A program made the translations under genes and the position numbers. 46,711 nt of DNA from an uncultured Bacilli bacterium (GTDB lineage Bacteria > Bacillota_I > Bacilli_A > RF39 > UBA660), in contig CANRPE010000005.1 of assembly GCA_947632405.1 (NCBI GenBank), positions 1-46,711 on the forward strand, read 5' to 3'. The stretch's first letter is position 1; every line of letters begins with the position of its first letter. A model generated the notes under the pieces. That model searched no databases. It was given only the letters and a program-made list of their open reading frames with translations, and was not told where the DNA came from. This document shows, piece by piece, positions 1 to 46,711 of the stretch.

Positions 1-79
1 CAAAAATATAAATAGAAAGGAATTAATCAATCTATAAAAATTTAACTCATTTCTATAAGATTGATTATACAAGGAAATT

Positions 80-1147
80 ATGAAATATCAAAAAGTAGAA
101 GAAGTAAAGTTAATATTAGAAGAAGATCAAAAACAAATTACTAATCTTCAAAAATTAAATGATTTAAAAATAAAATATTTAGGAAAAAAAGGTTTAATTA
201 CAGAATTAAATCAATATATTAAAGATATTCCATCAGAAGAAAGAAAAGAATTTGGTTTATGTGTTAATGAATTAAGAAATGAATTTAATGATTTTTATGA
301 AACAAAGAAAAATTTATTTGAAACAGAAATTTTAAATCAAAAATTGGAAAAAGAAGCTATTGATATTACATTACCAAGTACTAAAACAAAAAGAGGAAGT
401 AAGCATCCTGTTAACAGAATGATTGAAAGAATTGAAGATTTATTTGTTTCCATGGGTTATGATGTAGTATCTGGTCCTGAATTAGAAACAGATGAATTTT
501 GCTTTGAAAGATTAAATTTACCAAAAGGTCATCCTGCAAGGGATATGCAAGATAGTTTTTATATTACAGATGAATATTTATTAAGAACTCAAACTAGTGC
601 TGTTCAAGCAAGAACTTTACTTGCTAATAAAGATAATCCAAAGCCAATTAGAGAAATTGTTCCTGGTAAAACTTATCGAAAAGAAGATGATGCAACACAT
701 TCACATCAATTTTGTCAATGTGAAGGATTAGTTATTGATAAAAAAGAAAATCATGTTTCTTTAGCTGATTTAAAGGGAACTTTAGAAATATTTGTAAAAG
801 AAGTTATTGGAGATAATCTAGATTTAAGATTTAGACCAAGTTATTTTCCTTTTACAGAACCATCTTATGAAGTAGATGTTACTTGTTTTAAATGTGGAGG
901 AAAAGGTTGTCCTTTATGCAAAGATACTGGTTGGATTGAAATTTTAGGTGCAGGTATTGTTCATCCTAATGTTTTAAGAATGAATGGTTATAACCCAGAT
1001 GAATGGGGAGGATTTGCTTTTGGTCCAGGCTTAGAAAGACTTACAATGTTTAGATATGGAATTCCAGATATGAGATATTTATATACTAATGATATTAGAT
1101 TTTTAGAAGAATTTGATAGAAAGGATGATAGCGATGCAATTAAGTAG
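80..1147 (+). CDS. pheS: Phenylalanine--tRNA ligase alpha subunit
   Basis: Motifs HPARDMQDSFY, LLRTQTS, FRPSYFPFTEPS, GFAFGPGLERL; followed by pheT. Confidence 0.98.
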   Translation: MKYQKVEEVKLILEEDQKQITNLQKLNDLKIKYLGKKGLITELNQYIKDIPSEERKEFGLCVNELRNEFNDFYETKKNLFETEILNQKLEKEAIDITLPSTKTKRGSKHPVNRMIERIEDLFVSMGYDVVSGPELETDEFCFERLNLPKGHPARDMQDSFYITDEYLLRTQTSAVQARTLLANKDNPKPIREIVPGKTYRKEDDATHSHQFCQCEGLVIDKKENHVSLADLKGTLEIFVKEVIGDNLDLRFRPSYFPFTEPSYEVDVTCFKCGGKGCPLCKDTGWIEILGAGIVHPNVLRMNGYNPDEWGGFAFGPGLERLTMFRYGIPDMRYLYTNDIRFLEEFDRKDDSDAIK

Positions 1148-3503
1148 AAAATTTGTAAGTGAATATGTAGATATTCCAAAAGATATAGATATTAAAACAC
1201 TTGCTTTAAAACTTACAGACGTTGGAAATGAATTTGATGAAGCTAAAAAATTAATTGATGCGACAAATTTGGTTATTGGTGAAATAATTGAATGTATTCC
1301 ACATCCTGATAGTGATCATTTACATGTATGTAAAGTTAATATAGGAACAGAAATATTACAAATAGTATGTGGAGCACCTAATGCTAGAAGTGGTATTAAA
1401 GTAATAGTTGCATTAGTTGGAGCAAAATTACCTGGAGGAATAATTAAAAAAGGAACTATTCGTGGTATAGAATCTAATGGAATGCTATGTTCTATTGAAG
1501 AATTAGGGTTAGATCATAAATTTTTAAATCCTGAAGATATTGAAGGAATCAAAGAATTAGATCAAGATGCTGTAGTAGGGGAAGATCCTATTAAATATTT
1601 AGAACTTGATGATGAGATAATTGATTTTGATTTAACTTCTAATCGTGGTGATTTATTATCTATTCTTGGAATGGCTTATGAAATTGGAGCTATTTATGAT
1701 AAAAAAGTTAAAGATATTGATTTAAGTTATAAAGAAATAAATCAAGATATTAATAGTCATTTTAATGTCGATGTTAGAACTGATAATTGTTCGTTATTTT
1801 TAGCAAAGAAGGCTCTTAATGTTGAAATTAAAGAAAGTCCTAAGTTTATTAAAAATCGTTTGATAGCTTCAGGAATTCGCCCTATTAATAATGTCGTTGA
1901 TATTTCAAATTATGTTATGTTAGAAACAGGTCAACCACTTCATTTTTATGATGCTGATCATTTAGGTGATACTTTATGTGTTAGAATGGCAGATGAAAAT
2001 GAAAAGTTAGTTACTTTAGATCAACAAGAAAGAAACTTATCTAAAGATGATATTGTTATAGCTGATAAAACTCATGCTATTGGTTTAGCAGGTGTTATGG
2101 GTGGTCTTTCTACTGAAGTTGAAGATACTACAAAAAATATTATTATTGAATCAGCTATTTTTAATGCTACTTTAGTCCGTAGAACAAGTAATAGAATTTT
2201 AAGAAGTGAAGCATCTAATCGTTTCGAAAAAGGTCTTGATCCTAATCGTACTTATATGGCAATAAATCGTGCGGCACATTTATTAGAAAAATATGCTTCT
2301 GCTCAAATAGAAAAAGGAATAGTTACTTATGATAAAACTTCTAAAGAAGAAAAAATTGTAGATATTACTGTAAAAAATATAAATGATGTTTTAGGAACTT
2401 ATTTACAAATGAATGAGATTATCGACATTTTTAGAAGATTAGGATTTAAAACAACTATTGATAAAGAAATAATTAAAGTAAATGTTCCAACAAGACGTTT
2501 AGATATATCAATTAAAGAAGACTTAATTGAAGAAGTAGGAAGAATCTATGGAGTAAACAATATAAAAGGAAAATTACCTATCACTACTATGAAAAAGGGA
2601 AGTTATGATAAAACAACAAGAGAAATTAGAAATAAAATGATATCATTAGGTTTAAATGAAGTTTTATCGTATATTTTAGTATCTAAAGATGATGTTTATA
2701 AATTTACTAATGACGTATTTGAAGATGTAAAATTGTTAGATCCATTAACAGAAGAAAGATCTACACTTAGATATTCTATGATTCCATCTTTAATGAAAAT
2801 ATTTGAGTATAATAAAAAAAGAAACATAAAAGATATTTCTATTTTTGAAATAGGAAAAGGTTTTTATAAAAAGGAAACTTATGGAGAAAATAATAAATTA
2901 TGTTGTTTAATGTATGGTAATTATTATTTAGGAATTAATCATACTCAAAAAGTAGATTTTTATATTATTAAGGGAGTAGTAGAAGAAATTTTAGATTACT
3001 TAGGTTATGCTAATAGATATAGTTTTATAGATGATAATATTCCTAAAGAACTTCATCCAAAATCATCAGCAACTATTTTAGTAGGAAAAGAAGAAATTGG
3101 TATTATTGGTAAAGTTCATCCATCAATTATCAAAGAAGATGTTTATGTTTTTGAAATTAATTTAGATAAACTTTTAGCTATCAAAACTAGTAAAATGAAA
3201 TATAAAGAAATATCTAAATATCCATCTGTTACAAAAGATTTAGCATTTGTGGTTAATAAAAAAATCACTTGTGAAAAAATTATGAAAACAATCAAGAAAA
3301 GTGGAGGAAAATTATTAAAAGAAATTAAAGTATTTGATGTATATACAGGAGAAAATGTAGATGCAGATGAAAAATCACTTGCCTTTTCACTTGTATTTGA
3401 AGACTCTACTAAAACATTAAATGATGATGAGGTAATGGAAATATTTAATTTAATAATTTCAAATGTAGAAAAAGAGCATAATGCTAAATTAAGAGATAAG
3501 TAA
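1134..3503 (+). CDS. pheT: Phenylalanine--tRNA ligase beta subunit
   Basis: HPDSDHL, IVCGAPN, NRGDLLS, RPINNVVDISNYVMLETGQPLH, RFEKG and a C-terminal FDX-ACB domain; ATG at 1134 after AAGGATG preferred over TTG at 1113; overlaps the pheS end. Confidence 0.97.
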   Translation: MQLSRKFVSEYVDIPKDIDIKTLALKLTDVGNEFDEAKKLIDATNLVIGEIIECIPHPDSDHLHVCKVNIGTEILQIVCGAPNARSGIKVIVALVGAKLPGGIIKKGTIRGIESNGMLCSIEELGLDHKFLNPEDIEGIKELDQDAVVGEDPIKYLELDDEIIDFDLTSNRGDLLSILGMAYEIGAIYDKKVKDIDLSYKEINQDINSHFNVDVRTDNCSLFLAKKALNVEIKESPKFIKNRLIASGIRPINNVVDISNYVMLETGQPLHFYDADHLGDTLCVRMADENEKLVTLDQQERNLSKDDIVIADKTHAIGLAGVMGGLSTEVEDTTKNIIIESAIFNATLVRRTSNRILRSEASNRFEKGLDPNRTYMAINRAAHLLEKYASAQIEKGIVTYDKTSKEEKIVDITVKNINDVLGTYLQMNEIIDIFRRLGFKTTIDKEIIKVNVPTRRLDISIKEDLIEEVGRIYGVNNIKGKLPITTMKKGSYDKTTREIRNKMISLGLNEVLSYILVSKDDVYKFTNDVFEDVKLLDPLTEERSTLRYSMIPSLMKIFEYNKKRNIKDISIFEIGKGFYKKETYGENNKLCCLMYGNYYLGINHTQKVDFYIIKGVVEEILDYLGYANRYSFIDDNIPKELHPKSSATILVGKEEIGIIGKVHPSIIKEDVYVFEINLDKLLAIKTSKMKYKEISKYPSVTKDLAFVVNKKITCEKIMKTIKKSGGKLLKEIKVFDVYTGENVDADEKSLAFSLVFEDSTKTLNDDEVMEIFNLIISNVEKEHNAKLRDK

Positions 3504-3514
3504 AAAAAAAGAGT

Positions 3515-4063
3515 TTATATTGCTCTATATTTATCCTGATCTTTATAAGGATTATTCTTATCTATATGATCATAAAATAAGATTCCATTTAAATGATCTA
3601 TTTCATGTTGAAAAGCAATCGCAACTTCTTCTCTTGCTCGTACTTTAATTTTATTACCATTTTCGTCATATCCTTCAATAGTTATTCTAGCATATCTAGG
3701 AACAATTCCATCTACTTCACGATTTACACTTAAACAACCTTCACCTAGTTCTACATAAATTTTTTCCATAGAAGTACTAACTATTTTAGGATTAATAATT
3801 ATATAATTTTCAAATTTTCCTTCATCATATTCATTTACTACAACAAAATAGCGTTTAGGTATTCCAAGTTGAATAGCAGATAATCCCATACCAGGTCTTA
3901 AATTATATTTTTCTGCTAATTCTTCAATTTGACTATTAGTTAAATATTCTATCATGTCATCTATATGTTTTTTATCTTCTTTTGATAATGGAAAAATAAT
4001 ATCCTTACTTAGTGTTCTTAGTCTTTTATCTTTTTCATTTAATATATCTTTATTTTTTAGCAT
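3515..4063 (-). CDS. def: Peptide deformylase
   Basis: GMGLSAIQLG, EGCLS and QHEIDHLNG motifs. Confidence 0.97.
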   Translation of the reverse strand: MLKNKDILNEKDKRLRTLSKDIIFPLSKEDKKHIDDMIEYLTNSQIEELAEKYNLRPGMGLSAIQLGIPKRYFVVVNEYDEGKFENYIIINPKIVSTSMEKIYVELGEGCLSVNREVDGIVPRYARITIEGYDENGNKIKVRAREEVAIAFQHEIDHLNGILFYDHIDKNNPYKDQDKYRAI

Positions 4064-4164
4064 ATATTATCACTTCCTAATACTATTATATTTTATCAAA
4101 AAAAAGAATTGTTGAAAAGTCTAATTGAAATTACTTAGAAAGTTTATTCTTTTTTCGAGTGGTT

Positions 4165-4193
4165 ATTATATCAAAAAACTAAAGAAAAGTCAA
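4165..4193 (-). promoter_or_regulatory. Sigma-A promoter upstream of def
   Basis: Minus strand TTGACT (4188-4193), 17-nt spacer, TGnTATAAT (-10 at 4165-4170). Confidence 0.65.
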
Positions 4194-4222
4194 AAAAAAC
4201 GTATAAGATAAGCTTATACGTT
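4192..4222 (-). terminator. Intrinsic terminator of the YjcZ-like gene
   Basis: Perfect 10-bp stem AACGTATAAG/CTTATACGTT, 5-nt loop, U-run on the minus strand. Confidence 0.8.
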
Positions 4223-4227
4223 ATTTA

Positions 4228-4389
4228 TTATTGTGCCCAACGAGTACCAATGACAATTACTAATAAGATAAATAAAACTAAGATAATTGCATAAATTGAG
4301 TTGTTATTATTATTACCACAACAACTAGTTGGATAATACATTTGTGGACAAGATTGACCACAAGATGATCCGCCACCATAGTAATACAT
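4228..4389 (-). CDS. YjcZ/SscA-family small sporulation membrane peptide (53 aa, not in ORF track)
   Basis: MYYYGGGSSCGQSCPQMYYPTSCCGNNNNNSIYAIILVLFILLVIVIGTRWAQ; strong RBS AAAAGGAGG 9 nt upstream; C-terminal AIILVLFILLVIVIG matches the family pattern (F/A)ALIVVLFILLIIVG. Confidence 0.85.
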   Translation of the reverse strand: MYYYGGGSSCGQSCPQMYYPTSCCGNNNNNSIYAIILVLFILLVIVIGTRWAQ

Positions 4390-4420
4390 ATTACATTGCC
4401 TCCTTTTACTTAATCTATTA

Positions 4421-4448
4421 TAAAGTATGTAAATGTCTGTATTTTGTT
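4421..4448 (-). promoter_or_regulatory. Putative mother-cell (sigma-K/sigma-E type) promoter of the YjcZ-like gene
   Basis: Minus strand AC-N16-CATACTTTA fits the sigma-K consensus AC-N16/17-CATAnnnTA. Confidence 0.45.
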
Positions 4449-4530
4449 AATTAAACTTACCTAAAACAATATTTATCTATAAAATTTAATTATTTTATGT
4501 TATGATACTATATGAAAGGTAGCGTTTAAG

Positions 4531-5691
4531 ATGGTTAAAAGAAAACGAGAAAAAAAGGTACTTAGATATTTAGATATGCCTCTTTTAATTGCAAATCTTA
4601 TTTTATTTGTAATTGGTTTAATAATGGTCTTTTCTTCATCTAATGTTACTGCATATATGTCACATGCGGTAAGTCCATATAATTATTTTATTAAACAAAC
4701 TATCTTTTTAATTATTGGTTTAATTATGTTTTTAATAATGATTAGATTTAATACAAAAGTTTATGGGATGTTTTCTTGGATTTTATTATTAGCAGTTGTT
4801 GCGAGTTTGATTATTTTATTAATTTATGGAAAAGCAACAAATGATGCAGTAAGTTGGTTTGATTTTGGACCTTTTAGTTTTCAACCGAGTGAATTTATTA
4901 AAATAATTATTATTGTTTGGATGGCTAGATTTTATGAAATGAATGAAAAAAAATTAACATCTTATTCTACTGCACTTTTTCCACCAATTGTTGCTGCAGG
5001 AATTGCTGTACTTATTATGTTACAACCAGATTTGGGTACGGCCATTATTTTTAGTGTAATAGTTTTCTTTCTTTTTTTAGCTGCTCCAATTTCAAATAGT
5101 ATTAAAAATAAAACCATTTTTGGTTGTATAGGAATGATTTTAGTTATTGCCATGGTTTTGATTACAACAGGGGGTTCTATTTTAGAATCAAGACAACTTT
5201 CAAGATTTAATTTTCGAAATCCATGTTCTAGATTATTAACAACAGGTTCACAAGTATGTAATGGTTATATTGCTATTAATAATGGAGGTTTAACAGGTAC
5301 TGGACTTGGTAATTCTACTCAAAAATATTTATATTTACCAGAACCATATACTGATTTTATTTTTGCTATAATAGTAGAAGAAATGGGAGCTATTTTTGGA
5401 ATTGGAATTATTTTATTATATATGTTTGTATTATATCGAATTTTAATGATTGGACGGTCTAGTTATACAAATAGAGGTTCTTTAATGTGTTATGGTATTG
5501 CAATTTATATTTTTTGTCATATTGCAGTAAATTTATTAGGATTATTTGGATTAATGCCATTAACAGGTGTTCCACTTCCATTTATGAGTTATGGTGGATC
5601 ATTTACTATTTGTTTAATCGCAGCTTTAACAATTGTTCAAAGAGTAAATATTGAAAATAAAATTAGAGATTCTTTAAAGAAAAGTAACTAA
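4531..5691 (+). CDS. ftsW: SEDS-family peptidoglycan polymerase (FtsW/SpoVE/RodA)
   Basis: Multi-TM; FQPSEFIK, QPDLGTA, YLPEPYTDFIFAII, GVPLPFMSYGGS; the paralog assignment is uncertain. Confidence 0.8.
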   Translation: MVKRKREKKVLRYLDMPLLIANLILFVIGLIMVFSSSNVTAYMSHAVSPYNYFIKQTIFLIIGLIMFLIMIRFNTKVYGMFSWILLLAVVASLIILLIYGKATNDAVSWFDFGPFSFQPSEFIKIIIIVWMARFYEMNEKKLTSYSTALFPPIVAAGIAVLIMLQPDLGTAIIFSVIVFFLFLAAPISNSIKNKTIFGCIGMILVIAMVLITTGGSILESRQLSRFNFRNPCSRLLTTGSQVCNGYIAINNGGLTGTGLGNSTQKYLYLPEPYTDFIFAIIVEEMGAIFGIGIILLYMFVLYRILMIGRSSYTNRGSLMCYGIAIYIFCHIAVNLLGLFGLMPLTGVPLPFMSYGGSFTICLIAALTIVQRVNIENKIRDSLKKSN

Positions 5692-5705
5692 CTTTTCTTT
5701 TTTTT
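5676..5705 (+). terminator. Intrinsic terminator after ftsW
   Basis: AAAGAAAAGT-aacta-ACTTTTCTTT followed by a T-run. Confidence 0.65.
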
Positions 5706-5731
5706 GACAATTATTTAGTAGGAGGTGTTAT

Positions 5732-6439
5732 ATGACGTTTAAATATCGTTACCGAAAACAAATAATTATTTGCCTACTTATTTTATTATGTCTTGGCGGT
5801 GGAGGAACTTTTTTCTTTTTAAAAATTAAAAATAAACCAAAGTCAAAGACTAAAGATATAGTTATTAGTAACAAAATAGAAAAAGAAAAGAAAAATTCTC
5901 CTACTTTAAAAAATAAAAAAACTATAACTAATGAAATTATGGTAGATGTAAAGGGATTTGTTAATCAGCCTGGAATATATAAATTAGAAGATGGAAGTAG
6001 AGTAATTGATGCTATTCAATTAGCAGGTGGTGTTACTAATGAAGCTGATATGAGTGTTTTAAATCTTAGTAAAAAAATAAAAGATGAAATGGTTATTATT
6101 GTTTATAGCTATGAACAGGTAAATCAGTTTAAACAAGTAAAAGAAGAAGAAAATAAAATTAATGAAGATTGTCAGTTAGGACTTAATGAAATAAAAAATG
6201 ATGCATGTATAGATACTTCATCTGAACCAGAAATGTCAAATAATTCTAAAGTTATTTCAATAAATAGTGCAACTTTAGAAGAATTAATGCAACTAGAAGG
6301 AGTAGGTGAAGCAAAGGCTAAAGCAATTATTGAATATCGTCAAAAAAATGGATTATTTCAAAAAATAGAAGATTTATTAAATGTAAATGGAATAGGAGAA
6401 AGTTTACTTGCTAAGATTAAGGAAAATATTACTTTATGA
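5732..6439 (+). CDS. comEA: Competence DNA receptor ComEA
   Basis: N-terminal TM, SLBB region (VDVKGFVNQPGIY...RVIDAI), C-terminal HhH (ININSATLEEL-type, GVGEAKA, VNGIGE). Confidence 0.93.
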   Translation: MTFKYRYRKQIIICLLILLCLGGGGTFFFLKIKNKPKSKTKDIVISNKIEKEKKNSPTLKNKKTITNEIMVDVKGFVNQPGIYKLEDGSRVIDAIQLAGGVTNEADMSVLNLSKKIKDEMVIIVYSYEQVNQFKQVKEEENKINEDCQLGLNEIKNDACIDTSSEPEMSNNSKVISINSATLEELMQLEGVGEAKAKAIIEYRQKNGLFQKIEDLLNVNGIGESLLAKIKENITL

Positions 6440-8489
6440 TTCTATGTATTATCTTTTTTTTCTAATTTTTCTTATTATAGCTATTTATAGAATTCAACTT
6501 CCATTAAAAACTAATTATTCAGTAAATCAAAATCAAATTGAAGGAAAAGTAATAGATATTAATATTGATGGTAATCAATTAGATTTAATTATTAAAAATA
6601 AAGAAAAAATAAAATCAACTTACTATTTTAAAACTTTAACAGAAAAGAAAAAAGTAACTGAAAATATTAATTTAGGAGATTATTTATTATTAAAAGGTCA
6701 ATTAAAAAGACCACCAAAATCAAAAACAAAGGGTTTATTTGATTATCAAGATTATCTAAAAAGACAAAAAATTACTTTTTTACAAGAAATAGATGAAATT
6801 ATTATTACTAAGAAAAATAAAAATATCTTTTATAAAGTCAATAATTGGGTAATATTAAAATGTCTTAATCCTTATGTAAAAGTATTTATTTTAGGTGATA
6901 AAAGTGATTTAACTAAAGATATTATTACTAAATATCAAAATTTAGGAATTAGTCATTTGTTTGCTTTAAGTGGGATGCATATTACATTATTATCTACTTT
7001 TTTACTAAAATTTTTAAAAAAATGTTCTATCAAGGAAGAAAAAAGATATTTATTTGTTTCTTTATTTTTATTATTTTATTTATTTTTAACAGGTATATCT
7101 CCTTCTATTTTACGAGCAGTTTTATTTTTTATACTTTTTTCTTTTAATAAAATTTATTATTTATATATAAAAAGTACTAATATTTTTATTTTAGTTTTAA
7201 TAATTAGTTTAACTCTTAATCCTTATTATTTATTAGATATTGGTTTTTTATATTCATTTACAATTAGTTTTACTTTAATTATAATGAGTAATACTATTAA
7301 TAATTTAACTACTTATTTAAAAAAACTATTAATGAGTTCTTTTCTATCATTTATAGTTAGTATTCCTATCTCTTTATATTTTTTTAATCAAATTAATATT
7401 TTAAGTATTTTTTATAATTTGTTTTATGTTCCTTTAATTAGTTATCTAATTTTTCCATTTTCTATCATAACTTTTATTTTTCCAAAACTAAATTTTATTT
7501 TTAATTATTTAATTTTTTTATTAGAAAATAGTTGTAATATATTAGATAAAATTTCTTTTTCTAAATTAACTTTTTCATCTTTATCAATTTCTTTTTATAT
7601 TATTTATATTCTTGTAATTATTATTTTTCTTTTTGGTTTAAAAAAGAAAAAATATTATTTAAGTATATTATTAATTTTATTATTGATTTTTCATTATTTA
7701 ATTCCAAATTTAGTTAATAAAAATTATTTGTTGGCAATTGATGTTGGTCAAGGTGATTCAATTTTGTTACATTTTAGTAATCAAAATATTTTAATAGATA
7801 CAGGAGGAGTTATGAATTATGATAATAAGTCTTGGCAACAAAAAAAGAATAAATCTTCAATAGCACTATCAACTACTATTCCTTTACTAAAAAAATTAGG
7901 AGTAAAGAAAATAGATTATTTAATATTAAGTCATGGTGATGCTGATCATATGGGAGAAAGTATTAATTTAATTCAAAATTTTAAAGTAAGTACAGTAATA
8001 TTAAATTGTGGTCAATTTAATGGATTAGAGAAAAATTTAATTAGTATTTTAAATAAAAATAAAATTAAATATTATAGTTGTATTAAACAATTAAATTTAG
8101 ATAATAATCAATTATATTTTTTAGATACTAAATTATATAATAATGAAAATGATAATAGTAATGTAATTTATACAGAATTTAATAATTATAAGTTTCTTTT
8201 TATGGGAGATGCTGGAATTGAAGTAGAAAAAAATCTTATAGAAAAATATAATTTAACAGATATAGATATATTAAAAGTAGGGCATCATGGTTCTAATACG
8301 TCATCAAGTAAAGAATTTATTGATAGTATTAATCCTAAATACGCAATTATAAGTGTTGGTAAAAATAATCGTTATAATCATCCAAATCATCAAACTTTAA
8401 AAACTTTAAAAAATAGTATTATTCTAAGAACAGATAAAGAAGGAAGTATTATGTTTACAATTAAAAATAATATTTTAAAGAAACAATAA
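6408..8489 (+). CDS. comEC: Competence DNA uptake channel ComEC
   Basis: SHLFALSGMH competence motif, TM region, metallo-beta-lactamase domain (DVGQGDS, SHGDADH, GHHGS); TTG start with AGGAGA RBS overlapping comEA. Confidence 0.93.
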   Translation: MLRLRKILLYDSMYYLFFLIFLIIAIYRIQLPLKTNYSVNQNQIEGKVIDINIDGNQLDLIIKNKEKIKSTYYFKTLTEKKKVTENINLGDYLLLKGQLKRPPKSKTKGLFDYQDYLKRQKITFLQEIDEIIITKKNKNIFYKVNNWVILKCLNPYVKVFILGDKSDLTKDIITKYQNLGISHLFALSGMHITLLSTFLLKFLKKCSIKEEKRYLFVSLFLLFYLFLTGISPSILRAVLFFILFSFNKIYYLYIKSTNIFILVLIISLTLNPYYLLDIGFLYSFTISFTLIIMSNTINNLTTYLKKLLMSSFLSFIVSIPISLYFFNQINILSIFYNLFYVPLISYLIFPFSIITFIFPKLNFIFNYLIFLLENSCNILDKISFSKLTFSSLSISFYIIYILVIIIFLFGLKKKKYYLSILLILLLIFHYLIPNLVNKNYLLAIDVGQGDSILLHFSNQNILIDTGGVMNYDNKSWQQKKNKSSIALSTTIPLLKKLGVKKIDYLILSHGDADHMGESINLIQNFKVSTVILNCGQFNGLEKNLISILNKNKIKYYSCIKQLNLDNNQLYFLDTKLYNNENDNSNVIYTEFNNYKFLFMGDAGIEVEKNLIEKYNLTDIDILKVGHHGSNTSSSKEFIDSINPKYAIISVGKNNRYNHPNHQTLKTLKNSIILRTDKEGSIMFTIKNNILKKQ

Positions 8490-8527
8490 AGCTAAATATA
8501 TAAACTTTAAAATTTATCTTTAAAATC

Positions 8528-8556
8528 TTGCCTTTTTTATAAAAATTTATTACAAT
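8528..8556 (+). promoter_or_regulatory. Sigma-A promoter of dnaI
   Basis: TTGCCT-17 nt-TACAAT. Confidence 0.5.
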
Positions 8557-8579
8557 AAAATAAATAGAGGTGATTCGAT

Positions 8580-9485
8580 ATGAAAAATATTAATACAATA
8601 ATTAATAAAAAAGAATCACTTGACTTAAAACGTTCCTATATGGATGCTTGTAGTAATCCAGAATTTAAAGAGTTTATTGAAACATTACCAATTGAAGAAG
8701 ATATTTTAATAAAATATACTTCAAAATTAGAAGAAGCTTCTGTAGAATTTCATCATTGTAAAAATTGTAAAAATATTTTAAATTGTAAAAATCAAATAAC
8801 AGGTTATTGTTATACTCCAGAAAAAGATAAGGGCATAATTCATTTTTCTTATGTAATGTGTGAAAAAAAGAAAAACCAAGAAAAAGAATATGAATATTTA
8901 GAAAATATTAAATATTATGAAGTTGCTGAAGAAATAAAAAAAGCTTCTTTTAAAAATCTATATAAAGATGATACTAATCGTGTTCCAATATTAAAATATA
9001 TTACAGAATTTATAAAAAAATATGGAACAAAAGAACAAGAAAAAGGTCTTTATTTAAATGGATCTTTTGGCTCAGGAAAAACATATTTAATTGCTGCATT
9101 ATTTAATGATATGGCGAAGAAAAATATCAAAAGTGCAATTATTTATTATCCAGAATTTTTAAGAGATTTAAAAGCTTCTTTTAATAGAGATTATGAAGAA
9201 AAATTTAATTATATTAAGAAAGTAGAACTGCTACTTTTAGATGATATAGGAGCAGAAAATGTTACTACTTTTAGTAGAGATGAAGTTTTAGGACCAATTT
9301 TACAGTATCGAATGGAAGAAAATTTACCAACTTTTTTTACTTCTAATTTAACGCTGGAAGAATTAGAATCGAATTTAGCTATAACAACAAGTGGTGTTGA
9401 TAAAGTAAAAGCTAGACGAATAATTGAACGTATAAAACAACTTACAGTTGATATGAAATTAATTAGTAAAAATAGGAGGAACTAA
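8580..9485 (+). CDS. dnaI: Primosomal helicase loader DnaI
   Basis: N-terminal Cys cluster, Walker A GSFGSGKT, Walker B LLLLDDIGAE, RDEVLGPILQYRM, TFFTSN. Confidence 0.93.
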   Translation: MKNINTIINKKESLDLKRSYMDACSNPEFKEFIETLPIEEDILIKYTSKLEEASVEFHHCKNCKNILNCKNQITGYCYTPEKDKGIIHFSYVMCEKKKNQEKEYEYLENIKYYEVAEEIKKASFKNLYKDDTNRVPILKYITEFIKKYGTKEQEKGLYLNGSFGSGKTYLIAALFNDMAKKNIKSAIIYYPEFLRDLKASFNRDYEEKFNYIKKVELLLLDDIGAENVTTFSRDEVLGPILQYRMEENLPTFFTSNLTLEELESNLAITTSGVDKVKARRIIERIKQLTVDMKLISKNRRN

Positions 9486-9487
9486 AT

Positions 9488-11473
9488 ATGTCTAAAAATA
9501 GAAGTGAAAGAAATAGAGAATTACTAATAAAATATTTCAAAGAAGAAAATCGTACTTCTCAAAAAGAATTTGAAAGATTATTATTAGAAGATGAGGGCAA
9601 AACATTAGAATCTTCACTTCTTTCTTTTATATATGATGAAATTGATAATATTATATATGCTAATGACATTAATTACTTATTTAAAGCCATTCGTTATTTA
9701 GGAATATTAACTGAAAAATATCCAAATTTGAATCGAGATAAAATTAAAAGAAAATTAAAGAAGACAGTTGAAAAAATAGATAGATTAAAAGAAAACAAAA
9801 AAAATGAATTTTATTCAGTAAAAAAAGTCAAAAATAGAATTAAAAGAATTAATGATTTAATCTATGATTTAAATCAACAACTAGATATTAAACAAAATAA
9901 ATATTATGATTTACTAGCGTATTTTATATTTCAAATTAAAAATATTGAACAAATAGAAGAAATATTAAAAATGTTTCCTTATGTTGTCAATGCTAAGAAA
10001 ACAAATAAAAATGGTTCTATGAATTCTATCTTTTTTCAAGTCTTAAATCAATATATTAGTGAAATTATTAATTATACTTATTTAGATGAAAATGAAGATA
10101 TTTTATATTATAAAAATATTATTTCTCTTTTTTATAGTAAAAAAGAATTTGAATTTGAAAATTTTGAAAAAATAGAAATTTTAAATTTAATTTATGCTAA
10201 TATTTATACACTTTCATCAAAGAAATCTGATCATAGAACAAAATTAGCATTATTAACAGAATTAAAAGATATTATAAAACAAGAAAATGAAAAAAAGACA
10301 ATTACTAATATCGCAAAATATTATAATATTAAAGTAGATTTTAGTGATTATTTAATAGAACAATTAAATATGTATCAAACTTCATATAGTAAAAGGGTTT
10401 ATCCTAATAGAAAAATAGTTGATGATTATATGATTACTATAGATAGTAAAGGAGCAATAGAAATAGATGATGGTTTAACTGCAAAAAAGCTTCCTAATGG
10501 TAATTATCTAATAGGAGTTCACATTGCTAGTGTTTTAGGTTATTTGCCATATTATTCTGATCTTGTTACAGAAGCAATTTCTAGGGGTAGTAGTATTTAT
10601 AATAACAATATAAGTAAAAGAAAAAATGATGACTATATAAATGTAATTCCAATTTTTCCATATAATTTTTCTGCAAGAGATGCTTCTTTTATTGAAAATG
10701 AAAAACGTCTTGCTAATTCATATTTTTTTGAAATAGATAATAAAGGTAATATTGTTAATGAATCATTTCAAAAAACAATTGTTACAAATAATAGAAAGTG
10801 TAGTTATCAAGAAATAAATAAAATTTTAGATGGAGGAGGGAGTTATTCTGATAATCCAAGATTAGAACAGCTTGCTCATATGTTAGAAGAAATCATGTAT
10901 CTTTTAAATTGTAAACATGAACACTCAGAAATTTATTCAGCTTTAAAACAAAAATCTAATGACCCTGCTAATATTATTTCAGAAAATACTCAATCTGGTA
11001 AAATTGTTAGTCAAGCTATGATTTTAGTTGGCAATCGAGTAGCTGAGTGGTTTAAAGATCCTAGTAGAGACTATCCTTGCTTATTAAGAGTTCATGAAAT
11101 TGGTGATGAACTTACTAAATGTTTACAAAAAACAATTGAGGGATTTAAAGTACAGGCAGATAATAAAAAATTTGATTATTTATATGATTCTATAATGGGA
11201 ATTTATCCAAAAGCACATTATGATTTAGAGGGAAGACATGAAGGTTTAAATTTAGATCATTATTGTCATATTACTTCTCCTTTAAGGCGGAGTGCTGATA
11301 TTGTAATGGAACATGCATTAGATGTTTGTTATTTCCAAAATCCAAATGATTATAAATTAGCTGAATTAGAAAAAAATTTAATGATGAATAAAAATATTAT
11401 TAATGCCCAAAATAATGCGATTAATTACTTTTTAGATGATTGTAAATTTCAAAAAAAATTGGAGCGAAAATGA
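9488..11473 (+). CDS. RNB-domain (RNase II/R family) exoribonuclease-like protein with an unknown N-terminal helical region
   Basis: ITIDSKGAIEIDDG active-site loop, GVHIA, HYCHITSPLRRSAD; no recognisable cold-shock or S1 domains. Confidence 0.8.
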   Translation: MSKNRSERNRELLIKYFKEENRTSQKEFERLLLEDEGKTLESSLLSFIYDEIDNIIYANDINYLFKAIRYLGILTEKYPNLNRDKIKRKLKKTVEKIDRLKENKKNEFYSVKKVKNRIKRINDLIYDLNQQLDIKQNKYYDLLAYFIFQIKNIEQIEEILKMFPYVVNAKKTNKNGSMNSIFFQVLNQYISEIINYTYLDENEDILYYKNIISLFYSKKEFEFENFEKIEILNLIYANIYTLSSKKSDHRTKLALLTELKDIIKQENEKKTITNIAKYYNIKVDFSDYLIEQLNMYQTSYSKRVYPNRKIVDDYMITIDSKGAIEIDDGLTAKKLPNGNYLIGVHIASVLGYLPYYSDLVTEAISRGSSIYNNNISKRKNDDYINVIPIFPYNFSARDASFIENEKRLANSYFFEIDNKGNIVNESFQKTIVTNNRKCSYQEINKILDGGGSYSDNPRLEQLAHMLEEIMYLLNCKHEHSEIYSALKQKSNDPANIISENTQSGKIVSQAMILVGNRVAEWFKDPSRDYPCLLRVHEIGDELTKCLQKTIEGFKVQADNKKFDYLYDSIMGIYPKAHYDLEGRHEGLNLDHYCHITSPLRRSADIVMEHALDVCYFQNPNDYKLAELEKNLMMNKNIINAQNNAINYFLDDCKFQKKLERK

Positions 11474-11550
11474 CATAAGTGTAAAGTAATATAAAAAAAT
11501 AAGTTGCTATTTTTTTAAATATGCGATATTCTTAAATTAAGGTAGGTGGA

Positions 11551-12285
11551 ATGATGAAAAAAAATAATAATTCAACAGTTGAAAAAAACAATAAAAAAAT
11601 TGTAGCTTTAGCTTTAGCATTAGTCTTATTGATAGGAGGAAGTTATGCATGGCTTCAGATAACTCTAAATGGTACTAAAACAGCTAGAATAGAAGCAGGA
11701 ACTTTAGCTGTAGATTTAGTAGATGAAACAGAAGGAATCAATATCGGAGCAGCATATCCAATGACTGATGAAAATGGACGTAATCCAGAAACAAATCCAA
11801 CATCATATAAATTTATATTAGAAAATACTGGTACAGTTGCAAGTTTATATACAGTTTATTTAGATAAACAAGCAATAGATACTTCTGCTGCATTCGATAT
11901 GCCATTAAATTTAGTAAAATGTCATATTACAAAAAAAGTTATGAAAAAAGTAGGAGAACGTGATAGTGTTGAACAAATAGAAGCAGAAAGTGGCGATGAC
12001 ACAAAACAAGATGAATATACAACAACAACAACATTAGAGGATATTAAAGGTTCTTCAGATGCTGAAGTTATTCTAGATTCTAGTGCAAAACATGAATCAA
12101 CTCCATTAGGTAAAGATGAATATGCACTATATGAAATAAGACTTTGGATTTCCGATGAAGCTAAAACAACAGATTTAAATAAATCTCAAGAAGACGGAAC
12201 AAAAAAATCTGCTGAATATTCAGGAAAATTAAGAATAGAAGCTACACAAACTGGTATTGAAGAAGACGAAGCATATTCTGAATAA
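11551..12285 (+). CDS. Secreted protein with SipW-type signal peptide (TasA/CalY-like)
   Basis: Basic N-terminus, hydrophobic ALALALVLLIGG, then SYAWL; IEAGTL and F-x-LENTG segments; acidic mature region. Confidence 0.6.
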   Translation: MMKKNNNSTVEKNNKKIVALALALVLLIGGSYAWLQITLNGTKTARIEAGTLAVDLVDETEGINIGAAYPMTDENGRNPETNPTSYKFILENTGTVASLYTVYLDKQAIDTSAAFDMPLNLVKCHITKKVMKKVGERDSVEQIEAESGDDTKQDEYTTTTTLEDIKGSSDAEVILDSSAKHESTPLGKDEYALYEIRLWISDEAKTTDLNKSQEDGTKKSAEYSGKLRIEATQTGIEEDEAYSE

Positions 12286-12292
12286 AAACAAT

Positions 12293-12320
12293 AAAAAGCA
12301 TGAAAATTGCTTTTTTTTTT
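12293..12320 (+). terminator. Intrinsic terminator
   Basis: AAAAAGCA...TGCTTTTT followed by a long T-run. Confidence 0.7.
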
Positions 12321-12338
12321 AATTTAATATTCAAGAGG

Positions 12339-12367
12339 TTGAAAAAAAATTTTTAATATGATACAAT
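12339..12367 (+). promoter_or_regulatory. Sigma-A promoter of the thrS leader
   Basis: TTGAAA-17 nt-TGnTACAAT (extended -10). Confidence 0.7.
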
Positions 12368-12380
12368 ATGTACATAAAAA

Positions 12381-12576
12381 CAGTGAGTGAGGACATGATT
12401 AAATTAGTTTCTTATTAGAGAGTTCATGGTTGGTGAAAATGAATTAAGAAAAATTTGATTACTACCTCATTAGTTGAATTATGAAAAGTAATTCCGGAAA
12501 AATATTTTCCGTTATCTAAATTAAGAAAATACTGGATGGTACCGTGTCTTAACACTCCAATAGTGGAGTGTTTTTA
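12381..12576 (+). ncRNA. T-box riboswitch (Thr) leader
   Basis: AGAGA bulge and GGTGA apical motifs; stem I base AGTGAGG/CCTCATT; T-box TGGTACC at 12537-12543; terminator AACACTCCA/TGGAGTGTT with T-run; lies directly upstream of thrS. Confidence 0.9.
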
Positions 12577-12595
12577 TTTCTAAGGAGGAAAAAAT

Positions 12596-14347
12596 ATGAT
12601 AAATATAAAAGAAAATGAAAAACTAAGTATTATGAATCATTCATGCGCCCATTTATTAGCTCAAGCTGTAAAGCATCTATATCCAAATGCTAAATTTTGG
12701 GTAGGACCAGTAATTGAAGAAGGCTTTTATTATGATATCGATTTAGGTGATGAAGTAATTCACGAAGAAGATTTACCTAAACTAGAAAAAGAAATGAAAA
12801 AAATATCTAAAGATGGTAAAAGAATTATTCGAGAAGAAATTACTAAGGAAGAAGCTTTAGAAAAATTTAAGAACGATCCATATAAACTTGACTTGATTTC
12901 ACGTATGAACGAAGATGAAACAATTATTAGTTGTTATAGTCAAGGTGACTTTACTGATTTATGTCGTGGACCACATGTAGATACAGTAAAAGAATTAAAA
13001 TACTTTAAACTTTTAAAAGTATCAGGAGCTTATTGGAAAGGTGATTCTAAAAATAAAATGCTTCAAAGAATTTATGGTATTTGTTTTGAAACAGAAGAAG
13101 ATTTAATTAAGCATTTAGAGGAATTGGAAGAAGCGAAATTAAGAGATCATCGTAAACTTGGAAAAGATTTAAAAATATTTATGATGCATGACTTAGTAGG
13201 TAAAGGTATGCCAATGTGGTTACCAAATGGAGCAATGATTAGATATCAATTAGAAAAATATATTAAAGATAAAGAAATTTCTTTAGGATATCAACATGTA
13301 TATACACCTAGTTTAGGAAGCGTTAATTTATATAAAACTTCAGGACATTGGGATCATTATCAAGAAGATATGTTTCCAAAAATGACTATTGATGATGAAG
13401 AATTTGTATTAAGACCAATGAATTGTCCTCATCATATGTTAATATTTAAAAATGAATTACATTCTTATCGTGATTTACCAATCAGAATAGGAGAACTTGC
13501 TCATGATTTTAGATATGAAGCAAGTGGAGCTGTTTGTGGTTTAGAACGAGCAAGATGTATGTGTCAAAATGATGCTCATATCTTTTGTAGTTTGAATCAA
13601 GTAGGAGAAGAATTTGCAAATGTTGTAAAACTAATTTTAGACGTTTATCAAGATTTTGGTTTCAAAGATTATTCTTTTCGTTTATCATTGCGTGGTGAAG
13701 AAAAAGAAAAATACTTTGATGATGATGAAATGTGGGATAAAGCAGAAAATATGTTAAGACAAGTATTAACGGATTTAAAATTAGATTTTTACGAAGCTGA
13801 GGATGAAGCTGCTTTTTATGGACCAAAACTTGATGTTCAAGTAAAATCAGCTATTGGACATGATGTAACATTATCTACATGTCAATTAGATTTTCTTCTT
13901 CCAGAAAGATTTGATTTAACATATATAAATGAACAAGGAGAAAAAGTAAGACCTGTTGTTATTCACCGTGCTATTTTAGGTACCTTAGATCGTTTTACAG
14001 CATTTTTACTAGAAGAAACAAAAGGTGTCTTACCATTATGGCTTGCTCCAACTCAAGTAAAAGTAATTCCTGTTTCTAGTGAGCACCATAGTGAATATGC
14101 CAAAAAAGTAACAGATGAATTAAGAAAAAATAATATTCGTGCAGTATTAGATGAACGAAATGAAAAACTAGGCTATCGTTTGAGAGAAGCTCAAACAGAA
14201 AAAATACATTATACCTTAATTTTAGGAGATCAAGAACAAGAAAAAAATACAGTAAGTTATCGTTTATATAGTCAAAAAGATACTACTACAGTTAAATTAG
14301 ATGAATTTATTGCTAAAATTAAAGAAGAAATTGAAAATAAATATTAA
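12596..14347 (+). CDS. thrS: Threonine--tRNA ligase (short form without the N-terminal TGS domain)
   Basis: HSCAH and DLCRGPH editing motifs, RDHRKLG, PMNCPHH, AAFYGPK, IHRAILG. Confidence 0.98.
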   Translation: MINIKENEKLSIMNHSCAHLLAQAVKHLYPNAKFWVGPVIEEGFYYDIDLGDEVIHEEDLPKLEKEMKKISKDGKRIIREEITKEEALEKFKNDPYKLDLISRMNEDETIISCYSQGDFTDLCRGPHVDTVKELKYFKLLKVSGAYWKGDSKNKMLQRIYGICFETEEDLIKHLEELEEAKLRDHRKLGKDLKIFMMHDLVGKGMPMWLPNGAMIRYQLEKYIKDKEISLGYQHVYTPSLGSVNLYKTSGHWDHYQEDMFPKMTIDDEEFVLRPMNCPHHMLIFKNELHSYRDLPIRIGELAHDFRYEASGAVCGLERARCMCQNDAHIFCSLNQVGEEFANVVKLILDVYQDFGFKDYSFRLSLRGEEKEKYFDDDEMWDKAENMLRQVLTDLKLDFYEAEDEAAFYGPKLDVQVKSAIGHDVTLSTCQLDFLLPERFDLTYINEQGEKVRPVVIHRAILGTLDRFTAFLLEETKGVLPLWLAPTQVKVIPVSSEHHSEYAKKVTDELRKNNIRAVLDERNEKLGYRLREAQTEKIHYTLILGDQEQEKNTVSYRLYSQKDTTTVKLDEFIAKIKEEIENKY

Positions 14348-14366
14348 AATGAAGTAGGGTGGTTTT

Positions 14367-15971
14367 ATGAATAAGAAAAAATATTATTATCAACAAATAG
14401 AAACAAATAAGATATCAAAAATAAAAATGATTGAAAGTATAAAAGAATTATTACATAAAAATAAACTTTCAAAAGCTCTAGCTACTGTTGATAGATATTT
14501 AGAGGATTATCCAAATGATCCATATGGTTTATTTCAACATGCTAATATTTTATTATTACTTGGTTATATTGATGAAGCTAAAAAAGAATTTTTAAATATT
14601 GTTGAACAAAATTTAGATACTAAATATAGTTCTTTATATAAACTTGGAGTAATTGCTAAACAAGAAAATGATTATGATTTAGCATGTAAATACTTTAGAC
14701 AAAATATAGAAGAAAGCCCTTATGCTGAAATATTTTCTATAATAGAATTATCTAATATTGTAATATATCAAAAAAACGATGTAGAAGAAGCATTAGCTGT
14801 TTTATATAAATATTCTGATATGAAGGATGAAAATATTTTATTGCAAAAAGCTAATATTCTAATTCATTTTGGAAATTGTATAGATGCATATGAGGTTATA
14901 ACTAAGGAATTATCTTTAGAAAATACTGAGAATAAACTTAATGAAAAACAAAAATATTACTATTATAGGATTAAAGGAATTAGTGAATTCTATTTAAAGA
15001 AATATGATGATTCTATTAAGTCTTTATCAACTTCTCTTTCTTATTGTAGTAATAATGATTATTGTTCTATAACTATAAAACAATATATTGCACAGTCATA
15101 TTATAAATTAAGAGATTTTAAATCTACTATTGAAATATGCAATGAAATTATTCAATTTGGTGAGTCAAATAGTGTAGGAGAATCTTATAAATTGTTAGGA
15201 AACGTTTATAAAGATTTAGGTTATTATGATGAAGCAGAAACAAGTTATAACTATAGTGAAAAATCAAATATAAATTTAGCTAATTTAAATATGTTAAGAA
15301 AAAATTATGAAGAAGCAGTTACTAATCTTACCGAGTATATTGATAAAAATGAAAATAATAAAAAAATAAGTTCTATTTATTTAAGAAGGTCTATATTATA
15401 TTTTAAATTAGGTGAAATAAAAAAAGCTAATTCAGATTTTAATCATATAATTAAAAGAAGACTAAGTAAAAAAGATAAAGAACATTATGAAGCATTAAAA
15501 ACAAATTTAGATTTTAAAAATACAGGTAAAATAAATTCAGATAATTATGAATTAAATCAATTATTAAATTATAGTTTCGAGGCATTAAAATCACAATTAC
15601 AACAGCAATATCTATATCAAAATGATAAGTCAACTTATTTTAATCAAAATATTGATTTTGATGAATTAATCTGTCAAATTCCTGAACTTTTAGATAAAGC
15701 AAAAATCGTGGAAAATGTTTTTTATGAAGTTTATGAAGTACCTTATGAAAATATTGGTTATGTAGATGGAGAAAAGTCTGATACTTTGGGAATTAAAGTA
15801 TTTCCAGATACTAAAAAAGTATATATGATGTATCCTATCAAAAGTAAAAATATATATGATATGGATAAATCTACAGAAAAGTTAAAAAATATGTCGAAAT
15901 CTAAAGTTTATGAACAAAAATCAAGAGTTGATAAATTTAATCAAAAATATGGTCTTAAGAGTGAAATTTAA
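14367..15971 (+). CDS. Tetratricopeptide-repeat protein with an uncharacterised C-terminal domain
   Basis: Repeated helical TPR-like patterns (LLGYIDEAKKEF, YKLGVIA, LLGNVYKDLGYYDEAETSY). Confidence 0.7.
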   Translation: MNKKKYYYQQIETNKISKIKMIESIKELLHKNKLSKALATVDRYLEDYPNDPYGLFQHANILLLLGYIDEAKKEFLNIVEQNLDTKYSSLYKLGVIAKQENDYDLACKYFRQNIEESPYAEIFSIIELSNIVIYQKNDVEEALAVLYKYSDMKDENILLQKANILIHFGNCIDAYEVITKELSLENTENKLNEKQKYYYYRIKGISEFYLKKYDDSIKSLSTSLSYCSNNDYCSITIKQYIAQSYYKLRDFKSTIEICNEIIQFGESNSVGESYKLLGNVYKDLGYYDEAETSYNYSEKSNINLANLNMLRKNYEEAVTNLTEYIDKNENNKKISSIYLRRSILYFKLGEIKKANSDFNHIIKRRLSKKDKEHYEALKTNLDFKNTGKINSDNYELNQLLNYSFEALKSQLQQQYLYQNDKSTYFNQNIDFDELICQIPELLDKAKIVENVFYEVYEVPYENIGYVDGEKSDTLGIKVFPDTKKVYMMYPIKSKNIYDMDKSTEKLKNMSKSKVYEQKSRVDKFNQKYGLKSEI

Positions 15972-15996
15972 AAGATGAAAATTCACTCTTTTTTTT
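15957..15996 (+). terminator. Intrinsic terminator after the TPR gene
   Basis: AAGAGTGAA...TTCACTCTT stem plus T-run. Confidence 0.6.
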
Positions 15997-16086
15997 GTCA
16001 ATAAATGTAAAAATGTTTTAAATTATAAAAAAAATTAAATTTATAATTTACATACTATATAAATTGAGGTAATATATATTTAAGCA

Positions 16087-16110
16087 GTGGTTAATTGTGG
16101 TAGAAAGTGG
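16087..16110 (+). promoter_or_regulatory. MraZ binding repeats
   Basis: GTGG-N6-GTGG-N6-GTGG at 16087, 16097 and 16107, immediately upstream of mraZ. Confidence 0.8.
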
Positions 16111-16118
16111 GGGATTTT

Positions 16119-16556
16119 ATGTTCATGGGTGAGTATCATCATAGTATTGATGATAAAAATAGACTTATTATTCCTTCTAAATTTCGTGAAGAATTAGGGG
16201 AAGAATTTATTATTACCCGCGGTATTGAAAATTGTCTATTTGTCTATTCAAAAGATGATTGGCAAAAAATAGTTACCAAACTAGAATCACTACCATTTAC
16301 AAAGAAAGATGCACGTAATTTTATTCGTTTCTTTCTATCAGGTGCTACTGTTGCAGAATTTGATAAACAAGGACGTGTCAATATTTCCTCACCATTAGTA
16401 AGTTACTCAAATTTAGAAAAAGAATGTGTCATAATCGGTGTAGGTAATCGACTTGAAATTTGGTCTAATAAAAATTGGGACGATTTCTTCAATTCTGCAA
16501 AAGATAATATGTCCGATATTGCTGAGAATTTGTTTGACGGGAGTCTAGATTTATAA
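16119..16556 (+). CDS. mraZ: Division/cell wall cluster transcriptional regulator MraZ
   Basis: MFMGEYHHSIDDKNRLIIPSKFR, DKQGRV, IGVGNRLEIW; ATG at 16119 preferred. Confidence 0.97.
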   Translation: MFMGEYHHSIDDKNRLIIPSKFREELGEEFIITRGIENCLFVYSKDDWQKIVTKLESLPFTKKDARNFIRFFLSGATVAEFDKQGRVNISSPLVSYSNLEKECVIIGVGNRLEIWSNKNWDDFFNSAKDNMSDIAENLFDGSLDL

Positions 16557-17479
16557 TGCATATTAGTGTTTTATTAGAAGAAGTAATTAAAGTTTTAGAC
16601 TTAAAAGATGACAGTATTGTAGTAGATGCAACTTTAGGATATGGAGGACATAGTAGTGAAATTTTAAAAAGAATAAAAAATGGGAAACTATTCGCCTTTG
16701 ACCAAGATAGTGAAGCGATTGAATATAGTACCAATTTTTTAAAACAGATTGGTACTAACTTCACTATCATTAAAAGCAATTTTGTTCATTTAAAAGAAAA
16801 ATTAAATGAACTAGGAGTTAAGCAAGTTGATTGTGTTTTATTTGATTTAGGCGTATCTTCTCCACAACTTGATCAAAAAGAACGTGGATTTAGTTATCAT
16901 CAAGATGCAAAGCTTGATATGCGAATGGATCAATCACAAAAATTTTCTGCTTATGATGTCGTTAATTTTTATTCAAAAGAAGAACTTGCTAATATTTTTT
17001 CTAAATATGGTGAAAGTAAATTTGCTAGAAACATTGCTAAAAAAATAGTAGAGTATCGCGAAAATAAAAAAATTGAAACAACTCTAGAACTTGTTGAAAT
17101 TATAAAAACAGCAGTACCTATGAAATTTAGAATAGATAAACATCCTGCAAAACAAATATTTCAAGCGATTCGTATTGAAGTTAATCATGAATTAGAAGTT
17201 ATAACTCCAGCTTTAACTTCAGCATTAGAAATGCTTAATATTGGAGGAAAAGTTGCAGTTATAACATTTCATTCCTTAGAAGATAGATTAGTAAAAAAAC
17301 TATTTCAAAAATATACTGAAATAGATCCAAAATTAAAAGGTTTACCAAATATTCCTAAAAATTATTTACCAGATTATAAATTAGTAGTTCATAAAGCTAT
17401 TGTTCCAACAGAAAAAGAACTTGCCACTAATAATAGGGCACATAGTGCAAAACTACGAGTTATTGAAAGAATAAAATAA
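16556..17479 (+). CDS. rsmH: 16S rRNA m4C1402 methyltransferase RsmH
   Basis: HISVLL, DATLGYGGHS, DLGVSSPQLD, FQAIRIEVN, FHSLEDR, SAKLR. Confidence 0.98.
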   Translation: MHISVLLEEVIKVLDLKDDSIVVDATLGYGGHSSEILKRIKNGKLFAFDQDSEAIEYSTNFLKQIGTNFTIIKSNFVHLKEKLNELGVKQVDCVLFDLGVSSPQLDQKERGFSYHQDAKLDMRMDQSQKFSAYDVVNFYSKEELANIFSKYGESKFARNIAKKIVEYRENKKIETTLELVEIIKTAVPMKFRIDKHPAKQIFQAIRIEVNHELEVITPALTSALEMLNIGGKVAVITFHSLEDRLVKKLFQKYTEIDPKLKGLPNIPKNYLPDYKLVVHKAIVPTEKELATNNRAHSAKLRVIERIK

Positions 17480-17491
17480 GGAGAGATTAAT

Positions 17492-17794
17492 ATGAAAAAA
17501 ACAGTTAAAAAACATTTAAAAATGTCTAAAGGAGAAAGAATTTTATATACTTTAGCAATATTTTTATTGTTACTATCTCCAATTTCAATTGTTTTTTCAA
17601 AAGCTACTTTAGCTAAAGTTAATTTTGAAGTAGAAAAACAAAAAAAGGCTATTGAAATTCAAGAAAAAACAAATGAAAGTATTTCAATGACTATTGATGA
17701 GTTAGCATCACTAACAAAAATACAAGAGGTTGCATTAGAACAAGGTTTGAGTTATAATGATAATAATATTAGAATAATTACAGAAGATAATTAG
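17492..17794 (+). CDS. ftsL: Cell division protein FtsL
   Basis: Small bitopic protein with a coiled coil between rsmH and a class B PBP. Confidence 0.85.
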   Translation: MKKTVKKHLKMSKGERILYTLAIFLLLLSPISIVFSKATLAKVNFEVEKQKKAIEIQEKTNESISMTIDELASLTKIQEVALEQGLSYNDNNIRIITEDN

Positions 17795-17808
17795 GATGGG
17801 ATATATAT

Positions 17809-19950
17809 ATGAAGAAAAAGAAAAAAACTCGCAATAATGTAAAATACAGTAAGCTTGTAATTCTTCTTTCTCTTTTTTTATTTGCAATTATGATTTTAAG
17901 AGTCATTGAACTTGCTACTTCTAAAGAAATTGATGGAGTTAATTTGCAAAAATTAGCAAGTCAAAGAACAAATAAGACCGAAATATTAGAGGCAAAGCGA
18001 GGAACTATTTATTCCAGTGATAATGAAATTTTAGCATTAAATGTGGCATCTTATAAATTAATTGCATATCTTGATTCAAAAAGAACTGAACATGAAGATG
18101 ATCCCCAACATGTTGTTGATAAAGAAAAAACAGCAGAAGCTTTGGCACCTATTTTAGAATTAGATAAAGAAGAAATTTTAAATTATTTAAATAAAAAGAA
18201 TGTCTATCAAACAGAATTTGGTTCTCATGGGCGAGGTTTATCAGAATTAGAAAAACAAAAAATAGAAGAATTAAATTTACCAGGACTTGATTTTATAGAA
18301 AGTTATAAAAGATATTATCCAAAGGGTCAATTTTTATCATATACTTTAGGATATGCTAAAAATGATGATAATGATGATAGTATTACTGGTGAAATGGGAA
18401 TAGAAAAATATTATGATAAAATTTTAAAAGGTAAAGATGGTTATGTTACATATCAAAAGGATTTAAAAGGATATAAGATTGCTGACTCTAATGAAATTAG
18501 GCAAGAAGCAGTAGAAGGAAAAGATATTTATTTAACTGTTGATAGTAATATTCAATTTTTTATTGAACAAGCTTTAAATAAAGCTAAAATAGAATATGGT
18601 TATGAATGGTTTACTATGATAATTGCTGATGCTAAAACTGGAGCTATTTTAGGATTATCATCTTATCCTTCATTTGATCCAAATTTAAGAAATATAACAA
18701 ATTATATCGATTTATCTGTAGCTTCAGCTTATGAACCTGGTTCTACTATGAAGACATTTACTTATATGGCAGCAATGGAAAATGGTGTATATAATGGAAC
18801 AGATACGTATAAATCAGGACTATATGAAACATCAGATGGCACTGTAATTGGTGACTGGAATAGAAATGGTTGGGGTGTTATTTCTTATGATAAGGGTTAT
18901 GCATTATCTAGTAATGTAGGAGTTATTAATCTAATAAGTAGAAATATGAATGCTGCTATGCTTAGACAATATTTTAGAAAATTAGGATTTGGATCTAAAA
19001 CTAGAATTTCACTTCCAAATGAAGCTAGTGGTACAATTAATTTTAAATATGAAACAGAAATTTATAATGCTGGTTTTGGACAAGGAATTACTACAACACC
19101 AATTCAAAATATTCAAGCTTTAACACCACTTACTAATGATGGCATGCTTCTTCAACCATATTTAGTTAAAAAAATTATTAATCCATCTAATAAAGAGATA
19201 ATTATGACAGGAAAGAAAAATGAAATAGAAAGAGTTGCTTCAACTGCAACTGTAGAAAAGATGCTTCAATTAATGGATGATACTGTAAATGGTATTGGAA
19301 ATACTGGTAGTGGTTATAGAATAGATAGTCATGAACTAATTGGTAAAACAGGTACAGCTCAAATAGCTGCTGAAAATGGACAAGGTTACTTAGATGGTAA
19401 AAATGATATTATTTCTTCTTTTGCAGGAATATATCCAAAAAGTAATCCAGAAATTATAATTTATGCTTCTGTCAAAAGACCAAGTAATGGTAGTCAAAAA
19501 CCTATTTCTAATGCTGTTAAAGAAGTAGTTTTAAATATTGGAAAATATTTAGGTACAGAGCAACAAACTACTACAACACAAGTAATAGAATATACACTTC
19601 CATCATTTATTAATAAAGATATTGAAAAAGTAAAAACTACACTAACTAATAATAGTATGAAATACCAAGTTATTGGGAATGGTAATAAAGTAGTTAAACA
19701 ATATCCTGAAAAAAATAATAAAATTACTAATAAAGATACTGTTTATTTGATTACAAATGATAATACTTATGTAATTCCTAATGTTTGTGGTTTATCTAGT
19801 AAGGAAGCAAAAACATTATTACAACTTTTAGGAGTTAAAGTAAAATTAGAGGGTAGTGGATATGTTATTAATCAAAGTATTGCAGAAAATACACCAATTA
19901 CTGAAGGTATGGAGATAACATTGACATTAAATCCTAAATTTGAAAGTTAG
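17809..19950 (+). CDS. pbpB: Class B penicillin-binding protein (PBP2B/2x type) with PASTA domains
   Basis: KRGTI, RYYP, EPGSTMK (SxxK), SSN, KTG; C-terminal PASTA repeats; dcw synteny. Confidence 0.88.
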   Translation: MKKKKKTRNNVKYSKLVILLSLFLFAIMILRVIELATSKEIDGVNLQKLASQRTNKTEILEAKRGTIYSSDNEILALNVASYKLIAYLDSKRTEHEDDPQHVVDKEKTAEALAPILELDKEEILNYLNKKNVYQTEFGSHGRGLSELEKQKIEELNLPGLDFIESYKRYYPKGQFLSYTLGYAKNDDNDDSITGEMGIEKYYDKILKGKDGYVTYQKDLKGYKIADSNEIRQEAVEGKDIYLTVDSNIQFFIEQALNKAKIEYGYEWFTMIIADAKTGAILGLSSYPSFDPNLRNITNYIDLSVASAYEPGSTMKTFTYMAAMENGVYNGTDTYKSGLYETSDGTVIGDWNRNGWGVISYDKGYALSSNVGVINLISRNMNAAMLRQYFRKLGFGSKTRISLPNEASGTINFKYETEIYNAGFGQGITTTPIQNIQALTPLTNDGMLLQPYLVKKIINPSNKEIIMTGKKNEIERVASTATVEKMLQLMDDTVNGIGNTGSGYRIDSHELIGKTGTAQIAAENGQGYLDGKNDIISSFAGIYPKSNPEIIIYASVKRPSNGSQKPISNAVKEVVLNIGKYLGTEQQTTTTQVIEYTLPSFINKDIEKVKTTLTNNSMKYQVIGNGNKVVKQYPEKNNKITNKDTVYLITNDNTYVIPNVCGLSSKEAKTLLQLLGVKVKLEGSGYVINQSIAENTPITEGMEITLTLNPKFES

Positions 19951-19960
19951 GTGAAGTTAA

Positions 19961-20506
19961 ATGAAAAAAAATTTAATAGTAAGCTCTATTATTAGTATTA
20001 TAATAATTTTTCTTATAATTATAGGTATTTATTTTTTAACTACTAATAATAAAAGTAAAAATATTAAATTAGATTCTAATTACAAAGCTTTAATTGGTTT
20101 AAGAATGAATTCTGATATAATTTTAGTTATTAATCAAAAAGATAAAGTATCTAATATACTATATTTAAATAAGACTAGTGCTAGTACTTTAGCTAATCAA
20201 AAAATAGAAGGTAAGGATTTAGCACTTGCAGTTGAATTAATTGTTGATAAATTAAAAAATAAAAATGAATTTGACAATGGTGAAGAATTATATATAACTA
20301 GATACAGTCAAGATAAGATTTATGCAACTTTTATTGAAGAATTGAATAAAGAATTTGTTATTTATGGTATTGATAATAAACTAGTTGAACAAACTGATGA
20401 TTTAAGTACAAAATTAAATCAATTAAAATTAAAAACTACTGATAGTACAATAACAAATATTGAAACATTATATCAGTATTCAAAAAAAATATTGACTAAA
20501 GATTAA
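19961..20506 (+). CDS. Membrane-anchored protein with an RsgI-like extracytoplasmic domain
   Basis: N-terminal TM, then IGLRMNSDIILVINQKDKVSNILYLN...IEGKDLALAVELIV, resembling the RsgI conserved periplasmic region; RBS overlaps the pbpB stop. Confidence 0.5.
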   Translation: MKKNLIVSSIISIIIIFLIIIGIYFLTTNNKSKNIKLDSNYKALIGLRMNSDIILVINQKDKVSNILYLNKTSASTLANQKIEGKDLALAVELIVDKLKNKNEFDNGEELYITRYSQDKIYATFIEELNKEFVIYGIDNKLVEQTDDLSTKLNQLKLKTTDSTITNIETLYQYSKKILTKD

Positions 20507-20558
20507 TAATAGTAATGTTAAATAAAAAAATATTTTAAATTAATAAAATTTATTATTT

Positions 20559-20590
20559 AAAAAAACTTACTCCTTCAGTAAGTTTTTTTT
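20559..20590 (+). terminator. Intrinsic terminator ending the mraZ-pbpB operon
   Basis: AAAAAAACTTACT-ccttc-AGTAAGTTTTTTT. Confidence 0.8.
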
Positions 20591-20771
20591 GCTATATAAT
20601 TTAATATTTTTTATGAAAAAATTAATCTGAATTTTTATTTTTGGTAATTTTCAAAATTAAAAATAAAATGTTAATATTCAAAATATATTATTTATATAAT
20701 TATATTTTTTTAAAATTTAAATTAATGTTTATACTAATAATATTTAAAAACTTTAATAGGAGATGAATAAA

Positions 20772-20876
20772 ATGAAAACACTTCTAATAATAATAGGAAT
20801 TATTTTTGTTATAGTAGCTCTTTTATTTACATGGTGTTCAATGAAAATATCTAGTTATTGTGATCATCAAAAATAA
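20772..20876 (+). CDS. Small hydrophobic membrane peptide (34 aa, not in ORF track)
   Basis: MKTLLIIIGIIFVIVALLFTWCSMKISSYCDHQK; AGGAG RBS 9 nt upstream. Confidence 0.6.
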   Translation: MKTLLIIIGIIFVIVALLFTWCSMKISSYCDHQK

Positions 20877-20883
20877 AATATAC

Positions 20884-21072
20884 TTATTTCTTTAAATCTT
20901 TTTCATTTAAGTTATTTAAAGCATACTCAATACATTCATTAATTATTCTATTTACAGATATATTAGATTTTTTAGCTAAATTTTCTAATTTCTTTAAAGT
21001 TATAAATTTTAATCTAACTGTTCTTAAAATAGATTTTTCATCTTCAATATTGGGCAGATTAAAGTCTTTCAT
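20884..21072 (-). CDS. Ribbon-helix-helix (Arc/CopG-like) DNA-binding protein
   Basis: SILRTVRL strand, then TLKKLENLAKKSNISVNRIINECIEYAL helices; ATG at 21072 with AGGAAGTGA RBS. Confidence 0.75.
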   Translation of the reverse strand: MKDFNLPNIEDEKSILRTVRLKFITLKKLENLAKKSNISVNRIINECIEYALNNLNEKDLKK

Positions 21073-21106
21073 ATAAGTCACTTCCTATATAGAAATTGTA
21101 TAAAAA

Positions 21107-21143
21107 TGTATTACATTATGTAAGTTACACAATTTGTATTACA
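21107..21143. promoter_or_regulatory. Three TGTA..TACA palindromes, putative RHH operator
   Basis: TGTATTACA (21107-21115), TGTAAGTTACA (21119-21129) and TGTATTACA (21135-21143) between the divergent RHH and lipoprotein genes. Confidence 0.55.
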
Positions 21144-21188
21144 ATTATGCATTTTTATGATATAATACTTAATATGAAAGGAGTAAAT

Positions 21189-21767
21189 ATGAAGAAGTTT
21201 AGATTGCTATTAATAGTTTCAGTTGTTTTTATGGCTACTGGATGTGGAAATGCTAATTCTATAAAGGATACTAGTGTTAGTGATAATAAAGAAAATACCG
21301 AGGTTAAAAGTGAAACAAAAAAAGCAATTGCTGTTTCTATAGGGCAAAATATTCAATATGATGATAATTATAATATTTCGTTTTTAGAAATGTTATTTAC
21401 ACAAAAAATAGAACCAACAAATCCAGAAAGTTATTATACTTATTATCCTGCAGGTGATGATAATGCTTATTTAGTTTTAAAAACTGTTATAAAAAATTTA
21501 GGTACTGATACTTTAAAGGGATCAAAATTACCAAAAGCAAAATTAATATATGATAATAAATATAATTATGATGCTAAACTTATGACTGAAACAGATGATG
21601 GTTCAAATGTTGAACAGTATGATTGGTATATGGATATAGAACCATTAAAAACTAAAAAAATTTGGTATGCTGTAGAAGTTCCAAAAGAAATAGAAAATAA
21701 TACAAACACTAGCATAATAATGGAATATAAAATAAATAATAAGGTTTATAATGTAAAACTTAGATAA
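21189..21767 (+). CDS. Lipoprotein (DUF4352-like beta-sandwich)
   Basis: MKKFRLLLIVSVVFMATG|C lipobox; AAAGGAG RBS supports a start at 21189; YLVLKTVIKNLG and IEPLKTKKIWYAVEVP segments. Confidence 0.7.
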   Translation: MKKFRLLLIVSVVFMATGCGNANSIKDTSVSDNKENTEVKSETKKAIAVSIGQNIQYDDNYNISFLEMLFTQKIEPTNPESYYTYYPAGDDNAYLVLKTVIKNLGTDTLKGSKLPKAKLIYDNKYNYDAKLMTETDDGSNVEQYDWYMDIEPLKTKKIWYAVEVPKEIENNTNTSIIMEYKINNKVYNVKLR

Positions 21768-21772
21768 AGTTT

Positions 21773-21805
21773 ATGTAATCTTTTTGTAAATAAAAAAGAT
21801 TACAT
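21773..21805. terminator. Inverted repeat / terminator after the lipoprotein gene
   Basis: ATGTAATCTTTTT...AAAAAGATTACAT 13-bp inverted repeat. Confidence 0.55.
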
Positions 21806-21989
21806 TTACTAGTATGTTATATGGAATAAATTTGTCTTTACAAAATAATACTAATATGATAAAATAACAATGTTAGCTCAATTAATAAAATAATTGAGTT
21901 TCTTATTAAATAAAAATATTTATATAATAAAATTACTAATAATATAATTTCTACATTTATATGATAATTTGTAGTTGGAGGTTTTATAA

Positions 21990-22652
21990 ATGAGTAATAG
22001 TATAGATAGTAAGAATGATAACAGAACTAAAATTGGTTTAACTGTCTATTTAGGTTTTAAAAGAATATTTGATTTATTAGTTTCATCACTAGTCTTTATT
22101 ATTTGTATTCCTATATTTTTAATAGTTGGAATTTTTATTAAAATAGATTCTAGAGGACCAGTTTTTTACAAACATAAAAGGATAGGAAAAAATGGAAAAA
22201 CTATTTATTTATATAAATTTAGAAGTATGTACAATGATGCAGATGTTAGATTGAAAGAGTTATTAAAAGATCCTAAAATAAAAAAGGAATGGGAAGAAAA
22301 TTATAAATTACATAATGATCCTAGAATTACAAGAGTAGGTAAAATATTAAGAAGAACTTCAATTGATGAGCTTCCTCAATTATTAAATATTTTAAAAGGT
22401 GATATGAGTCTTATTGGACCAAGACCTTTAGTAGATGGTGAAATAGAAAAATATGGAAAAAATAAATCAAAGTTTTTAAGTGTGACACCAGGCTTAACAG
22501 GTTTTTGGGCATGTTCTGGAAGAAGTAATATTACTTATAAAGAAAGAATGGAATTAGAATTATATTATGTTGATCATATGAGCCTATTCCTAGATATAAA
22601 AATAATTTTTAAGACAATAATTGCTGTACTTAAAGGCCATGGAGCTAAGTAA
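21990..22652 (+). CDS. Priming polyprenyl-phosphate sugar transferase (Bac_transf family)
   Basis: KRIFDL, YKFRSM, DPRITRVG, SIDELPQL, GDMSLIGPRP, PGLTG. Confidence 0.93.
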   Translation: MSNSIDSKNDNRTKIGLTVYLGFKRIFDLLVSSLVFIICIPIFLIVGIFIKIDSRGPVFYKHKRIGKNGKTIYLYKFRSMYNDADVRLKELLKDPKIKKEWEENYKLHNDPRITRVGKILRRTSIDELPQLLNILKGDMSLIGPRPLVDGEIEKYGKNKSKFLSVTPGLTGFWACSGRSNITYKERMELELYYVDHMSLFLDIKIIFKTIIAVLKGHGAK

Positions 22653-22774
22653 TAATAGGTATAAAATAAAAAATAAAATAAGTTTTTATTTTTATGATAT
22701 ACTATTTAATAGATAATTATATTTAATTTAAATATTTGGTTAATATAGTAAGAGGAGAATAAAAGGAGAATAGA

Positions 22775-24229
22775 ATGGAAACAAAAGAAACACAAAAAAA
22801 GAAAGTTAAAAAATTAAAATTTAAAAAATTAAATATTTTGGGTTTAATTAGCTTCATTATATATGTAATATTTTGCATAATTTTTGCAAGATTGGATTTA
22901 TTATCACCACTATATTTAACATTAGTAATTGTAATATTACTATTAATACAAATATTAGGAATTTTCTTAATTAATAGACGCAAAAAAGGCTTAAAAATTT
23001 TAGGTAGTATTATATTAATATTATTTACTATAATTCATTGTGTAGGTATATATTATTGTTATAATACTAATGAGTTTTTAAATAAGTCATTAGGTAGTAA
23101 ATATATTAAAAATACTAATACTTATTATATTGTTAGTAAAGCTTCAAATAATTTAACTGAAGATGATATTGCAGGTGATATTTCGTACTTTAAAAATACA
23201 CCTAATATTGATAAAGCTAATAATAAATTAAAAACTATTTATACTGATGCAGTAATGAAAAGTTATGAAGATGTTAATTTAATGTTTAAAGATTTAAATA
23301 ATGATGTAGTTAAATTTATGTATATTGAACAATCATCTTTTAATACTATTTTTGATTTAGATAAAGAATTAAATAAAGATAATTACAAAGTATTAGATAA
23401 AATTGAAGTTACTTCTAAATTAAAGGCTAAGGATTCTAATGATTCTATATTTAATATTTATGTTAGTGGAACTGATTTTACTGAGGAGAACTTAGATTTT
23501 AATATGATTATTACAGTAAATACAGAAACTAATCGTATTTTATTAACAAGTATTCCAAGGGATTATTATTTTGAATTAGATGGATATAATGGCTCAAAAG
23601 ATAAATTAAGTTTTATGAAACCTTATGGTATTGAAACTATTTCTAATTCTTTAGAAAATTTATTAAATATTGATATTGATTATTATTTTAAAATTAATAC
23701 AACAGGATTAGTTACAGTAATTAATGAAATAGGTGGAATTAATTTCTGTAGTGATTATGATTATATTACAACACATGCTTTAGTTATGGGAACTTATGAT
23801 GATACAAAAGGAAAGAAATTACATGTAACTAAGGGTTGTCAATATATTAATGGAATAGAAGCTTTAACTATTGCACGTGAAAGAAAGAAACTTCAAGGTG
23901 GAGATAGAGCAAGACAAGAAAATTGTCGTAAAATATTTATGGCTATTTTAAATAAGCTAAATAATGTAAATACAGTTACAAATTATACTGGTATTCTTGA
24001 TTCATTTAATGGTTTATATGAAACTTCGCTTCCTAAAAGTGCATTTAGTAATATTGCTAAAACAACTATTAATAATAAAGGAAAATGGAAAATAGAAGAA
24101 CAATCAGTTGATGGTCAAGATGGAAAAGATTATATTAAACTTACAAAGTATACTGATTGGGTAATGTATCCTGATATGCAAACAGTAGAAAAAGCTGGTA
24201 AAAAAATAAATCGAATTATAAATCATTAA
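22775..24229 (+). CDS. LCP-family (LytR-CpsA-Psr) glycopolymer transferase, CpsA/Wzg-like
   Basis: Three N-terminal TMs; LTSIPRDYY, DKL, EALTIARERK, GDRARQEN. Confidence 0.88.
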   Translation: METKETQKKKVKKLKFKKLNILGLISFIIYVIFCIIFARLDLLSPLYLTLVIVILLLIQILGIFLINRRKKGLKILGSIILILFTIIHCVGIYYCYNTNEFLNKSLGSKYIKNTNTYYIVSKASNNLTEDDIAGDISYFKNTPNIDKANNKLKTIYTDAVMKSYEDVNLMFKDLNNDVVKFMYIEQSSFNTIFDLDKELNKDNYKVLDKIEVTSKLKAKDSNDSIFNIYVSGTDFTEENLDFNMIITVNTETNRILLTSIPRDYYFELDGYNGSKDKLSFMKPYGIETISNSLENLLNIDIDYYFKINTTGLVTVINEIGGINFCSDYDYITTHALVMGTYDDTKGKKLHVTKGCQYINGIEALTIARERKKLQGGDRARQENCRKIFMAILNKLNNVNTVTNYTGILDSFNGLYETSLPKSAFSNIAKTTINNKGKWKIEEQSVDGQDGKDYIKLTKYTDWVMYPDMQTVEKAGKKINRIINH

Positions 24230-24265
24230 ACTAAATAGTAATTTTAATGTTATTAAAAAATGTAT

Positions 24266-24296
24266 AAAAATACACAATAATTATGTGTATTTTTTT
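24266..24296 (+). terminator. Intrinsic terminator between the LCP genes
   Basis: AAAAATACACA...TGTGTATTTTT plus T-run. Confidence 0.65.
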
Positions 24297-24351
24297 ATTA
24301 TATATAGAAATAAAATATATTTAGGTGTAAAATATAGTTAGGTGAGTATTT

Positions 24352-25764
24352 ATGAGATTTGTAAGTAAAATATTAGGAGTTATTTTATCTATTTTATTTT
24401 TTGTGACAATGTATATGGTATATCAATTAAATATATTACCAATAAAATATTTTTTTATAGTAGGTCTTTTCTTATTATTAATTGTTTTTTGTTTAGTTTT
24501 CAAATTAATTAGAAAAAAAACATCTATTTTTAGTAGAATCTTTTTTATGGCTATTTCAATTGTCTTTATTATATGTAATTATTTTATTTTAACTTATATC
24601 AATGCAACCTATGATTTTATGAATAGTATGGTATTTAATAAATTTGAAACTATTACTTATCGTGTTATTGTAAATTCTAATACTAATTATAAAAAAATAA
24701 ATGATTTAAATAATTTAGAGATTGGGTATTTAAAATCAGATAATAATTATAAAAAATTAAAATTATTAATGATGAAAGATATTAAATATAAAGAAAGTAA
24801 ATATAAAAATATTAATTCTTTACTTTCTGATGTTAAGAATCAACAAATACCTGGTATTGTTCTAGAAGATAGTTATTATGAATTATTAAAAGAAGAATAT
24901 ACTGACTTAGAAGCTTCAACAAAAATTATTAAGTCATATAAATTAATTGTTCCAAAAGAAAAAAAAGCATCATCATCTAGTACTCGAAATCCATTCATTA
25001 TTTATATTAGTGGAATTGATACTTATGGTAAAATTTCTAGTGTATCTAGAAGTGATGTTAATATAGTAGCAGTAGTAAATCCTATGACAGAAAAGATTTT
25101 GTTGGTTTCTATTCCAAGAGATTATTATGTTCAATTACATGGTACTAGTGGAAATAAAGATAAATTAACTCATGCAGGAATTTATGGAATTGATATGAGT
25201 GTTAATACTATTAAAGATTTATTAGATATAGATATTGATTATTATTTGCGTCTTAATTTTTCTACTTTAACTAAGAGTATTGATTTATTAGATGGAATTG
25301 ATGTATATTCTGACAGAACATTTCATCCATATACTAATTCTTCTATAACAATAACAGAAGGTATAAATCATATGAATGGAGAAGAAGCTTTAGCCTTTGC
25401 TAGAGAACGTCATGCTTATGCTACTGGTGATCGTCATAGAGGTGAAAATCAACAAGCAATTATTACAGCAGTTATTAAAAAAATGAGTAGTCCTACGATG
25501 ATTACTAAATATAAAAATTTATTAGAATCTTTAGAAGGAACATTTGAAACGAGTATGTCTTATGAAGATATCTCAAATCTTGTTAAATTGCAATTAGATA
25601 AAGAAATTGACTGGAATATTGAATCAATTAGTTTAGATGGAACAGGAAAGATGTTACCAACTTATTCCATGGGTAATAGAAATTTATATGTTATGATTCC
25701 AAATGAAGATACAATTAAAGCAGCTAAAAAGAAAATTAGTCAAACTTTAAATGAAGATAAATAA
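24352..25764 (+). CDS. LCP-family glycopolymer transferase, CpsA/Wzg-like (second copy)
   Basis: Three TMs; SGIDTYG, SRSDVNI, SIPRDYYV, DKLTHAGIYG, ALAFARER, GDRHRGENQQ. Confidence 0.92.
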   Translation: MRFVSKILGVILSILFFVTMYMVYQLNILPIKYFFIVGLFLLLIVFCLVFKLIRKKTSIFSRIFFMAISIVFIICNYFILTYINATYDFMNSMVFNKFETITYRVIVNSNTNYKKINDLNNLEIGYLKSDNNYKKLKLLMMKDIKYKESKYKNINSLLSDVKNQQIPGIVLEDSYYELLKEEYTDLEASTKIIKSYKLIVPKEKKASSSSTRNPFIIYISGIDTYGKISSVSRSDVNIVAVVNPMTEKILLVSIPRDYYVQLHGTSGNKDKLTHAGIYGIDMSVNTIKDLLDIDIDYYLRLNFSTLTKSIDLLDGIDVYSDRTFHPYTNSSITITEGINHMNGEEALAFARERHAYATGDRHRGENQQAIITAVIKKMSSPTMITKYKNLLESLEGTFETSMSYEDISNLVKLQLDKEIDWNIESISLDGTGKMLPTYSMGNRNLYVMIPNEDTIKAAKKKISQTLNEDK

Positions 25765-25773
25765 ATTTATTTA

Positions 25774-27693
25774 TTATTTATCTTTTTTATTTCCAAGCAT
25801 TAATCTTACAATAGCTTTATCTTCATGTTTTACATTTGCTTCTGGAGACTGAGATATAACATAATCTCCTTTGCCAGAATATTCAACTGTAAAATTAACT
25901 AGTAATTTCTTAGCTTCTTCTTTAGTTAAGCCAACAACATTTGGAACCTGATAAGTAATTTTATCTGTCCATTCTAAATCTTTTTCTAATCCACCTTTTT
26001 GTTCTTTAATATCTAAAGCTTCAATTATATCTAGTAAAATTCTTCTAGCAATAGGAGTAGTTGTATAACTTGAAAGCAATGCTGTATTTTTAGGATTATC
26101 AATGGCAATATATAAAACTGCTTCTGGATCATTTGATGGTACTATTCCAACAAAAGACATAATATAGTTATTAACTAGATATTTACCATCTTTAGCTTTT
26201 TGAGCTGTTCCAGTTTTACCACCAATTCTATATCCTTCTATATAAGCAGCTTTTCCTCCTCCTTTAGCAACAACACTTTCTAAAGCTAAACGCATAGTTT
26301 TAGAAGTTTCTGATGAAATAGTTCTTCTAACTAATTGTTTATAGTTTTCTTGAATAATTTCATTAGTTACTGATTCATTAATTGATTTTAAAATATATGG
26401 CTTATATAAATAGCCACCATTAATAACAGAAGAAATGGCCGTTACTTGTTGAATTGGAGTAACACTAACACCTTGACCAAAAGCAGTAGTTGCTAGTTCT
26501 ACATTTCCAACTTGATCTAAATTAAATAAAATACCTTTGCCTTCACCTGTTAAATCAACACCAGTTTTTTTACCAAAACCGAACTTATTAATATAAGAAA
26601 ATAATTTTTCTTTTCCAAGTAGTTGACCTAATTTAACAAAACCTGGATTACAAGAATTTTGTAGCACTTGCAAAAATGATTGTTCACCATGACCTCCAGC
26701 TTTCCAACATTTAATAACAGCACCATCTACATGAACAGAACCACTATCATAAAAGTGATCTTTTTCTAAATTAATAGTTTTTTCCTCTACAGAAGCAGCT
26801 GTAGTTATAATTTTAAAAGTAGATCCTGGTTCATAAGATGCAAAGATAGGTAAATTTCTATTTAGACTTTCAATTGAATATTTTTGATAATAATTAGGAT
26901 CAAAATTAGGCCTATTACTTATACCTAAAATTTCTCCAGTCTTAGGATTCATAACAATAGCTAAAGCCATATCAGGGGAAAACATATCAACTACATTATT
27001 TAATTCACGTTCTAATGATTTTTGAATATTAATATCAATAGTTAATTGAATATTCATTCCATTGACGGGTTCTACATATATATCTGATAAATTTAATTGA
27101 TTACCTTTAGCATCAGAAAAATATTTAATAGCTCCATTACTTCCAGTTAAAATATCATCATATTGAAGTTCTAAACCTGATAATCCTTGATTATCAATTC
27201 CAACATAACCTAAAGAATTAGATAATAATGTATTATATGGATAATATCTTTTTGCTTCTTTAACTAAATAAACTCCATCAAATCCTAAATTATTTATTTT
27301 ATCAGCTATTTCATATGATAATCTTCTTCCTTCGGGATGAACTCTTTCTATAGAGGTTTTTTTATAAACATGTTTTTTCATTTCTTCATTACTAACATTT
27401 AATATTTTAGCAAGTTCTTCTGTTACTTTTTTTTTATTTTTTATTTGATTTGGAATTAATACCAAACTTGTAGTAGTAACATTATCAGCTAAAACAATTC
27501 CGTTGCGATCTAAAATTTTTCCACGATCTGCTTGAACTTCTAAATCTCTACTCCATAAATTACTAGCTAAAGATTTTAATTTTTTATAATCAAATACTTG
27601 AATTTTAAAAACTCGTAATACTATACTAGTAAATATAATAATAAATATAATTAAAATAATCTTAATTCTTTTATCGATTCTTTTGAAAAACAT
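25774..27693 (-). CDS. spoVD: Class B penicillin-binding protein, SpoVD-like
   Basis: RGKILDRNG, GYVGIDNQGLSGLE, EPGSTFK, CWKAGGHG, SCNPGF, GKTGTAQK and a single PASTA; the CWK-x-GGHG and SCN features are typical of SpoVD. Confidence 0.75.
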   Translation of the reverse strand: MFFKRIDKRIKIILIIFIIIFTSIVLRVFKIQVFDYKKLKSLASNLWSRDLEVQADRGKILDRNGIVLADNVTTTSLVLIPNQIKNKKKVTEELAKILNVSNEEMKKHVYKKTSIERVHPEGRRLSYEIADKINNLGFDGVYLVKEAKRYYPYNTLLSNSLGYVGIDNQGLSGLELQYDDILTGSNGAIKYFSDAKGNQLNLSDIYVEPVNGMNIQLTIDINIQKSLERELNNVVDMFSPDMALAIVMNPKTGEILGISNRPNFDPNYYQKYSIESLNRNLPIFASYEPGSTFKIITTAASVEEKTINLEKDHFYDSGSVHVDGAVIKCWKAGGHGEQSFLQVLQNSCNPGFVKLGQLLGKEKLFSYINKFGFGKKTGVDLTGEGKGILFNLDQVGNVELATTAFGQGVSVTPIQQVTAISSVINGGYLYKPYILKSINESVTNEIIQENYKQLVRRTISSETSKTMRLALESVVAKGGGKAAYIEGYRIGGKTGTAQKAKDGKYLVNNYIMSFVGIVPSNDPEAVLYIAIDNPKNTALLSSYTTTPIARRILLDIIEALDIKEQKGGLEKDLEWTDKITYQVPNVVGLTKEEAKKLLVNFTVEYSGKGDYVISQSPEANVKHEDKAIVRLMLGNKKDK

Positions 27694-27807
27694 AGATGGC
27701 CTCCTATTAGTAATTATGTTTCAGAATTAAAAAAAAGAACTATCAAATTTATAAAATATGTATAATATTTTATAAATTTATGATAATATTATATTTAGGA
27801 GGTATAT

Positions 27808-29202
27808 ATGGAAAATATATTAAAAGATAAAATTTGTGGTTGGAAAAATTTAAGTGAGGATGAAAAAAATAATATTTTTTCTTTTAATGAAAAATATATT
27901 AATTTTTTAAATAATTCCAAGACTGAAAGAGAGGCAAATAAAGTTATTATTAGCGAATTAGAAGCTAATGGTTTTGTTGACATTAATAATTTAGATTATA
28001 TAAATGCTGGTGATAAAGTTTATTATAATAATCGTGGTAAAAGTGTTTTTGCTGCTGTTATTGGTAGTGAATCTCTTGAAAATGGTGTAAATATGATTGG
28101 AGCTCATATTGATTCACCTAGGTTGGATTTAAAACCAAATCCTTTTTATGAAGATGCTAAATTAGCTCTATTAAAAACACATTATTATGGAGGAATAAAA
28201 AAATATCAATGGACAACTATTCCTTTATCAATGCATGGAATAATTGTAAAAGCAAATGGTGAAAAAATTTCTATATCTATTGGTGAAGATGAAAATGATC
28301 CTATTTTTACAATTACTGATTTACTTCCTCATTTAGCAGTAGAACAATCTAATAAGCCATTAAGAAAAGCTATTGAGGGAGAAAGTTTAAATATTTTAAT
28401 AGGTAGTATTCCAAGTGAAAGTGATAAAGATGCTATTAAAGAGAATATTTTAAATTTATTAAACGAAAAGTATGGAATTACAGAAATAGATTTTTGTAGT
28501 TCTGAAATTGAACTAGTACCTGCTTTTAAAGCTAGAAGTTTAGGTTTTGATAAAAGTATGATAGCTTCTTATGGTCAAGATGATCGTGTTTGTGCTTATG
28601 CATCATTACAAGCTCTTATTAATGCAAAGCAATCTGCTTATACTCAAATTGGTATTTTTGTAGATAAAGAAGAAATTGGTAGTGTTGGTAATACAGGAGT
28701 ATGTTCATATACATTTGATTTCTTCATGAATAAACTATTTGAAAAAAGTGGAATTAATTCCATGGGTGCATTAAATAAGTTTTATTGTAATTCTAGAATG
28801 ATTTCTGCTGATGTTGGTGCAGGAATGGATCCTAATTATTTAGAAGTTTCAGAACCTAATAATGCATCATATATTGGTTATGGAATTGAAATAAATAAAT
28901 ATACAGGCTCATTAGGAAAAAGTGGTGCAAGTGATGCTAATGCAGAATTTGTTGGTTATATTCGTAATGTTTTTGAAACTAATAATGTAAAATATCAATT
29001 ATCTGAACTTGGTAAAGTAGATATTGGTGGAGGCGGAACAATTGCTTACATTTTAGCAAATAGAGGTATGGATGTTATCGATTGTGGAGTTCCTGTTATT
29101 TCTATGCATTCTCCATATGAAGTAACTAGTAAATATGATGTATATGCAGCATATTGTGCATATAAAGCATTCTATGAAAGTAATCAAAAAGTAAATTACT
29201 AA
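27808..29202 (+). CDS. M18-family aminopeptidase (ApeA-like)
   Basis: GAHIDSPRLD, YYGGIKKYQW, GQDDR, DKEEIGS, SMHSP. Confidence 0.92.
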   Translation: MENILKDKICGWKNLSEDEKNNIFSFNEKYINFLNNSKTEREANKVIISELEANGFVDINNLDYINAGDKVYYNNRGKSVFAAVIGSESLENGVNMIGAHIDSPRLDLKPNPFYEDAKLALLKTHYYGGIKKYQWTTIPLSMHGIIVKANGEKISISIGEDENDPIFTITDLLPHLAVEQSNKPLRKAIEGESLNILIGSIPSESDKDAIKENILNLLNEKYGITEIDFCSSEIELVPAFKARSLGFDKSMIASYGQDDRVCAYASLQALINAKQSAYTQIGIFVDKEEIGSVGNTGVCSYTFDFFMNKLFEKSGINSMGALNKFYCNSRMISADVGAGMDPNYLEVSEPNNASYIGYGIEINKYTGSLGKSGASDANAEFVGYIRNVFETNNVKYQLSELGKVDIGGGGTIAYILANRGMDVIDCGVPVISMHSPYEVTSKYDVYAAYCAYKAFYESNQKVNY

Positions 29203-29232
29203 AAAAATTGACTGATTAGTCAATTTTTTTTT
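29201..29232. terminator. Bidirectional terminator between the aminopeptidase and lexA
   Basis: AAAAAAATTGACT-gatt-AGTCAATTTTTTT. Confidence 0.85.
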
Positions 29233-29850
29233 TTAAAATTTTCTATATAATCCAATAGCTTTTCCAAGAATAGTAACTTCATCTAAAATGATTGGTTCCA
29301 TTGTATCATTTTCTGGTTGTAATCTAAAGTGATTGTTTTCTTTATAAAATGTTTTAACAGTTACTTCATTATTTTTGTTCATTGCTACAACGGTATCTCC
29401 ATTTTTTGCAGTATTTTGTCTTTCAACAATTAAAATATCACCATCATAGATTCCAACATTAATCATTGATTCTCCGCTTACTTTTAAAGTAAATACTTCT
29501 TTTTTATTACTAACTAAATTAGCAGGTAAAGAGAAATATTCATTTGGGGTTTCAATAGCTTCAATTGGAGTACCAGCTGTTACTTTTCCAAGAAGTGGAA
29601 CATCAATAACATCTTCATCTTTTTCTAAAAATTCGTTTGGAACTAATAACTCAATTGTTCTATTTTTGCTATTATCTTTTTTTATAAAACCTTTTTCTTC
29701 TAATTGAGTAAGATGAAAGTGAGTAGTAGCAGGAGATCTTAAATTAGCAGCTGCTCCTATTTCTCTAACAGTTGGTGAATAGCCATTTTTAGCTTTTAAT
29801 TGTTTAATAATTTGAAGAATATATGCTTGGCGTTCTGTTAATTTTTCCAT
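29233..29850 (-). CDS. lexA: SOS repressor LexA
   Basis: LTERQ, SPTVREIG, VTAG cleavage site, GESM catalytic Ser, VTVK catalytic Lys; start 29850 has a GGAGG RBS. Confidence 0.97.
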   Translation of the reverse strand: MEKLTERQAYILQIIKQLKAKNGYSPTVREIGAAANLRSPATTHFHLTQLEEKGFIKKDNSKNRTIELLVPNEFLEKDEDVIDVPLLGKVTAGTPIEAIETPNEYFSLPANLVSNKKEVFTLKVSGESMINVGIYDGDILIVERQNTAKNGDTVVAMNKNNEVTVKTFYKENNHFRLQPENDTMEPIILDEVTILGKAIGLYRKF

Positions 29851-29872
29851 TTGTTCCTCCTTTACTATTTTT

Positions 29873-29901
29873 AGTTTAACATTTTTATTGTCAATTGTCA
29901 A
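29873..29901 (-). promoter_or_regulatory. lexA promoter
   Basis: Minus strand TTGACA (29896-29901), 17-nt spacer, TGnTAAACT. Confidence 0.7.
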
Positions 29902-29912
29902 ACAAATGTTTC
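29899..29912. promoter_or_regulatory. SOS (Cheo) box-like site 1
   Basis: CAAAC-AAAT-GTTTC versus consensus CGAAC-N4-GTTCG; overlaps the lexA -35. Confidence 0.55.
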
Positions 29913-29921
29913 AAAAGATAG

Positions 29922-29950
29922 TTGACACGAACAAGTGTATGATATATACT
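29922..29950 (+). promoter_or_regulatory. Sigma-A promoter with an SOS box in the spacer
   Basis: TTGACA-17 nt-TATACT; the spacer contains CGAAC-AAGT-GTATG (29928-29941). Confidence 0.75.
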
Positions 29951-29984
29951 AAAATTGTCAAACAAAGAAAAGGAGATGATTTTT

Positions 29985-30137
29985 ATGACAAACATAGTAA
30001 AGAAAGGATTATTTATTACTTTTATTTATCTAATGGCAGTAGTTTCTACTTTATTGATTACAGATAGAGTTGCTGAATTAGAAACAAGAGATTTAAGAAA
30101 TAATAATCAATCTATTGCTATTAAATTATCACGTTAA
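29985..30137 (+). CDS. Small single-TM protein divergent from lexA (candidate SOS cell-division inhibitor)
   Basis: MTNIVKKGLFITFIYLMAVVSTLLITDRVAELETRDLRNNNQSIAIKLSR (50 aa); AAGGAG RBS; occupies the yneA/sosA position. Confidence 0.7.
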   Translation: MTNIVKKGLFITFIYLMAVVSTLLITDRVAELETRDLRNNNQSIAIKLSR

Positions 30138-30178
30138 GTTTTCTTAAATTATGTTATAATATAATTTAGGTGATGAAA

Positions 30179-32815
30179 ATGAAAAAAGTAATCTTAGTAG
30201 ATGGAAATAATCTTTTATTTAGAAGTTATTATGCTACAGCATATCAAGGAGTTATTATGAGAAATTCTAAAGGTTTTCCTACTAATGCTCTATACGGATT
30301 TATTAATATGATTAATAAAATTTTGAAAGAAGAAAATCCTAATTATATTTTAGTTGCATTTGATAAAGGAAAATCTTTTAGACATGTAAAATATGATTTT
30401 TATAAAGGTGGACGTAATGAAACTCCAGATGATTTAAAACAGCAGTTTCCAAAAGCTAAGGAAATACTTGATGCCATGGGTATTAAATATTTTGAAATTG
30501 ATAATTATGAAGCTGACGATATTATTGGAACAGTTTCTAAAAAAGTTGATGAAGAAGATGAATTTATTGCGACAATTGTAAGTAGTGATAAAGATTTATT
30601 ACAATTAATTAGTGATGAAGTTGACGTAAAACTTTTAAAAACTAGTGGCTTTATTAAAATGGATCAAAACGAGTTTATTAAAACCTATGGAGTAGAACCA
30701 ATTAAAATGATTGATTTGAAAGCATTAATGGGTGATTCTAGTGATAATATACCAGGAGTCAAAGGAATAGGTGAAAAAACTGCTATTAGTTTACTTACCA
30801 AATATAAGGATTTAGATAACTTATATAAAAATATAGAAAACGTTACTGGTAAGACAAAAGAAAAATTAATAAATGATAAAGCAAATGCTTATATGAGCTA
30901 TGAAATGGCAACTATTTATAGAGAAGTTCCTCTTGATTTTGAATTAGAAGATTTAAAATATGAGGGAATAAAACAAGAAAAATATATTTCTTTATTAAAA
31001 GAATTTGAATTTAATTCACTTCTTCGTAAATTAGATAATATTGATTTAAAAAGTAATATTTCTAATTTAGATGAAAAAAACACTAATCAAAAAGAATTAA
31101 AAATTAAAGATATCAGTGAATTTAAAAATGATAAGGATATTTCTTATTATGTTGAGATGAATGGATTAATTTATAATAAAGCAAAAATAATTGGTATTGG
31201 AATATACGATGGTGAATATGCTTATTATATTGATCAAGAAAATCTTTCAAATTATCCAAATTTATTTAATTCTATATATAATAAGTATACTTATGATTTA
31301 AAGAAAAATATTGTTTCCTTTAATTCAATAGGAATTTCAGAAAAAAATACAGTATTTGATTTAATGATTGCAGGTTACTTATTAAATTATAATGTAAAGG
31401 ATGATATTAGTTTTCTAGCTAAGGAACTTGGCTATGAAATTGAAAGTTATGAAGAAGAATTTGGAACAGAAAAAAGAAAAAAAGATGTAGCAGAAGAACA
31501 TATTAAAAAAATATGTATGGAAAAAGCTAAATTTATTTATGAAGTAAGAATGCAAATTATTAAAGAATTGGAAAAAGAAGAAGCAACATCATTATTTGAA
31601 GATATTGAAATGCCATTATCTAGAGTTTTAGCTGATATGGAAATAACAGGTATAAAAGTAAATTCACAATATTTAGATCAAGTAGCAATTGATTTAGAAC
31701 AACATATTAAAGCTGTAGAACAAGCTATTTATGAAGATGCTTCTTGTGAGTTTAATATTATGTCTCCAAAACAATTAGGTGATATTTTATTTGAAAAATT
31801 AGGAATTAAATATCCGAAAAGAATGAAAGAAGGAAATAAACGATATTTGTATTTAACTAATAAGGAAATATTAGACAAAATTATTGATTGTCATCCTATA
31901 GTTAAAAAAATATTAGAATATAGAACTTTAACTAAACTTCATAAGAATTATGCTGTTGGTTTAAAAAATGAAATTAGAGCGGATGGTAGAATTCATACAA
32001 TTTTTACTCAAACATTAACAAGAACAGGGAGACTTTCTAGTATTAATCCAAATTTACAAAATATTCCTGCAAAAGAAGAATATTCTAAATTAATCCGTAC
32101 AGCTTTTATTCCAGATGATAATTCTATAATTTTATCAAGTGATTATTCTCAAGTAGAATTAAGAATATTTTCATCATTATCTAATGCAACTAACTTAATT
32201 GAAGCTTTTAAGAATAATCAAGATATTCATGCTAAAACAGCAGCTGATATTTTTCATATTCCCTTAAGTGAAGTAACAAAGGACATGAGAAGAACAGCTA
32301 AAGCGGTTAATTTTGGAATTTTATATGGAATTAGTAGTTTTGGTTTAAGTGAAGATTTAGGAATTGATATAAAAACAGCTAAGCAATTTATTGATAATTA
32401 TTTGGAAACTTATCCAGGTATAAAAGAATACATGGAAAAAGAAAAAATGGAAGCATATCAAAATGGTTATGTTAAAACATTAATGAATCGAAAAAGAGTA
32501 ATTGAAGAATTACAAAGTAGAAATTATATGGTTCGTAATGGTGGTGAAAGAATAGCTTTAAATACACCAATTCAAGGAACAGCAGCTGATATTTTAAAAA
32601 AGGCTATGGTAGAAATTTTTGACAAATTTAAAGAAAAAGGCTTAAAAAGTAAAATGTTAATTCAAGTTCATGATGAATTGGTATTTAATGTAGTAGAAGA
32701 TGAATTAGAAACCGTTAAACAAATTGTTAGAGATATTATGGAAAATACATATAAATTAACAGTACCATTAAAAGTAGAAATAGAATGTGGCAAAAATTGG
32801 TATGAAGCAAAATAA
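30179..32815 (+). CDS. polA: DNA polymerase I
   Basis: LVDGN, EADD, DNIPGVKGIGEKTA, TGRLSS, DYSQVELR, KAVNFGILYG, QVHDE. Confidence 0.98.
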   Translation: MKKVILVDGNNLLFRSYYATAYQGVIMRNSKGFPTNALYGFINMINKILKEENPNYILVAFDKGKSFRHVKYDFYKGGRNETPDDLKQQFPKAKEILDAMGIKYFEIDNYEADDIIGTVSKKVDEEDEFIATIVSSDKDLLQLISDEVDVKLLKTSGFIKMDQNEFIKTYGVEPIKMIDLKALMGDSSDNIPGVKGIGEKTAISLLTKYKDLDNLYKNIENVTGKTKEKLINDKANAYMSYEMATIYREVPLDFELEDLKYEGIKQEKYISLLKEFEFNSLLRKLDNIDLKSNISNLDEKNTNQKELKIKDISEFKNDKDISYYVEMNGLIYNKAKIIGIGIYDGEYAYYIDQENLSNYPNLFNSIYNKYTYDLKKNIVSFNSIGISEKNTVFDLMIAGYLLNYNVKDDISFLAKELGYEIESYEEEFGTEKRKKDVAEEHIKKICMEKAKFIYEVRMQIIKELEKEEATSLFEDIEMPLSRVLADMEITGIKVNSQYLDQVAIDLEQHIKAVEQAIYEDASCEFNIMSPKQLGDILFEKLGIKYPKRMKEGNKRYLYLTNKEILDKIIDCHPIVKKILEYRTLTKLHKNYAVGLKNEIRADGRIHTIFTQTLTRTGRLSSINPNLQNIPAKEEYSKLIRTAFIPDDNSIILSSDYSQVELRIFSSLSNATNLIEAFKNNQDIHAKTAADIFHIPLSEVTKDMRRTAKAVNFGILYGISSFGLSEDLGIDIKTAKQFIDNYLETYPGIKEYMEKEKMEAYQNGYVKTLMNRKRVIEELQSRNYMVRNGGERIALNTPIQGTAADILKKAMVEIFDKFKEKGLKSKMLIQVHDELVFNVVEDELETVKQIVRDIMENTYKLTVPLKVEIECGKNWYEAK

Positions 32816-32829
32816 AATGAGGTGATAAA

Positions 32830-33651
32830 ATGCCAGAAAAACCAGAAGTAATTACAGTAGTAAAATCTTTAAAGAAAAAAGTATTGGAAAGTACTATTAC
32901 AGATGTAGATGTATATTGGAATAATATTATTGCTAGTCCAAATGTAAAAGAATTTAAATCAAAAATAAAAGGACAAACAATTCATGATATTACTACTAGA
33001 GGAAAATGGATTGTTTTTCATTTAGATGCTTATGTTTTATTAATTCATCTAAGAATGGAAGGAAAATTTATCTTTAGAAAAAGAAATGATGTATTAAATA
33101 AGCATGAACATGTTATTTTCCATTTGGATGATGATATAGAGATGAGATTTCATGACGTAAGAAAGTTTGGAAAAATGTATTTATTAGATAAAAATAATTA
33201 TTTAAATCAAATACCTCTCAAATCCATGGGTTATGAATTTGATGATAAAAATTTAACAAAAAAATATTTATATGATAAACTTCAAAAAAAATATATTCCT
33301 ATTAAAACAAGTTTATTAGATCAAAGTATTATAACAGGGATAGGTAATATATATGATGATGAAATTCTATTTTTAAGTAAAATAAATCCACTTAGAAAAT
33401 CTAATTCTATTACTTTAGATGAATGTGACAAAATTATAAAAAATACTAGAAAAGTATTAAAAGAAGCTATTGAATTGGGAGGAACAACTATTAAAAGTTT
33501 TACTTCTAGTGAGGGTGTACATGGATTGTTTCAAACTAAACTTTTAGTTCATGGTAAAAGAAATTCTTTATGTCCAGTATGTAATGAAAAAATTGAAGTA
33601 ATTAAAATTAATGGTAGAAGTACTTATTATTGTTCGAAATGTCAATTATAG
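32830..33651 (+). CDS. mutM: Formamidopyrimidine-DNA glycosylase
   Basis: N-terminal MPE-PEV, RGK, HLRMEG, GIGNIY, C-terminal CxxC/CxxC zinc finger; follows polA. Confidence 0.96.
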   Translation: MPEKPEVITVVKSLKKKVLESTITDVDVYWNNIIASPNVKEFKSKIKGQTIHDITTRGKWIVFHLDAYVLLIHLRMEGKFIFRKRNDVLNKHEHVIFHLDDDIEMRFHDVRKFGKMYLLDKNNYLNQIPLKSMGYEFDDKNLTKKYLYDKLQKKYIPIKTSLLDQSIITGIGNIYDDEILFLSKINPLRKSNSITLDECDKIIKNTRKVLKEAIELGGTTIKSFTSSEGVHGLFQTKLLVHGKRNSLCPVCNEKIEVIKINGRSTYYCSKCQL

Positions 33652-33743
33652 CTACATAAATTTATTATGAACAAATTAATATAGTTGTTTTTTTTCTCTT
33701 TATATTGTATAATTAATTGGTGAGTTTAGGAGGAGAAGTATTT

Positions 33744-35153
33744 ATGAAAAAGACAAAAATAGTGTGTAGTATTGGTCCATCAAGTAATGATGTTGATGTA
33801 ATGAAAGAAATGGTTGAAGCTGGTATGAATGTTGCTAGAATTAATTTTTCACATGCAACAAAAGAAGAAAAAGAAAAAGCTTTGGCTTCAGTTCGTGAAG
33901 TTAGAAAATTAACAGGAAAATCTGTTGCAATTTTATGGGATACAAAAGGTCCAGAATTTCGTAATGGTTTATTAGAAAATGATCAAATTGAATTAGTTCC
34001 AGGTGCAACAGTTCGTATTGTTAAAGAAGAAGTTCTTGGTACTGCTGAAAGATTTAGTGTTAATCATCCAGAAGCTATTGATGGATTAGTTCCAGGAGAT
34101 ATTGTTTTACTAGAAAATGCAAAAATGAAAATTGAAGTTGTTAGTAAAGAAAATGACGGTGTTACTTGTAAAGTATTAAATGGTGGTACTTTAGGTAATC
34201 GTAAAAGTATGAGTGTTCCAGGAAAAGCTCTTAATATTCCATATGTTAGTGATTTGGATAGAGCAGATATGGAGTATGCTTGTAAAAATGGGGGAGAATT
34301 TTTAGCTATTTCATTTGTTTCAATGAAAGAAAATGTTTTAGAAGTAAAAGAAATTTTAAAGCAAAATAATCGTGAAGATTTAAAAATTATTTGTAAAATA
34401 GAAAGTCAGTTAGGAATTGATAATTTAAAAGAAATTTTATCTGTTTCTGATGGAATTATGATTGGTCGTGGTGATTTAGGAACTGAAATTCCTAGTGAAG
34501 AAGTACCACATGCTCAAAAAGCCATGATTAAAGTTTGTCGTGAAATGGGTAAAGTAGTAATTACTGCTACAGAAATGCTTGAAACTATGATGGAAAATAG
34601 TAGACCAAAAAGAGCTGAAACTTCTGATATTGCAAATGCAGTATTGGATGGTACTGATGCAGTTATGTTATCTGGTGAAACAACTATAGGAAAACATCCA
34701 ATTGAAACAGTAAAAGCAATGGCTAATATTTGTGAAGTAGCTGAGCGTTATGCTAGCTTTGATTATATCTCTGGTAGAAAAGTAAATGATATTCCATCTG
34801 CAATTGCTGAAAATGTAGTAGAAAGTTCAAATCGTTTAGGAGCTAAATTAATTTGTGCTGCTACTATGAGTGGTAGAACAGCATCTATTATTAGTAATTT
34901 GAAACCAAATGCTCCAATTCTTGCATTATGTCCAGATGAAAAAACAGGACTTCAATTAGCACTTAATTGGGGAGTTTATCCTACAGATTTAAAAAAATGT
35001 AATTCTACTGATGAAGTATTAAATTCAAGTGTAGCTAAAGCTAAAGAATTTATGGATTTAAATAGCGGTGATAAAATTGTTATTACAGGTGGTTTCCCTA
35101 ATACTGATACAAGTAGAACTACAAATTTAATGAAAATTGAATTTGTTGATTAA
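33744..35153 (+). CDS. pyk: Pyruvate kinase
   Basis: KTKIVCSIGP, ARINFSH, DTKGPE, GRGDLG, DAVMLSGET; AGGAGG RBS supports a start at 33744. Confidence 0.98.
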   Translation: MKKTKIVCSIGPSSNDVDVMKEMVEAGMNVARINFSHATKEEKEKALASVREVRKLTGKSVAILWDTKGPEFRNGLLENDQIELVPGATVRIVKEEVLGTAERFSVNHPEAIDGLVPGDIVLLENAKMKIEVVSKENDGVTCKVLNGGTLGNRKSMSVPGKALNIPYVSDLDRADMEYACKNGGEFLAISFVSMKENVLEVKEILKQNNREDLKIICKIESQLGIDNLKEILSVSDGIMIGRGDLGTEIPSEEVPHAQKAMIKVCREMGKVVITATEMLETMMENSRPKRAETSDIANAVLDGTDAVMLSGETTIGKHPIETVKAMANICEVAERYASFDYISGRKVNDIPSAIAENVVESSNRLGAKLICAATMSGRTASIISNLKPNAPILALCPDEKTGLQLALNWGVYPTDLKKCNSTDEVLNSSVAKAKEFMDLNSGDKIVITGGFPNTDTSRTTNLMKIEFVD

Positions 35154-35178
35154 AGAATAGTTATAGCTATTCTTTTTT
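35152..35178 (+). terminator. Intrinsic terminator after pyk
   Basis: AAAGAATAG...CTATTCTTT plus T-run. Confidence 0.7.
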
Positions 35179-35204
35179 ATTTAAAAAAAACAAGTAAGCT
35201 ATAT

Positions 35205-35864
35205 TTACTTGTTAGTACTATCATATTCTAATAAAACTTCATGTATTTCTTCTTCTAAAGAATTAATAAATTCATCATCCATTAAATCAACTCGACATTT
35301 TTCTGATATAATAATTGAATTTACTTTTTTAGCAGCATCTTCAACAATATCATTAATAACAACATAGTTATATTTATTTACAGTATTAATTTCTTTATAT
35401 GCAATTTGGAATCTTTTAGTAATAGCTTCTTTTGTTTCTGTATTCCTATTTTCTAATCTTTTCTTTAGTTCCTTAATACTAGGTGGTAGAATAAAGATAA
35501 ATAAAGTATTCTTTAACTGTTCTTTAATTTTCAAAGCTCCTTGAATTTCTATTACTAAAATTACATCAATACCTTGATTTAGTTTTTCTTCAATGGCATC
35601 TTTTGGAGTTCCATAATAATTATCTGAGTATTTAGCATACTCTAAAAATTCTCCACGTTTTATTTTATCTTCAAATTCTTCTTTTGTTAAAAAGTAGTAA
35701 TCTTTTCCATCTACATCTCCTGGGCGAATTTTTCTACTAGTACATGATATTGATAGCCAGGCTTTTTTATTTGTTTTTAATACTTCTTTAACTACTGTAT
35801 CCTTTCCACAACCACTTGGTCCAGATATTACAATTAATTGTCCTTTATTTTTCATTGTTTTCAT
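35205..35864 (-). CDS. gmk: Guanylate kinase
   Basis: SGPSGCGK P-loop, DGKDYYF, YYGT, FILPPS. Confidence 0.96.
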   Translation of the reverse strand: MKTMKNKGQLIVISGPSGCGKDTVVKEVLKTNKKAWLSISCTSRKIRPGDVDGKDYYFLTKEEFEDKIKRGEFLEYAKYSDNYYGTPKDAIEEKLNQGIDVILVIEIQGALKIKEQLKNTLFIFILPPSIKELKKRLENRNTETKEAITKRFQIAYKEINTVNKYNYVVINDIVEDAAKKVNSIIISEKCRVDLMDDEFINSLEEEIHEVLLEYDSTNK

Positions 35865-37020
35865 TTTTTATTTCCTCCTTATATTTTGGATGATATTGAT
35901 ATTCTTTTTCAATTAACTTTTTCTTTTTATCTTCATTTAGTGTTGATGCATATATAGCAGTTGCTAAAAATTCCATTTCAAGGCTATTGGATTTATTTTT
36001 TGAAAAATTAGAAATAAGTGGAATAGTTACTTCTTTTTTAATTCTATTTATGTATTGTTGTCCTTTTTGATTAAATCCAAGAATCCTAATATATTCAATT
36101 TTATTACATTTTTCTTTTTTTTCTTTAGTAAATCCACATAAAATATGAACCAACATTCTATTTATTCTATTATAAGTATATCTTTTTGATTTTATTTTAT
36201 TGATTAAATCTTCATAGCTTGTTGAATTTAATATTTCTTTTTTTATTTTTTTATCTATTCCTTCATCTACTGTTTGAAATTTTTCTAAATTATCTTCTAA
36301 AATAATTTTATATTTTAAAAATTTAAAATAATCTTCTTGAAAATGCAAGTCACTGAGTCTAGATAATACAAATTCTGGAACATAGTTGCTTATATCTTTC
36401 TTTTCTATTAGGGCTTTTCTAATTGCAGTAGCACTAACTATTTCTGAATCTAATTTTTCACTTTTATAATTATTAACTCTTTTAATACAATAAGGTTTAA
36501 TTTTAAAATTATTTTCTTTTATAATTTTAAGATAACTAATTCCTAATAAGTCATTTGGTAAAGTTAAAACTTCTCCATTTAAATCTTTGATTGCTAGAGC
36601 TAAAGCTGTAGGATAATTATTTCCCATTTTTATATAAATTTTAGCTAAAGAATCAAAATCTGGATTATTTAGTTGAATATCAACTATTTTTTCAAATAAA
36701 CTAATATCGTTTGTTTCACTACCAAATACGAATTTATCTACTTTTAAATTTTCAAGAATAGTAAGTGCTCCAAAACTAAAAAAATCTGCACTTTCTGTTG
36801 AAAAAACAAAAGGTAATTCTATTACCAAATCAATTCCAGCTTCTTTACATATTTCTGCTTTAGTCCATTTATCAATTAAAGAAGGTTCTCCTCTTTGGGT
36901 AAATGAAGATGATATAACAGCAATAATTTCTTCATTAGGAAACATTTCTTTTATCTTTTGTAAATGATATTTATGTCCATTATGAAAGGGATTATATTCT
37001 GCAATAATGCCAACAGCCAT
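35845..37020 (-). CDS. tmcAL: tRNA(Met) cytidine acetate ligase (YlbM)
   Basis: GIIAEYNPFHNGH, FTQRGEP, FGSE, SATAIR, KSKRYT, YIRILGF; divergent from yceD-rpmF as in Bacillus; start 37020 with AGAGGTG RBS. Confidence 0.92.
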   Translation of the reverse strand: MAVGIIAEYNPFHNGHKYHLQKIKEMFPNEEIIAVISSSFTQRGEPSLIDKWTKAEICKEAGIDLVIELPFVFSTESADFFSFGALTILENLKVDKFVFGSETNDISLFEKIVDIQLNNPDFDSLAKIYIKMGNNYPTALALAIKDLNGEVLTLPNDLLGISYLKIIKENNFKIKPYCIKRVNNYKSEKLDSEIVSATAIRKALIEKKDISNYVPEFVLSRLSDLHFQEDYFKFLKYKIILEDNLEKFQTVDEGIDKKIKKEILNSTSYEDLINKIKSKRYTYNRINRMLVHILCGFTKEKKEKCNKIEYIRILGFNQKGQQYINRIKKEVTIPLISNFSKNKSNSLEMEFLATAIYASTLNEDKKKKLIEKEYQYHPKYKEEIKNENNEK

Positions 37021-37145
37021 AAAAACACCTCTTTTGATAGGAATAATTCTAACATAAAAATAGAATAAAATAAAGAAAAATTCATCTTTTACCTTTTTTA
37101 TTAACAATATTTATAGTATAATCTAAAAGAAAGTGACGTGATAAA

Positions 37146-37601
37146 ATGTTGATAGATTTAAATTTTAATGATTTTTATGAAATTAATGAAATAGTTGATA
37201 TTCCTAGTTCATATTATAAGAATAGTAAAGTAAAGAAATTAAATGATATTAAAGTAGTTGGTAAATTATATTATGATATTAAAGATAATTTATATGCTAA
37301 ATTTGATATTTCTGGAATTATGGTAATTGAAGATGATATTTCTTTAGAAAATATAGAATATCCTTTTTCTATAAAATATGATGATATTTTAGAAGAAAAC
37401 TTGAAAAACGAACAAAATAGACTTGATTTATTTGAATTTTTGTGGGAAAATATTGTACTAGAGGTTCCCTTAAAATTTACTAAGGTTACGAATCTCAGTG
37501 AATTTCATGGGGATGGATGGAAGTTAATTAGTGAAGATGCTATAATTCCTAATAATAATCCATTTAGTGAATTATTAGAAAACTTTGATAAAAAGGAGTG
37601 A
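37146..37601 (+). CDS. yceD: YceD/YlbN (DUF177) 23S rRNA accumulation protein
   Basis: [26 protein letters not shown]; directly upstream of rpmF. Confidence 0.85.
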
Positions 37602-37606
37602 TAAAA

Positions 37607-37816
37607 ATGATGAAATTAAATATTCAAATGTTTGCAGTACCATTTCGTAAGGTTTCAAAAACAAGAAAAAGAACTAGACAAGCTCATAAAGCTATGACAG
37701 CTCCAGGAATGGTAGCATGTCCTACATGTGGAGAAATGATTAAACCTCATCGCGTATGTAAACATTGTGGTAGCTACAAAAAACAAAATGTAGTAGAAGT
37801 AAAAGAAGCAGAATAA
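37607..37816 (+). CDS. rpmF: 50S ribosomal protein L32 with a 9-aa N-terminal extension
   Basis: [19 protein letters not shown]...[10 protein letters not shown] zinc ribbon; AAGGAGTG RBS positions the start at 37607 or 37610, giving the leader (M)MKLNIQMF. Confidence 0.95.
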
Positions 37817-37842
37817 AGATAAATTTAATTTATCTTTTTTTT
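37815..37842 (+). terminator. Intrinsic terminator after rpmF
   Basis: AAAGATAAAT-tta-ATTTATCTTT plus T-run. Confidence 0.65.
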
Positions 37843-37861
37843 ATAAGAATAGGTGATTTTA

Positions 37862-39577
37862 ATGAAAAAAATATTAGAAAATAAATTAAGTTATTTAATT
37901 ATTACTATCTTAATTTATATAGCTATGTGTCATTATATAAATATTAGTTATTTTACAATAATTAGTATTGGTTTTATGATTTTAATTTATTTAGGTGTTA
38001 AAAATTATTTTTTATCAAATTTAGAAAAGAGTAATATTATTATTGCTATTTTGTTTACAATATGCTTTTCTTTTGGAAGAATATGTTTTAATAATATGCA
38101 TAATAATAGTGTCAATATATTATTAGAATTAATATCATTAAAAAACTTATTTTACAATATTGGTTTATTTTTATTTATTTATTTAATAATTTCAATTATT
38201 ATAAAAAAATTAACTACTTTAAAAGTAATTGAAAGTAAAAATATAAATAGTAAAAAAATTTTTCTTAAATCATTAATTATTATATTAATATGTTGGACTC
38301 CCTACTTTTTAAGTTCTTATCCGGGTTATGTTGCACCAGATAGTGTTTATCAAATTCAACAAGCAACTAAAATGGTACCATTAACTGATCATCATCCTGT
38401 ATTTCACACAATGTTTATTAAAGTTTTTTATAATATTGGTAGTCTTTTTTCAACTAGTCAAAACTTTAGAGTAGCTTGTATTACTATTGCTCAAATGTTA
38501 ATTATGGCATTAATCTATTCTTATTTTATTACATTTTTAAGTAAGAAAAAAATCAAAAAATCTATTTTATTGGGACTTACAATCATGTTTGGATTACTTC
38601 CAGTTTTTGCATATTATAGTTTAATGATGTGGAAAGATGTTTTATTTGGAGGCTTTTTCTTATTATTTTTAATAATATTATGCAATATGATTGAACAAAA
38701 AAATAATATAAAATATTCTAATCTAATAGCTTTTTCGGTAGTGTCTTTATTAATACTGTTTCTAAGAAATAATGCTTTATATATGTACTTTATTTTAATA
38801 CCATTCTTTATTTTTTATTTTTCAAAACAGAAACTAAAAATTTTTATGACATTTATAATTGTATTAATTTGCTTTTTTACAGTAAAATATCCTCTTTATA
38901 ATACTTTAAATATTGAACGAAGTAAATCATGGGAATATTTAGGTATTCCTATTCAGCAAATTGGAAGAATGGCATATAAAGATACTAAATTTACTAAACA
39001 AGAAAAAAGAAGAATTGAAAAATTTATGAAGGTTAAAGATTTAAAAGAGGAATATAATCCTATTTTATCTGATGATATTAAATTTAGTTTAAAAATGAAT
39101 CAAACTTATTTTGATAAAAATTCTAAAGAATTTATTATTCTATGGAAAGATTTAATAATTAAGCATTTTGATACTGCAGTTGAATCATATTTAATATCAA
39201 CATTAGGTTATTGGTATCCTGACTTAATGAATAATGCTGTAGAAAATAAAGTTACAGTAAACGAATTAGATATTCATAGTCATCCATTATTACCTAAGCC
39301 TATTTCTAATTTTTTCAATGATTTATATCATTATGATACGCCTATTCTTTGTTTACAATGGAATATTGGTTTAATTTTATGGTTTATTTTATTATTAGCT
39401 GTAATTTGTTTTAAGAAAAATAAAAAATATTTATTATGCTATTTACCAATTTGTGGTATGTGGCTTACCTTAATGGTAGCATCTCCAGTAAATGGAATGC
39501 TTAGATATGTTTTTTGGGCATATACAAGTTTACCTTTATTATTTTTTATAAATTACTTTAAATCAAGTAGTAAATAA
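37862..39577 (+). CDS. Polytopic membrane protein (DUF6020-like, possible GT-C glycosyltransferase)
   Basis: Many TMs; YPG-x3-DS, HHPVFHT, WKD, RNN motifs. Confidence 0.6.
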   Translation: MKKILENKLSYLIITILIYIAMCHYINISYFTIISIGFMILIYLGVKNYFLSNLEKSNIIIAILFTICFSFGRICFNNMHNNSVNILLELISLKNLFYNIGLFLFIYLIISIIIKKLTTLKVIESKNINSKKIFLKSLIIILICWTPYFLSSYPGYVAPDSVYQIQQATKMVPLTDHHPVFHTMFIKVFYNIGSLFSTSQNFRVACITIAQMLIMALIYSYFITFLSKKKIKKSILLGLTIMFGLLPVFAYYSLMMWKDVLFGGFFLLFLIILCNMIEQKNNIKYSNLIAFSVVSLLILFLRNNALYMYFILIPFFIFYFSKQKLKIFMTFIIVLICFFTVKYPLYNTLNIERSKSWEYLGIPIQQIGRMAYKDTKFTKQEKRRIEKFMKVKDLKEEYNPILSDDIKFSLKMNQTYFDKNSKEFIILWKDLIIKHFDTAVESYLISTLGYWYPDLMNNAVENKVTVNELDIHSHPLLPKPISNFFNDLYHYDTPILCLQWNIGLILWFILLLAVICFKKNKKYLLCYLPICGMWLTLMVASPVNGMLRYVFWAYTSLPLLFFINYFKSSSK

Positions 39578-39656
39578 AACTTTAAAAAATAGAAGAAATA
39601 GTGTACAATAAAATATTTAAGAACTAGTATAAGTTTAAAGTAAAAGAGGAAATTGT

Positions 39657-40481
39657 ATGATGACACAAGATTATATTATTAATTTGAGATATTCATTAAT
39701 CAAATATTTGCAACAATACAAAAAAGAATATCCTAATAGCTATCTTAAATTACAACTTCAACCTGAAGTGTTAAAAAATATTATTTTTGATATTACAGAA
39801 ACAGGTAGTTATAAAATGGCACTTCCAAATTCTTTATGGAAAATAATTGATTTTGATGAATTTTCATGGAATAATGTAGATGTTGAATGGATGGATTTTA
39901 AAGGTAGTAAAAATGTTCAGCTAAATCCTCAATTAGTCTATGGAAAAAGTTTATATCATACTAAACTAGCTAATGTGAAATTAATTGGCTCTCTTGATAA
40001 TGTAATAGTTATTTATACGGACTTTACAGATAGTATAGGAGCAAAACTTAATCCTCAAACTATTTATGGTAAAAATTTGACTAAAACAAAATTAAGTGGT
40101 GTTAAAATAATAGGTTCTTTTGATAATACAAAAATAGGTTATACTGATTTTACAGATAGTAAAAATGCTCAAATTAATCCTCAAAATATATATAAAAAAT
40201 CAATGTATTTTACTATATTAAATGGAGTTAGAATTTTAGGACCATTAGATGGGGTATATATTTATGGAGCAGATTTTACAGATAGTATCGGAGTAAAACT
40301 TAATCCGCAAACTATTTTTGGAAAAGATCTTAGTTATACAAAACTAAGTGGAGTAGAAGTTATTAGTAATTTTACTGATGCTAATACTGCTTTTGCAGAT
40401 TTTACAGGAAGTTATAGTTCTATAATTACTGAAGAAGATATTACAATTACAAATCAAAAAATAAAAGTTAAAAATAAATAG
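39657..40481 (+). CDS. Hypothetical protein with pentapeptide-like 42-aa tandem repeats
   Basis: Repeating DF(T/K)(D/G)S..(L/I)NPQ..(Y/F)(G/K)K unit; no signal peptide. Confidence 0.7.
   Translation: MMTQDYIINLRYSLIKYLQQYKKEYPNSYLKLQLQPEVLKNIIFDITETGSYKMALPNSLWKIIDFDEFSWNNVDVEWMDFKGSKNVQLNPQLVYGKSLYHTKLANVKLIGSLDNVIVIYTDFTDSIGAKLNPQTIYGKNLTKTKLSGVKIIGSFDNTKIGYTDFTDSKNAQINPQNIYKKSMYFTILNGVRILGPLDGVYIYGADFTDSIGVKLNPQTIFGKDLSYTKLSGVEVISNFTDANTAFADFTGSYSSIITEEDITITNQKIKVKNK
39894..40412 (+). repeat. Four 126-nt (42-aa) degenerate coding repeats plus a partial fifth
   Basis: Asp codons of the DF motif at 39894, 40020, 40146, 40272 and 40398, an exact 126-nt period. Confidence 0.9.
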
Positions 40482-40487
40482 TATTAT

Positions 40488-40522
40488 AAGAAAATTTTAT
40501 TAGAAATTTTCTTTTCTTTTTT
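40488..40522 (+). terminator. Intrinsic terminator
   Basis: AAGAAAATTT...AAATTTTCTT plus T-rich tail. Confidence 0.55.
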
Positions 40523-40568
40523 CAAGGAAAATAAAATTGATATGCTATAATATAGTTAGGTGATACGT

Positions 40569-42899
40569 ATGAATTTAGAAATGTACAAAGATGATAATTT
40601 ACTGATTGTAACACCAAGTACTACAAAAATAGAAATATTGAAAAAAAATAGTAATTTATTTATTAATGCTAAGTATATGAGCTTAGAAGAATATAAAAAT
40701 CATTATTATTTTTCATATGATAATAGTGCTTTAGATTATTTAATGACAAAATATCAAATTCATTTAGATTTTGCCAATATTATAATGAGTAATTTATACG
40801 TAATTGATCTTAATAAAGAATACAAAGCATCTAAATTAAAATATTTACAAGAAATAAAACAAGATTTAATTAATAATCATTATTTAAAATTTGATTTGCT
40901 GTTTTCTAATTATCTAAAAGATAAAAAAATAATTGTATATGATTATCCTATTTTAGAAAAATATGAAGAAGAAATGTTTAAAAATGCTATTAAAATAGAA
41001 TATCAAAATCATAAAATAACTTCATGTGTATATCATTGTTTTACTTTAGAAGATGAGGTTTTATTTGTAATTGAGAAAATAATAGATTTATTAAAAAAAG
41101 GTATTTCACCTAATAAAATAGTAATTTCTAATGTATCTTCTGATTATTTATATACTATCTATCAGTTATTTTCTTATTATCATATTCCTATTAATATTGA
41201 TATGGAACAATCAATATATGGAACTAATATTTGTAAAAATTATTTAAAAAATAAAACAATTCCTGGCTTTACTAATCAAGTTGTAAAAGAACTAATAGAC
41301 GTAATTAATTCTCTAGTAGAATTAGAAGATAGCTTAAATTACCGTGAATTTTTAATAGATGCTTTAAAGACAAAAAAATTACCTATAACCAAATATAAAA
41401 ATGCTATTACAATAAGAAAAGATATTCCAATATTAGATGATGATATGTATTTATTTATTGTTGGATTTAACCAAGATATTTTACCAAAAATTCATAAAGA
41501 TGAAGATTATATTTCAGATTCAATCAAAGATGAAGTATTATTATATACAACAGCTCAAAAGAATAATCAAGAAAAAAACTATTTTTTAAAAATTTTATCT
41601 AATAATAAAAATATATTTTTATCATATAAAGATAAAAGTAGTTTTAATGAATATTTAAAATCAAGTTTAATAGATGATTTAGGTTTAAAAGAAATAGATT
41701 ATATTTCAACAATTACAAATAGTCATAAATATAATAAATTATTACTTGGTCAAAGTTTAGATTCATACTATAAATATAAAGAAGTTAGTCCTATATTAGA
41801 ACCGTTAATGAATAATTATCAAATACCATATAATACTTATTCTAATAAATTTAATAAAATAGATATATCTGAACTATATAATATGCTTAATTCATCTTTA
41901 AATGTTAGTTATACATCTCTTAATAGTTATTACTTATGTAAATTTCAATATTATATAAAATATATTTTAAAAATAGATCCTTATGAATCTAATTTTTCAA
42001 CTGTAATTGGTAACTTATTTCATTATATCTTTTCAGTTATGGATTTACCTTTCTTTAAGTTTGATAGAGAATGGAACTCATTTTTAGAAAAACAAAATTT
42101 ATCAATTAAAGAAAAATATTTATTAGATAATTTGAAAGAAGATTTATTAGCTGATATTAAAATTATTAAAGATCAAGATTTACTTACAAACTTAAAAAAT
42201 AAAAAAACTGAGGAAGAAATTAATATTTCATTTGATAAGCCAATTTATACTGTTTTAACAGGAAAAATAGATAAAATTTTATATGAAGAAAAAAATAATC
42301 AAACTTTAATTAGTATTATTGATTATAAAACAGGTAATATTGTAACTAATATTAATAATTTAAAATATGGTTTAAGTATGCAATTACCTATTTATTTATA
42401 TTTAACTTTTAAATCTAATTTATTTAAAAACCCAAAATTTGTAGGAATATATTTACAAAAAGTATTAACTTCTAAATATAATTATGAAACTAATAAATCA
42501 AAAGATAAAATTCAACAAGAAAATTTAAAATTACAGGGTTATTCTACATCTAATTTAGAATTGTTATCTTATTTTGATAAAACTTATGAAAATAGTGAAC
42601 TTATTAAAGCAATGAAATTAAAAAAAGACGGTTCTTTTTCTAGTTATGCAAAAATATTAAATGATCAAGAATTTATACAAATAATTAATTATACTGAAAC
42701 TAAAATTAATGAAGCAATTGATCATATCTTAGAAGGTGACTTTTCTATTGATCCAAAAGTAATTGATAATAAAAATATATCTTGTAATTATTGTAAGTAT
42801 AAAGATATTTGCTTTAGAGCTAATCAAGATTTAAGATATTTAGAAAAAGTAGATGATTTATCATTTTTAGGAGGAAATTTAAATGAAGTGGACAACTGA
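40569..42899 (+). CDS. addB: ATP-dependent helicase/nuclease subunit B (shortened)
   Basis: SYTSLNSYYLCKFQY, GNLFH, GKIDKI, IIDYKTG, QLPIY, CNYCKYKDIC Fe-S cysteines; overlaps the addA start. Confidence 0.85.
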   Translation: MNLEMYKDDNLLIVTPSTTKIEILKKNSNLFINAKYMSLEEYKNHYYFSYDNSALDYLMTKYQIHLDFANIIMSNLYVIDLNKEYKASKLKYLQEIKQDLINNHYLKFDLLFSNYLKDKKIIVYDYPILEKYEEEMFKNAIKIEYQNHKITSCVYHCFTLEDEVLFVIEKIIDLLKKGISPNKIVISNVSSDYLYTIYQLFSYYHIPINIDMEQSIYGTNICKNYLKNKTIPGFTNQVVKELIDVINSLVELEDSLNYREFLIDALKTKKLPITKYKNAITIRKDIPILDDDMYLFIVGFNQDILPKIHKDEDYISDSIKDEVLLYTTAQKNNQEKNYFLKILSNNKNIFLSYKDKSSFNEYLKSSLIDDLGLKEIDYISTITNSHKYNKLLLGQSLDSYYKYKEVSPILEPLMNNYQIPYNTYSNKFNKIDISELYNMLNSSLNVSYTSLNSYYLCKFQYYIKYILKIDPYESNFSTVIGNLFHYIFSVMDLPFFKFDREWNSFLEKQNLSIKEKYLLDNLKEDLLADIKIIKDQDLLTNLKNKKTEEEINISFDKPIYTVLTGKIDKILYEEKNNQTLISIIDYKTGNIVTNINNLKYGLSMQLPIYLYLTFKSNLFKNPKFVGIYLQKVLTSKYNYETNKSKDKIQQENLKLQGYSTSNLELLSYFDKTYENSELIKAMKLKKDGSFSSYAKILNDQEFIQIINYTETKINEAIDHILEGDFSIDPKVIDNKNISCNYCKYKDICFRANQDLRYLEKVDDLSFLGGNLNEVDN

Positions 42900-45800
42900 G
42901 CAAAATGATGCAATTTATTTAGAAGGAAATAATATTATCGTATCAGCAGGAGCAGGTTCAGGAAAAACAGCTGTTCTAACTGAAAGAGTACTAAGAAAAA
43001 TCAAAGAAGGTAGTCATATTGATCAATTACTTATTATGACCTTTACTAATGCAGCAGCAAAAGAAATGAAAGATCGAATTCGAAAAAAACTAAAAGAAGA
43101 AAATCAAAAAGAAGAATTAAACTTAATAGATGCTGCTTATATATCTACTTTTGATAGTTTTTCACTAAGTATTGTAAAAAAATATCATTATCTTTTAAAT
43201 TTAGAAAAAAATATTACCATTACTGATGATGCTATTTTAAATATTGAAAAGCAAAAACTAATGGATCAGATTTTTGATGAATACTATTTAACTAAAAAAG
43301 ATTCTTTTAAAAAATTAATAAAAGATTTTTGTTATAAAGATGATGATGAATTAAAAAAAATATTAATTAAATTAAATGATAAATTAGAAATGAAAATAGA
43401 TAAAACTAATTACTTAGAAACATATATTTCTAATTTCTATAATCAAGAAAAAATCAAAGAAGATATAAAATTATATTACAAAATTATTAAAGAAAAAATT
43501 AATACTATGGAAGAAAAAATAAAGGAATTATCATTTTTTGTAGATAGTGAATATCTTACTAAATTAATTGAAGTTTCAACTAATCTTTTTAATAGTAAAA
43601 ATTATAATGAAATTGTTACTTCTATTAATTTTCGATTTCCAAATCTTCCTAAAAATTCTAATGAAGAAAGTAAAAATATAAAAGAAACTATAAGTAAAAT
43701 ACAATCTGAAATAAAAAAATTATGTATATATGAAAATGAAAAACAAATAGAAGAAGAAATTTTAAGTACAAAATCAAATTTAGAAGTTATTATAGAAATT
43801 ATTTCTACATTTAGTGAAAGATTTAATAAATTTAAAAAAGCAAATAATATGGCATCATTTCAAGATATCAGTAAACTAGCTATAAAAATAGTAGAAGAAA
43901 ATAAAGAAGTTCGGGATGAACTAAGAAATAAATTTACAGAAATTATGGTAGATGAATATCAAGATACTAATGATATACAAGAATACTTTATTTCTTTAAT
44001 TAGTAAAAATAATGTTTATATGGTAGGAGATATTAAGCAATCTATTTATCGATTTAGAAATGCAAATCCAACTATTTTTAAAAATAAATATGACTTATAT
44101 TCTAAAAAGAATCAAGGAATTAAAATAGATTTAGTAAAGAATTTTAGATCCCGTGAAGAAGTATTAAAAAATATAAATGAAATTTTTAATTATTTAATGA
44201 ATAATTCTTTAGGAGGAGCTAATTACCAAGAATCTCATCAAATGATATTTGGTAATAAAATATATCAAGAAGATGGAAAAACTAATCAAAATAATAATTT
44301 AGAAATACTATGTTATAATAATGAAAAAAATAAATTTAGTAATAGTGAAAAAGAAATATTTGCTATTGGGAATGATATTTTACAAAAAATAAAAAATAAT
44401 TATCAAGTATTAGATAAAGATAAACAAGTAATGAGAAATGCTATGTATCAAGATTTTGTTATTTTACTTGATAGATCAACAGATTTTGATTTATATAAGA
44501 AAATATTTGAATATTTAAATATTCCTCTAACTTTATATAAAGATGAAGAAATTAGAAGTGATAATGATATTTTAATTATTAGAAATATTTTAAAAATAGA
44601 AAAAGCTATAGATCAAGAAGATTTTGGAAATGAATTTAAATATGCATATCTTTCTGTTGGTAGAAGTTTCTTGTTTGAATTAGATGATTCTGAATTATTT
44701 AATATTTTTAATAAAAATAAATTTAAAGAAACAATTATATATAAAAAATGTGAAGAATTATATAACTATTATTATGAAATGACTCCTAAAATATTTTTCT
44801 TAAAACTATTAGAAATATTTAATTATGAAGAAAATATATTAAAACTACATGATATAAAAACACTAAGGATAAGATTAGAATATTTTTATCAGTTATTAGA
44901 AAAATTTGAAGAAGATGGAAAAACAATCGAAGAATTTATTGAATATTTAGATCTAATCTTTGAATCTTCAGATAAAGCAACTTTTTCTTTAAATACATTA
45001 AATACAAATTCTGTAAAAATTATGACTATTCATAAATCAAAAGGATTAGAATATCCAATTTGTTATTTTGCAGGATTTACCAAAGAATTTAGTTTTAAAG
45101 AATTAAATGAAACTATTTTATATAGTAATAAATATGGAATAATTACACCTTATTTTAATACTTATCAAAAAGATACTATCTATAAGACATTATTTAAATT
45201 AGATACTAAAAAAGAAGAACTATCAGAAAAAATTAGATTACTATATGTAGCATTAACTAGAGCAAAAGAAAAAATGATTATGATTATTCCTAATATAGAA
45301 GAAAATAAAATAATTAATCATCCTACTAATTATGAAAAAGAAAAAATAACTTCTTTTTTAGATATGATTTATTACATTTATCCATATATTAAAAAATATA
45401 TAAAACAAATAGAAGTAATACCTACTAAAGATTATTTAATAAATAATAATAAAATTAATAATAATTTATCAAGTAATATTAATAATATTCAAATAGATGA
45501 AATTAATTTTGAATATGAAGAATTAACAGAACAACATTTTTCTAAAAATGAAATAAAACAGATTACAAAAGAAGAAAAAGAAAAAATGAGAGTAGGTACT
45601 AGAATTCATGAAATATTAGAATATATTGACTTTAGAAATCCTGATTATTCAACATTAACAGATATAGAAAAAGAAAAAATTAGTAAATTTATTAAAACTC
45701 CATTAATTACTAATAATTTAGATGCTAATTTTTATAAAGAATTTGAATTTATATATCAAGAAGAAGATAAAATAAAACATGGTATTATTGATTTAATGAT

Positions 45801-45972
45801 TGAATGTGATGATAAAATTATTATTATTGATTATAAATTAAAAAATATTGAAGATTTAGCATATCAAAAACAATTATTAGGATATAAAGATATAATAGCA
45901 AAACGAAGTAATAAAAAAATAGAATTATACTTATATTCTATTTTGGAAGAAAAATATGAGATGATCAGTTAG
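42883..45972 (+). CDS. addA: ATP-dependent helicase/nuclease subunit A
   Basis: WT-EQ, SAGAGSGKT, VDEYQDTN, VGDIKQSIYRFR, NFRS, MTIHKSKGLE, YVALTRA, GIIDL...IIDYK. Confidence 0.93.
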   Translation: MKWTTEQNDAIYLEGNNIIVSAGAGSGKTAVLTERVLRKIKEGSHIDQLLIMTFTNAAAKEMKDRIRKKLKEENQKEELNLIDAAYISTFDSFSLSIVKKYHYLLNLEKNITITDDAILNIEKQKLMDQIFDEYYLTKKDSFKKLIKDFCYKDDDELKKILIKLNDKLEMKIDKTNYLETYISNFYNQEKIKEDIKLYYKIIKEKINTMEEKIKELSFFVDSEYLTKLIEVSTNLFNSKNYNEIVTSINFRFPNLPKNSNEESKNIKETISKIQSEIKKLCIYENEKQIEEEILSTKSNLEVIIEIISTFSERFNKFKKANNMASFQDISKLAIKIVEENKEVRDELRNKFTEIMVDEYQDTNDIQEYFISLISKNNVYMVGDIKQSIYRFRNANPTIFKNKYDLYSKKNQGIKIDLVKNFRSREEVLKNINEIFNYLMNNSLGGANYQESHQMIFGNKIYQEDGKTNQNNNLEILCYNNEKNKFSNSEKEIFAIGNDILQKIKNNYQVLDKDKQVMRNAMYQDFVILLDRSTDFDLYKKIFEYLNIPLTLYKDEEIRSDNDILIIRNILKIEKAIDQEDFGNEFKYAYLSVGRSFLFELDDSELFNIFNKNKFKETIIYKKCEELYNYYYEMTPKIFFLKLLEIFNYEENILKLHDIKTLRIRLEYFYQLLEKFEEDGKTIEEFIEYLDLIFESSDKATFSLNTLNTNSVKIMTIHKSKGLEYPICYFAGFTKEFSFKELNETILYSNKYGIITPYFNTYQKDTIYKTLFKLDTKKEELSEKIRLLYVALTRAKEKMIMIIPNIEENKIINHPTNYEKEKITSFLDMIYYIYPYIKKYIKQIEVIPTKDYLINNNKINNNLSSNINNIQIDEINFEYEELTEQHFSKNEIKQITKEEKEKMRVGTRIHEILEYIDFRNPDYSTLTDIEKEKISKFIKTPLITNNLDANFYKEFEFIYQEEDKIKHGIIDLMIECDDKIIIIDYKLKNIEDLAYQKQLLGYKDIIAKRSNKKIELYLYSILEEKYEMIS

Positions 45973-45982
45973 AAAGTTATTT

Positions 45983-46570
45983 TTAATAAAAATCAAAAGG
46001 ATTAATATGAGTTGAATTTTCATAGGGATATCCATTCCAAACAGAAAAATGTAAGTGAACTCCTGTTGCAAAACCAGTTCTTCCCATAATACCAATTATT
46101 TGACCTTTTTCAACTCTTTGTCCTACTGTTACTGTTTTAGAAGATAAATGACAATATAAAGTATAATAGCCATTATCTTGTTGCAATACCAAATAATTAC
46201 CACCATCCCATTTATAACTATCTGTAACAATAACTCCGCTATTTGCTGCATATACATTTGTATTACCATCAGTGGTAACTATGTCAATAGCAGGATGATA
46301 ATTACTATATGATGAAGTAATATTATAATTAGTACTAGTAGGAAATGCCCAACTTGGATCATCATTATATACAACCTCTTTAACAAGAGGATCTTTTTTA
46401 TTATTATATGAAGTATTTATTTCTGTTAAATTAAGATTTATACCTTTAATATTTCCTTGAAATATAGTTGTAATTCCTGTATAAAGCTCTAATATAGTTC
46501 CAGTAAGTAATAAAATAATTCCACATATAAGATTACCTTTAATAAATTTTTTCCTTTTTTGTAATTTCAT
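45983..46570 (-). CDS. Membrane-anchored M23-family metallopeptidase
   Basis: N-terminal TM; HPAID (HxxxD), YCHL, TGVHLHF (HxH); ATG at 46570 has a GGAG RBS (alternative start 46585). Confidence 0.88.
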   Translation of the reverse strand: MKLQKRKKFIKGNLICGIILLLTGTILELYTGITTIFQGNIKGINLNLTEINTSYNNKKDPLVKEVVYNDDPSWAFPTSTNYNITSSYSNYHPAIDIVTTDGNTNVYAANSGVIVTDSYKWDGGNYLVLQQDNGYYTLYCHLSSKTVTVGQRVEKGQIIGIMGRTGFATGVHLHFSVWNGYPYENSTHINPFDFY

Positions 46571-46711
46571 TTTGTATTTCTCCATTAATATTTAATATTG
46601 CTGCATATTATAACAGCAAATAAAAAATATGTAAACGTTAAATTAAGAGATAACTTACCAGTGATAAAGTAGGTTATCTTTATTTTTTTAAATTACCATA
46701 AAATAAGGATT

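Follow-up and report, generated by a model that had tools for sequence, protein, structure and literature searches.

The gene for ribosomal protein bL32, rpmF, opens in this window (the whole stretch of 46,711 nucleotides that was analysed) with nine codons that precede the canonical start of the protein. They spell MMKLNIQMF, a sequence very like the leader that the cysteine protease Prp removes from another ribosomal protein, L27, and the locus thus raises the question of whether bL32 is also made as a pro-protein, and for which enzyme. Prp is pursued as a narrow-spectrum antibiotic target and, to our knowledge, the literature treats it as having one cellular ribosomal substrate, L27. According to PMC9405229, Prp cuts pre-L27 between Phe and Ala and mainly contacts Phe at P1, Gln at P3 and the hydrophobic residues at P4 and P6; a solved complex of S. 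aureus Prp with a peptide is named there as 7KLD, and the L27 leader consensus is given as MLxx(D/N)LQ(F/L)F'A(S/H)KK (the prime marks the junction here and below). The earlier note on this DNA had counted six of nine residues in common between the L32 leader and that of S. aureus L27, and the count is right when made against the leader printed there, MLKLNLQFF'ASK (PMC9405229). From sequence comparison we predict that the leadered L32 is probably a second ribosomal target of Prp.

Results

The gene rpmF occupies positions 37607-37816 of the forward strand, on which the other window features described here also lie, and encodes a product of 69 residues, MMKLNIQMF'AVPFRK.... Directly 5' of it is a yceD/DUF177-like open reading frame (37146..37601) whose Pfam YceD match is weak (E 7.7e-4, under the curated cut-off) and whose TGA stop (37599-37601) overlaps the Shine-Dalgarno (SD) region of rpmF. 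The order yceD-rpmF is preserved in nearly all related loci examined. The SD motif AAGGAG (37593..37598), within the SD stretch AAGGAGTG at 37593-37600, stands 8 nt before ATG 37607, 11 nt before ATG 37610 and 29 nt before the internal ATG 37628, and the window at 37590-37640 reads aaaaAGGAGtgataaaa ATG ATG AAA TTA AAT ATT CAA ATG TTT GCA GTA CCA TTT CGT AAG. The start listed mechanically for the rpmF open reading frame is GTG 37598, inside the SD motif. The leader codons M1-F9 (37607..37633) form a Prp-type recognition sequence with LNIQMF at P6-P1 and run up to the predicted scissile junction Phe9'Ala10 (TTT GCA, 37631..37636, with the Ala codon GCA starting at 37634). Beyond the junction lies mature bL32 (AVPFRK...KEAE, 60 aa, with a CxxC...CxxC zinc ribbon), which together with the TAA stop (37814-37816) covers 37634..37816. 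An A/U-only hairpin followed by a U run just 3' of the stop (37815..37842; RNA fold -7.3 kcal/mol, z -2.04) is possibly a weak intrinsic terminator; it was not called by a consensus terminator scanner that requires at least three G-C pairs.

The position of the predicted junction agrees with the beginning of bL32 elsewhere. The Pfam Ribosomal_L32p profile (PF01783) matches pre-L32 at 81.5 bits against a cut-off of 21.3 (E 4.9e-23), residues 10-64 corresponding to profile positions 1-55, so that the nine leader residues fall outside the family profile and the junction coincides with its position 1. For each of the 26 distinct bL32 sequences with solved structures in the PDB, the alignment begins at query residue 10 (at 11 in one case) and within residues 1-5 of the chain, and the leader is absent from every one of them. 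In the best-matching chains Ala10 is chain residue 2, next after the initiator Met, and the same holds for the B. subtilis and S. aureus bL32 chains in the PDB alignment. The junction is also where leaderless relatives start, as M'AVPF. It had been suggested that cleavage between Phe and Ala would regenerate the canonical N-terminus, and leaderless relatives as well as solved chains do begin (M)AVP.... The zinc-ribbon cysteines C38, C41, C51 and C54 are invariant in an alignment of 39 sequences.

Does translation really begin ahead of the leader? The earlier note had observed that the SD points to ATG 37607 or 37610, and that the internal ATG at 37628 has no SD and would still leave an extra Phe, all of which we confirmed in the sequence. 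If there were no leader and translation started downstream, at 37628 or elsewhere, the upstream codons would be a spacer kept for RNA-level reasons. The P2 codon of this particular gene is indeed an ATG, that at 37628, yet a start there would leave Met-Phe ahead of Ala, and a search of 36900-38100 against Rfam gave no match at E<=1. Relatives are more telling. Of 152 unique leader-bearing genes, all but one (151) have an SD-like motif 6-11 nt 5' of an in-frame start, which is ATG except for one GTG; in 94 genes of the set P2 is encoded by a codon other than that for Met, so that an internal start is impossible there. From the SD-supported starts, 83 genes have a leader of 8 aa, 64 one of 9 aa and four one of 10-13 aa. 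The pool for the start-site analysis held 172 genes, 120 of which came from a DNA pattern fixing P6, P3, P1 and P1'-P3', so that amino-acid frequencies at these positions are partly circular while the start-site statistics are unaffected. Among 54 unique genes found by protein search alone, the ratio pN/pS was 0.28 over P6-P1 and 0.54 over the initial 25 codons of the mature part, calculated from proportions without correction (pS about 0.5). This ratio and the synonymous changes indicate that the leader is translated and under purifying selection. We accordingly rejected ATG 37628 as the start, and consider a leaderless product with an upstream spacer to be hardly credible.

The leader is well conserved close to home and patchy further out. 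Within the genus it is present in 15 of the 16 other genomes, in the form M[MLI][KRS]L[DN]IQ[ML]F'AVP. In the sixteenth (G004) the protein starts M'AVPF, and the same SD at the same 8-nt spacing stands directly before ATG-GCT, which amounts to a clean natural deletion at the predicted cut. At the family level, 201 genomes representing 200 genera were searched, and L32 was matched in 196 of them. Among the 150 of these matches that were listed, 63 start at query residue 1-2; the leader was present in all 42 loci fetched from this group and absent from both fetched loci whose match starts at residue 3. Roughly one in three of the family's sampled genera carries it, with synonymous changes, so the leader is conserved in relatives as the earlier reading would have it. 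The forms include MKLELQLF, MFKLDLQRF, MLKLDLQAF, MLQLELQLF and MNKLELNLQLF; P2, which is Met in the window's L32, is Leu in many relatives, and the mature proteins behind these leaders are down to about 46-50% identical to that of the window. A collection of 5.8 billion proteins returned 388 matches, with the leader in 118 of the best 120 clusters and a start at M-AVP in the other two.

Two wider samples were also examined for the leader. The class sample comprised 401 genomes (399 scored, 2 unscored) with 30 families besides the genome itself, and gave 386 matches. In the best 150 of these, every match starting at query residue 1 belongs to the window's own family and one match from another family starts at residue 2. 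Ten candidates from five other families, with alignments starting at residues 2-7, proved leaderless and start (M)AVP or a close variant; the leader was thus not seen in the 29 other families within the best 150 of 386 matches. We also scanned 185,579 species, one genome each, with the degenerate DNA pattern L-[DNEK]-[ILMV]-Q-x-F-A-V-P-x-R-[RK]-x-S-K. There were at least 120 matches, and all 120 that were listed are L32 genes with the leader, 119 of them complete zinc-ribbon proteins and one truncated where its contig stops; the contigs have 22-34% G+C. Most named records with the leader come from animal and human guts, under titles of the type uncultured Bacilli, Tenericutes, Mollicutes or Mycoplasmatota bacterium. 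Among those found by the pattern scan is Candidatus Fimihabitans intestinipullorum, which NCBI places in Mycoplasmatota incertae sedis and Gilroy et al. (PMC8035907) in GTDB order RF39, family CAG-822. These organisms are uncultured and known from metagenome bins, for some of which contamination is estimated at up to 7%; the feature is present in more than 150 independent assemblies.

The assembly that contains the window (1,349,431 bases in 54 contigs, 25.5% G+C, completeness estimate 96.5%) encodes the protease expected for such a leader. Peptidase_Prp (PF04327) has a single match in the genome, at 79.8-80.8 bits against a cut-off of 27, and Ribosomal_L27 likewise has a single match. The genes are ordered rplU-prp-rpmA (L21-Prp-L27), on a different contig from rpmF. 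The catalytic residues H21, C33 and S37 of this Prp are intact; an alignment of 28 related Prps shows no variation at H21, G28, D30 and C33 and at least 90% conservation at G20 and S37. The S. aureus residue set Gly21/His22/Gly29/Asp31/Cys34/Ser38, as given in PMC9405229, corresponds to these six positions. L27 itself starts MRFLKLDIQLF'AHHKGQG, with position 1 of the Pfam L27 profile at residue 12, so that the two leaders of this genome, MMKLNIQMF'AVPF and MRFLKLDIQLF'AHHKG, have nearly the same motif. Both the gene order and a comparison with the genome's own L27 leader had been named as checks in the earlier note.

The resemblance is not a common feature of the genome. A strict motif, L[DNE][ILV]Q[LMF]F with A or S as the next residue, was scanned over 2,698,646 six-frame codons and occurs three times: at the L27 N-terminus, at the L32 N-terminus and in one 34-aa frame that is not a gene. 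A looser pattern added no further credible N-terminal carrier in the six-frame genome. A log-odds profile spanning P7-P1' was also derived from L27 leaders alone, with 33 unique octamers taken from 63 other genomes and with this genome and all L32 sequences left out, and every six-frame position (about 2.7 million) was scored with it. L27 scored 26.7 bits, the L32 leader 23.2 and the next site, an internal KLDIQFRA without P1 Phe, 17.2. The L32 leader therefore comes second only to L27 itself among L27-type Prp sites of the genome, a clear 6 bits ahead of the third, and strict pattern, loose pattern and profile alike found L27 and L32 as its only N-terminal carriers. The likeness of the two leaders exceeds chance.

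The residues after the junction differ more. P1' of L32 is Ala, as in L27, and is followed by Val at P2' and Pro at P3', versus His/Ser and then His/Lys in L27 (P2' is His in the L27 of the same lineage). Known Prp substrates have small residues at P1'-P2', P2' residues vary among the sites proposed in FlhB, and Prps can be narrow, the S. aureus L27 peptide being uncut by C. difficile Prp (all from PMC9405229). Should the leader be translated and never removed, bL32 would bear a permanent N-terminal extension of 8-9 residues, and the Val-Pro at P2'-P3', unlike known substrates, would fit such an outcome. Against it stand the relatives that start exactly at M-AVPF and the 26 solved bL32 sequences, all of which begin no more than a few residues from this Ala. 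The extension is moreover a specific protease motif under selection and not a variable tail. In 50S structures the N-terminal tail of bL32 is threaded into rRNA, which also speaks against an extension that stays. We give little credence to a retained leader, and removal at Phe9'Ala10 is the reading that we pursue below.

If Prp acts on both proteins, their leaders could be expected to vary together, and we compared them within 49 genomes (49 L32/L27 pairs). All 49 have Gln at P3 of both proteins, and 48 have Phe at P1 of both, the remaining one (G225, with IQML'A and IQLL'A) having Leu there in both. P4 is Ile/Ile in 38 pairs, Leu/Leu in nine and L32-Leu/L27-Ile in two, the reverse never being found among the 49. 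Several genomes have P6-P1 identical in L32 and L27, for example LELQLF (G170, G182), LNLQLF (G130) and LDLQLF (G138). An Arg at P2 of L32 is paired with an Arg at P2 of L27 in four of the four genomes in which L27 was found, probably a single clade; P2 is otherwise loose, with Thr, Ala or Ile in L32 versus Leu or Val in L27 in at least five genomes. In all four the Arg codon is AGA in rpmF and CGT or CGA in rpmA, which argues against DNA copying between the two genes as the source of these residues. The nucleotide identity of the rpmF and rpmA leaders is 0.766 within a genome versus 0.738 between genomes. With no excess identity within genomes and different Arg codons in four of four, recent gene conversion from rpmA is not supported. 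On the tree the P4 trait needs five changes and gives two independent contrasts on well-supported branches, or five on the best tree, all concordant; the two well-supported contrasts give a sign test p of 0.5, and with relatedness taken into account the contrasts are too few for significance. The covariation at P1 (Leu), P2 (Arg) and P4 (Ile/Leu) is hence suggestive, not proven.

These data also bear on the choice of protease. The leader could be removed by an enzyme other than Prp, a general peptidase or a back-up, and its likeness to L27 could reflect shared DNA ancestry. According to a 2026 preprint (10.64898/2026.08.10.744006), bL27 of S. pneumoniae TIGR4 can also be cut by another protease, Rrp, and Prp is thus not the sole enzyme able to trim such leaders. 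The L32 leader is, on the other hand, a full Prp motif, its motif is confined in this genome to L27 and L32, and the rare P1, P2 and P4 states shift together with those of L27 while the Arg codons differ between the genes. We therefore regard another protease as improbable, and with good confidence take pre-bL32 from ATG 37607 to bear an L27-type leader with a predicted Prp cut at Phe9'Ala10.

The leader has been gained or lost repeatedly within the family. Its state was mapped on a tree of YceD and mature L32 (63 loci, 209 columns, quick search), in which many forks are unsupported. It needs 10 changes, each of them a gain or a loss, at least four being forced by well-supported branches, and none of 500 label shuffles needs as few. 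Several deep branches of the family contain leader-bearing members, and a single origin, which we had considered, finds no support on this tree; taken by themselves the counts are compatible with one early gain followed by many in-frame deletions as well as with several gains. The leaderless genome of the window's genus (G004) is nested in the leader-bearing genus clade with support 100, so that this case is a loss, and it retains Prp and a long L27. Repeated natural losses mean that the leader is dispensable over evolutionary time and not essential.

One possibility is then that the leader is a neutral passenger, the 5' end of rpmA copied onto rpmF and tolerated since Prp removes it, with no role in assembly. 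The repeated changes of state in the family (at least four, probably about 10) and leaderless species such as G004 that keep Prp and the long L27 are in line with such a history. Its retention over family-level divergence, with mature L32 identity down to about 46-50%, argues against it, as do a leader pN/pS below that of the mature N-terminal part and the lack of excess nucleotide identity to the rpmA of the same genome. We judge a neutral passenger possible although, on balance, unlikely. It concerns the benefit of the leader and not the mechanism, and is compatible with cleavage by Prp.

Discussion

Taken together our results point to bL32 as a Prp substrate in this lineage. In the mechanism that we propose, translation of rpmF from ATG 37607 would give a pre-bL32 whose nine-residue leader is an amino-acid-level copy of the Prp site of pre-bL27 (P6-P1 L-[D/N]-[I/L]-Q-x-F, P1' Ala). 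The single Prp of the genome would cleave it between Phe9 and Ala10 and free the AVPFRK... N-terminus, which in other Bacilli results from simple excision of the initiator Met. More tentatively, an uncleaved leader may keep the N-terminal tail of bL32 from its place in the 50S subunit until Prp acts, and one enzyme would then govern the maturation of both L32 and L27. In E. coli assembly intermediates bL32 adjoins uL22, particles without both can misroute H61 of domain IV, and uL2 is bound only where uL22 and bL32 are already present (PMC11723945); a delayed or gated entry of bL32 could therefore matter for the docking of domain IV. Any such gate would be dispensable, given the repeated natural loss of the leader.

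If these steps hold, Prp would be a ribosome-maturation protease with two substrates in a large family of uncultured small-genome gut Bacilli. Both bL27 and bL32 would be pro-proteins with the same leader and both would be co-evolving with Prp (Leu at P1, Arg at P2 and Ile/Leu at P4, perhaps together with a replacement of Lys by Tyr/His in the active-site loop of Prp), and release of the bL32 tail would be protease-gated in 50S assembly, an independently evolved bacterial counterpart of the maturation of mitochondrial bL32m. We lean slightly towards this full picture. It would imply that a module of leader plus Prp can be transferred to another ribosomal protein, and would offer a natural two-substrate system for Prp specificity, in which variant P1, P2 and P4 states come with matching protease variants. 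Such a system also bears on why ribosomal proteins are made as pro-proteins at all, and the many natural gains or losses in one family provide ready comparisons for the benefit of the leader. In practical terms, gene callers and annotation pipelines should expect an L32 of 68-71 residues in this lineage.

The earlier note knew of no description of bacterial L32 as a Prp substrate, and we too found no report of an L32 with a Prp leader or as a Prp substrate in the openly accessible article texts that were searched. L32 appears once in PMC9405229, as a tunnel protein, and a term search of the 2026 S. pneumoniae preprint (10.64898/2026.08.10.744006) did not find it as a Prp substrate.

Substrates of Prp other than L27, recognised at the N-terminus, are already known or proposed, which favours our reading of L32. 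The scaffold protein gp46 and the capsid protein gp47 of phage 80alpha have the same N-terminal motif and are cut by the host Prp, and the FlhB N-terminus resembles the L27 leader of its own species and was proposed as a Prp substrate from sequence comparison only (PMC9405229, section 3.2 and Table 3). The phage proteins are structural proteins that exploit a host protease whereas L32 is a core cellular ribosomal protein. FlhB is a membrane protein of the flagellar export gate with a looser motif match in many species, in contrast to the ribosomal L32, whose match is second only to L27 in the whole genome. The primary papers on Prp cleavage, including that of gp46 and gp47, are said to be those of Wall et al.

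In mitochondria a member of the same ribosomal protein family is trimmed. Yeast MrpL32 (bL32m) is reportedly matured by the m-AAA protease (Nolden et al. 2005), and a further paper by Bonn et al. (2011), which is among the references of PMC11452305, is said to deal with its maturation. An N-terminal part of the mitochondrial precursor has to be removed ahead of assembly, as we propose here for the bacterial protein. The mitochondrial enzyme is a membrane AAA+ metalloprotease (m-AAA, FtsH-type) acting on a protein with a long import presequence, whereas the L32 leader has nine residues and a Prp motif. The parallel is one of functional analogy; the leaders share no motif and are not homologous.

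The closest known system is the long form of bL27 with Prp (MEROPS C108), found in S. aureus, B. subtilis and other Firmicutes, Fusobacteria, Synergistetes and some Tenericutes and Thermotogae. There as here an N-terminal leader of 8-15 aa ends in (D/N)-(L/I)-Q-x-F'A, the cut exposes the canonical mature N-terminus (predicted, in the case of L32), and Prp is encoded between rplU and rpmA. In B. subtilis the L27 leader has LDLQFF as its last residues. The long L27 is phylum-wide and the L32 leader patchy within one family. L27 reaches the PTC, whereas L32, which has a zinc ribbon, is a neighbour of uL22; past the junction the sequence is (S/H)-(K/H)-K in the former and V-P-F-R in the latter. 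The mechanism that we propose would thus be that of long L27 and Prp, and what appears to be new is a different ribosomal substrate with different residues after the cut.

Genomic context of rpmF

The L32 gene, rpmF, and yceD directly upstream of it lie divergent from a HIGH_NTase1 gene (PF05636) that is encoded on the minus strand together with guanylate kinase (PF00625; window 35205-37107), the start of the kinase gene overlapping the end of the HIGH_NTase1 gene by 20 nt. Downstream of rpmF on the plus strand is a gene for a DUF6020 membrane protein of 571-574 aa (37853-39577). Directly 3' of the rpmF stop we found a hairpin made of A-U pairs only and followed by a U run (37815-37842; -7.3 kcal/mol, z -2.0). 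It was not called by the consensus terminator scan because that scan demands G-C pairs.

Variation of the L32 leader among relatives

One genome nested inside the window's genus (G004; locus L018, C2:29550-32738) lacks the 24-27 nt leader of rpmF and reads ATG-GCT directly, with a Shine-Dalgarno sequence and spacing identical to those of the window; Prp and the long, leader-bearing L27 are retained. In one family member (G106; L072, C5:17860-18250) we observed the L32 N-terminus MKLDIQLF/GALPARRISK (slash, predicted cut), with Gly instead of Ala at P1' and one additional residue ahead of the usual (A)VP. Cleavage at the predicted site would give a mature bL32 with an unusual N-terminus.

Records whose titles name Muribaculaceae, Paratractidigestivibacter sp. 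or Ignavibacteriales (L155, L157, L170, L175, L177, L187, L200, L214 and L219) are indistinguishable in rpmF and in G+C content (22-30%) from the uncultured Bacilli/Tenericutes bins; their labels or binning look wrong. In G040, which belongs to the same class and has a genome of 0.6 Mb, the L27 match (L057, C2:558608-558877) is interrupted by an in-frame TGA, consistent with TGA being read as Trp in that lineage. No stops of this kind occur in the genes of the window itself.

Prp active-site loop and arginine at P2

Prp genes adjoining rpmA (L273, L274, L275 and L055) were compared with L033-L062. The usual active-site loop of the family is G-K-D-I-V-C, its variable position being K29 of the window genome's Prp. 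In the three genomes whose L27 and L32 leaders share Arg at P2, this loop is G-[Y/H]-D-I-V-C, as it is in G024, where P2 Arg occurs in L27 only. This co-occurrence probably reflects a single evolutionary event. The exchange of Lys for Tyr or His may be the protease-side partner of the substrate change to P2 Arg; the Gly and Asp flanking this position bind the P3 Gln of the substrate, according to published work on Prp (PMC9405229).
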